Made by a program: the position numbers and the translations under genes
Origin: an uncultured bacterium
GTDB lineage: Bacteria; Muiribacteriota; UBA6191; CAZXTJ01
Reading direction: 5' to 3'
Assembly (NCBI GenBank): GCA_964643655.1
Contig: CAZXTJ010000169.1
Location: forward strand, 1 to 13,738
Length of the DNA stretch: 13,738 nt
In this document: one piece after another, positions 1-13,738 of the stretch
Layout: every line of letters begins with the position of its first letter
How positions within the stretch are numbered: the first letter of the stretch is position 1
The notes under the pieces: generated by a model
Told to the model about the DNA's origin: nothing
The model's input: the letters and a program-made list of their open reading frames with translations, nothing else
Databases searched by the model: none

Positions 1-1955
1 GCGCCATACTGCCCCAACCACATAAAAGGAACCAAATCACTGTCTATGCGATGAAAGATGAGGTAATACTTCAGCACTACCCAAGGCTGTAAAACTTCAT
101 ACCATTTGGTCAGTTCGTTGACTTTTAAAAGACGAGCAGAAAAGAGCAAGGGTGCCAATGCAGCAGCTTGTTTACCCTGTTGAACGAGATTGCGCTCCTT
201 CAATCGTCTCTCCATTTCCTTCCGTGCTTTTTGTCGGCTCTTGTGCAAACGAGCATTTTCTTGTGACCTAACATTGCGAAACTTCTCCATTCCATCGCGC
301 AAGGAATCTATTTCACCGGCAACAGAAGAGAGAGATTGGAGCAAAGAAACGTTTATTCCTTTAGTGAGACGTCTATTGTCCAAGACAGATAGTTTGGGTA
401 ACAAAGTCTCCAAACGCTCTTTTAATATCTCTACTATTTCAACACGACGTTCACCACCACCGCTCAATCTCGTTACGATGGTAATGGCATGGCAATCGAT
501 GGGCAGCTCGGCCAATTGGACGGACATTGAGTCGTCTTTGTTTCTTTTGGCTGCCAATCTTCTTTCGCCCACAGTCTTGGAGCTAATGAATACCTCTGCC
601 ATTCCTTCTGCATTGGCTTTCCAATGAAGACTCACATCCTTGCCTTCTCGATGTGTACGCGCCGCCAGAAGCTCCAATTTAAAGGCGGCTGTTTTGATGC
701 GCCTAGGCAAGGTCGTTGAGCCATCAGGGAAAACTATCTTCATAGCATAAGGTTGATTGTCAGCCAAACCATCTATGATGACCTCATGCTTTTTTGTTGG
801 CTCTTTTCCATTTTTCCCAGCATATGTGAGTGGTCTGACACCACCTTCCAACTGAACCCACGTTCGATAAGCTTGGTGGCTCTGCCAGCTTATGACCATT
901 CCACCGGGCCTAGAGTTAGTGGCCAACATGAAGACGTCATAGTCCTTTTCCTCTTCGCCTGTTTGGTTGGCGATGAAAACACCCAAAAGTACACCGAGCA
1001 AAATGATGATGGCCAAGAGACCGTAGGTCGACTGTGGACCCTCTTCAGGTGGTGGGAGGCTCTTGTTCACAGCTTCAGCGCTCGTTGAGGAATCCAATTC
1101 AGGAGGAATGGTCGAACGGGTGAAAGGAGTCTTTTTAGCTTCGAGCAATGAACAAAGGGCTTTGCCATCAGCGGGGCGCTTTGTCTGCTCTATTGAGCAG
1201 CACTGCTGCAATATTTCTGCAAATTCGCCAAATATTTCTTTCTTACAAACAATAGGGTTGCAGACACCTGAAGCCAAGGAGCGGATGAGCTGTTTCCCAC
1301 TCTGGCCCTCTCGTTCGAAAGGATGCAAACCCGTGGCTGCGTAATAGACGACCAAACCTGCTTGAAAGACATCTCCTGCAGCCGTGAAGTCTTCTCCTCG
1401 CAAAACCTCTGGTGGAGTAAAACGAAGAGTGCCCAAGACTGCACCTTCAGCAGTGAGCGGAGTCCAGTCGACTGGTCGAACGAGACCAAAGTCGACAAGT
1501 CGTATATTGCCATCTGGTTCCAAAAACACATTGTCAGGCGTTATGTCTCGATGGAGTATTCGCCCATCGTGAAGATAACGCAATGCATCAGCCAATCTGC
1601 AGAGCAGAGTTTTTACTGCTTTGGGTTTTAAGGGACCAGATTGAGGTATGACTTTGGACAATGGGGAACCACGAAGAAATTCCATAACGAAATATGGCGG
1701 CGATACATCCAAATCAGCCTGATAAATGTTGACCAACTGAGGATGACGAAGACCTGCCAAGACTGAGACTTCTCTATCCAATCGTGCTCGGGCTTCGGGA
1801 TTTTTTGCATAATGGTCGTGGAGAACCTTGATGGCCACATCTCTTTTGAGCTCATTGTCTTTCGCTCGATAAACGGTACCCATGCCCCCTGAACCAAGGC
1901 ATTGGTTAATGACATACCGGCTGCCATCGCCTACCTGAGGGAAATTCTCAGTCAC
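1..1955 (-). CDS. Hanks-type Ser/Thr protein kinase, single-pass membrane protein with a large extracytoplasmic domain. The GTG start is inside the window; the C-terminus runs off the window start, so the CDS is partial.
   Basis: Translating the minus strand by hand gives one uninterrupted frame from 1955 down to base 1 (about 651 codons, no stop). The ORF track omits it because it never reaches a stop in-window. N-terminus reads V/MTENFPQVGDGSRYVINQCLGSGGMGTVYRAKD. Kinase motifs seen: Gly-rich loop GSGGMG, VAIKVL, catalytic loop LHRDITPDN, VDFGLV, TPPEV. A transmembrane helix (LLAIIILLGVLLGVFIA) is encoded around + coordinates 960-1015. Beyond it lie a beta-rich region and a charged coiled-coil-like region. 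A GTG at 1955..1953 directly follows an in-frame TGA. All + strand ORFs listed in 190..1631 are antisense artefacts of this gene. Confidence 0.88.
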   Translation of the reverse strand, partial: MTENFPQVGDGSRYVINQCLGSGGMGTVYRAKDNELKRDVAIKVLHDHYAKNPEARARLDREVSVLAGLRHPQLVNIYQADLDVSPPYFVMEFLRGSPLSKVIPQSGPLKPKAVKTLLCRLADALRYLHDGRILHRDITPDNVFLEPDGNIRLVDFGLVRPVDWTPLTAEGAVLGTLRFTPPEVLRGEDFTAAGDVFQAGLVVYYAATGLHPFEREGQSGKQLIRSLASGVCNPIVCKKEIFGEFAEILQQCCSIEQTKRPADGKALCSLLEAKKTPFTRSTIPPELDSSTSAEAVNKSLPPPEEGPQSTYGLLAIIILLGVLLGVFIANQTGEEEKDYDVFMLATNSRPGGMVISWQSHQAYRTWVQLEGGVRPLTYAGKNGKEPTKKHEVIIDGLADNQPYAMKIVFPDGSTTLPRRIKTAAFKLELLAARTHREGKDVSLHWKANAEGMAEVFISSKTVGERRLAAKRNKDDSMSVQLAELPIDCHAITIVTRLSGGGERRVEIVEILKERLETLLPKLSVLDNRRLTKGINVSLLQSLSSVAGEIDSLRDGMEKFRNVRSQENARLHKSRQKARKEMERRLKERNLVQQGKQAAALAPLLFSARLLKVNELTKWYEVLQPWVVLKYYLIFHRIDSDLVPFMWLGQYG

Positions 1956-3849
1956 CCTTCAACATCCCGAGCTTCTCGAGTTTTTTATAGAGAGTCGTAC
2001 GGGACATACCAGTCTCTCGAGCTACTGCACGAAGTTTGCCCTGAGAGCGACGAAGAGCGCGTTCGAGGAACACTTTGTCAAAAGCTTCGCGTGCTTCTTC
2101 GTATTCAGGTGGCAACTCTTCTACAGCTAAAGCAGGACCAGCTGAATGGCTGACAAAGGAAGAGCTTCCGCCACCTGCAGCACCAATGGGTAAACTGGCT
2201 GCTGAAACGACTTTGCCTCTTTCGATGACAACGGCTCTTTCGATGGCATTGCGTAATTCGCGGATGTTACCAGGCCATGCATAGGTCTTCAGTGCCTTTT
2301 GCGCATCTTTGGAAAACTTTTTCAGTTTGCGACCAAATCGAGTGGCAAAGGTTTGCAGAAAGTGTTCGGCTAGGGGCACCACATCTGCACCTCGTTCGCG
2401 CAGCGGTCTCAATCTCAGTCTGAAGACATTGACGCGATAATAAAAATCTTGTCTGAAGGTGCCATCTTGCACCTGCCGTTCGAGATCGGCATTTGTAGCG
2501 CAAACCAACCTGATGTCCAGAGGGATGTCATCTTGGCCACCGAGGCGCCTAATCGTTCTCTCTTGAAGGACACGAAGCAATGTAACTTGAACGTCCAAAG
2601 GTAACTCACCAATCTCGTCCAAGAACAAAGTGCCACCAGAAGCAAGTTCGAAACGACCCAATCTCTTTTCCAAAGCACCAGTGAAGGCACCTTTTTCCGC
2701 ACCAAAAAGCTCTGCTTCTATGATGTCTCTAGGCAGAGCAGCACAGTTCACGGCAATGAATGGACCACTAGAGCGACTAGAACGCAAGTGCAATTCGCGA
2801 GCAACCATCTCTTTGCCTGTGCCTGTTTCACCTGTGATTAGCACAGTAATGTCTTGTGCAGCTGCAGCGTCAATGTGTTCGATGAGTTCTTTTGAAGCAG
2901 GACCATCACCTGTGACGAATACATTGCTGTCATTTTCCAAACGCCTCATGGCAGCAATTGTTGTCGTAGCTTCTACCAGTTGGCGTCTTGTCTGTTGGGC
3001 CGCAACGAGCTCTGCAGCGAGGCCAGTCACAACCTCGAAGAATGGCTGCTGTTCTTCAGTCCATGGCCTATCGGTACGTTTTTTATCGAGATAGATGACA
3101 CCAACTGCACGTTGATTGGCCAACAAAGGCGCACATAATATGGCGCGCGGCATGGTGGAAACGGCTAGGCTAGGAGCACCTGCACAACGAGAATCTCGCA
3201 GAGAATCTGCAATTGCCAAAACTTCTTTTTCTTCTAGAGCGTTGGCACAGACAGTCTTTGATATTGCCTCGCACTCTTCACCGTCGACCAATCCACGAGC
3301 AGCAACTCGTACCAAAGTATGGCGCTGTCCTTCCAAGAGGACAAAACCTCGCTCTGCGTCTACAAAATCGATGAGTCCATCTAGAAGACGCTCGAGAACC
3401 TCCTGCGGTTTTGAAGAGGAACGCAGCCCGTCAATAAAAGCTGAGAAGGGCTGCCAATCAGTGGACTTTTTCCCGCCACTGTTCAACTGAATATCTATGG
3501 CGCTTTCGGCAGTGATCTTTTTGGCACGAAGAGCATTGGCCGAAGCCAAAGGGCTGTCGCTCATTTGTATTTGCAAGTCGTCGATGACAACGACATCCCC
3601 TAAGTGAAGAGCGGCATCTCTCACTTTTTCGCCATTGAGATAGGTACCCATGGAGCTCTTGAGGTCGCGAATATGATATTTGCCACCTACCTGGTAGATC
3701 TCGGTATGTCGGCGAGAAACACGTGTACCAAAGAGCATGACGTCGCAGTCGTCGCCCTTGCCCAAAACAGTACTTGCTGAAGTGAGCTTAACAGCGTTAA
3801 AAAAACGTTTCGGTGAATCTGTCGTCCCAATGAGGAGCCACCAAACCAC
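1948..3849 (-). CDS. Sigma-54-dependent transcriptional activator (enhancer-binding protein) with N-terminal FHA domain, central GAF domain, AAA+ sigma-54 interaction domain and C-terminal Fis-type HTH
   Basis: 633-aa ORF. FHA hallmarks are present: VSRRHTEI (SxxH) and TYLNGEKV (NG). GAF-like region spans about residues 150-300. AAA+ motifs: Walker A GETGTGKE, GAFTGA motif (EKGAFTGA), Walker B LFLDEIGEL. C-terminal HTH: RAVARETGMSRTTLYKKL. The GTG start at 3849 has AAGGAA 6-11 nt upstream. Its stop overlaps the downstream kinase start (GTGACTGA). Confidence 0.92.
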   Translation of the reverse strand: MVWWLLIGTTDSPKRFFNAVKLTSASTVLGKGDDCDVMLFGTRVSRRHTEIYQVGGKYHIRDLKSSMGTYLNGEKVRDAALHLGDVVVIDDLQIQMSDSPLASANALRAKKITAESAIDIQLNSGGKKSTDWQPFSAFIDGLRSSSKPQEVLERLLDGLIDFVDAERGFVLLEGQRHTLVRVAARGLVDGEECEAISKTVCANALEEKEVLAIADSLRDSRCAGAPSLAVSTMPRAILCAPLLANQRAVGVIYLDKKRTDRPWTEEQQPFFEVVTGLAAELVAAQQTRRQLVEATTTIAAMRRLENDSNVFVTGDGPASKELIEHIDAAAAQDITVLITGETGTGKEMVARELHLRSSRSSGPFIAVNCAALPRDIIEAELFGAEKGAFTGALEKRLGRFELASGGTLFLDEIGELPLDVQVTLLRVLQERTIRRLGGQDDIPLDIRLVCATNADLERQVQDGTFRQDFYYRVNVFRLRLRPLRERGADVVPLAEHFLQTFATRFGRKLKKFSKDAQKALKTYAWPGNIRELRNAIERAVVIERGKVVSAASLPIGAAGGGSSSFVSHSAGPALAVEELPPEYEEAREAFDKVFLERALRRSQGKLRAVARETGMSRTTLYKKLEKLGMLKGD

Positions 3850-3965
3850 TGCAATTTCCTTTCATCGAGCTCTATACGTTCTAGCTAGTGTACTATACTT
3901 GTTGGCGTTATCCGTAACTTGTTACTCATCAGGACATCTCTATGTGTTTCGAAAGGTAAATTATC

Positions 3966-4508
3966 ATGAAAATGACCATTGAAGAACGGTTGACTCAGCT
4001 CGAGAAGAGCAATCTCAGATGGCAACGTTTGACTGCAATACTCTGCCTTCTTCTGGTCACTCTGGGCATTATGGGAGCAAAACATATTGGCCGGACAAAT
4101 GTTGCCATTGGCCAATTGCGGCTGCTCAACAGAGAAGGCAAACTTCGTGCAGTCCTTGGTGTAACCAAGAATGATGCTGCTTATCTGGCTTTGCGCGACA
4201 AAGAGGGAAAAGTACGTTGTCATTTGAGCCTCGACAAAAAAGGAACTCCGAGCCTAACGCTGAATGATGAAAAGGGAGAGAAACGGTGCATTCTCAGTCT
4301 CTTTGACAAAGGCTGTAATCCCAGTATGATTTTTTATGATGGCGAACAAAAACGTCGTCTCTCATTGACTACAGTGCCCCCTGCCCTCATTTGCAACAAT
4401 CACAATGGCAAACCTAGAGCAGTTCTAGGCGTGAGCAAAACAGGTGCCGGAGCATTTTCCTTGGAAGACGTTCATGGTCGTCCCATAGTCTTCAAACGTC
4501 TTAAATGA
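3966..4508 (+). CDS. Hypothetical membrane-anchored protein built from tandem repeats of about 22 residues (consensus approximately L-x-D-K-E-G-K-x-R-x-x-L-S-L-x-K-x-G-x-P-S-L)
   Basis: 180-aa ORF with AAAGGT about 9 nt upstream of the ATG. N-terminal coiled segment, then a hydrophobic helix LTAILCLLLVTLGIMGA. After that come 5-6 degenerate repeats: GKLRAVLGVTKND / GKVRCHLSLDKKGTPSLTLND / GEKRCILSLFDKG / QKRRLSLTT / GKPRAVLGVSKTG. I recognise no known family. Confidence 0.6.
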   Translation: MKMTIEERLTQLEKSNLRWQRLTAILCLLLVTLGIMGAKHIGRTNVAIGQLRLLNREGKLRAVLGVTKNDAAYLALRDKEGKVRCHLSLDKKGTPSLTLNDEKGEKRCILSLFDKGCNPSMIFYDGEQKRRLSLTTVPPALICNNHNGKPRAVLGVSKTGAGAFSLEDVHGRPIVFKRLK

Positions 4509-4514
4509 TTCTCG

Positions 4515-4847
4515 CTATTTTGTTGGAGGAGTCACTTTTGGAGCTGTTTTAGAACCTTTGGGAAGAGGAATATTAGGCAGTATTCCTTTTTTCTGGAGCA
4601 ACTGAGCAGCTCTTTTGACTTTAGGATCTTTCAATGCTGCCATAATTTGAGGCAAACCAACGCCTGGCTTGAGCAAACCAGCTTGCTGAATGATTACTGC
4701 AGCTTGTTTGACCTGTGGATCTTCTGAATGTAATGCCTGAGCTATGGCCGCTCTAATCTGGTCGGGATTAAAACCAAAGGCAATAACGTTAGAAGCGCTC
4801 AGGAGCAGGAGGGCCACGGCCAAAAGTAGTCCAGTGCGTCGTAACAT
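4515..4847 (-). CDS. Small secreted protein with signal peptide and two HEAT/PBS-lyase-like repeats (DPxVKxAAxxLQxxGxL)
   Basis: 110-aa ORF. Strong RBS: AGGAGG lies 7 nt upstream of the ATG at 4847. N-terminus MLRRTGLLLAVALLLLSASNVIA is a typical Sec signal peptide. Repeats: DPQVKQAAVIIQQAGLL and DPKVKRAAQLLQKKGIL. Pro/Lys-rich C-terminal tail. It sits 96 nt downstream of MVP on the same strand, with no obvious terminator hairpin between them. Confidence 0.65.
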   Translation of the reverse strand: MLRRTGLLLAVALLLLSASNVIAFGFNPDQIRAAIAQALHSEDPQVKQAAVIIQQAGLLKPGVGLPQIMAALKDPKVKRAAQLLQKKGILPNIPLPKGSKTAPKVTPPTK

Positions 4848-4943
4848 CGTTGTTTCCTCCTATATAGGAAATATCGGTAAAAGAATGATCATGTTTTGTT
4901 GTCAGGCATAATAAGGAGCCCTCAGAAAAGGTCAACCCCCTCA

Positions 4944-7478
4944 TTATTCACCACTCTCTTCTTGCTCTTTTTCCTCTTCAGTCAAGGCTTTCAGCCCTTC
5001 AGCCAAAGGACCAGTGCCTGCTATCATTTTGCTCAATGCATCCATACCTCCTCGGCCCAAGAGCAAACCAAGGCCTCCTGTGGCTTGAGGAAGATGTTCG
5101 GCCAGTTTTCCTGCCAAAGCTTGATTTCCATGCGTTTTTATCGCTGCCACGAGGTCTGGTTGTATGGCTTCGAAACGTTTCACGAAAGCCTCTGCTTGAG
5201 CACCGAGTTCCTGTAATCGCAGCACCATTTGAGCTTCCTCGAACTGTATCTGTTGGTCTCTCGCGCTCTTTTGTCGGGCTAATTCAGCTTTTGTAATTTC
5301 GTCTCTCGTTGTCTGAGAAGCCAGACGACCGCTGAGCTCAGTCTCTGTTTCCCGTGACTGAGCATTGATTTTGGCCAAATCGATACCCAATTGCAGATTC
5401 ACCTCTTCTTGTTGCAATAAGAGCTCTTTTTCTTTGGTGGCTGCTCTTGCCTGGGCAAGTTCTTGGCGAATGCGTTCCTCTTCACGAACCGTTTCCAATT
5501 CTTTTCGTGCCATAGCCAAACGGAGGGACTGTTCCACTGAATCCTTCTGACTAGAACGAACCATCTCTGCGATGGCTGAGTCGCCAATCTCCAATTTGCC
5601 AAACTCAACGTCATAAACACGCATGCCATTTTCTGGGAACAATCGACCTGGACGTTTACCTTCGACAGTTTCTCCCAAGATTGCATTTCTCAAGATATCG
5701 ATGTAATTCGTGTAAAACTCCTGAACGCCATACTTTTTCACTACATTGGCCACGAGTGATCGTGTGTGATCTGTGAGGAATTTCACGTAATTCTCTACAT
5801 CGAACCATTTGCTCTTGTCCCCTTCGAAGTCAACTCGGAAAGAGAGTGGTATTCGCACTGAGACAAAGTCTCCAGTTTCCGCAGCAATCAAATCAGAGAC
5901 CTTGTTTGCTTTGACACGCAGATAAACATCTTTTCGCAATTGATAGTCAGACTTTGGAGTTCCTGTTGATAGCTCGATGACCTCTGGTAACTCGTCATAT
6001 TGCAACAACACTGTCTGTGGTCCTTCAATAACTCTGCTTTCACCAGTTTTTGAAACAACTTTGATGGCATAGCCCGTATGTACTCGCACAGTAACGGCAC
6101 CATCATATTTTGTTTTCAGCTGTATGGAACGAGGTGGGACGTATTCGTTGGAACGAGTGAACTCGTCAGCCGTCAATTCGGGCTCTTCACCACTTCCAGT
6201 TTCATCGTTATTGAGTAAATTGATGCCTTTTTTGCTTCTTGCTTTCCTGGCAGTAGGATTGAAGATTCCTTCCAATCCCAAAAGGGAGAGATTGTGTGAA
6301 ACTGCCTCTTCATTACCGGGATAAAGTAACTCGACGATGGGGATGGGCAGAGTCCGTCTGACGATGACTTCATATCTGGGATCAGGCAAGTACATTTTGG
6401 GACCCAAGACCAACTTTACGTCACCAGTCTCCTTGGAGAGCACATAACGGGCTTCTCCTTTGGGTATTGCCACAGCCTGCTGTAGCAGCTGGTCACCACC
6501 ATATTTGATGATTGCATGTTCAGGACGTGGATAATATATTTTCTGGTCTTTTCCCGTAATGAAGAGCTCTTCACCCTCAGCATATTTTTTGCCATCTTCC
6601 TCATAGGGTTTGATCACTTTTACATACAAACCACGGTGTGTCTCGAGCTCAATGGCCTTTATCTTCCTCTCACCTTTGTGAGTTTCATGGAAAGACTGAG
6701 TTGGCCGAGGAAAAACGACGGCTGGTCCATTGACATACTCTTTGGTACCATTCTCGTCTATGAGAATACAGGTTTCCAGCTGTTCGAGAGTGACGGCGTC
6801 GCGTACATATTTACCACACTCAGGAACGACTTCCATTCCCGTAGGTGGAATGTAAAAAGAAACCTCTGTGCCTTTCACAACGAGAAGCTGACCTGTAACC
6901 AAATCTGGTGTGGAAGCATCGGGGAAAATTTCACCCTTGTTTTCATCTGTAATCTCTTCAGTAGAATTGGTCTGTTTTTTGAGGACTGCATTCTTCCAAT
7001 TTGATTTGGCCACTTCACCATTAATGACGCGAACGACTAAATATTGGTTAGAGCGGAGAATGTGGCCATCTAGGCAAGTGGCTGATTGACCTGGGTAAAG
7101 AGCAAAAGTTGCGGGACCTGGTATATTGACTCTTCGCCCCATTGCCAGTTCCACAGAGCCCTGTTTTCCTCTTGATGGGTGGCGATGTTCGTCTTCTTCA
7201 ACAGGATTTTGTAAAACGATATATTGCCCCTCTTTTGCTGCAGGCCACATTGTTACTGCTGATTTGAGGAGGCAACGTTGGAATGATTGAGTTTTGCTAT
7301 CAAAACGAACTGGATTGTCTGTCTCACCAATACTCGTCTTTGTTGGTCCTACGTGCACTTCCACAGTACCATCGGCGCCATTTTGCACGAGGGCTTGTTC
7401 TCCTTGAGCCAGAACGAGATCGCCGCCTCGCTCTCTCATTTCGCGAATATCCCTGTCATACTCTCTGTTGCTTCCCAT
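4944..7478 (-). CDS. mvp: Major vault protein (MVP) homolog: vault shell protein with N-terminal vault repeat domains, a shoulder (SPFH-like) domain and a C-terminal cap-helix coiled coil
   Basis: The maximal ORF is 4944..7505 (853 aa), which begins with TTG. An ATG at 7478 preceded by GAGAGGA (about 8 nt) is the more likely start. The product aligns by eye along its full length to eukaryotic MVP. N-terminus: [39 protein letters not shown] against human [30 protein letters not shown]. Repeated vault-repeat-like units of about 55 residues follow. Shoulder: [42 protein letters not shown] against [62 protein letters not shown] against [20 protein letters not shown]. A long Q/E/A/R-rich cap-helix follows. 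C-terminus: [19 protein letters not shown]...[11 protein letters not shown] against [20 protein letters not shown]...FGLLGMGPEG. Acidic C-terminal tail. Confidence 0.85.
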   Translation of the reverse strand: [844 protein letters not shown]

Positions 7479-7526
7479 TTTGTTGTCCTCTCTCGGTGCT
7501 GCCAATATTGTCTTTTCTTGTTCATA

Positions 7527-7542
7527 TGCAATCTTCTCGCCG
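7527..7542 (-). promoter_or_regulatory. Weak sigma-54-like -24/-12 candidate upstream of MVP
   Basis: The minus strand reads cGGCGAgaagaTTGCA: GG/GC spacing is correct and the -12 TTGCA is perfect, but the -24 hexamer matches only 3 of 6 (CGGCGA against TGGCAC). It lies 48 nt upstream of the ATG at 7478. If real, it argues against the TTG start at 7505. Confidence 0.25.
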
Positions 7543-7640
7543 ACAAGTGACTATCTTGTACTGATGGGCCTTTACACGATCTCAAACAATGCATCCGTAA
7601 CAGTTCTTTACGTTTTCCAGCACTTCGTTACGTTTACAAT

Positions 7641-7691
7641 TTGACAATAAGGAGAGGATCTTTGACATCTTGGGTCAAAGTCGCCTAGTTT
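7641..7691 (+). promoter_or_regulatory. Sigma-70-like promoter candidate for the nitroreductase/flavoprotein operon, with a palindromic operator-like element overlapping its -35 and spacer
   Basis: Two TTGACA hexamers (7641..7646 and 7662..7667). The second is followed after 18 nt by TAGTTT (7686..7691). The palindrome CTTTGAC-N7-GTCAAAG (7660..7680) spans that -35 and spacer. An AGGAGGG RBS and the ATG at 7717 lie downstream. Confidence 0.35.
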
Positions 7692-7716
7692 GGAACCTTC
7701 AGGAGGGAACAATCAT

Positions 7717-8217
7717 ATGGACGCGATCCTGACAAGACGCAGCATAAGAAAATTCACAGAGCAAGAAGTTACTGAGGAACAGTTGACTTCCATATTAAAA
7801 GCAGCAATGGCGGCTCCATCAGCTGGTAATGCCCAACCCTGGCAATTCATCGTCATTCGAGACAAGATAACCATGGAGGCAGTGACGGGTTTCCATCCCT
7901 ACGCCAAAATGTTGCCCGAAGCTTCAGTTGCAGTTGTCGTATGCGGAGATCTTTCATTGGAGAAATTCGAAGGTTTCTGGGTACAAGACTGCTCGGCAGC
8001 AATTCAAAACATTCTTTTGCAAGTAACAGCCTTGGGGCTTGGGGCCGTGTGGCTCGGAGTACATCCCATTCAAGAACGTGTCGTCGGTGCCCGAGAACTC
8101 TTTGGTATTCCCACCAATGTCATTCCTCTGGCCATCATTCCTATTGGGTATCCAAATGAAAGTAAAGAATCCGTCGACAGATATCAAGCTGACAGAATTC
8201 ACGATGAACGTTGGTAG
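7717..8217 (+). CDS. Nitroreductase-family flavoprotein (NAD(P)H:FMN oxidoreductase fold)
   Basis: The ORF track starts it at 7690, but AGGAGGG lies 8 nt upstream of the ATG at 7717, giving MDAILTRRSIRKF. Canonical nitroreductase N-terminus (RRSxRxF, then EEQLxxILxAAxxAPSAGNxQPWxF). About 166 aa. Confidence 0.85.
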   Translation: MDAILTRRSIRKFTEQEVTEEQLTSILKAAMAAPSAGNAQPWQFIVIRDKITMEAVTGFHPYAKMLPEASVAVVVCGDLSLEKFEGFWVQDCSAAIQNILLQVTALGLGAVWLGVHPIQERVVGARELFGIPTNVIPLAIIPIGYPNESKESVDRYQADRIHDERW

Positions 8218-8232
8218 TTGGGGAGGAAAGAG

Positions 8233-8811
8233 ATGAAAGTCGTAGCATTCAACGGAAGCCCACGCAAAAACGGCAATACTAACGAATTGTTGCAGGTCCT
8301 TCGCAGCCGTCTCGAAGAAGCCGGCATAAAATACGAGCAAATTGATATCTGCAAATCTCATCCTCGTGGTTGTACAGCCTGTTATGCCTGCGTGAAAAAT
8401 CAGGACAAAAAATGTGTCATCGCCACAGATCCACTCAATGAGTGGGTGGAAAAGATGATAGAAGCAGACGGTATCATTCTCGCCTCACCTACATATTTCT
8501 CTAACGTAACTTCAGAGATGAAGGCCCTCATCGATAGAGCTGGTTTAGTGGGAAAAATCAATGATTGTGCTTTTAAGCGCAAAATTGGTGCAGCCGTCGT
8601 TGCTGTTCGACGAGCTGGTGCATTGCCCACCTTTGACGCCATGAACCACTTCTTCCAAATCAACCAAATGATGGTTGTCGGTTCTAGCTACTGGAACCTT
8701 GGCGTCGGTCGCGAACCAGGTGAAGTCAAAGGCGATGAAGAAGGCTTGCAAACAATGAAGGATTTGGGCGACAACATGGCTTGGTTGATCAAAAAAACCA
8801 AGGGTGAATGA
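8233..8811 (+). CDS. Iron-sulfur flavoprotein (Isf-like) of the NADPH-dependent FMN reductase/flavodoxin-like family, with a compact CX2CX2CX7C cluster motif
   Basis: GGGAGG lies 7 nt upstream of the ATG at 8233 (MKVVAFNGSPRKNGNT...). The track's 8218 start is in-frame but lacks an RBS. Flavodoxin-like_2 signature: GSPRKNGNT...ADGIILASPTYF. Cys cluster: C-KSHPRG-C-TA-C-YA-C-VKNQDKK-C. It starts 15 nt after the nitroreductase stop, so the two are a probable operon. Confidence 0.8.
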   Translation: MKVVAFNGSPRKNGNTNELLQVLRSRLEEAGIKYEQIDICKSHPRGCTACYACVKNQDKKCVIATDPLNEWVEKMIEADGIILASPTYFSNVTSEMKALIDRAGLVGKINDCAFKRKIGAAVVAVRRAGALPTFDAMNHFFQINQMMVVGSSYWNLGVGREPGEVKGDEEGLQTMKDLGDNMAWLIKKTKGE

Positions 8812-8815
8812 TTTG

Positions 8816-10768
8816 TTAGTCGGCCATGTAAGTTTTCAGTAGCGGAGTCAATCGATCATATTCTGATTCTAAGACAGAAAGCGTTTCTGGAGCGCCATCC
8901 AAACATCGGTGTCGCCCCATATCACATAAACGACTGGCCATATCCCCTACTCCGTGGGCACCAATATATCCTGCTGCACCTTTGAGTGAATGAGCCGCTT
9001 CATGCATCTCGTCAACATTGGCCCGCCCCACAGCAATTCTCAACCTCTCTATTCTCTGAGGAGCATCAGAGAGAAATGTGCTAATGAGACGATGAAGCAA
9101 TGAACGATTGCCATTGACATGACGTAGGGCTTCTTCAGAATCAAATGGAACTGAGACTCGTTTTTTACAAGATGTAGTCTCAATCTTAGCCTTTTCTGAG
9201 TTTTCCTCGCCTGGTCCTGCAGCCTCTTCAGTGGCAATGATGAGCTCTTTGGCAATGACAGGTTTGTTGAGAATGGAGTCGGCTCCAGCTGCAATAATTG
9301 ATTCTCTGCGGCGCATATCTGTATTGGCCGTTACGGCAATGATGGGCGTATAACGACTCATGGTAGATTCCAGCTCACGCATTCTCAGAGTCGTTTGTAC
9401 ACCATCGAGAACAGGCATGGAAAGATCCATCAAAATGATATCAAAAACTTCTCTTTTAAAGAGATAGAGAGCTTCTGCTCCATTCTCGACGACAGAGACC
9501 TGATGGCCACGAGCATTCAAAATCTCAAAGGCAAACTCACTATTGACTGGATGATCTTCAGCAATGAGAACTTTGAGCGGACGATGACACTCTTTTTCCA
9601 CTTGGCCTGTGACCAAAACCACATCTTCCATTTTTGGTGGATGATCCAATACTTGCTCAAAGGTTGTAATCAACTCCATACCTATGATTGGACCAATGAG
9701 AAGATGAATGTGGTCCAGTCTCAAAAGAGCATCCATGATTTCCATAGCTTTTTCTGGACAGAGGGAAATTATCAAAGGTAAGCCAGGTGAGATTCGGCGT
9801 ATCTCGTTGACCATATCACGGATATTTTTCGCATGGATACCAACGCCATCAATATAAGCTGCACCATATTGCTGTCCTTCCACTTTGCTACATGCCAATA
9901 AAGTTTTTACCTCTCGCAATGAACCCACAAAAGTTGATGTTGCCCCGCGGAAGACGAGAAGTTCATCAATCCATTGGCGATGGGATGCACAGTGCGAGAC
10001 TATCATGGTTTTATGACCAACGAGAGAGTTGCGTTCAACCACTTCTCCGTAGTTATTTTCAAACTGAGTCAGTCTTATCTCATATCGCAAGTCATGCTCT
10101 CTTGCAGAAAAACCTGTTGGGACCTTTGCAAACAAGGGTGACGAGATTGGCAGAGCAAAATCACTGATCAGACGAGCTCCATTGTCATCACATTGAACAC
10201 TGAACAATATCTCTATTTCTTTGGCGCTCTCTAGGTGCATGATTGTGGATATTGCCTTTTTTAGCTCTCCTGCCAGGTTTGGTGCACTCACAGTCACATT
10301 TGTGGCCGTTGGAGAAGAAAAACTTGGACGCAAAATTTTTCCATGTTCACAGCCATCAGGTGCCAAGGACCAGATGACCTGCCCCACGAGACTATCCAAT
10401 CTTTGCGGCGCACAAGAATAATCCATTGTAGAAAGAAGAGCTTGCGATAGATTTGTCATGGCTTTGGAGAAGATGCGAGACTCCCAAAGAATGTCTCTGT
10501 TGATAGCTCCTTGAGCAAGTTTTGTCATTGTCAGCAGTGCAGACTTCGTTTCAACGTCCAAACCCTTCCTCTTTTTATCATGTCTCTTCTTCTTTGCATG
10601 AGTTACAAAAAACTTACTCCTCTTGAAAAATGCCACTGCCGTGGCTATGGCACAGCAGGTCATAGAAAGGGCAAATGGTGAATTGTAGAGTGCTATGGCG
10701 AAAGCCACGAGGGAAATTGTCATGAGCAACATGCGCTCGAGTTTTGTGCTCTCACGAGAGATTGTCAT
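8816..10768 (-). CDS. Membrane protein with receiver (REC) and C-terminal histidine phosphotransfer (HPt) domains. The N-terminal and central region has no recognisable histidine-kinase H-box or ATP-binding boxes. Putative phosphorelay intermediate.
   Basis: 650-aa ORF. AAAGGAG lies 5 nt upstream of the ATG at 10768. Two N-terminal hydrophobic segments: MLLMTISLVAFAIALY and ALSMTCCAIATAVAFF. Intact REC at about residues 398-510: KVLIAEDH...ILMDLSMP...AVTAN...LNKP. HPt at about residues 545-640 with HSLKGAAGYIGA. Residues 240-390 look like a degenerate pseudo-receiver. The gene ends 4 nt from the convergent flavoprotein gene. Confidence 0.75.
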   Translation of the reverse strand: MTISRESTKLERMLLMTISLVAFAIALYNSPFALSMTCCAIATAVAFFKRSKFFVTHAKKKRHDKKRKGLDVETKSALLTMTKLAQGAINRDILWESRIFSKAMTNLSQALLSTMDYSCAPQRLDSLVGQVIWSLAPDGCEHGKILRPSFSSPTATNVTVSAPNLAGELKKAISTIMHLESAKEIEILFSVQCDDNGARLISDFALPISSPLFAKVPTGFSAREHDLRYEIRLTQFENNYGEVVERNSLVGHKTMIVSHCASHRQWIDELLVFRGATSTFVGSLREVKTLLACSKVEGQQYGAAYIDGVGIHAKNIRDMVNEIRRISPGLPLIISLCPEKAMEIMDALLRLDHIHLLIGPIIGMELITTFEQVLDHPPKMEDVVLVTGQVEKECHRPLKVLIAEDHPVNSEFAFEILNARGHQVSVVENGAEALYLFKREVFDIILMDLSMPVLDGVQTTLRMRELESTMSRYTPIIAVTANTDMRRRESIIAAGADSILNKPVIAKELIIATEEAAGPGEENSEKAKIETTSCKKRVSVPFDSEEALRHVNGNRSLLHRLISTFLSDAPQRIERLRIAVGRANVDEMHEAAHSLKGAAGYIGAHGVGDMASRLCDMGRHRCLDGAPETLSVLESEYDRLTPLLKTYMAD

Positions 10769-10802
10769 GAGGCTCCTTTCATTTTCGAACTTTTAAAGGC
10801 TA

Positions 10803-10818
10803 TGCAATCTCTCTGCCA
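10803..10818 (-). promoter_or_regulatory. Sigma-54 (-24/-12) promoter candidate for the membrane REC-HPt gene (8816..10768), divergent from the one above
   Basis: The minus strand reads TGGCAgagagaTTGCA: GG and GC have correct spacing and the -12 TTGCA is perfect. The predicted TSS is about 24 nt upstream of the ATG at 10768, with a AAAGGAG RBS in between. Confidence 0.55.
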
Positions 10819-10874
10819 CAGGTGAATGTGCCTCTCTAGAACGAAAGCCCTTTCCAAAGGCAATAGATGAGGCT

Positions 10875-10905
10875 TTTCACTATGGCAATGTGAAACAAGT
10901 GTCAC
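10875..10905. promoter_or_regulatory. Inverted-repeat cluster between the two divergent sigma-54 promoters: candidate enhancer (UAS) for an EBP
   Basis: TTTCAC-tatggcaat-GTGAAA (10875..10895) overlaps GTGAaacaagtgTCAC (10890..10905). There are also two GGCAAT copies. A T-rich tract (10906..10925, possible bend or IHF site) follows, toward the + strand promoter. Confidence 0.4.
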
Positions 10906-10929
10906 TTTTTGTCTTCTTTTTCAGCTTCG

Positions 10930-10947
10930 TTGCGCATTTTGCGCATT
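10930..10947 (+). repeat. Perfect tandem direct repeat TTGCGCATT x2, abutting and overlapping the first base of the -24 element
   Basis: TTGCGCATTTTGCGCATT is visible directly. Each copy contains the palindrome TGCGCA. The last T is T1 of TGGCAC. Confidence 0.5.
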
Positions 10948-10962
10948 GGCACGAAGCATGCA
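10947..10962 (+). promoter_or_regulatory. Sigma-54 (-24/-12) promoter candidate for the response-regulator/pseudo-HK operon
   Basis: TGGCACGaagcaTGCA: the -24 element TGGCACG is perfect, and GC is at the exact -12 spacing (aTGCA against TTGCA). It lies about 46 nt upstream of the ATG at 11008, leaving room for a 5' UTR of about 35 nt with a GAGGAGG RBS. Confidence 0.6.
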
Positions 10963-11007
10963 GATGGGCGACTAGGGGAATCTGAGGCAGTCCTTTGAGG
11001 AGGAAGA

Positions 11008-11604
11008 ATGAAAATATTGATAGCCGATGATGATGCCATGTCCCGCCAACTGCTCAGTGGTTTGGTCACTGAGTGGGGTCACGAACCAGTTACGGCCGAA
11101 AATGGTGAAGAAGCTTGGCAAATTCTGACTGAGCAAAAGCTGCAGTTCATCATCGTAGATTGGATGATGCCCCGCCTAACGGGAGTAAATCTCTGTGAAA
11201 GAATACGAGCAAGTGAACTTGATCAATATATCTACATCATTCTTCTCACTTCACGAAAAGATGCAGATGAAATCGTGACCGGTCTCAATGCAGGTGCAGA
11301 TGATTATGTGACAAAACCCTTTGATGCTCGGGAGCTGGAAGTGCGCCTCAATGTTGGTATTCGTGTACTCGATTTGGAGCGCAGATTAGAGGAAAGAGCT
11401 CGCCAAGCAGAGGAACAGCTTCAGCAGATCAACAAGCTGGAAAGCCTCATTCCAATTTGCTGTGAATGTCGACAAGTGCGCGATGACAAGAATTACTGGC
11501 ACAAAGTAGAAACTTATCTAGCAAAACGCACACCAGCAAAATTCACACACACCTTGTGTCCTCATTGCTACAACAAAGCTATGGCCGAGATTGAAGCAGC
11601 TTAA
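11008..11604 (+). CDS. Response regulator: canonical receiver domain, then a coiled-coil linker and a C-terminal Cys/His-rich zinc-ribbon-like domain
   Basis: 198-aa ORF. RBS GAGGAGGAAG lies just upstream. REC residues: ADDD, IIVDWMMP (phospho-Asp), LLTS, VTKPF. C-terminus: IPICCECRQVRDDKNYWHKVETYLAKRTPAKFTHTLCPHCY (C-C-x-C ... C-P-H-C). The stop TAA overlaps the next gene's ATG (TAATG). Confidence 0.85.
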   Translation: MKILIADDDAMSRQLLSGLVTEWGHEPVTAENGEEAWQILTEQKLQFIIVDWMMPRLTGVNLCERIRASELDQYIYIILLTSRKDADEIVTGLNAGADDYVTKPFDARELEVRLNVGIRVLDLERRLEERARQAEEQLQQINKLESLIPICCECRQVRDDKNYWHKVETYLAKRTPAKFTHTLCPHCYNKAMAEIEAA

Positions 11605-13738
11605 TGAAAAAAAGGTCTATTCATAGGTGGTTGGACGAAGTAGCTCGCTCTGGAGACACAAAATCCTGTTTGGCAGTTCTAAAAGAACTAGTCAACTCAC
11701 TACCTGACTACTTCGAACACAGCAAGGAGACTGCTGTCAGACTCATCCATGATGACCAAAATATAGAAACACAAAAATTTTGCAACACAAAATCCAAACT
11801 GCAGTTTCCCATTTGTGATGGAAACAAAGTACGAGGTTCTTTGGAAGTCTGCTATCTTCAAGACTTTCCTCTGGCCGACGAAGGTCCCTTTAGAGAAGAA
11901 GAAATTGAGATAGTAAAAACAGCTGCCCGCATTGCTGGTTTTGCCTTAGAACGTTGTCGAATGTTTGCAGAAAGACATCAACTGAAGGCTTCCGCAAAGG
12001 GTTATGCCCACACGAGTGGTCAAGTCATTGCTGCACTTCGTTATCAAATGAGAGCTCCCCTCAATGGCATCTTGGGTTTTGCAGAAATGCTTCTTGAAGA
12101 TCAGCTCACTCAAGAGCAAAGAGATGCTGTCAATGCCATTCAATCTGGTGCCGACTCCGTCCTCGACATAACAGATTCGATTTTGGATTATGCTCGTCTC
12201 GATGCTGATGAATTGGAACTGGACAAGAAAGAATTCTCTCTTTCTGCCTTAGTGAATGGGCTCACAGCTTCAATCGAAAAACGAACAGGTCGTTTGATTG
12301 ATATCAAAAGTGAGCTGCCACCCAAACTGAGTTCAGTTATCGGTGATAGCAGACGCTTGCGGGAGGCTCTGGAGAGCTTGGTTTCTTATTGCGCTTCATT
12401 GGATGTGGAAAACACAACAAAAGCCAACATCTACGTTGAACAAACTGACGATACTCTTGACCTCAACATGGAGGTCTATGGTCCACATGTAATTCACTCT
12501 TCCCTTTCTGAAGAGCAATTGTTCAATCCCTTCGAAGGAAAAGCGGAGTATGACATTCCAGAGAAGGCTGCCTTGGAATTGGCCATTGCACGTGGTTTGT
12601 CACGACAAATGAATGGCGATCTCATTCTGGACAAAGTGGATGACAAGGTCATTTTTCGCCTTTTCGCAAGATTACCACGACCTTCAGCCGAAGAAAATGC
12701 TGGGGCAAATCATGCACCTGACGCATCATTAAAAATACTCGTTGCAGATGACAGTAAAGTCATTAGGGTCTTGGCCTCGAAGATATTGACGGGTCTGGGC
12801 CATCAAGTTGATTTGGCTGAAGATGGTGCTCAAGCCCTTGCCAAAGGTGCTGAAGACAAACACGATCTCATTTTGATGGATCTGAACATGCCCAACATGT
12901 CAGGTTTTGAAGCTACGAGAGCCCTGCGAGAGAAAAAAATCAAAACACCCATAGTCTCAATCTCATCTTCTGCTCTGGCAGAGGATAGACGTCAAAGCTT
13001 GGAAAGCGGCATGAGTGGTTTTGTCACTAAACCATTCAAACGTAACGATCTTCGTGCCGTCCTTTCCGAACACTGTGGTGTTCAGTCTCAAGCAGATAAA
13101 AAAGAAGAACCACTCAAAGTACTCATCATCGATGATGACAAAGTCATGCGAAAACTAGTGCGTATGGTCGTGAAAAGAACCTATCCCAATGCTGTTGTCA
13201 AAACTGCAGATGATGGATTGGAAGCTTGTGCACTCTTGGGTAGCTTCTTACCTCGATTAGTCATTACCGACATCATCATTCCTGGTGTAGATGGTGTTGC
13301 TGTAGTCCGCTTCATCAATGAACGAGAACGGTACAAAAACACAGCTGTCGTCGCCATGAGTTCCCTTGGAGTCGATGATGATAGAGTGAGAACTCTCAGA
13401 AGACTGGGTGCAAAACAAATACTACCTAAACCCTTTGAGTGGAATGTCTTTTCACAGGCTGTCAGTGCTGCACTGAATGATGATTCTCTTTCAGCAGATA
13501 CCTTGGAAACAGAGAAACCCAAAATTGTCCCCATGCCCATTCCCTTTGACGCAGGCACAACAGAAGTACCCATTTGGGACATCAACAAAGGATTACGCTC
13601 TGCCGGCGGTTGTTCTAGTCTCTTGAGTTCAGTCGTTGGTGTATTTCTCGATGATGTTCGAGTACGTTTTGATGCCCTCGTTGATGGTATGGAGCAAGAG
13701 GACCTTTCCTGTGTACAAATGCAATCACACACCTTAAA
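11604..13738 (+). CDS. Hybrid sensor histidine kinase-like protein with a degenerate (probably catalytically dead) kinase core, two receiver domains and a C-terminal HPt domain. Partial: the 3' end runs off the window.
   Basis: A hand-translated open frame runs from the ATG at 11604 (overlapping the response-regulator stop) to the window end, with no stop. The ORF track omits it. N-terminal 130 aa are GAF/PAS-like. The HisKA-like helix reads AALRYQMRAPLNGILGFAEMLLED. The Tyr codon at 12042..12044 sits where the phospho-His of the SHELRTPL motif belongs. HATPase_c-like region: IGDSRRLREALESLVSYCASL (N-box Asn replaced), G1 box EVYGPH, G2 box AALELA in place of GxGLGL. REC1 at about 12732..13080 (KILVADD...LILMDLNMP...TKPF). 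REC2 at about 13117..13450 (KVLIIDDD...LVITDIIIPGVDG...LPKPF). HPt begins near 13560 and ends at the window edge inside the QSHTLK motif. Confidence 0.8.
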   Translation, partial: MKKRSIHRWLDEVARSGDTKSCLAVLKELVNSLPDYFEHSKETAVRLIHDDQNIETQKFCNTKSKLQFPICDGNKVRGSLEVCYLQDFPLADEGPFREEEIEIVKTAARIAGFALERCRMFAERHQLKASAKGYAHTSGQVIAALRYQMRAPLNGILGFAEMLLEDQLTQEQRDAVNAIQSGADSVLDITDSILDYARLDADELELDKKEFSLSALVNGLTASIEKRTGRLIDIKSELPPKLSSVIGDSRRLREALESLVSYCASLDVENTTKANIYVEQTDDTLDLNMEVYGPHVIHSSLSEEQLFNPFEGKAEYDIPEKAALELAIARGLSRQMNGDLILDKVDDKVIFRLFARLPRPSAEENAGANHAPDASLKILVADDSKVIRVLASKILTGLGHQVDLAEDGAQALAKGAEDKHDLILMDLNMPNMSGFEATRALREKKIKTPIVSISSSALAEDRRQSLESGMSGFVTKPFKRNDLRAVLSEHCGVQSQADKKEEPLKVLIIDDDKVMRKLVRMVVKRTYPNAVVKTADDGLEACALLGSFLPRLVITDIIIPGVDGVAVVRFINERERYKNTAVVAMSSLGVDDDRVRTLRRLGAKQILPKPFEWNVFSQAVSAALNDDSLSADTLETEKPKIVPMPIPFDAGTTEVPIWDINKGLRSAGGCSSLLSSVVGVFLDDVRVRFDALVDGMEQEDLSCVQMQSHTL

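Follow-up and report, generated by a model that had tools for sequence, protein, structure and literature searches.

[quoted passage not shown] All parts listed by the initial annotation were present. The window is an ordinary chromosomal stretch of an uncultured bacterium with about six transcription units, two of which are regulatory modules (A and B), and the arrangement is a lineage-specific combination of already known signalling parts that does not amount to a new type of system. The conservation evidence is based on the corresponding locus in the sole close relative (L001; mean protein identity about 75%), where the entire gene order of the window is kept. Gene order is kept only at this level of mean protein identity, at which synteny of adjacent operons is expected anyway. 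The scan of GTDB species representatives and JGI metagenome contigs yielded no relative above 52% MVP identity.

Module A encodes a transmembrane Hanks-type Ser/Thr kinase (1..1955, minus strand; Pkinase 3.8e-45, Pfam) and a 633-aa sigma-54 enhancer-binding protein with the Pfam architecture FHA-GAF-AAA+-HTH_8 (1948..3849, minus strand). The kinase reading frame exits the left end of the window; its first 651 aa lie inside, and the orthologues are 785 aa (L001) and 783 aa (L168) long. The motifs GSGGMG, VAIK, HRD, and DFG are all intact, and the kinase looks catalytically active. One strong hydrophobic segment (aa 308–333) forms the TM helix between the cytoplasmic, N-terminal kinase domain and an extracytoplasmic C-terminal region, for which no family match was found. 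In the activator, Pfam matched both sensory domains that had been claimed for it (FHA, 3.8e-15; GAF, 1.5e-13), together with Sigma54_activat (2.2e-68) and HTH_8 (7.9e-8). The activator also carries Walker A (GETGTGK), Walker B (DEIGE), and GAFTGA motifs, and its orthologue in L001 is 76% identical. The GTG start of the kinase gene overlaps the TGA stop of the activator gene by 8 nt (GTGACTGA), and the same overlap occurs in L001 and L168. This agrees with the proposed joining of the two genes and supports their assignment to one operon, which in relatives contains an additional third gene, TerB-DnaJ. The link from kinase to activator is further backed by the paralogues of the activator in L001's assembly, which repeatedly adjoin Pkinase genes.

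Activators of this kind have precedents, as FHA-domain sigma-54 activators of Myxococcus xanthus were reportedly the subject of work by Jelsbak, Givskov and Kaiser in PNAS in 2005. The M. xanthus genome is rich in Hanks kinases. The window protein resembles these activators in being a sigma-54 AAA+ activator that carries FHA instead of a receiver at its N-terminus, with phospho-Thr as the presumed input. Unlike them, it has a GAF domain that separates FHA from AAA+, and its gene is overlapped by that of a kinase. Moreover, Gly-Lys replaces the canonical Gly-Arg of the FHA domain throughout its orthologue group. Since this Arg normally contacts the phosphate, the substitution weakens the proposed role of the domain as a phospho-Thr reader.

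None of the three relay genes of module B encodes a functional histidine-kinase core; between them they contribute four intact receivers along with two HPt domains. The response regulator (198 aa; 11008..11604, plus strand; Response_reg 1.3e-26, Pfam; 88% identical in L001) consists of an intact receiver and, C-terminal to it, about 75 aa that contain a CCEC...H...CPHC motif and for which no family match was found. Its TAA stop overlaps by 1 nt the ATG (TAATG) of the gene for a pseudo-histidine kinase (11604..13738, plus strand; HisKA 1.1e-14 and two REC domains, Pfam). The order of domains in this pseudokinase is GAF-like, DHp, degenerate CA, REC, REC, and HPt. The contig end cuts the protein within the HPt domain at QSHTL, and the domain is complete in L001 (770 aa). 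The operon of a response regulator and a REC-REC-HPt pseudokinase was thus recovered as originally described. In the DHp domain, Tyr replaces the phospho-accepting His (RYQMRAPLNGILGF aligns to SHEIRTPLNGILGF), and none of the N, G1, and G2 boxes is retained. The Tyr, the DHp domain, and REC2 are nearly invariant in L001, whereas the remainder of the protein diverges. Only one close cluster was found for the pseudokinase among 1.84 billion representatives, and its best matches of solved structure are histidine kinases, RetS (3.8e-17) and DivL (1.1e-8) among them.

The divergently oriented gene of module B (8816..10768, minus strand) encodes a 650-aa kinase-dead derivative of a hybrid kinase, as indicated by Pfam matches (REC and Hpt) and an AF2 model. 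A hydrophobic N-terminus is followed by a DHp-like hairpin that lacks the His, a CA-like fold, a pseudo-receiver, REC, and HPt. Alignment to hybrid kinases indicated the loss of the N, G1, and G2 boxes from the CA-like fold, while REC (Asp in ILMDLSMP) and HPt (HSLKG) are intact. The best fold match of the AF2 model (mean pLDDT 69.7) was full-length ShkA (518 aligned columns, E 2e-15), and a single true orthologue was found, 58% identical in L001. The initial annotation called this a membrane REC-HPt protein; REC and Hpt were confirmed, and the evidence for "membrane" consists of two N-terminal segments of moderate hydrophobicity (mean hydropathy <1.8 computed, about 1.7 by hand). The alignments and the model support the view that neither of the hybrid-kinase-like proteins has a functional kinase core, in line with the claim that every kinase-like core of the relay is degenerate.

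With all catalytic motifs lost, both proteins could be relics that are being lost, so that module B would have no present function. Such decay would also fit with the single close relative that each protein has in very large databases, and with the fast divergence of the 650-aa protein. We consider it highly improbable, because both genomes keep long intact reading frames, the pseudokinase stays almost constant in its DHp and REC2 amid divergence elsewhere, the receiver Asp and HPt His residues are intact, and the promoters (see below) are conserved.

Known pseudokinases offer closer parallels. RetS of the Pseudomonas aeruginosa RetS-GacS network, which shares the DHp-CA-REC-REC order, modulates another kinase and does not signal by its own autophosphorylation (PMC8498467). 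However, in RetS both the His and an ATP-binding fold are retained, and the sensor is periplasmic (PMC8498467), whereas the window pseudokinase has Tyr for His, lacks the N, G1, and G2 boxes, and has a GAF-like input and an attached HPt. DivL of Caulobacter (PMC4211667) likewise carries Tyr where the phospho-accepting His would be, within a strongly constrained DHp, and in both cases the ligand could plausibly be a small response regulator. DivL differs in that it is an alphaproteobacterial cell-cycle protein with PAS inputs and an ATP-binding CA fold, and without REC or HPt (PMC4211667). The Tyr was described as unique to DivL (PMC4211667); judged by sequence, the window pseudokinase is an independent second case. 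The 650-aa protein follows the DHp-CA-pseudo-receiver-REC order of Caulobacter ShkA (PDB 6qrj) in its AF2 model. ShkA is an active kinase, whereas the 650-aa protein is without the His and the ATP-binding motifs and has an HPt appended.

The 239-nt spacer between the divergent genes of module B contains two outward-pointing -24/-12 promoters with one mismatch each. One precedes the 650-aa gene (TGGCAGAGAGATTGCA; 10803..10818, minus strand; TGGCAGGGAGATTGCT in L001) and the other the response-regulator/pseudokinase operon (TGGCACGAAGCATGCA; 10947..10962, plus strand; TGGCACGAACAATGCT in L001). The whole window has three one-mismatch matches vs 0.71 expected. Between the promoters lies an inverted repeat, TTTCAC-N9-GTGAAA (10875..10895), a candidate shared enhancer (UAS) centred at about -93 and -88 relative to the two inferred start sites. 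A 6-bp arm by itself is without significance, as the spacer has 13 inverted pairs. The repeat is unique in the window with up to two mismatches allowed, and no second copy was found there, including near the activator's own gene or upstream of MVP. In L001, both promoters and the repeat are conserved islands in an otherwise diverged spacer; the repeat falls in its best-conserved block, where the core TCAC-N9-GTGA alone is kept. The predicted back-to-back sigma-54 promoters, with an inverted repeat as candidate UAS, are present.

We somewhat favour a wiring in which the kinase acts on the activator, the activator on the divergent promoters, and these on the supply of the pseudokinase relay, with MVP, both small ORFs, and the reductase pair as passengers. 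The kinase would sense an extracytoplasmic cue and autophosphorylate. The FHA domain of the activator would read the phospho-Thr of the kinase, with GAF as a second input, which would release the AAA+ motor. The activator would then bind the UAS repeat, and both divergent promoters would fire. As the induced relay proteins cannot phosphorylate themselves, they might provide another histidine kinase with a phosphate sink or a connector, as in the case of RetS. Alternatively, the Tyr-bearing DHp might sense the phosphorylated response regulator encoded just upstream, in the manner of DivL.

That the activator acts on these promoters is inferred from proximity. In support, no other sigma-54 activator gene and no HATPase_c gene was found in the 22.5 kb read around MVP in L001. 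Furthermore, the recognition helix of the activator is identical in its three orthologues and differs in paralogues. A paralogous activator at another locus of L001's assembly (L167) adjoins two sigma-54 promoters with their own repeat (GTGGTCC-N8-GGACCAC), so that nearby targets seem to be usual in this lineage. The same paralogue can be read differently, since its targets are directly beside it, unlike those proposed for the window's activator, which is 7 kb and five genes away from the promoters and has no repeat copy near its own gene. In addition, L001's assembly has at least three paralogous activators, i.e., at least four FHA-GAF activators altogether, and another of them could serve the UAS site. 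Modules A and B might thus be real but unconnected, with the promoters served by an activator encoded elsewhere and the targets of the FHA-GAF activator outside the window. We regard this as possible though rather unlikely, because both the recognition helix and the core of the repeat are preserved at the orthologous loci, whose gene order is the same, and L001's 22.5 kb offers no second activator.

The vault gene itself (4944..7478, minus strand) encodes an 844-aa MVP homologue (MVP_shoulder 4.9e-22, Vault_3, and Vault_2; Pfam), which matches solved eukaryotic MVPs colinearly across aa 297–784 (6e-18) and has over 5,300 homologues in bacteria and metagenomes. It belongs to the same protein family as the bacterial MVPs whose sequences are known from Myxococcales, Cytophagales, and cyanobacteria (bioRxiv 10.1101/872010) and the phage MVPs (bioRxiv 10.1101/2023.11.10.566534); nothing on the regulation of MVP homologues was found in the text consulted. 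The weaker -24/-12 candidate noted upstream of MVP is present (CGGCGAGAAGATTGCA; 7527..7542, minus strand), with three mismatches and non-consensus -24 flanks; 0.15 such sites are expected in a spacer of that size.

If MVP were also sigma-54-transcribed under the same kinase-activator pair, the 14 kb would be one circuit governing a vault-like particle. Consistent with this, both the candidate and its L001 counterpart have GG and TTGC, equally far from the ATG, in an otherwise unalignable stretch, an inverted repeat occurs about 88 nt upstream in L001, and MVP sits between modules A and B in both genomes. However, that inverted repeat is unlike the UAS repeat in sequence, and TCAC-N9-GTGA is absent upstream of MVP. 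We also compared the neighbourhoods (within 10 kb) of 160 other, distant bacterial MVP loci. Homologues of the window's lineage-specific parts (FHA, GAF, orf110, orf180, reductases, and the N-terminus of the REC-HPt protein) were found near MVP at none of the 160. Generic Pkinase, REC, and HisKA-core matches occurred at 7 to 16 loci, and any sigma-54 activator at four, all of one lineage. Sigma-54 consensus sites upstream of MVP genes were not enriched (7 found vs 5.4 expected). We therefore consider a vault-governing circuit improbable. The tie of MVP to the kinase-activator and relay modules is not supported by these sequence comparisons, and neither is the suggestion of the initial annotation that the vault gene may be a circuit member; its gene-order check held for the one close relative, but MVP is not co-conserved with these genes across the distant loci. 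The window thus adds a lineage-specific neighbourhood to the MVP family, not a conserved one.

The remaining genes lie on either side of MVP. The small protein orf180 (3966..4508, plus strand; 69% identical in L001) has a TM anchor and short repeats within its sequence; it had no match in Pfam, NCBIfam, PADLOC, or PHROG and is probably a bystander. Downstream of MVP, a small protein with a signal peptide (orf110; 4515..4847, minus strand; 89% identical in L001) has its own sigma-70-like promoter (4935–4908). A nitroreductase (7717..8217, plus strand; Pfam; 77% identical in L001) and an NADPH-dependent FMN reductase (8233..8811, plus strand; Pfam; 87% identical in L001) form a bystander operon. 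Upstream of this pair, a perfect inverted repeat, CTTTGAC-N7-GTCAAAG (7660..7680), overlaps a TTGACA hexamer within a block conserved in L001 and is likely the operator or promoter of the reductase operon, outside the circuit.

The window is a complete metagenome contig of 13,738 nt with a GC content of ~46% throughout, and a 12,052-nt overlapping copy of it is held under ENA ERZ925706 (project PRJEB15404), the sampled material being a biofilm from a hypersaline lagoon, formed on beads of plastic or ceramic. It contains ten genes, and all the elements named in the initial annotation were recovered in it. Two groups of these very probably represent real modules: an operon encoding a transmembrane Hanks-type Ser/Thr kinase and an FHA-GAF sigma-54 activator (module A), and three His-Asp relay genes with two divergent sigma-54 promoters and a shared inverted repeat (module B). 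The closest relative (ENA ERZ21869580 contig_17; locus L001) has the same ten genes in the same order, with protein identities of 55–89%. Because this order is expected for neighbouring operons at a mean identity of ~75%, its conservation is weak evidence for function. As relatives of intermediate distance for footprinting, only L001 (MVP identity 80%) and a 5-kb fragment (L168) were found, and there were no close relatives among the GTDB representatives scanned. None of the window proteins reached the cut-off of any NCBIfam model, an Rfam search for RNA genes gave zero matches at E up to 1, and no rpoN gene is present in the window. A defence or phage reading of the window was rejected, because the PADLOC matches were limited to generic ones to kinase domains and AAA+, with none for the major vault protein (MVP) homologue, and PHROGs gave zero matches.

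The kinase gene of module A (1..1955, minus strand) runs past the left contig end. Its product was assigned to the Hanks type by its Pkinase domain (Pfam, 3.8e-45), in which the Gly-rich loop, the VAIK Lys, HRD and DFG are all present at residues 21, 40, 135 and 155, and it has a single strong transmembrane segment. The GTG start of this gene overlaps the end of the activator gene (1948..3849, minus strand), including its stop codon, by 8 nt, and the overlap is identical in two relatives. The activator (FHA-GAF-AAA+-HTH_8) is a bacterial enhancer-binding protein with a Sigma54_activat AAA+ domain (Pfam, 2.2e-68) that carries Walker A (GETGTGK) at residue 340, the sigma-54 contact loop GAFTGA at 387 and Walker B (DEIGE) at 411, followed by a C-terminal Fis-type HTH (HTH_8, Pfam, 7.9e-8). 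The arrangement of the two genes described in the initial annotation was thereby confirmed, with all catalytic motifs of the kinase in place. The gene overlap supports a predicted signalling step from kinase to activator, as does the recurrent location of activator paralogues next to Pkinase genes. The FHA domain (3.8e-15) contains the phosphopeptide residues SRRH and NG, with Gly-Arg changed to Gly-Lys; the Arg of Gly-Arg is the usual phosphate contact of FHA domains. At this position (residues 31-32; window 3754-3759, minus strand), Gly-Lys is shared by the three orthologues, while the paralogues mostly have Gly-Arg, with Gly-Ser in a few. In the relatives, a third overlapping gene follows the activator-kinase pair and encodes a protein with TerB and DnaJ domains (L001:17927-19495 and L168:4472-5086). 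The left end of the window is reached before the position of any TerB-DnaJ gene.

The relay genes of module B encode a 650-aa REC-HPt protein (8816..10768, minus strand), a 198-aa response regulator (11008..11604, plus strand) and a HisKA-REC-REC protein, hereafter the pseudokinase, whose gene begins at 11604 (plus strand), is the second of an operon with the response-regulator gene and continues past the right contig end. The window was searched for sigma-54 promoters with TGGCAC-N5-TTGCW, one mismatch being allowed, which returned three sites (0.71 expected). Two of the three occupy the 239-nt spacer that separates the divergent relay genes, and they point outwards on the correct strands, with the respective start codons 35 and 46 nt away. 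The third site (4434-4449, minus strand) lies inside orf180 (3966..4508, plus strand), is absent from L001 at the same stringency and was taken as a chance match. The spacer also contains the inverted repeat TTTCAC-N9-GTGAAA (10875-10895), which occurs as a single copy in the window; its centre lies ~93 nt from one inferred start site and ~88 nt from the other, upstream in both cases. When the spacer was aligned with that of L001, the conserved islands consisted of both promoters, a ~26-nt block with the core TCAC-N9-GTGA and an adjoining GCCTTTGGAAA block, set in diverged flanks. The two back-to-back promoters and the repeat, as originally described, are present, both predicted promoters being one-mismatch sites that are kept in L001. 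A putative pair of promoters with an enhancer is well supported in silico, from this one comparison. In addition, the perfect tandem repeat TTGCGCATT TTGCGCATT (10930-10947), which contains two TGCGCA palindromes, lies directly against the -24 element of the promoter of the response regulator, and it is not kept in L001.

Every kinase-like core of the relay had been considered degenerate, which proved correct for both hybrid-kinase-like proteins. The H-box of the pseudokinase is RYQMRAPLNGILGF, compared to SHEIRTPLNGILGF in solved kinases, so that Tyr replaces His, and its N, G1 and G2 boxes are likewise replaced in the alignment to solved kinases. When the 650-aa protein was aligned to hybrid kinases, its H-box was without His and its N and G2 boxes were lost, with the fold retained. 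Neither protein gave a HATPase_c match in Pfam. Judged from their sequences, the kinase cores of both proteins are dead.

The best solved matches of the pseudokinase are histidine kinases including RetS, a hybrid-kinase-like modulator that acts independently of kinase activity (PMC8498467), with DivL lower in the list. In DivL, a pseudokinase that senses the phosphorylated form of a response regulator, Tyr stands in place of His, and this Tyr has been called unique to DivL (PMC4211667). The pseudokinase shares the substitution and would be the second histidine-kinase fold of this kind, outside the DivL family, where the substitution apparently arose independently. Among the 1.84 billion representative proteins scanned, a single close cluster was retrieved, after which the score fell from 480 to 154 bits, at the level of ordinary GAF-kinases. 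The pseudokinase is 68% identical to its L001 counterpart overall, whereas the Tyr, the whole DHp and the second receiver are almost invariant, which argues for selection on a binding rather than a catalytic surface. The Tyr is residue 147 (12039-12044, plus strand) and is kept in L001 within the almost invariant DHp.

Only one true orthologue of the 650-aa protein was found. Its AlphaFold model (mean pLDDT 69.7) shows a helical hairpin and an alpha/beta domain whose lid is disordered, followed by a receiver-like fold, then a receiver, and finally an HPt of four helices. Among solved structures, full-length ShkA gives the best fold match to this model, over 518 columns; the 650-aa protein differs from it in having no H-box His. 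The receiver-like fold (aa 253-375) is a pseudo-receiver without the acidic pair and Lys. Real receivers are represented by four REC matches in Pfam, with Asp, Ser/Thr and Lys read directly in the sequence, and the HPt domains keep their key residues (HSLKG at residue 593 of the 650-aa protein and SHTL(KG) at 708 of the pseudokinase). As for a kinase that feeds the relay, neither the window nor the 22.5 kb around the L001 MVP gene contains a HATPase_c gene. The C-terminal ~75 aa of the response regulator (11370-11601, plus strand) contain a CCEC...H...CPHC Cys/His motif, have no Pfam or NCBIfam match and may form a zinc-binding output domain. In a reading even more speculative than the sigma-54 control of MVP discussed below, the pseudokinase Tyr would be a substrate of a neighbouring Hanks kinase.

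A link from module A to module B is plausible, and we consider it about equally likely to hold or to fail. The activator HTH and the 10875-10895 repeat, a candidate binding site, are co-conserved in L001, and this activator is the sole sigma-54 activator in the 22.5 kb around the L001 MVP gene. All three orthologues share an identical recognition helix, MSRTTLYKKLEKLG, which differs in the paralogues. Furthermore, a paralogous activator in the assembly that holds L001 directly adjoins two sigma-54 promoters with GTGGTCC-N8-GGACCAC; since these promoters are adjacent to the paralogue and have a different repeat, paralogue-specific local regulons appear to be the pattern of the lineage. On the other hand, the activator is separated from the module B promoters by 7 kb and five genes, and it belongs to a large family: the L001 assembly encodes at least four members, so that another might serve these promoters instead. 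Also against the link, the FHA Arg is Lys in this orthologue group, and the repeat has no second copy in the window or L001: zero additional copies were found in their intergenic regions at up to two mismatches outside the orthologous site. At the locus of the paralogous activator (L167:5740-7960), each of the two promoters is a one-mismatch site preceded by its own GTGGTCC-N8-GGACCAC. The activator gene there is flanked by three Pkinase genes, and the promoters lie upstream of an operon that ends in two HSP20 genes.

The MVP gene (4944..7478, minus strand) encodes a protein with the shoulder and repeat domains (Pfam) of vault proteins, and aa 297-784 are colinear with aa 299-814 of solved eukaryotic MVPs (6e-18). 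The MVP assignment is sound. Bacterial MVP homologues are very numerous. They have been described in silico only, with a function given as unknown (10.1101/872010). In the initial annotation this gene was a possible part of the circuit, with conservation of the gene order in related genomes as a check. We examined 160 distant MVP loci (80 from genomes and 80 from metagenomes; identity ≤52%; ~1.9 Mb of flanks). Homologues of the lineage-specific parts (FHA, GAF, small ORFs, reductases and the 650-aa N-terminal region) occurred at 0 of the 160, and the cluster was found only in the window and L001. Kinase genes were near MVP at 15 of the loci, and activator genes at only four, all of one syntenic lineage, NtrC-type and 6–8 kb away; three of these loci are labelled Vulcanimicrobiota or Synergistia, and the fourth lies on a metagenome contig that carries no label. 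A general linkage of MVP with signalling genes was rejected on these counts. Sigma-54 consensus sites were not enriched upstream of MVP genes either (7 found and 5.4 expected in 162 upstream regions), and the MVP gene of the window has no shared enhancer repeat upstream. On this evidence, the vault gene is not, or at least not detectably, part of the circuit, and the unsupported link is very unlikely.

The weaker -24/-12 candidate noted earlier at the MVP gene does exist (7527-7542, CGGCGAGAAGATTGCA). It has three mismatches, with 0.15 such sites expected by chance in the spacer. In its favour, L001 has retained exactly GG and TTGC at the corresponding position, equally far from the ATG, in a stretch that is otherwise unalignable. 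It is unlikely that MVP is a sigma-54 target through this conserved GG-N10-GC and that the Ser/Thr-kinase and FHA-activator pathway proposed for the relay activates it too. If this were so, the site would offer a first point of access to the regulation of a bacterial vault-protein homologue, together with a cue for particle production. At present, the locus sheds no light on the function of bacterial vault proteins, the position of MVP being lineage-specific.

FHA-type sigma-54 activators are familiar from kinase-rich genomes such as Myxococcus. As these activators, RetS, DivL and bacterial MVPs have already been described, the parts of the locus are of known kinds, and we found no paper on how bacterial MVP genes are regulated, nor any that describes this arrangement. 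Specific to it is a fully kinase-dead relay that would be transcribed under putative sigma-54 control beside a kinase-activator operon. From the reading of the whole 14 kb as one circuit, modules A and B were retained, their connection is plausible only, and the vault link was dropped. If the wiring is true, Ser/Thr-kinase signalling would set the composition of a His-Asp network by transcription rather than phosphorylation, via induced kinase-dead hub proteins. The promoters, repeat and activator are small enough for reconstruction in E. coli.

Further features were observed around the MVP gene. Immediately downstream of it, orf110 (4515..4847, minus strand) encodes a small protein that has a signal peptide and contains the internal repeat KxAAxxxQxxGxL twice; it is 89% identical to its L001 counterpart, above the 80% of MVP itself. 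Upstream of the nitroreductase (7717..8217, plus strand) and FMN reductase (8233..8811, plus strand) pair, a perfect 7-bp inverted repeat CTTTGAC-N7-GTCAAAG (7660-7680) overlaps a TTGACA hexamer; it recurs in L001 and probably serves as the operator of some repressor. The second-closest MVP (53% identity; L163:10001-12607 and L164:323-2929) is encoded on a 338-kb JGI contig with >50 short same-strand ORFs and with dUTPase, NUDIX, PDDEXK and Zn-ribbon genes. This contig looks like a jumbo phage, which fits the phage MVPs reported in a preprint (10.1101/2023.11.10.566534).

Follow-up and report, generated by a model that had tools for sequence, protein, structure and literature searches.

Described vault proteins and related cages

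Major vault protein (MVP) needs no other component to self-assemble into vaults, and proteins of the SPFH type oligomerise as rings or domes (PMC12280208, PMC12624060). In the human protein, the so-called keyhole loop contributes to a NAD+/ADP-ribose pocket between neighbouring subunits, the keyhole and pocket residues being R504, K506, R507, P508, H509, R511, L517, D521, F522, W545, P565 and K573 (PMC12280208). Prokaryotic homologs are also on record: papers by Daly in 2013 (PMC3762200) and Sokolskyi in 2019 (10.1101/872010) cover those of bacteria, a 2023 preprint (10.1101/2023.11.10.566534) those of phages and a 2026 article (PMC12962969) those of Asgard archaea.

The gene considered here lies in a 13,738-nt stretch of DNA from an uncultured bacterium, hereafter called the window. 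Compared with eukaryotic MVP (rat and human; PDB 4V60, 9BW5 and 9MXV), its product is of similar length (844 aa versus 861-893 aa) and follows the same colinear order of repeat wall, SPFH-like shoulder, long cap helix and Gly-rich, probably flexible C-terminus; the G-x-P-K keyhole loop is common to both. The eukaryotic protein, of which 78 subunits make up a two-halved barrel, has nine tandem, mutually similar repeats (R1-R9), whereas the window protein is modelled with about 7-8 modules that are not self-similar, approximately one repeat fewer, and differs at most NAD+-pocket residues. Vault RNA, TEP1 and PARP4, which accompany MVP in the eukaryotic vault, have no counterpart in the window.

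Among bacterial MVPs already known, those of Enhygromyxa salina, Plesiocystis pacifica, Corallococcus coralloides, Microscilla marina, Saprospira grandis and Herpetosiphon aurantiacus belong to the same family as the window protein, and the Enhygromyxa salina, Nannocystaceae and Microscillaceae sequences share 47-50% identity with it, spanning 95% or more of its length, and display the same pattern of Pfam matches. Phage MVPs (gut phages ctOa11/ctRi15, 10.1101/2023.11.10.566534; huge phages LR756500/LR756501) present the same full-length architecture at 39-48% identity. They are found on viral contigs, some of them beside RNA-repair genes, whereas the window copy is chromosomal, with no genes of that kind nearby. 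Asgard MVPs are predicted by modelling to form a closed cup, but their representative has five repeats and half of their sequences group with eukaryotic MVP (PMC12962969), whereas the window protein falls in the bacterial clade. The SPFH/band-7 cages (HflK/C, prohibitin, flotillin, stomatin, QmcA) are ring or dome oligomers in which an SPFH fold is followed by a long helix, as in the shoulder here. Unlike the window protein, which has no anchor and carries about 520 repeat residues ahead of its SPFH-like domain, they have an N-terminal membrane anchor and lack the ~500-residue repeat wall.

An intact gene with its own start signals

The ORF listing of the window gives an uninterrupted minus-strand frame at 4944..7505, 853 codons when counted from a TTG. 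The start codon is likely the ATG at 7478, immediately 5′ of which a Shine-Dalgarno-like stretch (GAGAGAGGA) is found. From this ATG the product is identical to the database gene call (P0001), and its length agrees with the roughly 845 aa given in the initial annotation. The MVP gene stands alone and carries start signals of its own. A hydropathy scan found no transmembrane or hydrophobic segment in the 844-aa protein, the 19-residue maximum being 0.98. Feature coordinates are collected in Table 1.

Table 1. Features of the MVP gene, its product and the adjoining intergenic region (positions are those of the window; residues are counted from the ATG at 7478).
Feature	Position	Strand	Basis or remarks
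Bacterial-type major vault protein gene	4944..7478	minus	844 aa, 94 kDa, acidic; ORF with Pfam, hhalign and Foldseek
Stop codon of MVP gene	4944-4946	minus	
C-terminal region, residues 770-844	4947..5171	minus	pLDDT <50; 11-residue Gly-rich motif, acidic tail at the end
Cap helix, residues 634-769	5172..5579	minus	AlphaFold2 DSSP, one continuous 136-residue helix
Shoulder (SPFH-like) domain, residues 525-633	5580..5906	minus	Pfam MVP_shoulder; alpha/beta fold in AlphaFold2 model
N-terminal beta-repeat body, residues ~20-524	5907..7421	minus	AlphaFold2, Pfam, Foldseek, hhalign
Conserved loop S-T-G-T-P-K-S, residues 504-510, counterpart of human MVP keyhole loop	5949..5969	minus	Alignment
Intergenic region shared with divergent nitroreductase gene	7479..7689		MVP ribosome-binding site, presumed promoter
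Direct repeat in intergenic region	7601-7635		Repeat search
Palindrome TTGACATCTTGGGTCAA in intergenic region	7662-7678		Pattern search

Homology to MVP along nearly the entire protein

Three Pfam vault models score above their cut-offs: MVP_shoulder (PF11978) with 78.6 bits against a cut-off of 25 (E 4.8e-22, profile positions 3-118 of 118, residues 525-633), Vault_3 with 34.6 bits against 28.8 (residues 462-515) and Vault_2 with 25.9 bits against 23.6 (residues 84-131). Vault (PF01505) and Vault_4 (PF17796) returned no match to the 844-aa protein even at E<=10, whereas in a comparison scan both models match all tetrapod MVPs. Searching PDB sequences with phmmer recovers human and rat MVP at E 6e-18 across residues 306-793, and a profile built from the bacterial family matches rat MVP at E 7e-29. 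Profile-profile alignment of the bacterial family with tetrapod MVP (hhalign) gives a probability of 99.8% and E 3e-28 over 694 columns, pairing bacterial residues 26-828 with MVP 10-841, at an identity to tetrapod or other eukaryotic MVP of 18-24% (Foldseek, hhalign).

The AlphaFold2 model, a monomer of moderate quality (mean pLDDT 67, pTM 0.33), was compared by Foldseek with known structures. Human, rat and rabbit vault chains are matched with E values of 1e-30 to 4e-23 across some 900 alignment columns and the crystal structures of murine MVP repeats R1-R7 at E 1e-10, versus E 1e-7 to 1e-4 over about 230-360 columns for the secondary matches to HflK/C, prohibitin, flotillin and stomatin. 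Because Pfam, phmmer, the family profile, hhalign and Foldseek all agree, repeats, shoulder and cap helix are all matched. A similarity confined to an SPFH domain plus a coiled coil does not describe these data, since Foldseek and hhalign match the N-terminal repeats too. Judged by these sequence and model comparisons, the 844-aa protein is homologous to eukaryotic MVP over nearly its entire length, and the uninterrupted frame together with the Pfam, hhalign and Foldseek results bears out the initial annotation: this is a true MVP homolog, intact and full-length, in the context of a bacterial chromosome.

Domain layout and the keyhole loop

In the AlphaFold2 model the beta-repeat body consists of about 7-8 small beta-sheet modules, interrupted by variable or disordered inserts at residues 172-188, 229-275 and 404-460. 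The hhalign alignment pairs residues 26-524 with MVP 10-519 and finds no bacterial partner for about 51 eukaryotic columns, which correspond roughly to repeat R3. The bacterial repeats are not self-similar, the best self-comparison reaching E 0.03 versus 9e-18 for tetrapod repeats. This body is the most conserved part of the bacterial MVP family (column identity 0.72-0.78); repeat and shoulder regions together keep 72-78% column identity across phyla, which fits surfaces that would be mostly interfaces.

The cap helix is modelled with pLDDT of about 70-83 and aligns with the MVP cap-helix region by phmmer, family profile and hhalign. It is the least conserved structured part of the family (column identity 0.52), and its hydrophobic (heptad or amphipathic) periodicity is not significant, being matched by 74 of 1000 shuffles. 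With 136 residues in the model it is also shorter than the cap helix of rat MVP, which has about 155.

The C-terminal region is modelled as unstructured and is probably flexible. The hhalign alignment extends into it as far as residue 828, opposite MVP 841, with moderate confidence, and a family motif P-L-A-I-x-G-G is nearly invariant here among 43 bacterial homologs; with the same moderate confidence the region may be regarded as a partial counterpart of the MVP cap-ring. The specific pairing with FGLLGMGPEG put forward earlier was not recovered; hhalign instead places the 11-residue stretch on MVP GLKSTLITDGS, again with moderate confidence.

The loop at residues 504-510 aligns with human LSAGRPKR at top confidence, K509 corresponding to human K506. 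Positions S504, G506, P508 and K509 are invariant in the 43 bacterial homologs, giving a loop backbone S-x-G-x-P-K. Outside the K506 equivalent, the pocket positions read T, S, D, Y, R, N, K, V, E and D in the bacterial protein, and most human NAD+-pocket residues are not conserved (H509, F522, W545, P565, K573). Since the invariant G-x-P-K loop matches the loop of the human NAD+/ADP-ribose site, it is plausible that a small anionic or nucleotide ligand would bind at the subunit interfaces.

A large family in bacteria and phages

At least 5,311 database proteins match the bacterial-type MVP, in 1,139 clusters at 50% identity, 591 of which match at E<=1e-30. Family members are carried by 338 genome stretches from more than 10 phyla, including Myxococcota, Bacteroidota, Eremiobacterota/Vulcanimicrobiota, Chloroflexota, Desulfobacterota and Riflebacteria. 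Among the matches listed, 120 bacterial proteins have 47-55% identity over 95-98% of the length; they include the "Shoulder domain protein" of Enhygromyxa salina and many sequences that JGI calls "major vault protein", and labels on relatives in JGI and UniRef read "major vault protein" or "MVP shoulder domain". Identity reaches 80% with the closest relative and drops to about 54% with the next. All of the roughly 130 invariant columns of a 43-sequence alignment are present in the window protein, and nothing in it departs from the family consensus.

The family is strongly conserved and thinly scattered across many bacterial phyla and among large phages. Its patchy distribution across phyla at about 47-50% identity suggests horizontal spread. 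Bacterial homologs had been called sporadic and uncharacterised in the initial annotation: the second description stands, our literature search having found no experimental study of a prokaryotic MVP, whereas rarity is contradicted by the number of proteins, already published and annotated. Because the family is large and already reported in bacteria and phages, we regard the window protein as an ordinary new member.

Full-length copies occur on 160 IMG/VR viral contigs, and huge-phage genomes of 735 kb and 462 kb carry them as well. Within 10 kb of MVP, 15 of 80 viral loci contain RNA-repair-type genes, encoding RlaP, RNA ligase, polynucleotide-kinase-like AAA_33 proteins, phosphoesterases or the DUF2828/DUF7788 (phrog_850) "RNA-binding protein". 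These loci, a minority, come from related large phages, and shared synteny could account for the association. Near the MVP gene of bacterial loci such genes are found in 0 of 82. A link between DUF2828/DUF7788 and Ro/TROVE was considered and dropped: there was no PDB sequence match, no relevant paper was found and the PHROG label "RNA-binding protein" is its sole support.

Genomic context of the window copy

By Pfam, the window neighbours of the MVP gene encode a sigma-54 activator, two-component proteins, a nitroreductase and an FMN reductase, and composition is uniform at about 46% GC. The gene order is common only to the 80%-identical relative, on an independent 75-kb contig (locus L002), and alignment of the two loci reveals conserved blocks in the intergenic region. 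Across 82 bacterial loci, for which ORFs were called and clustered, no neighbour gene is conserved or at a fixed position, the recurring neighbours being generic response regulators, kinases and ABC transporters alone; a conserved operon partner is thereby ruled out. A pattern search of the 211-nt region 5′ of the MVP gene found no sigma-54 -24/-12 element, and on this ground the nearby FHA-GAF enhancer-binding protein was rejected as a sigma-54-dependent regulator of MVP. The earlier suggestion of a regulated neighbourhood is therefore not borne out, given a gene order shared with one relative only, no conserved neighbour in the 82 loci and no sigma-54 promoter.

Candidates for other vault components were also sought. 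Neither an Rfam scan at gathering thresholds nor ARAGORN returned a vault-RNA analogue or tRNA-like gene in the window, and no TEP1/TROVE, PARP (PARP4) or vWA domain is present among the window proteins. The defence-system library PADLOC has no match for MVP; it matches neighbours, namely the sigma-54 activator (RtcR models) and a kinase (PD-T4-6, mad6), but these matches span generic AAA+/HTH and kinase domains alone, and the idea of a defence island was discarded. A search of PLSDB for plasmid carriage gave no match.

Proposed assembly and alternative explanations

We lean towards the reading that this is a soluble, cytoplasmic bacterial-type MVP whose copies would assemble into a vault-like homo-oligomeric shell, by analogy with characterised relatives and in keeping with the sequence and model comparisons. 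Many copies would pack side by side, as they do in MVP and elsewhere in the SPFH superfamily: a ring of shoulder domains, a helical barrel of cap helices and a thin wall built from the repeat domains would together make up a cup or a closed vault-like shell. Such a shell would probably be somewhat shorter than the eukaryotic vault because about one repeat is missing, and since that repeat has no counterpart and the remaining ones are not self-similar, geometry and copy number could differ greatly. Context gives one cue only, the subset of phage copies located among RNA-repair genes; it suggests that the shell may be a container or scaffold used when phage and host are in conflict, or in the stress-related handling of RNA or nucleotides.

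A different geometry, in which the protein makes a membrane-apposed SPFH-type dome or scaffold with its open repeat rim on the inner membrane, and not a free closed vault, seems to us quite unlikely. The SPFH fold of the shoulder and its Foldseek matches to HflK/C, prohibitin, flotillin, erlin and stomatin cages speak for it, as do the Pfam Band_7 (PF01145) match present in some family members and an unexpected membrane-associated subpopulation of Dictyostelium vaults in situ, reported in 2026 (PMC13100048). However, vault chains lead the structural matches by more than 20 orders of magnitude, including over the repeat body that SPFH scaffolds lack, the low hydropathy maximum leaves no transmembrane or amphipathic anchor, and neither the window nor the 82 bacterial loci have an NfeD- or FtsH-type partner near MVP. 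An origin outside bacteria, by recent transfer from a eukaryote or as a eukaryotic MVP misplaced on a bacterial contig, is next to impossible: although cyanobacterial MVPs resembling amoebozoan ones have been ascribed to eukaryote-to-bacterium transfer (PMC3762200), the window protein is 18-24% identical to tetrapod MVP versus 47-55% to hundreds of bacterial proteins, its flanking genes are bacterial, GC content is uniform and the same gene order recurs on the independent contig. Identity levels and gene context refute contamination or recent transfer.

The remaining alternative concerns function and is compatible with vault-like assembly. It holds that the protein is a scaffold or container in phage-host conflict, e.g., for organising RNA repair or for the sequestration of nucleotides or NAD-derived molecules, the chromosomal copy being a defence or stress gene, and we consider it unlikely. 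Burroughs and Aravind reportedly proposed in 2016 that SPFH/band-7 and TROVE modules act as RNA-repair scaffolds, which would count in its favour, along with the full-length copies on viral contigs and in huge phages, the 15 viral loci with RNA-repair-type genes and the patchy, apparently horizontal distribution. Human vaults, moreover, bind NAD+/ADP-ribose and house an NADase (PMC12280208; 10.64898/2026.05.01.722283). Yet RNA-repair genes are absent near MVP from all 82 bacterial loci, PADLOC does not match the protein, the window neighbours are signalling and flavoprotein genes, and among phages only a subset of related large ones shows the association. The more ambitious version, that bacterial-type MVPs build true vault-like cages in bacteria and huge phages and act there in phage-host conflict, e.g., by sequestering or scaffolding RNA-repair or NAD-related reactions, is one we consider quite improbable.

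Significance

The window copy itself adds little because the family is already published and automatically annotated, the host is uncultivated and the locus has no partner genes; cultured organisms such as Enhygromyxa salina DSM 15201, Nannocystis exedens DSM 71, Saprospira grandis and Herpetosiphon aurantiacus are better entry points. What we find more useful lies at the level of the family: its true size and phyletic spread, its frequency in huge phages, where it sometimes adjoins RNA-repair genes, and the invariant keyhole-loop motif common to human MVP. Vault function has been a standing question since 1986, and a bacterial or phage system would give it simple genetics. If bacterial MVPs form cages, they would add a new class to the nanocompartments of prokaryotes and supply shells that could be engineered; if those cages do act in phage-host conflict, the eukaryotic vault would be a domesticated prokaryotic conflict organelle.

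Homology and domain order of the window protein

The reading frame of the gene for a major vault protein (MVP) is open without interruption over 4944..7505 (minus strand), in a window of 13,738 bp and ~46% GC throughout. Its earliest in-frame ATG, at 7478, lies just downstream of a purine-rich GAGAGAGGA stretch and is the start used in the public gene call of the identical 844-aa protein (P0001). The product is an acidic, soluble protein of 94 kDa, with no membrane-spanning hydrophobic segment found (highest 19-residue Kyte-Doolittle mean 0.98). Its AlphaFold2 model (mean pLDDT 67) predicts repeats, shoulder and helix well, in that order, and leaves the inserts disordered.

Features of the window and of the MVP model
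Feature	Position	Strand	Remark
Ser/Thr kinase	3..1955	minus	
FHA-GAF-AAA+-HTH sigma-54 activator	1948..3849	minus	overlaps Ser/Thr kinase gene
Hypothetical protein, 180 aa	3966..4508	plus	one membrane helix
Hypothetical protein, 110 aa	4515..4847	minus	signal-peptide-like
MVP	4944..7478	minus	844 aa
Beta-sheet modules	MVP residues 20 to about 520		AlphaFold2 model
Alpha/beta shoulder	MVP residues 525-633		AlphaFold2 model
Single continuous helix, 136 residues	MVP residues 634-769		AlphaFold2 model
Nitroreductase + FMN reductase	7690..8811	plus	
Receiver-Hpt protein	8816..10768	minus	
Response regulator	11008..11604	plus	
Hybrid histidine kinase	11604..13736	plus	

Several independent lines agree that this protein is an MVP homolog, as the initial annotation had claimed, along almost its full length. 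A PDB sequence search returned MVP chains only (E 6e-18, residues 306-793 against MVP 299-814). A profile of 43 bacterial homologs matches rat MVP (E 7e-29) and, compared with a profile of 15 tetrapod MVPs by hhalign, gives a probability of 99.8% (E 3e-28) over 694 aligned columns, pairing bacterial residues 26-828 with MVP 10-841. In Foldseek, the predicted structure comes closest to vault chains from human, rabbit and rat (E 9e-31 to 4e-23, ~900 columns) and then to murine R1-R7 repeat crystal structures (E 1e-10). No PDB entry closer than eukaryotic MVP was found in sequence and profile searches. The match to the Pfam vault models is partial: MVP_shoulder (78.6 bits, cut-off 25), Vault_3 (34.6 bits, cut-off 28.8) and Vault_2 (25.9 bits, cut-off 23.6) are detected, whereas Vault (PF01505) and Vault_4 (PF17796), which match every tetrapod MVP tested, give nothing even at E ≤ 10.

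A similarity confined to an SPFH domain plus a coiled coil is rejected, given that the repeats match too and SPFH cage proteins appear only at E 4.5e-07 or weaker, below the vault chains; the MVP observation therefore stands, and the family assignment with it. One detail does not: the glycine-rich C-terminal stretch, originally paired with FGLLGMGPEG, is placed by hhalign opposite GLKSTLITDGS with moderate confidence, and the model is disordered there.

Differences from eukaryotic MVP and the keyhole loop

Identity to eukaryotic MVP is 18-24%. About 51 columns of the latter, roughly repeat R3, have no bacterial counterpart in the hhalign alignment, and the model suggests 7-8 beta modules against nine eukaryotic repeats. 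Across phyla, family column identity is 0.72-0.78 in the repeat wall and shoulder versus 0.52 in the cap helix. Tetrapod repeats are mutually similar at profile level (E 9e-18 to 8e-6), whereas self-comparison of the bacterial family shows no significant similarity among its modules (best E 0.03) in spite of their 72-78% conservation, which suggests that the eukaryotic array was expanded or homogenised through later tandem duplication.

The loop S-T-G-T-P-K-S (residues 504-510), in which S-x-G-x-P-K is invariant family-wide, aligns at full confidence with the human "keyhole loop" LSAGRPKR. The human loop contributes to an NAD+/ADP-ribose pocket between adjacent subunits (PMC12280208; 10.64898/2026.05.01.722283), most other residues of which are not conserved in the window protein.

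Family size and spread

At E ≤ 1e-3, a word-indexed protein search returned at least 5,311 hits. The top 120 all come from bacteria or metagenomes, with 800-950 aa and, one exception at 80% aside, 46-54% identity. JGI and UniRef annotations already name many of them, as "major vault protein" and "Major vault protein shoulder domain" respectively. Exhaustive search of 50%-identity cluster representatives gave 1,139 clusters (591 at E ≤ 1e-30). With one genome taken per species, a pattern-seeded scan located 338 MVP-encoding stretches, distributed over Myxococcota, Bacteroidota, Eremiobacterota/Vulcanimicrobiota, Chloroflexota, Desulfobacterota, Riflebacteria, Wallbacteria, Sericytochromatia and others.

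Daly et al. listed bacterial homologs of the very same type, about 25% identical to eukaryotic MVP, in 2013 (PMC3762200), and Sokolskyi analysed bacterial homologs in 2019 (10.1101/872010); Asgard homologs were reported in 2026 (PMC12962969). Our literature search found no published isolation or imaging of a bacterial vault, in keeping with the initial description of these proteins as uncharacterised, and NCBIfam, PHROGs and PADLOC hold no model for the family. The window protein is thus a new member of a known, experimentally untouched family.

One 200-kb Enhygromyxa salina SWB007 contig (NZ_PVNL01000139.1) is credited with two different MVP-type proteins (P0081, 827 aa; P0082, 822 aa), and Plesiocystis pacifica has two copies (PMC3762200); some Nannocystaceae therefore carry MVP paralogues, which by analogy with HflK/C or prohibitin 1/2 could form hetero-oligomers.

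Genomic neighbourhood

The window copy has no special context. Among the loci compared, its gene order is common only to the 80%-identical relative (locus L002, 75-kb contig), and ORF clustering of 82 bacterial loci found no gene accompanying MVP. Nor was a sigma-54 promoter found upstream of MVP, so the "regulated neighbourhood" first proposed for it falls away. A sigma-70-like promoter (TTGACC, 16 nt, TATTAT; 4935..4908, minus) immediately follows the stop codon of MVP, and a GGAGGAA ribosome-binding site comes after it; the two lie within 4848-4943, are kept in L002 and serve the gene of the 110-aa protein. With no sigma-54 promoter of its own and a downstream gene under a separate conserved promoter, MVP is a stand-alone transcription unit. 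Neither the secreted 110-aa protein nor the 180-aa protein is matched in Pfam, NCBIfam or PADLOC, and in the 82 clustered loci both were seen only in the closest relative. No Rfam family or tRNA-like gene was found in the window.

The sigma-54 activator gene shares 8 nt (1948-1955) with the start of the kinase gene, a pair kept in L002 that looks like a phospho-threonine input (kinase to FHA) into the activator. Three one-mismatch matches to the -24/-12 consensus occur in the window. Two of them, TGGCAGAGAGATTGC (10804-10818, minus) and TGGCACGAAGCATGC (10947-10961, plus), fall in the 240-nt divergent region 10769-11007, each facing its gene; judging from these sites, the activator may drive the receiver-Hpt and response-regulator genes rather than MVP. 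Between MVP and the nitroreductase gene there are a 15-nt direct repeat with 20-nt spacing (7601-7615, 7621-7635) and a perfect palindrome TTGACATCTTGGGTCAA (7662-7678), 12 nt ahead of the nitroreductase ORF in a block conserved in L002; they are probably operator sites for one or other of these divergent genes.

Phage-encoded relatives

Full-length MVP genes of the bacterial type turn up commonly among large phage-like contigs: they are present (39-48% identity) on 160 from IMG/VR, many of which measure 100-500 kb, and in huge-phage genomes of 735 kb and 462 kb (LR756501/LR756503 and LR756500). None was found on plasmids (PLSDB). Phage homologs were reported in 2023, and the phage literature found names only two gut phages (10.1101/2023.11.10.566534).

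At least one RNA-repair-type gene lies within 10 kb of MVP (at ~10001-12500) in 15 of 80 viral loci (L131, L135, L139, L143-L146, L149, L150, L152, L161 and others). The neighbours are an RlaP nucleotidyltransferase, RNA ligase, AAA_33 kinase, calcineurin-like phosphoesterases and a DUF2828/DUF7788 protein; together they make up the phage RNA-repair modules described in a jumbo-phage review (PMC7824862). The DUF2828/DUF7788 protein, labelled "RNA-binding protein" in PHROGs (phrog_850), has a D-x-S-x-S MIDAS-like, vWA-like DTSGSM motif and is reminiscent of TROVE and vWA proteins in eukaryotic vaults. Compared with one another, the MVPs of these loci show 38-80% identity, so the phages are related but non-identical. 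Elsewhere among the viral loci, a YpsA/SLOG protein or SNF2 helicase lies nearby. No RNA-repair gene was found near MVP in the 82 bacterial loci; the phage association hints at MVP function and is not evidence for the window copy.

Possible assembly and function

We lean slightly towards a vault-like assembly, in which copies would homo-oligomerise laterally into a ring, cup or closed shell, on the pattern of MVP and SPFH cages. The conserved keyhole loop would be a possible small-ligand site, and the protein might serve as a scaffold or container, perhaps in conflict between phage and host. A scaffold for conflict or RNA repair, suggested by the viral neighbours and without such genes at the bacterial loci, is rather unlikely, though compatible with vault-like assembly. 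Unlikelier still is a membrane-apposed SPFH-like dome; SPFH cages are among the structural matches, ranked below vault chains, and the protein lacks a hydrophobic membrane span. Recent eukaryotic origin or contamination has next to no probability and is rejected, given the low identity to eukaryotic MVP and the bacterial or metagenomic origin of the best 120 matches.

The window copy belongs to an uncultivated organism and sits in an unremarkable setting. It is worth asking if the MVPs of bacteria and phages form cages, and for what purpose, and cultured carriers or the huge-phage loci serve that question better than this copy.

Follow-up and report, generated by a model that had tools for sequence, protein, structure and literature searches.

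The locus described here raises the question of how a phosphorelay protein without a recognizable kinase core comes to be phosphorylated. In a stretch of 13,738 nucleotides of bacterial DNA (hereafter the window), an earlier note made from the sequence alone had singled out a gene for a protein of 650 amino acids (aa), described as a membrane anchor followed by an unknown or pseudo-receiver region, a receiver (REC), and an HPt domain. It had found no obviously functional histidine kinase at the locus and had suggested that the phosphate might come from elsewhere, or from a Ser/Thr kinase and an enhancer-binding protein (EBP) encoded nearby. We compared the protein and its neighbors with their relatives by profile searches, alignments, and structure models.

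The 650-aa protein is encoded by an intact, conserved gene

The open reading frame list and the translation place the gene exactly where the earlier note had put it, on the minus strand from an ATG at 10768 to 8816 (Table 1), and a Shine-Dalgarno sequence (AAGGAG, 10772 to 10777) precedes it. It is a real gene, because a 615-aa ortholog (P0002; 60% identity overall) was found in another metagenome, in a fully syntenic locus (ERZ21869580 contig_17; hereafter L003). Since the family has two members, arguments from conservation amount to one pairwise comparison: identity between the orthologs was 35% in aa 60 to 244 (region X), 63% in the pseudo-receiver, 84.5% in REC, and 82% in HPt, with dN values of 0.63, 0.33, 0.135, and 0.16, respectively, and saturated dS. 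A pseudogene reading was rejected on these values and on the reading frame, which is intact in both genomes.

Further relatives were sought in several ways. When 1.84 billion representative proteins were searched exhaustively with phmmer, one relative of aa 60 to 397 was returned, encoded in the fully syntenic locus, and a word-indexed search with aa 1 to 397 returned only the protein itself. Scans of GTDB genomes for relatives of the 650-aa protein gave generic REC-HPt matches only, a scan anchored on the neighboring pseudo-kinase gave only generic kinases, and a metagenome scan with an alignment of X plus pseudo-receiver found none. The MVP-like neighbor was also tried as a search anchor and led to an unrelated phage-like contig. 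The REC-HPt part had 248 relatives, nearly all of them full hybrid kinases with HisKA and HATPase_c where X stands.

Each element of the domain order proposed earlier was verified by Pfam, hydropathy, or hhalign. Kyte-Doolittle windows above 1.4 occurred in the N-terminal part only at aa ∼13 to 49, ahead of a Lys/Arg-rich stretch. Both structure models place helices at aa 5 to 29 and 31 to 61, and the turn of the hairpin (Y28-x-S30-P31-F32) is invariant between the orthologs. The hydropathy profile shows no periplasmic domain. Pfam gave no match to aa 1 to 397, even at an E value of ≤10.

Table 1. Features of the locus, with positions in the window (aa numbers are those of the 650-aa protein)
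Feature	Position	Strand	Basis and remarks
FHA-GAF-sigma-54-AAA+-HTH enhancer-binding protein	1948..3849	−	Pfam
CDS of 650-aa protein, stop codon included	8816..10768	−	ORF list and translation; 60%-identical ortholog P0002 in syntenic locus L003
HPt domain, aa 546-650, phosphotransfer His H593 in HSLKGAAGYIGA	8819..9133	−	
Canonical receiver, aa 398-513, E404/D405, phospho-acceptor D448, T480, K502	9230..9577	−	
Pseudo-receiver, aa 245-385, (beta-alpha)5 receiver homolog	9614..10036	−	hhalign, active-site mapping, BLASTP, model
Region X, aa 60-244 (185 aa), probable DHp plus truncated CA relic	10037..10591	−	hhalign, X profile, MAFFT; inference
Membrane hairpin, aa ∼13-49, two hydrophobic helices	10622..10732	−	Kyte-Doolittle, two structure models, ortholog alignment
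Sigma-54-type promoter TGGCAGAGAGATTGCA, ∼35 nt upstream of the start codon of the 650-aa gene	10803..10818	−	One mismatch; L003 equivalent TGGCAGGGAGATTGCT
Central block between the divergent promoters, inverted repeat TTCAC-N9-GTGAA	10848..10893	.	Intergenic alignment
Sigma-54-type promoter TGGCACGAAGCATGCA of the divergent response-regulator/pseudo-kinase operon	10947..10962	+	One mismatch; L003 equivalent TGGCACGAACAATGCT
Response regulator, REC plus Cys-rich C-terminal domain	11008..11604	+	Pfam REC E 1.3e-26; 88% identical in L003
Pseudo-kinase with two RECs, an HPt, a degenerate CA, and a HisKA whose His is replaced by Gln	11604..13738, cut by window end	+	Pfam, L003

A pseudo-receiver precedes an intact receiver and HPt domain

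Residues 240 to 390 had been likened to a receiver fold without the acidic pocket, with MIVSHCASH in place of DD. A profile-profile match made this more than an impression: hhalign aligned aa 240 to 392 with the first receiver of HK-REC-REC-HPt relatives at a probability of 96.9% (E value of 1.3e-10, 139 columns). When the active site was mapped against CheY and other receivers, S258/H259 within MIVSHCASH (aa 255 to 263) aligned with the acidic DD pair, C337 with T, and G359 with K; D307 was kept, so that four of the five active-site residues are missing. The ortholog agrees at these positions (S/K, D, C, G). [quoted passage not shown] In BLASTP, about 20 HK-REC-REC-HPt proteins gave alignments that begin at aa 244 to 253 and run through REC-REC-HPt. 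Both structure models show the (beta-alpha)5 pattern in this part (pLDDT about 90 in the model built with kinase rows), which Pfam did not detect.

The second receiver was matched by Pfam Response_reg (PF00072) at aa 400 to 511 (E value of 1.2e-22; 80.6 bits against a cut-off of 30.2). Its five active-site residues are complete: E404/D405, D448, T480, and K502 align with D12/D13, D57, T87, and K109 of CheY, and D405, D448, and K502 are invariant across 81 sequences. Pfam Hpt (PF01627) matched aa 561 to 640 (E value of 4.2e-14; 53 bits against a cut-off of 24.6), with H593 in H-S-L-K-G (the HxxKG motif) nearly invariant in the alignment. Structurally, the two domains matched hybrid-kinase receivers and HPt proteins.

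Region X is probably a decayed kinase core

A bona fide HisKA/HATPase_c core was looked for in aa 60 to 390 with Pfam and a PDB profile search, and none was found. Region X matched nothing in Pfam at E values of ≤10, in NCBIfam, or in the PDB profile search at E values of ≤10. Neither HisKA nor HATPase_c was matched in the 650-aa protein by Pfam at E values of ≤10, and in every alignment to kinase cores the phospho-His column holds V72 or a gap. The part labeled "unknown" (aa 60 to 244) probably holds no foreign domain and looks like a decayed kinase core. From the alignments we infer that X probably comprises a DHp helical hairpin (aa ∼67 to 115) and a truncated CA/ATPase domain (aa ∼120 to 240).

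The similarity of X to the kinase cores of its relatives is weak, but it keeps their order. In a MAFFT alignment with 79 relatives, X is collinear with the kinase cores, and its deletions fall exactly at the catalytic boxes: the N-box NAxKFT, the F box, the ATP lid, and G2 (GGTG) are gone, and D195-N-G197 is all that remains of G1. Other motif remnants are E73, E96-x-R98-x-F100, A110-L-L, D116, and A-P-N-L at the position of GDxxRL. With a profile of X, 112 real kinase cores scored higher than reversed decoys did (P = 6e-4), and the register on HEIRTPMN...IND, with V72 on the His, was constant; the kinase sequences used as targets are not independent. The hhalign score of X against kinase cores was 20.1, compared with 14.1 ± 2.8 for column shuffles, of which 9 of 200 reached it; the hhalign probability was only 0.4 to 1.9%. 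With hmmsearch, the score of a kinase-core HMM against the X of the ortholog was reached by 6 of 1,000 shuffles. For the X of the target protein itself, the corresponding number was 114 of 1,000, i.e., not above shuffles. A structure model built with kinase rows was confident for aa 121 to 205 (pLDDT of 80 to 84), but it was coerced by the alignment and is not independent, because kinase rows filled its alignment columns; the model built without them was uninformative (pLDDT of 40.6). Helices predicted without kinase rows (aa 64 to 89, 97 to 112, 120 to 134, and 166 to 177) coincide with those of the kinase-like model. A HAMP domain at aa 60 to 115 was judged unlikely, given that Pfam HAMP did not match and that the helices are long (∼24 and ∼21 aa), are joined by a 4-residue turn, and align to DHp.

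The shuffle-level score of the target's own X would also suit replacement of the kinase core by an unrelated domain for input or docking, one specific to the lineage and with a sensory or partner-binding role of its own. Such a domain would further account for the failure to match Pfam or PDB sequences at any threshold, for the single relative among 1.84 billion representatives, and for the result of hhalign against the core of the neighboring pseudo-kinase, where no similarity was detectable; the dN of 0.63 with saturated dS means that some purifying selection on X persists. Against it, three alignment methods place X in the same collinear DHp-plus-CA register with its motif remnants, real kinase cores outscore reversed decoys, the helix positions obtained without kinase rows match the kinase-like model, and X occupies exactly the slot that HisKA and HATPase_c hold in all relatives. 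We consider an unrelated domain unlikely, and the 650-aa protein is probably a membrane-anchored relay protein with a working REC and HPt and a decayed kinase core.

Divergent sigma-54-type promoters flank a candidate enhancer site

Searching for TGGCAC-N5-TTGCW with one mismatch allowed, we found only three sites in the window, compared with 0.71 expected. The site upstream of the 650-aa gene (TGGCAG-N5-TTGCA) has the −24 GG and −12 GC elements at the correct spacing and lies in the same place in L003, and a second site belongs to the divergent operon. The third (4434 to 4449) was dismissed, being inside an open reading frame and not conserved. Apart from the two promoters, the central block is the only long conserved island in the intergenic alignment; its 23-nt core is unique to its position in both loci, and we regard the block as a candidate enhancer (activator-binding) site.

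The candidate activator of both promoters is the FHA-GAF EBP (Pfam Sigma54_activat E value of 2.2e-68, FHA 3.8e-15, GAF 1.5e-13, and HTH_8 7.9e-08), whose gene overlaps that of the Ser/Thr kinase by 8 nt. The conserved promoters and the central block suggest that this EBP controls transcription and does not supply phosphate. The idea that the Ser/Thr kinase and EBP arm is the phosphate input thus gave way to a more likely role in transcriptional control, given two conserved sigma-54-type promoters in the divergent intergenic region. The predicted coupling, from Ser/Thr kinase through FHA-type sigma-54 activator to transcription of the relay, is not conceptually new.

Phosphate probably arrives in trans

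The pseudo-kinase gene, whose start codon overlaps the stop codon of the response regulator gene, encodes a protein in which Pfam recognized HisKA (E value of 1.1e-14) and HATPase_c at only 0.041. In L003, which conserves the H-box RYQMRAPLN, the complete protein terminates in HPt. The statement that the locus has no functional kinase is true within the window, but the contig ends within this gene. On the longer contig of L003, a bona fide PAS-PAS-HisKA-HATPase_c-REC kinase without HPt, with a sigma-54-like site of its own, lies three genes past the equivalent of the window edge, so the absence of a kinase may be an edge effect. A phosphate source elsewhere, as the earlier note had proposed, fits this canonical hybrid kinase, which is seen in the relative's contig only. 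FMN reductase and nitroreductase genes are also conserved neighbors.

With V72 in place of the His and with the N-box Asn, F box, lid, and G2 deleted, the 650-aa protein should be incapable of autophosphorylation. The protein most likely relays phosphate made by another kinase. Our preferred reading, which we hold to be fairly probable, is that it is a membrane-anchored, kinase-dead descendant of a DHp-CA-pseudoreceiver-REC-HPt hybrid kinase that is phosphorylated in trans, relays via H593, and is expressed from a sigma-54 promoter. We infer the donor and the direction of flow as follows. Selection would keep the C-terminal module of REC (D448) and HPt (H593), and the helical hairpin, which has no sensing loop, would tether the protein to the inner membrane. 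Phosphoryl groups would arrive from a genuine kinase, the best candidate being the PAS-PAS hybrid kinase near the syntenic relative, and H593 would hand them to a receiver, most simply that of the divergently transcribed response regulator, the likely terminal phospho-acceptor. The protein's own REC could serve as entry point or competing sink, and the relic core and pseudo-receiver as a dimerization, docking, or regulatory scaffold. Expression would be driven by the sigma-54 promoter, probably via the EBP of the locus, which would be cotranscribed with the Ser/Thr kinase.

Alternatively, the protein could act chiefly as a sink for phosphate or as a negative regulator. Its REC would drain HPt domains (its own or that of the pseudo-kinase), or its relic DHp would form dead heterodimers, as RetS does with GacS, and the pathway would be damped. 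The receivers of the locus (four REC and one pseudo-receiver) and its HPt domains (two) exceed the needs of a linear relay, both of its hybrid proteins are kinase-dead, and phosphorelays are reversible (PMC12632262), all of which would favor a sink. However, the HPt domain, unneeded in a pure sink, is conserved like REC (82% versus 84.5%), and the DHp-like hairpin, needed for heterodimers, is the least conserved part in the pairwise comparison (35%, dN 0.66); we find a sink doubtful. Quite improbable, in our view, is a new ligand- or redox-gated switch in which the fossil core and pseudo-receiver would sense a quinone or a cyclic dinucleotide and gate an HPt relay without a dedicated histidine kinase, uniting a Ser/Thr-kinase/sigma-54 circuit and a His-Asp relay in one module. 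The quinone option draws on CikA, a precedent for a quinone response, and on the conserved FMN reductase and nitroreductase genes, and the cyclic-dinucleotide option draws on the precedent of ShkA.

We regard as very improbable a relay that runs without any histidine kinase, with D448 phosphorylated by small molecules (e.g., acetyl phosphate) or with these proteins driven directly by Ser/Thr kinases encoded at the locus. No functional histidine kinase is visible in the window, and the locus has flanking Ser/Thr kinases in both genomes (a single one in the window, three in L003). However, a canonical hybrid kinase without HPt adjoins the same gene set in the relative, and this association with Ser/Thr kinases is explained transcriptionally by the overlap of the Ser/Thr kinase gene with that of the FHA sigma-54 activator and by the sigma-54 promoters that precede the relay genes. 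An atypical autokinase using another histidine (e.g., the conserved, juxtamembrane H63) and a minimal nucleotide site around D195-N-G197 is scarcely credible: H63 and a CDD-x-GARL motif are invariant in both orthologs, but H63 lies in a Lys/Arg-rich linker without H-box context (pLDDT below 50 at aa 61 to 63), the Mg-ATP-binding N-box Asn, F box, lid, and G2 glycines are all missing, and the HATPase_c signal is nil.

Comparison with known phosphorelay proteins

The 650-aa protein is an unusual variant within a known type of relay protein and no new type of system; we describe it as an RcsD-like, ShkA-derived phosphotransfer intermediary. In the enterobacterial Rcs phosphorelay, the inner-membrane protein RcsD (YojN) has a cytosolic part with a pseudo-histidine-kinase domain without the phospho-His, a domain of the alpha/beta pseudo-receiver-like type (ABL), and, at the C terminus, an HPt that is essential and passes phosphate from a separate hybrid kinase to a response regulator (PMC13614576). 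Shared with it would be a kinase fossil as scaffold and an HPt as the working part. In contrast, RcsD has a PAS-like domain as well as a large periplasmic one and lacks a true receiver, whereas the 650-aa protein has no periplasmic domain. Family membership was rejected: hhalign to Escherichia coli RcsD aligned only 39 HPt residues (E value of 0.045), and the NCBIfam RcsD model did not match. Judged from sequence, the resemblance is one of analogy or parallel decay. If the preferred reading is true, this would be a second, independent RcsD-type solution, in which a hybrid kinase that is no longer catalytic persists as a hub for phosphotransfer tethered to the membrane, with a core so far decayed that profile libraries miss it.

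ShkA of Caulobacter crescentus (PDB 6qrj) shares the DHp-CA-pseudoreceiver-REC order, with the pseudo-receiver between core and true receiver. Foldseek ranked it first among structural matches to the model (E value of 8.1e-17, 496 columns, the X part of which depends on the kinase sequences in the model's alignment), and its sequence match spans aa 332 to 508. The ShkA pseudo-receiver binds c-di-GMP and has a regulatory role (PMC7010744, PMC12632262). ShkA itself is soluble and active as a kinase, and with no HPt of its own it uses ShpA. The 650-aa protein, in contrast, is anchored in the membrane, no longer has the catalytic motifs, and includes an HPt domain.

The unorthodox or tripartite kinases (BarA/GacS, ArcB, and TorS; HK-REC-HPt) have the same type of REC-HPt module. 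The best NCBIfam matches were BarA (E value of 1.9e-35, aa 229 to 613 on model positions 514 to 881), ArcB, and TorS; BLASTP against E. coli BarA gave 27% identity over REC-HPt, and the GacS D1 receiver was among the top structural matches. Scores fell well short of the family cut-offs, and membership in the BarA/GacS type (NCBIfam NF008318) was rejected, with 122.2 bits against a cut-off of 890 and only model positions 514 to 881 covered. In contrast to these kinases, the 650-aa protein has no H1 site, ATPase, or periplasmic or HAMP input. A label of "REC + HPt protein" in annotation would conceal the fossil core and the pseudo-receiver, just as "no kinase at the locus" can reflect nothing more than the end of a contig.

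Closest at hand is the neighboring pseudo-kinase, which likewise combines a dead core (H-box His to Gln, degenerate N, G1, and G2) with intact receivers and an HPt, a state conserved in both genomes. However, Pfam still recognizes its HisKA, and the protein is soluble and has no pseudo-receiver; its two true receivers share only about 32% identity with that of the 650-aa protein. This paralogous neighbor would represent an earlier stage of decay, and the pair could illustrate how pseudo-kinases originate in phosphorelays and are kept there. Stand-alone HPt shuttles (LuxU, ShpA, HptB, and Ypd1) differ in being small, soluble, and single-domain, whereas the HPt described here is one part of a protein that also has a receiver, a pseudo-receiver, a probable fossil core, and a membrane anchor.

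The REC-HPt protein, its anchor and its ortholog

The gene encoding the target protein is an ATG-started minus-strand open reading frame of 650 codons, running from 10768 to 8816 including the stop, exactly as proposed in the earlier note, with an AAGGAG ribosome-binding site four bases upstream of the start. The gene is real, as argued by its 615-aa ortholog P0002 (60% identity overall), whose gene lies in a locus of matching gene order (L003) on a 75-kb contig of a different metagenome. The proposed layout of anchor, unknown or pseudo-receiver region, REC, and HPt was borne out by hydropathy, Pfam, and hhalign. Pfam placed a receiver at aa 400 to 511 (E 1.2e-22) and an HPt domain at aa 561 to 640 (E 4.2e-14), both well over the gathering score, and matched nothing in aa 1 to 397 at a threshold relaxed to E ≤ 10. 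Alignment with CheY and many receivers revealed a complete active site in the true receiver (E404/D405, D448, T480, and K502), and H593 of the HPt domain lies within a canonical H-x-L-K-G motif. By hydropathy, two neighboring hydrophobic helices (aa ~13 to 49), joined by a three-residue turn, precede a Lys/Arg-rich stretch; the helices form a membrane hairpin with both ends cytoplasmic and without an extracytoplasmic domain. The called start of P0002 is probably too short by nine codons: beginning at the in-frame ATG at L003 9974 (MTLRLLIPIMITLIIVG...) regains a full first transmembrane helix, as in the target.

Between the target and P0002, for which synonymous sites are saturated, identity was 35% in the anchor, 35.5% in region X (aa 60 to 244; dN 0.63), 63% in the pseudo-receiver (dN 0.33), 84.5% in REC (dN 0.135), and 82% in HPt (dN 0.16). 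Other locus proteins were 55 to 88% identical. Given these segment identities, and dN in REC and HPt versus X, the REC-HPt module appears to be the part guarded by selection. Selection on X appears relaxed, yet not neutral.

A pseudo-receiver follows a probable kinase relic

The earlier note rightly likened aa 240 to 390 to a receiver fold devoid of its acidic pocket. BLASTP alignments to ~20 HK-REC-REC-HPt proteins all started at aa 244 to 253 and reached the C terminus; the segment alone aligned with the first receivers of such proteins (hhalign probability 96.9%, E 1.3e-10, 139 columns), and both structure models gave a clean (beta-alpha)5 pattern. When mapped onto CheY, the DD pair is replaced by S258/H259 (within MIVSHCASH), T by C337, and K by G359, with the phospho-Asp position retained as D307; the pattern is alike in P0002. 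The segment is thus a pseudo-receiver as defined previously (PMC12632262), but not of the aspartate-less type. Because P0029, a relative with an intact kinase, already carries the same kind of pseudo-receiver ahead of its REC-HPt, this domain may be older than the kinase loss.

Searches of Pfam, NCBIfam, and PDB sequences matched nothing to region X, and among 1.84 billion representative proteins just one was related to X plus the pseudo-receiver; the main rival reading of the anatomy of X is an unrelated domain rather than a kinase fossil. The slot of X is filled by HisKA and HATPase_c in virtually every one of the 248 relatives of the REC-HPt part. Profile-profile comparison of X with kinase cores was weak and collinear (score 20.1 versus 14.1 ± 2.8 for column shuffles, 9 of 200 shuffles reaching 20.1). 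With a kinase-core HMM, X of P0002 outscored 994 of 1,000 shuffles, and X of the target did not rise above them (114/1,000). Against the X profile, 112 real kinase cores, which are mutually related sequences, outscored both shuffles (p 5e-10) and their own reversed sequences (Mann-Whitney p 6e-4). In the best local alignments, aa 72 to 117 invariably fell on HEIRTPMN...IND, with V72 at the phospho-His, and MAFFT alignment with 79 relatives put X in the same register. In that alignment, X lacks Ser-His of the H box, the DHp loop, half of the N box (NAxKFT), the F box, the lid, and GGTG of G2, and retains only D195-x-G197 of G1. Helices predicted without kinase sequences (64 to 89, 97 to 112, 120 to 134, and 166 to 177) coincide with those of a kinase-like model. 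That model reached pLDDT 80 to 84 for aa 121 to 205, where kinase rows filled the alignment columns, so it cannot serve as independent evidence. We therefore regard X as a probable fossil of a DHp+CA kinase core, a reading held to that level by marginal statistics, the related kinase targets, and the dependent model. Whichever origin X has, it carries no H-box His and no ATP-binding motif set, so the bona fide HisKA/HATPase_c core that would have contradicted the earlier note is absent.

A neighboring pseudo-kinase, and a canonical kinase in the syntenic locus

The pseudo-kinase ATG overlaps the regulator stop codon (TAATG), making a translationally coupled pair. In the window as in L003, its H-box has Gln in place of His (RYQMRAPLN); HisKA is still recognized, alongside degenerate CA motifs (HATPase_c E 0.04). 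The pseudo-kinase is at an earlier stage of decay than the target. L003 keeps its remaining architecture, including the C-terminal HPt. Past the pseudo-kinase, L003 encodes two further Ser/Thr kinases and then, three genes on and hence beyond the window edge, a canonical PAS-PAS-HisKA-HATPase_c-REC hybrid kinase in which every catalytic motif is present. The earlier statement that the locus has no functional kinase thus holds within the window. Since the window ends inside the pseudo-kinase and L003 extends to the hybrid kinase, known from L003 alone, its absence is probably a contig-edge effect. No HPt was found within the 763 of 822 residues covered of this kinase, and the other 59 could not accommodate one; an external HPt is therefore needed. 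The target and the pseudo-kinase could each offer one to a kinase of this type.

Locus features (coordinates in the window unless L003 is named)
Feature	Coordinates	Strand	Remarks
Ser/Thr kinase	1-1955	-	Cut by window start
FHA-GAF-sigma-54-AAA+-HTH enhancer-binding protein (activator)	1948-3849	-	
180-aa conserved protein, N-terminal hydrophobic helix	3966-4508	+	69% identical in L003
One-mismatch sigma-54 match CGGCACCTGTTTTGCT	4434-4449	-	Probable chance match
110-aa probable secreted protein	4515-4847	-	89% identical in L003
MVP-like protein, 853 aa, major-vault-protein shoulder and repeat domains	4944-7505	-	
Nitroreductase and NADPH-dependent FMN reductase	7690-8811	+	Convergent to target
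Predicted sigma-54 promoter TGGCAGAGAGATTGCA	10803-10818	-	Before target
Predicted sigma-54 promoter TGGCACGAAGCATGCA	10947-10962	+	Before regulator
Response regulator	11008-11604	+	Divergent from target; 88% identical in L003
Pseudo-kinase	11604-13738	+	Cut by window end
Pseudo-kinase counterpart	L003 6823-9135	-	
Hybrid kinase	L003 1-2289	-	
Sigma-54-like site AGGCACAATAGTTGCT	L003 2345-2360	-	56 nt upstream of hybrid kinase
P0002 start extension	L003 9974-10001	+	

Predicted sigma-54 control of the relay genes

The 239-bp divergent intergenic region holds two one-mismatch matches to the sigma-54 consensus, each aimed at its own gene; three such sites occur in the entire window versus 0.71 expected. 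Both are kept at the same positions in L003, as is a ~46-bp central block with TTCAC-N9-GTGAA, and the remaining spacer has diverged. A sigma-54-like site likewise precedes the L003 hybrid kinase. The third window site lies inside the 180-aa reading frame, ~585 nt ahead of the activator gene; with no counterpart in L003, it is probably a chance match. The activator gene shares its last 8 nt with the Ser/Thr kinase gene, suggesting co-translation. FHA-domain sigma-54 activators paired with such Ser/Thr kinases are known in myxobacteria. The simplest reading is that the relay genes are switched on transcriptionally by the activator, which the co-transcribed Ser/Thr kinase presumably controls; phosphate donation from the activator to the relay is unlikely.

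Proposed function and comparison with known systems

We propose that the target acts as a membrane-tethered, kinase-dead phosphotransfer intermediary. A separate kinase would make the phosphate, which would enter at D448 or directly at H593 and leave H593 for a receiver, the divergent regulator being the simplest acceptor; the fossil core and pseudo-receiver would serve as a scaffold for dimerization, docking, or regulation. As for function, the chief alternative is a sink or damper role for the target. In function, the closest system is RcsD, a membrane pseudo-kinase that lacks the His, carries an alpha/beta/loop domain, and has an HPt that is essential and receives phosphate from RcsC, a hybrid kinase (PMC13614576). 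The target resembles RcsD in sequence over the HPt only, and RcsD, unlike the target, has a periplasmic domain and lacks a receiver. In anatomy, the closest is ShkA (DHp-CA-pseudoreceiver-REC; PMC7010744), the top Foldseek match of the target model (E 8e-17, 496 columns), which was built with kinase rows over X; ShkA, unlike the target, is soluble, has kinase activity, and carries no HPt. By type, the REC-HPt module belongs with BarA/ArcB/TorS, yet it scores far under the family cut-offs. On this reading, the target is an RcsD-like fossil-kinase phosphotransfer protein with just two members in public data. The overall interpretation in the earlier note therefore stands, refined by the probable kinase relic, the probable edge effect, and the putative transcriptional role of the activator.

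Other genes at the locus

A gap of 4 nt separates the end of the nitroreductase/FMN reductase genes from the target stop codon, an arrangement kept in L003. By analogy with CikA, a quinone/redox precedent for a pseudo-receiver (PMC12632262), a redox or quinone link of these genes to the pseudo-receiver is conceivable. The regulator ends in a Cys-rich domain of ~60 aa (aa ~140 to 198; IPICCECRQVRDDKNYWHKVETYL...HTLCPHCY) with two CxxC pairs and no Pfam match. The 180-aa and 110-aa proteins, syntenic in the window and L003, had no family match in Pfam or NCBIfam. The MVP-like protein has more than 6,000 bacterial homologs in many phyla; its nearest relative outside both syntenic loci (53% identity; L085 10001-12607) lies on a 338-kb contig with many small co-directional genes, dUTPase, NUDIX, and PD-(D/E)XK, which has the look of a jumbo phage.

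Follow-up and report, generated by a model that had tools for sequence, protein, structure and literature searches.

Two divergent putative sigma-54 promoters and a conserved central element between the operons of a phosphorelay in an uncultured bacterial lineage

How could two signalling operons that are transcribed away from each other across a short intergenic gap be induced together? The question is raised by a 13,738-nt stretch of DNA from an uncultured bacterium (hereafter, the window), in which a 239-nt gap (positions 10769-11007) separates two oppositely oriented signalling operons. On the minus side lies the gene for a 650-aa membrane protein carrying the Pfam domains Response_reg and Hpt (8816..10768, minus strand; hereafter REC-Hpt), which contains a BarA-like remnant (a partial NCBIfam match to BarA) and has no HisKA or HATPase domain in Pfam and NCBIfam searches. 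The plus-side operon is headed by a gene for a 198-aa response regulator (RR; 11008..11604, plus strand) that consists, as judged by Pfam, alignment and a structure model, of a REC domain, a long helix and a Cys/His-rich C-terminal domain. Its second gene encodes a hybrid kinase (HK; 11604..13738, plus strand) with HisKA, a sub-threshold HATPase_c (14.8 bits) and two REC domains; it overlaps the RR stop codon by 1 nt and runs off the window. Both start codons carry Shine-Dalgarno sequences: the minus-side ATG at 10768 is preceded by AAGGAG (10778..10773) and the plus-side ATG at 11008 by GAGGAGG (10997-11003). Since the products of all three genes belong to a single multistep phosphorelay, a pair of promoters firing outwards from the gap would switch all of them on together.

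Some features of these proteins deserve mention in their own right. The phosphorelay proteins encoded at 11604..13738 (plus strand) and 8816..10768 (minus strand) look catalytically odd. The C-terminal part of the RR (residues ~147-190) contains a Cys/His motif of about 45 aa, PIC-x2-C ... YW ... F-[ST]-H-x2-CP-x-C, which is invariant in the 25 homologs sampled out of 4,837 search matches and matches no Pfam or NCBIfam model; RR relatives are present in metagenome-assembled genomes of many phyla.

An initial annotation of the gap had proposed divergent sigma-54 promoters flanking an inverted-repeat enhancer, and both of the 16-mers on which this proposal rests are readily found. The minus-strand box, TGGCAG-N5-TTGCA (TGGCAGAGAGATTGCA, 10818..10803), lies upstream of the REC-Hpt gene, and the plus-strand box, TGGCACG-N4-ATGCA (TGGCACGAAGCATGCA, 10947..10962), upstream of the RR-HK operon. 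The invariant GG and GC dinucleotides are indeed at canonical spacing, with exactly 10 nt between them in both boxes, and the two elements end 34 nt (minus) and 45 nt (plus) before ATG codons that each have a Shine-Dalgarno sequence. With the C of the -12 element at 10804 on the minus side and at 10961 on the plus side, transcription would be predicted to start at ~10792 and ~10973, yielding leaders of 24 and 35 nt, respectively.

The initial annotation had suggested scoring the two sites with a sigma-54 weight matrix. Our matrix covers 16 positions and was rebuilt from the published consensus of Barrios et al., so that its absolute bit scores are approximate. The two boxes tie for the best score, 16.48 bits each, among the ~27,500 positions on both strands of the window. 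The third-best match (4449..4434, 13.05 bits) was set aside as a chance occurrence, being intragenic and not among the top matches of the related contig L082 (see below). Dinucleotide shuffles yield 0.07 matches per window at the score of the boxes, with two or more in 1 of 200 shuffles, and real genomes behave similarly: 10 positions at or above 16 bits in 2.3 million (160 unrelated loci), i.e. ~0.12 per window. On the real-genome background, the joint probability of two correctly oriented matches of at least 16 bits within 100 nt of facing start codons is ~2e-7. Both boxes also fit the simpler pattern TGGCA-N7-TGCW, which occurs three times in the window against 0.41 expected, as well as the motif of the E. 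coli RpoN holoenzyme, TGGCACnnTTnTTGC (PMC8743547). In a 19.8-kb locus of the assembly that also contains L082, no position scores above 12.8 bits with the sigma-54 matrix. A scan of positions 10600-11150 for consensus sigma-70 promoters returned no site, and an Rfam scan of the gap returned no family, only a meaningless sub-threshold snoRNA match.

To see whether the boxes are maintained, we turned to relatives, which were found by exact-protein look-ups, with the related contigs taken from ENA assemblies. One near-identical contig (L001, from ENA sample ERZ1644706) differs from the window by a single SNP in the gap. A 75-kb syntenic contig (L082) represents a sister lineage, with its RR 88%, REC-Hpt 58% and the putative activator discussed below 76% identical to those of the window; it holds the one REC-Hpt ortholog, and this protein thus diverges much faster than the RR (58% vs 88%). 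The HK of L082 has an Hpt domain in addition to HisKA/REC/REC. A third lineage is represented by five short contigs (L164-L168), of which L164, L166 and L168 come from project PRJEB15404, which sampled a microcosm of biofilms on plastic and ceramic in a hypersaline lagoon. Finally, in L083 the RR is 74% identical and has hypE-hypA-hypB as its upstream neighbours on the same strand. The footprint reported below is the three-lineage alignment of the divergent gap (window, L082 and L164); with L083, three to four lineages are covered in all.

The two boxes stand out as conserved islands. In the three lineages, 14 of the 16 columns of the minus box and 12 of the 16 columns of the plus box are invariant, the latter including the 11-nt invariant run ATTGGCACGAA, against 32 of the 139 columns in the rest of the gap (i.e. 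outside both 16-mers, the two central blocks described below and the two start-proximal ribosome-binding stretches). The substitutions that the boxes do carry are confined to positions that are degenerate in the consensus, namely the spacer, -15/-14 and the final W. Within 16.6 kb of L082 no other match scores as high as the two orthologous sites, which reach 17.32 bits (minus) and 16.03 bits (plus). L083, despite its different gene context, keeps the plus-side promoter: the best match of that contig, TGGCACGTCCTGTGCT (15.2 bits), lies 55 nt upstream of the RR ortholog start. Taken together with the scores and with the result of the sigma-70 scan, this supports the proposal of divergent sigma-54 promoters, and we infer that transcription of both operons depends on sigma-54.

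Could the matches nevertheless be due to chance, or be conserved for an unrelated reason, with the genes using non-sigma-54 promoters that went unrecognised? The matrix is approximate, and rpoN is not among the genes on the contigs examined. Given the joint probability of ~2e-7, the consensus-compatible substitutions in three to four lineages and the presence nearby of an activator with a GAFTGA motif, we regard this explanation as extremely improbable.

Sigma-54 control does not extend to the RR family as a whole. We scored the upstream regions of 80 RR homologs drawn from reference genomes, all of them distant (at most 49% identity); only one has a sigma-54 site of at least 12 bits, which is below background, and the arrangement is therefore lineage-restricted. 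A metagenome scan for closer RR orthologs returned only relatives at or below 49% identity.

Several further sigma-54-like sites were seen in passing. In L083 (2600..2800), where the RR-HK operon follows hypE-hypA-hypB and has its own sigma-54 box at 2725-2740, the box is preceded by two copies of the direct repeat CGTGACGG, spaced 21 nt apart, in place of the central blocks of the window. L082 has a third good site, AGGCACAATAGTTGCT (15377..15392, plus strand; 14.5 bits), which coincides in part with the end of a Ser/Thr kinase gene; a PAS histidine-kinase gene begins 56 nt downstream of it. A weak candidate site, CGGCGAGAAGATTGCA (7542..7527, minus strand of the window; 9.7 bits), is located ~50 nt upstream of a vault-homolog gene; L082 shares its GG and TTGC at the equivalent position (4612..4597, minus strand), but the -24 box is poor.

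What lies between the two boxes? The footprint contains two further conserved stretches, which we call blocks B and C. Block C (AGGCTTTTCACnATnGCAATGTGA, 10870..10893, no strand assigned) is invariant in 22 of its 24 columns across the three lineages and contains the dyad TCAC-N9-GTGA (10877-10893). The dyad is imperfect; it is kept across lineages, and its inner 10-bp palindrome, CATTGCAATG, is present in two of the three. Block C spans -78 to -101 relative to the predicted minus start and -80 to -103 relative to the predicted plus start. Measured from its centre, the minus GG is 65-66 nt away and the plus GG 67 nt away in every lineage. The GG-to-GG distance is likewise near-constant (132, 133 and 132 nt across the three lineages), so the spacing is constrained even though the intervening sequence is not. 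Activator sites usually lie ~80-150 nt upstream of the start, and a position of -78 to -103 is within this usual range; many activators use two or more sites. Only a single dyad of this kind is evident, with no second copy. As judged from its conservation and position, block C is probably the shared activator site of both promoters.

Block B, TTTCCAAAGGCwATA (10851..10864, no strand assigned; -59 to -72 from the minus start), is invariant in 13 of 14 columns, is unrelated in sequence to block C, and could be a second activator site, a site for an architectural protein or another operator. The window sequence of block B can form a hairpin, which L082 and L164 have lost or never had. Each block is unique both in the window and in L082, and neither is present upstream of the L083 ortholog. 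A search of the window, L082 and L083 for more copies of the blocks, of the half-site GTTTCAC or of TTGCGCATT returned no meaningful ones. Block C shows no similarity to the known activator sites with which it was compared, and comparison of the conserved blocks by eye with the IHF consensus WATCAANNNNTTR, with NorR-like GT-N7-AC and with NifA-like TGT-N10-ACA yielded no convincing match.

The two blocks, read together on the minus strand, also resemble a weak sigma-70-type promoter of the form TTGCmA-N17-TATwGC, which could provide basal REC-Hpt transcription through the sigma-54 site; the conservation of the blocks would then reflect promoter hexamers and not an enhancer. The hexamers are TTGCCA-N17-TATTGC in the window and TTGCAA-N17-TATAGC or TATTGC in the sister lineages, with a 17-nt spacer in all three. 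In every lineage the last base of the -10-like hexamer is C instead of the near-invariant T, which is why our consensus scan was silent on it, and, unlike in a sigma-70 promoter, 24 and 14 contiguous nt are conserved, would-be spacer included. Furthermore, the conserved sigma-70-like promoter that the window does possess, TTGACA-N18-TAGTTT (7662..7691, plus strand), looks canonical. We therefore consider a sigma-70 origin of the blocks highly unlikely. As to the canonical promoter itself, it lies upstream of a nitroreductase/FMN-reductase gene pair, which implies that the real start of the nitroreductase is the ATG at 7717 rather than the TTG at 7690.

The initial annotation had described a richer architecture of upstream activating sequence, bend and -24/-12 elements. 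Direct reading and a repeat finder locate every one of its components (both 16-mers, the two palindromes, the T-rich tract and the tandem repeat) where it had placed them; what separates them is conservation. The first palindrome, TTTCAC-N9-GTGAAA (10875-10895), falls in block C, and its TCAC-N9-GTGA core alone is conserved. The second, GTGA-N8-TCAC (10890..10905), is lineage-specific: beyond its GTGA just 1 of 12 columns is conserved, and it is absent in L082 and L164. The only gap difference between L001 (aligned on its reverse strand) and the window, G10901T, converts GTGAAACAAGTGTCAC into the perfect 16-bp palindrome GTGAAACAAGTTTCAC. As for the T-rich tract (~10906..10925), regarded as bendable, 4 of 20 columns are conserved and the sister lineages have short A/T runs elsewhere. 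The perfect tandem TTGCGCATT repeat (two copies, 10930..10947, plus strand) that abuts the -24 box is also lineage-specific, with 4 of 17 columns conserved and unrelated sequence in L082 and L164. Being unconserved in the sister lineages, the second palindrome, the tract and the repeat carry no evidence of function and are not upheld as enhancer or bend features. Nor are the 6-bp and 4-bp inverted repeats beyond chance on their own: by a rough estimate ~0.4 perfect 6-bp inverted repeats with a 0-12-nt spacer are expected in 130 bp, and the repeat finder listed no inverted pair reaching 8 nt. Thus, of the enhancer, the half that lies in block C is retained and the second palindrome is not; of the overall architecture, the boxes and a central conserved element stand while the bend features fall, and block B (10851-10864) had been missed.

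Which protein might act at block C? Neither flanking operon encodes an AAA+ activator: the RR consists of REC and the Cys-rich tail, and HK and REC-Hpt lack Sigma54_activat. The gene that follows HK in L082 is encoded on the other strand. The window does encode an enhancer-binding protein 7 kb from the gap (1948..3849, minus strand), with FHA, GAF, AAA+ (Sigma54_activat, with GAFTGA), AAA lid and HTH_8 domains according to Pfam; GAFTGA and Walker A are both readable in the translation. L082 has a syntenic ortholog, 76% identical, at the same place with respect to the cluster. The HTH is almost identical in three orthologs and different in a 52% paralog; a conserved DNA target would fit this pattern, which is however no proof of one. 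FHA-GAF sigma-54 activators form a sizeable paralog family in this lineage, and because there are several such paralogs the neighbouring protein is only a guess as the activator; it is our best one, the most likely candidate at hand, held with low confidence. The locus of one paralog (L169) was considered as a similar cluster and rejected, its context being unrelated and devoid of a strong sigma-54 site.

According to a further explanation, the promoters are real but blocks B and C form an operator at which something else acts, such as an architectural protein, a repressor or, in a feedback loop, the Cys-rich RR, the enhancer lying elsewhere or the activator working without specific binding. 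In line with this, B and C differ in sequence, C is only a weak dyad, the L083 ortholog keeps a sigma-54 box without either block, and no activator gene is found in either operon. On the other hand, block C is exactly central and its spacing varies by no more than 1 nt, it occupies -78 to -103 with respect to either predicted start, and the neighbouring activator possesses an HTH_8 domain that is conserved among orthologs. As to feedback by the RR, its C-terminal domain has no demonstrated DNA-binding fold: the AlphaFold2 model is of low confidence, with a pLDDT of 52-66 in this domain, too low for a fold search aimed at DNA binding. All considered, we judge an operator role for the blocks to be unlikely, though it is the alternative that we take most seriously.

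The reading that we prefer is that of two back-to-back sigma-54 promoters with an AAA+ activator at block C reaching both of them by looping, to which we assign a probability of roughly three in four, going by sequence and conservation. Its core, namely a divergent pair of sigma-54 promoters separated by a regulatory element, has strong in silico support from the scores and orientation of the boxes, the footprint in three to four lineages, the fixed spacing, the lack of a consensus sigma-70 promoter in the scanned region and the nearby GAFTGA activator. Mechanistically, sigma-54 RNA polymerase would form a closed complex at each -24/-12 element, and the AAA+ enhancer-binding protein would bind the 24-nt block C, ~66 nt upstream of each -24 box. 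Block B might assist in activator binding, or may serve the minus side as a second or architectural site. The bound activator would contact either polymerase through DNA looping and open the promoter at the expense of ATP, and the outcome would be a coordinated induction of three phosphorelay components from a single input.

Ser/Thr kinase genes adjoin the FHA-GAF paralog in L169 (7937..12074) and sit within the cluster in L082 (10920..15387), hinting at phospho-threonine control of FHA-GAF activators. An FHA domain points to regulation by the Ser/Thr kinases encoded beside this gene family in both contigs. One may go further and propose that the single central dyad is the only place at which one FHA-GAF activator docks to fire either promoter, thereby coupling eukaryote-like kinase signalling to the dosage of this phosphorelay, an unusual one with a degenerate kinase domain. 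We consider this extension speculative and rather doubtful.

The arrangement has precedents. Similarly to zraP/zraSR of E. coli and Salmonella, sigma-54 promoters are located on opposite strands of one short gap, and one of the two drives a two-component operon. In 2001 Leonhartsberger and colleagues reportedly found that ZraR binds between the two promoters. The difference is that one of the zra operons itself contains the gene for ZraR, a response regulator of the NtrC type that autoregulates, while here neither operon encodes the activator, and the closest candidate, an FHA-GAF protein, is 7 kb away. In the zra system ZraR controls both divergent sigma-54 promoters (PMC4987338).

A resemblance to hyc and hyp lies in the candidate activator, which, like FhlA, contains a GAF domain and is not a response regulator. 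The hyc and hyp operons are divergent, as are the operons of the window. They are sigma-54-dependent operons under FhlA, which recognises the palindromic site CATTTCGTACGAAATG (PMC4987338). The genes controlled differ (a phosphorelay here, hydrogenase genes there), as do the sequence of the site and the additional FHA domain of our candidate; the hyp genes that adjoin the L083 ortholog may be a coincidence. With a single sigma-54 promoter served by an NtrC/NifA-type enhancer the locus shares the GG-N10-GC core, an upstream site ~80-100 nt from the start and a 17-bp dyad, the NtrC box also being 17 bp long (TGCACCAnnnTGGTGCA; PMC8743547). Unlike at such promoters, one central site would serve both directions, there is one clear dyad instead of tandem sites, and no conserved IHF-like site or bend lies between site and promoters.

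The rest of the window holds several genes worth recording. An 844-853-aa protein with MVP_shoulder, Vault_3 and Vault_2 domains (Pfam; 4944..7505, minus strand, and 2006..4549 in L082) represents a bacterial counterpart, by homology, of the major vault protein of eukaryotes; its gene keeps its place in the sister lineage (synteny), and NCBIfam has no match for it. The vault-homolog gene is followed by one for a small, secreted-looking protein of 110 aa (4515..4847, minus strand) with a signal-peptide-like N-terminus. This gene and a 180-aa one (3966..4508, plus strand) are small conserved genes that match neither Pfam nor NCBIfam. At the left edge, a 432-aa open frame (3..1298, minus strand) runs off the start of the window and has no Pfam match.

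For sigma-54 transcription in general our analysis leaves knowledge unchanged: the arrangement is a known one, well supported here and unsurprising to a specialist. Its main use is in annotation, since it predicts promoters, start sites and the co-regulation of three signalling genes, and the gap could serve as a compact natural bidirectional sigma-54 cassette. If confirmed, the locus would present a clean, symmetric and constrained case of two sigma-54 promoters relying on one central site in an uncultured lineage known from saline biofilm and sediment metagenomes, and would link an FHA-GAF activator to the expression of a multistep phosphorelay.

Follow-up and report, generated by a model that had tools for sequence, protein, structure and literature searches.

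A pseudo-histidine kinase with a disabled transmitter and conserved REC-REC-HPt modules: a putative phosphorelay scaffold from an uncultured bacterium

An open reading frame (ORF) at the end of the 13,738-nt window (the whole stretch of DNA analysed here, from an uncultured bacterium) encodes a homologue of hybrid sensor kinases that combines a soluble layout with a transmitter that appears to be catalytically dead in both directions. The receiver and HPt modules behind this core have kept their phosphorylation sites. We put it at slightly better than an even chance that the protein is a kinase- and phosphatase-dead scaffold, whose REC and HPt modules take phosphate from a partner kinase and pass it on as a relay, branch point or sink. 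A preliminary description of the locus had suggested a pseudo-kinase scaffold or a phosphate sink or relay, and the same reading, which we infer from sequence, is the best one here. A pseudo-histidine kinase is a histidine-kinase (HK) homologue without one or more HK functions (Collins and Childers, as cited in PMC12632262). At the level of sequence, the protein joins HK homology to the loss of both the autophosphorylation site and the ATP-binding residues, which by this definition makes it a pseudo-HK.

Results

Domain organization of the pseudo-kinase

The start codon of the ORF overlaps the stop codon of the preceding gene (TAATG). The product consists of a small N-terminal sensor-like module followed by DHp, CA-like, REC, REC and HPt domains, in that order, and the orthologous protein (P0001) is 770 aa long. 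The features of the ORF are as follows.

11604..13738, + strand: pseudo-histidine-kinase ORF; ATG at 11604, 711 codons with no stop, running past the window end
11661..11975, + strand: N-terminal module of ~100 aa (residues 20-124), small alpha/beta, GAF-like, containing PLADEGPF
12015..12203, + strand: DHp (HisKA) helical hairpin, residues 138-200, from Pfam, the AF2 model and identity to the orthologue
12042..12044, + strand: TAT codon for Tyr147 at the site of the phospho-acceptor His, flanked by Gln148 (canonical Glu) and Ala151 (canonical Thr)
12228..12677, + strand: CA-like domain, residues 209-358, predicted Bergerat-type fold with N, G1, G2 and G3 boxes replaced
12729..13064, + strand: REC1, residues 376-487, with D382, D383, D426, S454 and K476
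13113..13463, + strand: REC2, residues 504-620, with D510, D511, D556, S587 and K609
13608..13738, + strand: N-terminal part of HPt, with His709 (13728-13730) in QSHTL; full domain in the orthologue

No Pfam family matched the N-terminal module (residues 20-124); its homologues are large kinases in which the module is repeated. Pfam returned no PAS domain anywhere in the protein and two Response_reg matches. The best NCBIfam matches were BarA, TorS, RcsC and ArcB, each far under its cut-off. A hydropathy profile revealed no transmembrane-like segment, the only hydrophobic peak lying within REC2 (maximum KD19 of 1.83 at residue 541), and from its sequence the product is predicted to be soluble and to have no membrane anchor.

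Loss of the transmitter motifs

The Pfam HisKA model matched residues 139-201 with 54.7 bits, above its cut-off of 26.9, whereas HATPase_c scored just 14.8 bits over residues 247-345 and did not reach its cut-off of 26.4. In this comparison, which had been set in advance, the substitutions at the H, N, G1 and G2 positions held. Tyr147 aligned to the phospho-acceptor His in all four independent alignments that we made: phmmer against ShkA, GacS and RetS; a family HMM against 229 homologues; MAFFT with 25 sequences; and BLASTP against the neighbouring genuine kinase. The preliminary description had placed a Tyr for the acceptor His at 12042..12044, and the four alignments agree with it. Misregistration of that manual alignment was considered and rejected, as hmmscan, phmmer against PDB kinases, the family HMM, MAFFT and BLASTP all concur.

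Where the canonical H-box reads SHEIRTP, the pseudo-kinase has RYQMRAP, and the ExxT phosphatase motif beside the His site is gone as well (HEIRT to YQMRA, with E to Q and T to A). The canonical N-box LxNLxGNAxKFT is replaced by LESLVSYCASLD. G1 (DxGxG) has changed from V.DTGIGI to VYGPHVIH, G2 (GxGxG) from GGTGLGLAI to --AALELAI and G3 from G.GS.F to DK-VIF; the F-box (LFNPF) is retained. Replacement of the N-box Asn, G1 and G2 had been noted before and is borne out by the family HMM on 229 homologues, MAFFT and phmmer; the losses of G3 and ExxT had not been listed. The canonical H-box residues are close to universal among the 229 nearest homologues (His in 227, Glu in 226 and Thr in 223), and so are the ATP-binding residues (N-box Asn in 220 and 223, G2 Gly residues in 228 each). 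The complete set of replacements occurs solely in the pseudo-kinase and its orthologue. A competent HisKA-type histidine kinase requires an H-box His, N, G1 and G2 boxes with a HATPase_c match above threshold, and an E/DxxT/N motif, and the protein has none of these.

The predicted fold of the transmitter

Homology places the protein within the histidine-kinase superfamily, through its DHp hairpin and predicted Bergerat-fold CA domain. The AF2 model (pLDDT 82.9) contains both elements, and retention of the transmitter fold is thus predicted. The order of secondary structure in the model and the Foldseek matches point toward GacS, RetS and HK853. Among solved structures, GacS (TM-score 0.62, normalised to the target) and RetS (0.69-0.80) are nearest, at 24-26% identity. 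Sequence searches of the PDB with the DHp/CA-like region also ranked GacS (72 bits) and RetS (66 bits) best, with DivL at 38.7 bits; by fold, DivL came at rank 39.

A single orthologue retains the same replacements

The pseudo-kinase has a syntenic orthologue (P0001) with 68% identity, in which the same replacements are kept (RYQMRAP, SYCAS, GPH and LELA). It was the sole orthologue in a word-indexed search of ~5.8 billion proteins. A HMMER scan of 1.84 billion representatives with a profile of the N-terminal, DHp and CA regions recovered the same single protein with 760 bits, the next match being an ordinary kinase with 207 bits, and a scan of GTDB genomes yielded only generic hybrid kinases with 28-30% identity.

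Synonymous differences between the two genes are saturated (pS ~0.78), and non-synonymous differences (pN) range from 0.07 to 0.32, with values of 0.20 for DHp and 0.32 for the CA-like domain. Because synonymous saturation precludes dN/dS ratios, we give only pN against pS. The replaced motif residues are kept despite synonymous codon changes. Between the orthologues, identity is 96% in DHp helix a1 and 90% in a2; REC2 is the most conserved domain at 89%, and REC1 is 78% identical. The former ATP lid (residues 311-321) is 9% identical. The sequence comparison thus indicates that the DHp helices and REC2 are the best-conserved parts, and that the former lid is free to vary. With two family members only, constraint on Tyr itself is not separable from constraint on any residue other than His.

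A near-identical assembly (L001) differs from the window by 6 mismatches over 12,052 nt, with 0 in the pseudo-kinase gene. The identical sequence in this second assembly shows that the replacements are not an assembly error. Their presence in a 68%-identical, syntenic orthologue despite saturated synonymous sites speaks for a functional pseudo-kinase under selection and against decay.

Receiver and HPt modules

Each receiver domain retains its acidic pair, phospho-Asp, Ser and Lys (D382/D383/D426/S454/K476 in REC1 and D510/D511/D556/S587/K609 in REC2). Both had been credited with an Asp/Thr/Lys triad; the Asp and Lys are indeed present, but the supposed Thr is a Ser in both domains (S454 and S587). 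The HPt domain is incomplete within the window itself, which stops at QSH709TL. The other contig with the locus in the same genome (L001) is shorter, so the orthologue (P0001/L002) was used for completion. There the sequence goes on with KGSAAAIGA, giving an HxxKG motif and an Hpt match of 46.7 bits, and the claim of an HPt His motif at the window edge stands with His709. The best reading of these motifs is that the REC and HPt modules accept phosphate from another kinase and hand it on.

Genomic context and putative promoters

The pseudo-kinase gene lies in the following setting.

1948..3849, - strand: FHA-GAF-sigma54 activator (enhancer-binding protein), candidate regulator of the sigma-54-type promoters
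8816..10768, - strand: divergent gene for a membrane-anchored 650-aa protein (TM-REC-HPt) with a ~390-aa region without assignment, an intact REC (D448) and an HPt
10803..10818, - strand: sigma-54-type element TGGCAGAGAGATTGCA upstream of the divergent TM-REC-HPt gene, kept in the orthologue
10947..10962, + strand: sigma-54-type -24/-12 element TGGCACGAAGCATGCA, 46 nt upstream of the operon, kept in the orthologous intergenic region
11008..11604, + strand: preceding gene, translationally coupled to the pseudo-kinase (TAATG), with an intact REC (D7, D8, D51, T81 and K103) and a Cys-rich C-terminal tail; candidate partner

A conserved sigma-54-type promoter appears to drive expression of the pseudo-kinase and, divergently, of the TM-REC-HPt protein, which by its sequence would be a second kinase-less relay protein. 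On the orthologous contig (L002), the gene for a genuine PAS-HisKA-HATPase-REC hybrid kinase, which has no HPt of its own, is likewise preceded by a sigma-54-type element. This kinase was seen only in the orthologue's contig, ~4.5 kb downstream and past two Ser/Thr kinase genes. Its gene spans 16847-19315 of L002, and that of a REC-HisKA-HATPase kinase occupies 19317-20459. The hybrid kinase shares 28% identity with the pseudo-kinase by BLASTP and is no nearer than any other kinase. Origin of the pseudo-kinase by duplication of this nearby gene was considered and rejected, because 28% is the level of unrelated kinases. Eukaryotic-like Ser/Thr/Tyr protein kinases flank the locus in both genomes. 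A neighbouring vault-like protein is widespread across phyla.

Discussion

In the model that we favour, the core would lack both activities of a HisKA transmitter: the autophosphorylation site is absent, with Tyr147 where the His belongs, and phosphatase activity would be lost with the ExxT residues. G1 has lost both its adenine-binding Asp and its glycines, G2 and G3 have likewise lost their glycines and the Mg-binding Asn is replaced, so that the protein would neither bind nor use ATP. The strongest constraint in the protein falls on the surface of the DHp four-helix bundle. The DHp/CA-like core may mediate dimerisation and provide a scaffold on which either a receiver domain or the DHp of a genuine kinase docks. 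Phosphoryl groups would reach REC2, REC1 or both from the His~P of a partner kinase or from an HPt, and the C-terminal HPt would hand phosphate to a terminal regulator or drain it back. The net role would be that of a relay, branch point or sink within a multikinase network. We infer that the core has a docking role, which proteins are its partners and in which direction phosphate flows.

The conserved DHp surface could also be put to a use in which no phosphate moves. The dead DHp/CA core might act as a reverse sensor of the DivL type, binding a single-domain regulator in its phosphorylated form (the co-transcribed REC+Cys protein would be one example) and signalling by conformation, with Tyr147 helping to recognise phospho-Asp. 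The 90-96% conservation of the DHp helices is consistent with this idea, as are the intact upstream REC gene that overlaps the start codon of the pseudo-kinase and the presence of DivL among the homologues. We nevertheless consider it rather unlikely: DivL has neither REC nor HPt and signals via N-terminal PAS domains, it is a weaker match than RetS and GacS (fold rank 39; 38.7 bits versus 66-72), and three intact phospho-sites behind the core, with REC2 the most conserved domain, argue for real phosphotransfer. The DivL-type model and the relay or sink model are not mutually exclusive. That argument from intact sites meets a counterexample in PsmA, a hybrid HK-like pseudo-kinase without His, ATP motifs or D/ExxT, in which the receiver Asp is not needed for function (PMC12963549), and intact motifs are therefore no proof of phosphate flux. 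By analogy, the protein could be a purely structural pseudo-enzyme that works through protein-protein contacts and leaves its REC and HPt phospho-sites unused. This seems improbable, given that all five catalytic residues of both RECs and the HxxKG motif of the HPt have been kept between orthologues at synonymous saturation, and that PsmA has no HPt. In a further proposal, which we regard as a long shot, Tyr147, lying on the fully conserved DHp surface, would be a regulatory phospho-acceptor for one of the flanking Ser/Thr/Tyr kinases that gates docking or relay flow, and the same kinases might drive the FHA-GAF-sigma54 activator; or, as a related idea, a conserved Tyr262/Cys263/His295 cluster filling the former ATP pocket would form a new ligand or metal site.

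We find it very hard to regard the protein as a kinase that is still active, using a non-canonical acceptor (Tyr147 or the conserved His136, eleven residues before it) and a non-canonical nucleotide site. Dead-looking cores are not always fully dead, as DivL Y550H can regain autophosphorylation under DivK~P stimulation, and His136 is invariant in both orthologues; but His136 stands opposite a non-conserved Arg/Ala position in the homologues and in a segment of low model confidence. The nucleotide site fares no better: the Mg-binding Asn, the Asp and glycines of G1 and every glycine of G2 and G3 are replaced, the lid is unconstrained at 9% identity, and HATPase_c is under threshold. We give almost no credence to the idea that the gene is a pseudogene in decay or an artefact of assembly or sequencing. 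Although just two members of the family were found and metagenome assemblies are the source of both, the ORF is open for 711 codons here, the orthologue has 770, and the second assembly is identical over the gene. The same replacements recur at 68% identity with pS at 0.78 and pN at 0.20 (DHp) and 0.32 (CA-like), and the intergenic promoter motifs are conserved.

If the scaffold reading is right, this would be the transmitter with the most complete loss of function known to date in front of a complete, intact REC-REC-HPt relay, with kinase, phospho-acceptor and phosphatase functions all lost and the DHp surface close to invariant. It would then offer a clean natural test case for hybrid-kinase cores kept purely as docking scaffolds and for receivers and HPt domains kept as sinks or branch points. 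The Ser/Thr kinases, the FHA-GAF-sigma54 activator, the sigma-54-type promoters and the two kinase-less REC-HPt proteins together hint that, in an unsampled lineage, Hanks-type kinases and His-Asp signalling are linked. The reach of the finding in practice is limited: just two proteins make up the family, and pseudo-histidine kinases are an established principle already. Indeed, the statement in the preliminary description that pseudo-HKs are rarely documented was too strong: DivL, RetS, RcsD and PsmA are known, and ~0.9% of HisKA domains are without the His (PMC12632262).

The individual features of the pseudo-kinase have precedents among these proteins. DivL of Caulobacter crescentus also has a Tyr for the phospho-acceptor His; it has no kinase or phosphatase activity, and its DHp persists as a surface on which a phospho-regulator docks (PMC4211667). 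Unlike the present protein, it carries several PAS domains at its N-terminus, has neither REC nor HPt and still binds an ATP analogue weakly, and it operates in the alphaproteobacterial CckA-ChpT-CtrA circuit. PsmA of Streptomyces shares the hybrid layout without an H-box His (the position is variable, and Tyr in S. scabies), ATP-binding motifs or D/ExxT, and no autokinase activity was detected for it (PMC12963549). PsmA, however, has PAS domains, a ~700-aa disordered linker and a single REC with a dispensable Asp, has no HPt and binds DivIVA, whereas the REC-REC-HPt region described here is compact, with conserved phospho-sites. The order transmitter-REC-HPt is also that of the unorthodox (tripartite) kinases BarA/GacS, ArcB, TorS and EvgS. 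Those proteins are active, membrane-bound autokinases with one REC; the pseudo-kinase is by prediction dead and soluble, and carries an extra REC.

RetS and RcsD offer two further parallels. RetS has a degenerate HATPase and does not autophosphorylate; of its tandem RECs, REC2 is a sink for phosphate from GacS His~P, and the RetS core binds GacS and blocks it (PMC5992135). The pseudo-kinase resembles it in its degenerate HATPase and tandem REC domains. RetS nonetheless retains an HExxT H-box, used as a transmitter phosphatase, as well as the Mg-binding Asn and the G1 Asp; in the pseudo-kinase the H, E and T are all replaced, and the Asn and Asp are both gone. RetS sits in the membrane, senses through a periplasmic 7TMR-DISMED2 domain and has no HPt, whereas the pseudo-kinase is predicted to be soluble, with a small N-terminal module and an HPt at its end. 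Identity to RetS is only 24-26%, and the two are therefore not orthologues. In RcsD (YojN), too, the kinase-like core has no canonical active site and autophosphorylation is absent, and the C-terminal HPt relays phosphate from the receiver of another kinase to a terminal regulator (PMC5651002). The pseudo-kinase shares such a core and a C-terminal HPt; a specific sequence relationship to RcsD was looked for and not found. [quoted passage not shown] As judged from these motifs and domains, the design resembles those of RetS and RcsD but is more fully disabled, and if our reading is right the pseudo-kinase extends what these two proteins each show in part.

Domain organization of the pseudo-kinase

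The pseudo-histidine-kinase gene (11604-13738, + strand) begins with an ATG at 11604 that shares bases with the stop codon (TAA) of the preceding gene (TAATG), and it continues for 711 codons without a stop up to the final base of the window. We compared the predicted protein with Pfam profiles, as the preliminary description had proposed, and found HisKA (54.7 bits, residues 139-201), two Response_reg domains, a weak GAF tail close to the N-terminus and, at residues 247-345, a trace of HATPase_c whose 14.8 bits stay below the cut-off of 26.4. The top NCBIfam matches (BarA, TorS, RcsC and ArcB) all fell well under their cut-offs. Among ~5.8 billion proteins searched there was one close homologue, P0001 (770 aa, 68% identity), and the family has two members. 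HATPase_c is under threshold in P0001 as well, and its C-terminus carries a complete histidine phosphotransfer (HPt) domain (46.7 bits). The HPt motif reported at the window edge is indeed present, with His709 (13728-13730) in QSHTL, and P0001 supplies the adjacent sequence, continuing with KGSAAAIGA. Together, the Pfam domains and the HPt completed from P0001 give the order small N-terminal module, DHp (the HisKA helical hairpin), CA-like (degenerate ATP-binding) domain, receivers REC1 and REC2, and HPt. No hydrophobic segment was found outside REC2, indicating that the protein is soluble.

The N-terminal module (11661-11975, + strand) spans ~100 aa, and its canonical motif is PPxWQYPEITCARI...EVCYLEE.P..DEGPFLKEE. 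Giant kinases 1200-3600 aa long (P0130, P0176, P0182 and others) carry 5-13 copies of it, and no Pfam family covers it, even in canonical relatives. The Cys of PEITCAR is missing in the pseudo-kinase.

Residues 1-365 were modelled with AlphaFold2 from an alignment of 25 sequences (mean pLDDT 82.9). In the model, a small alpha/beta domain at the N-terminus is followed by a long connecting helix, by the DHp hairpin (138-164 and 170-200) and by an alpha/beta CA domain of the Bergerat type, whose lid is of low confidence. In the PDB, Foldseek matched the model to GacS, to RetS (target-normalised TM-score 0.7-0.8, 24-26% identity), and also to phytochrome kinase-like modules, HK853, DivL and ShkA. 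These predictions indicate that the protein is genuinely homologous to histidine kinases, its fold kept and its active site dismantled.

Loss of transmitter motifs

Codon 12042-12044 is TAT and encodes Tyr147. This residue lies opposite the phospho-acceptor His, as first described, in every alignment made: phmmer against kinases of solved structure (ShkA, GacS and RetS), a family HMM aligned to 229 homologues, MAFFT with 25 sequences, and BLASTP against a genuine hybrid kinase of the orthologous contig. The N-box Asn and the G1, G2 and G3 motifs are replaced as well; the F-box LFNPF is retained.

Transmitter motifs (motif; canonical; pseudo-kinase)
H-box; SHEIRTP; RYQMRAP
N-box; LxNLxGNAxKFT; LESLVSYCASLD
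G1; V.DTGIGI; VYGPHVIH
G2; GGTGLGLAI; --AALELAI
G3; G.GS.F; DK-VIF

The H-box His is canonical in 227/229 homologues (2/229 lack it), the Glu next to it in 226/229, the ExxT Thr in 223/229, the first and second N-box Asn in 220/229 and 223/229, and each G2 Gly in 228/229. In this set the complete series of replacements is confined to the pseudo-kinase and P0001, and the remaining deviations are alignment slips or single changes. The preliminary description had not mentioned that the Glu and Thr of HExxT are lost too; both are required for the transmitter phosphatase activity of HisKA kinases (PMC5992135, PMC12963549). Judged from sequence, the lack of an ATP site, of the His and of ExxT excludes autokinase, DHp phosphodonor and canonical transmitter phosphatase activity.

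Tyr262, Cys263 (12387-12392) and His295 (12486-12488) stand in place of the Mg-binding Asn, the residue next to it and a glycine of G1, and P0001 has the same three residues.

The receivers were described as keeping an Asp/Thr/Lys triad. When mapped to CheY numbering, REC1 (D382/D383/D426/S454/K476) and REC2 (D510/D511/D556/S587/K609) are intact; the Asp and Lys stand, and both receivers carry Ser where Thr is conserved.

Conservation and selection

The window and the orthologous contig (L002) share the gene order Ser/Thr kinase, FHA-GAF-sigma54 activator, two small ORFs, vault-like protein, nitroreductase, FMN reductase, TM-REC-HPt (opposite strand), REC+Cys and pseudo-kinase. Synonymous differences between the two genomes are saturated (proportion pS ~0.78), and the non-synonymous proportion (pN) amounts to 0.20 for the DHp, 0.32 for the CA-like domain, 0.15 for REC1 and 0.07 for REC2. 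The replaced motifs are preserved through synonymous codons, for example at R150 (AGA/CGT), L153 (CTC/TTG), S258 (AGC/AGT) and Y262 (TAT/TAC). Identity to the orthologue is 96% in DHp helix a1, 90% in a2, 89% in REC2, 86% in the former N-box helix, 76% in the G2 helix and 9% in the former ATP lid, a pattern that points to selection on the DHp surface and REC2 and not on the nucleotide pocket. A second independent assembly is near-identical (6 mismatches in 12 kb, 0 within the pseudo-kinase gene). These comparisons indicate a gene under selection and not in decay, and leave decay or artefact with next to no probability.

Neighbouring genes and promoters

Features of the locus
1-1955, - strand: Hanks-type Ser/Thr protein kinase
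1948-3849, - strand: FHA-GAF-sigma54 activator
4944-7505, - strand: vault-like protein
8816-10768, - strand: TM-REC-HPt protein
10818-10803, - strand: sigma-54-type element upstream of TM-REC-HPt (L002 counterpart 9201-9216, -)
~10846-10895: conserved central block, CCTTTCCAAAGGCAATAGATGAGGCTTTTCACTATGGCAATGTGA
10947-10962, + strand: sigma-54-type element upstream of the REC+Cys/pseudo-kinase operon (L002 counterpart 9346-9361, +)
11008-11604, + strand: REC+Cys protein

The Hanks-type kinase (motifs GSGGMGTVY, HRDITPDN and DFG) is predicted to contain a membrane segment, has a long region at its C-terminus and extends past the left window end; its gene start overlaps the 3' end of the activator gene, and three such kinases surround the orthologous locus. 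The 853-aa vault-like protein is homologous to the major vault protein of eukaryotes (MVP_shoulder 78.6 bits, Vault_2 and Vault_3 repeats), with >6000 relatives at E<=1e-20 in many bacterial phyla, named "major vault protein" by JGI and "SPFH domain-containing" by NCBI. TM-REC-HPt (650 aa) has an N-terminal hydrophobic segment, an intact receiver (D448), an HPt and ~360 aa that match no family. It is the second relay protein of the locus without a kinase domain and the least conserved in the gene block (59% identity to its orthologue). The Cys-rich C-terminal tail of REC+Cys (IPICCECRQVRDDKNYWHKVETYLAKRTPAKFTHTLCPHCY, residues ~145-190) looks like a zinc ribbon, with no significant Pfam family (only DUF7685, at E=0.53).

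Two -24/-12 elements of the sigma-54 type lie in the 239-bp divergent intergenic region; each differs by one mismatch from TGGCAC-N5-TTGCW and is correctly oriented, 35-46 nt 5' of its gene. The orthologous spacer keeps both elements and the central block despite saturated synonymous divergence. Only three one-mismatch matches occur in the 22-kb orthologous locus (0.88 expected by chance); the third (L002 16776-16791, +) lies 56 nt 5' of a genuine hybrid kinase. Because the same conserved block encodes the FHA-GAF-sigma54 activator and Ser/Thr kinases, co-regulation of the two-component genes is plausible. The central block between the promoters may bind an activator or IHF.

Proposed function

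What is left is a strongly constrained DHp surface, two receivers with intact residues and an HPt, and the best-supported reading of these features is a scaffold combined with a phosphate relay or sink. The dead core would form dimers and dock a receiver domain or the DHp of a genuine kinase; a receiver, more likely REC2 given its conservation, would take phosphate from a partner kinase or HPt; and the HPt would hand it onward or back. We infer both the partners and the direction of flow. The partners could be the REC+Cys protein, encoded by a gene in translational coupling with that of the pseudo-kinase, the divergent TM-REC-HPt protein and, on L002, a PAS-PAS-HisKA-HATPase-REC kinase without its own HPt and a REC-HisKA-HATPase kinase.

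A DivL-type phospho-regulator sensor would agree with the Tyr and with DHp conservation, yet it leaves the conserved REC-REC-HPt unexplained, and we consider it rather unlikely. A purely structural, PsmA-like pseudo-enzyme is less probable still. It is very doubtful that the neighbouring Hanks-type kinases phosphorylate Tyr147 or, relatedly, that the former ATP pocket has acquired a new site for a ligand or a metal, made up of Tyr262/Cys263/His295. The probability that some kinase activity persists through His136 or Tyr147 is scarcely appreciable.

Comparison with known pseudo-kinases

Such proteins are not rarely documented, as had been claimed, but form an established class: HisKA domains without the His made up 722/76,471 (0.9%) in one survey (PMC12632262). 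RetS has a degenerate HATPase and does not autophosphorylate; its REC2 receives phosphate from GacS His~P and its core blocks GacS (PMC5992135). RcsD, which has no autokinase activity, uses its HPt for the relay (PMC5651002). Each shows part of the scaffold and relay/sink model. DivL has neither kinase nor phosphatase activity and carries Tyr550 at the phospho-acceptor site (PMC4211667), the same H-box position as Tyr147. PsmA is a hybrid pseudo-kinase without the His, ATP motifs or D/ExxT (PMC12963549). We rejected membership in all four families, because their defining features (membrane sensors, PAS arrays, retained HExxT or HPt absence) do not match and identity is <=26%. The novelty lies in the combination: a soluble protein predicted to have lost all three transmitter activities entirely, with a REC-REC-HPt relay that is fully intact.
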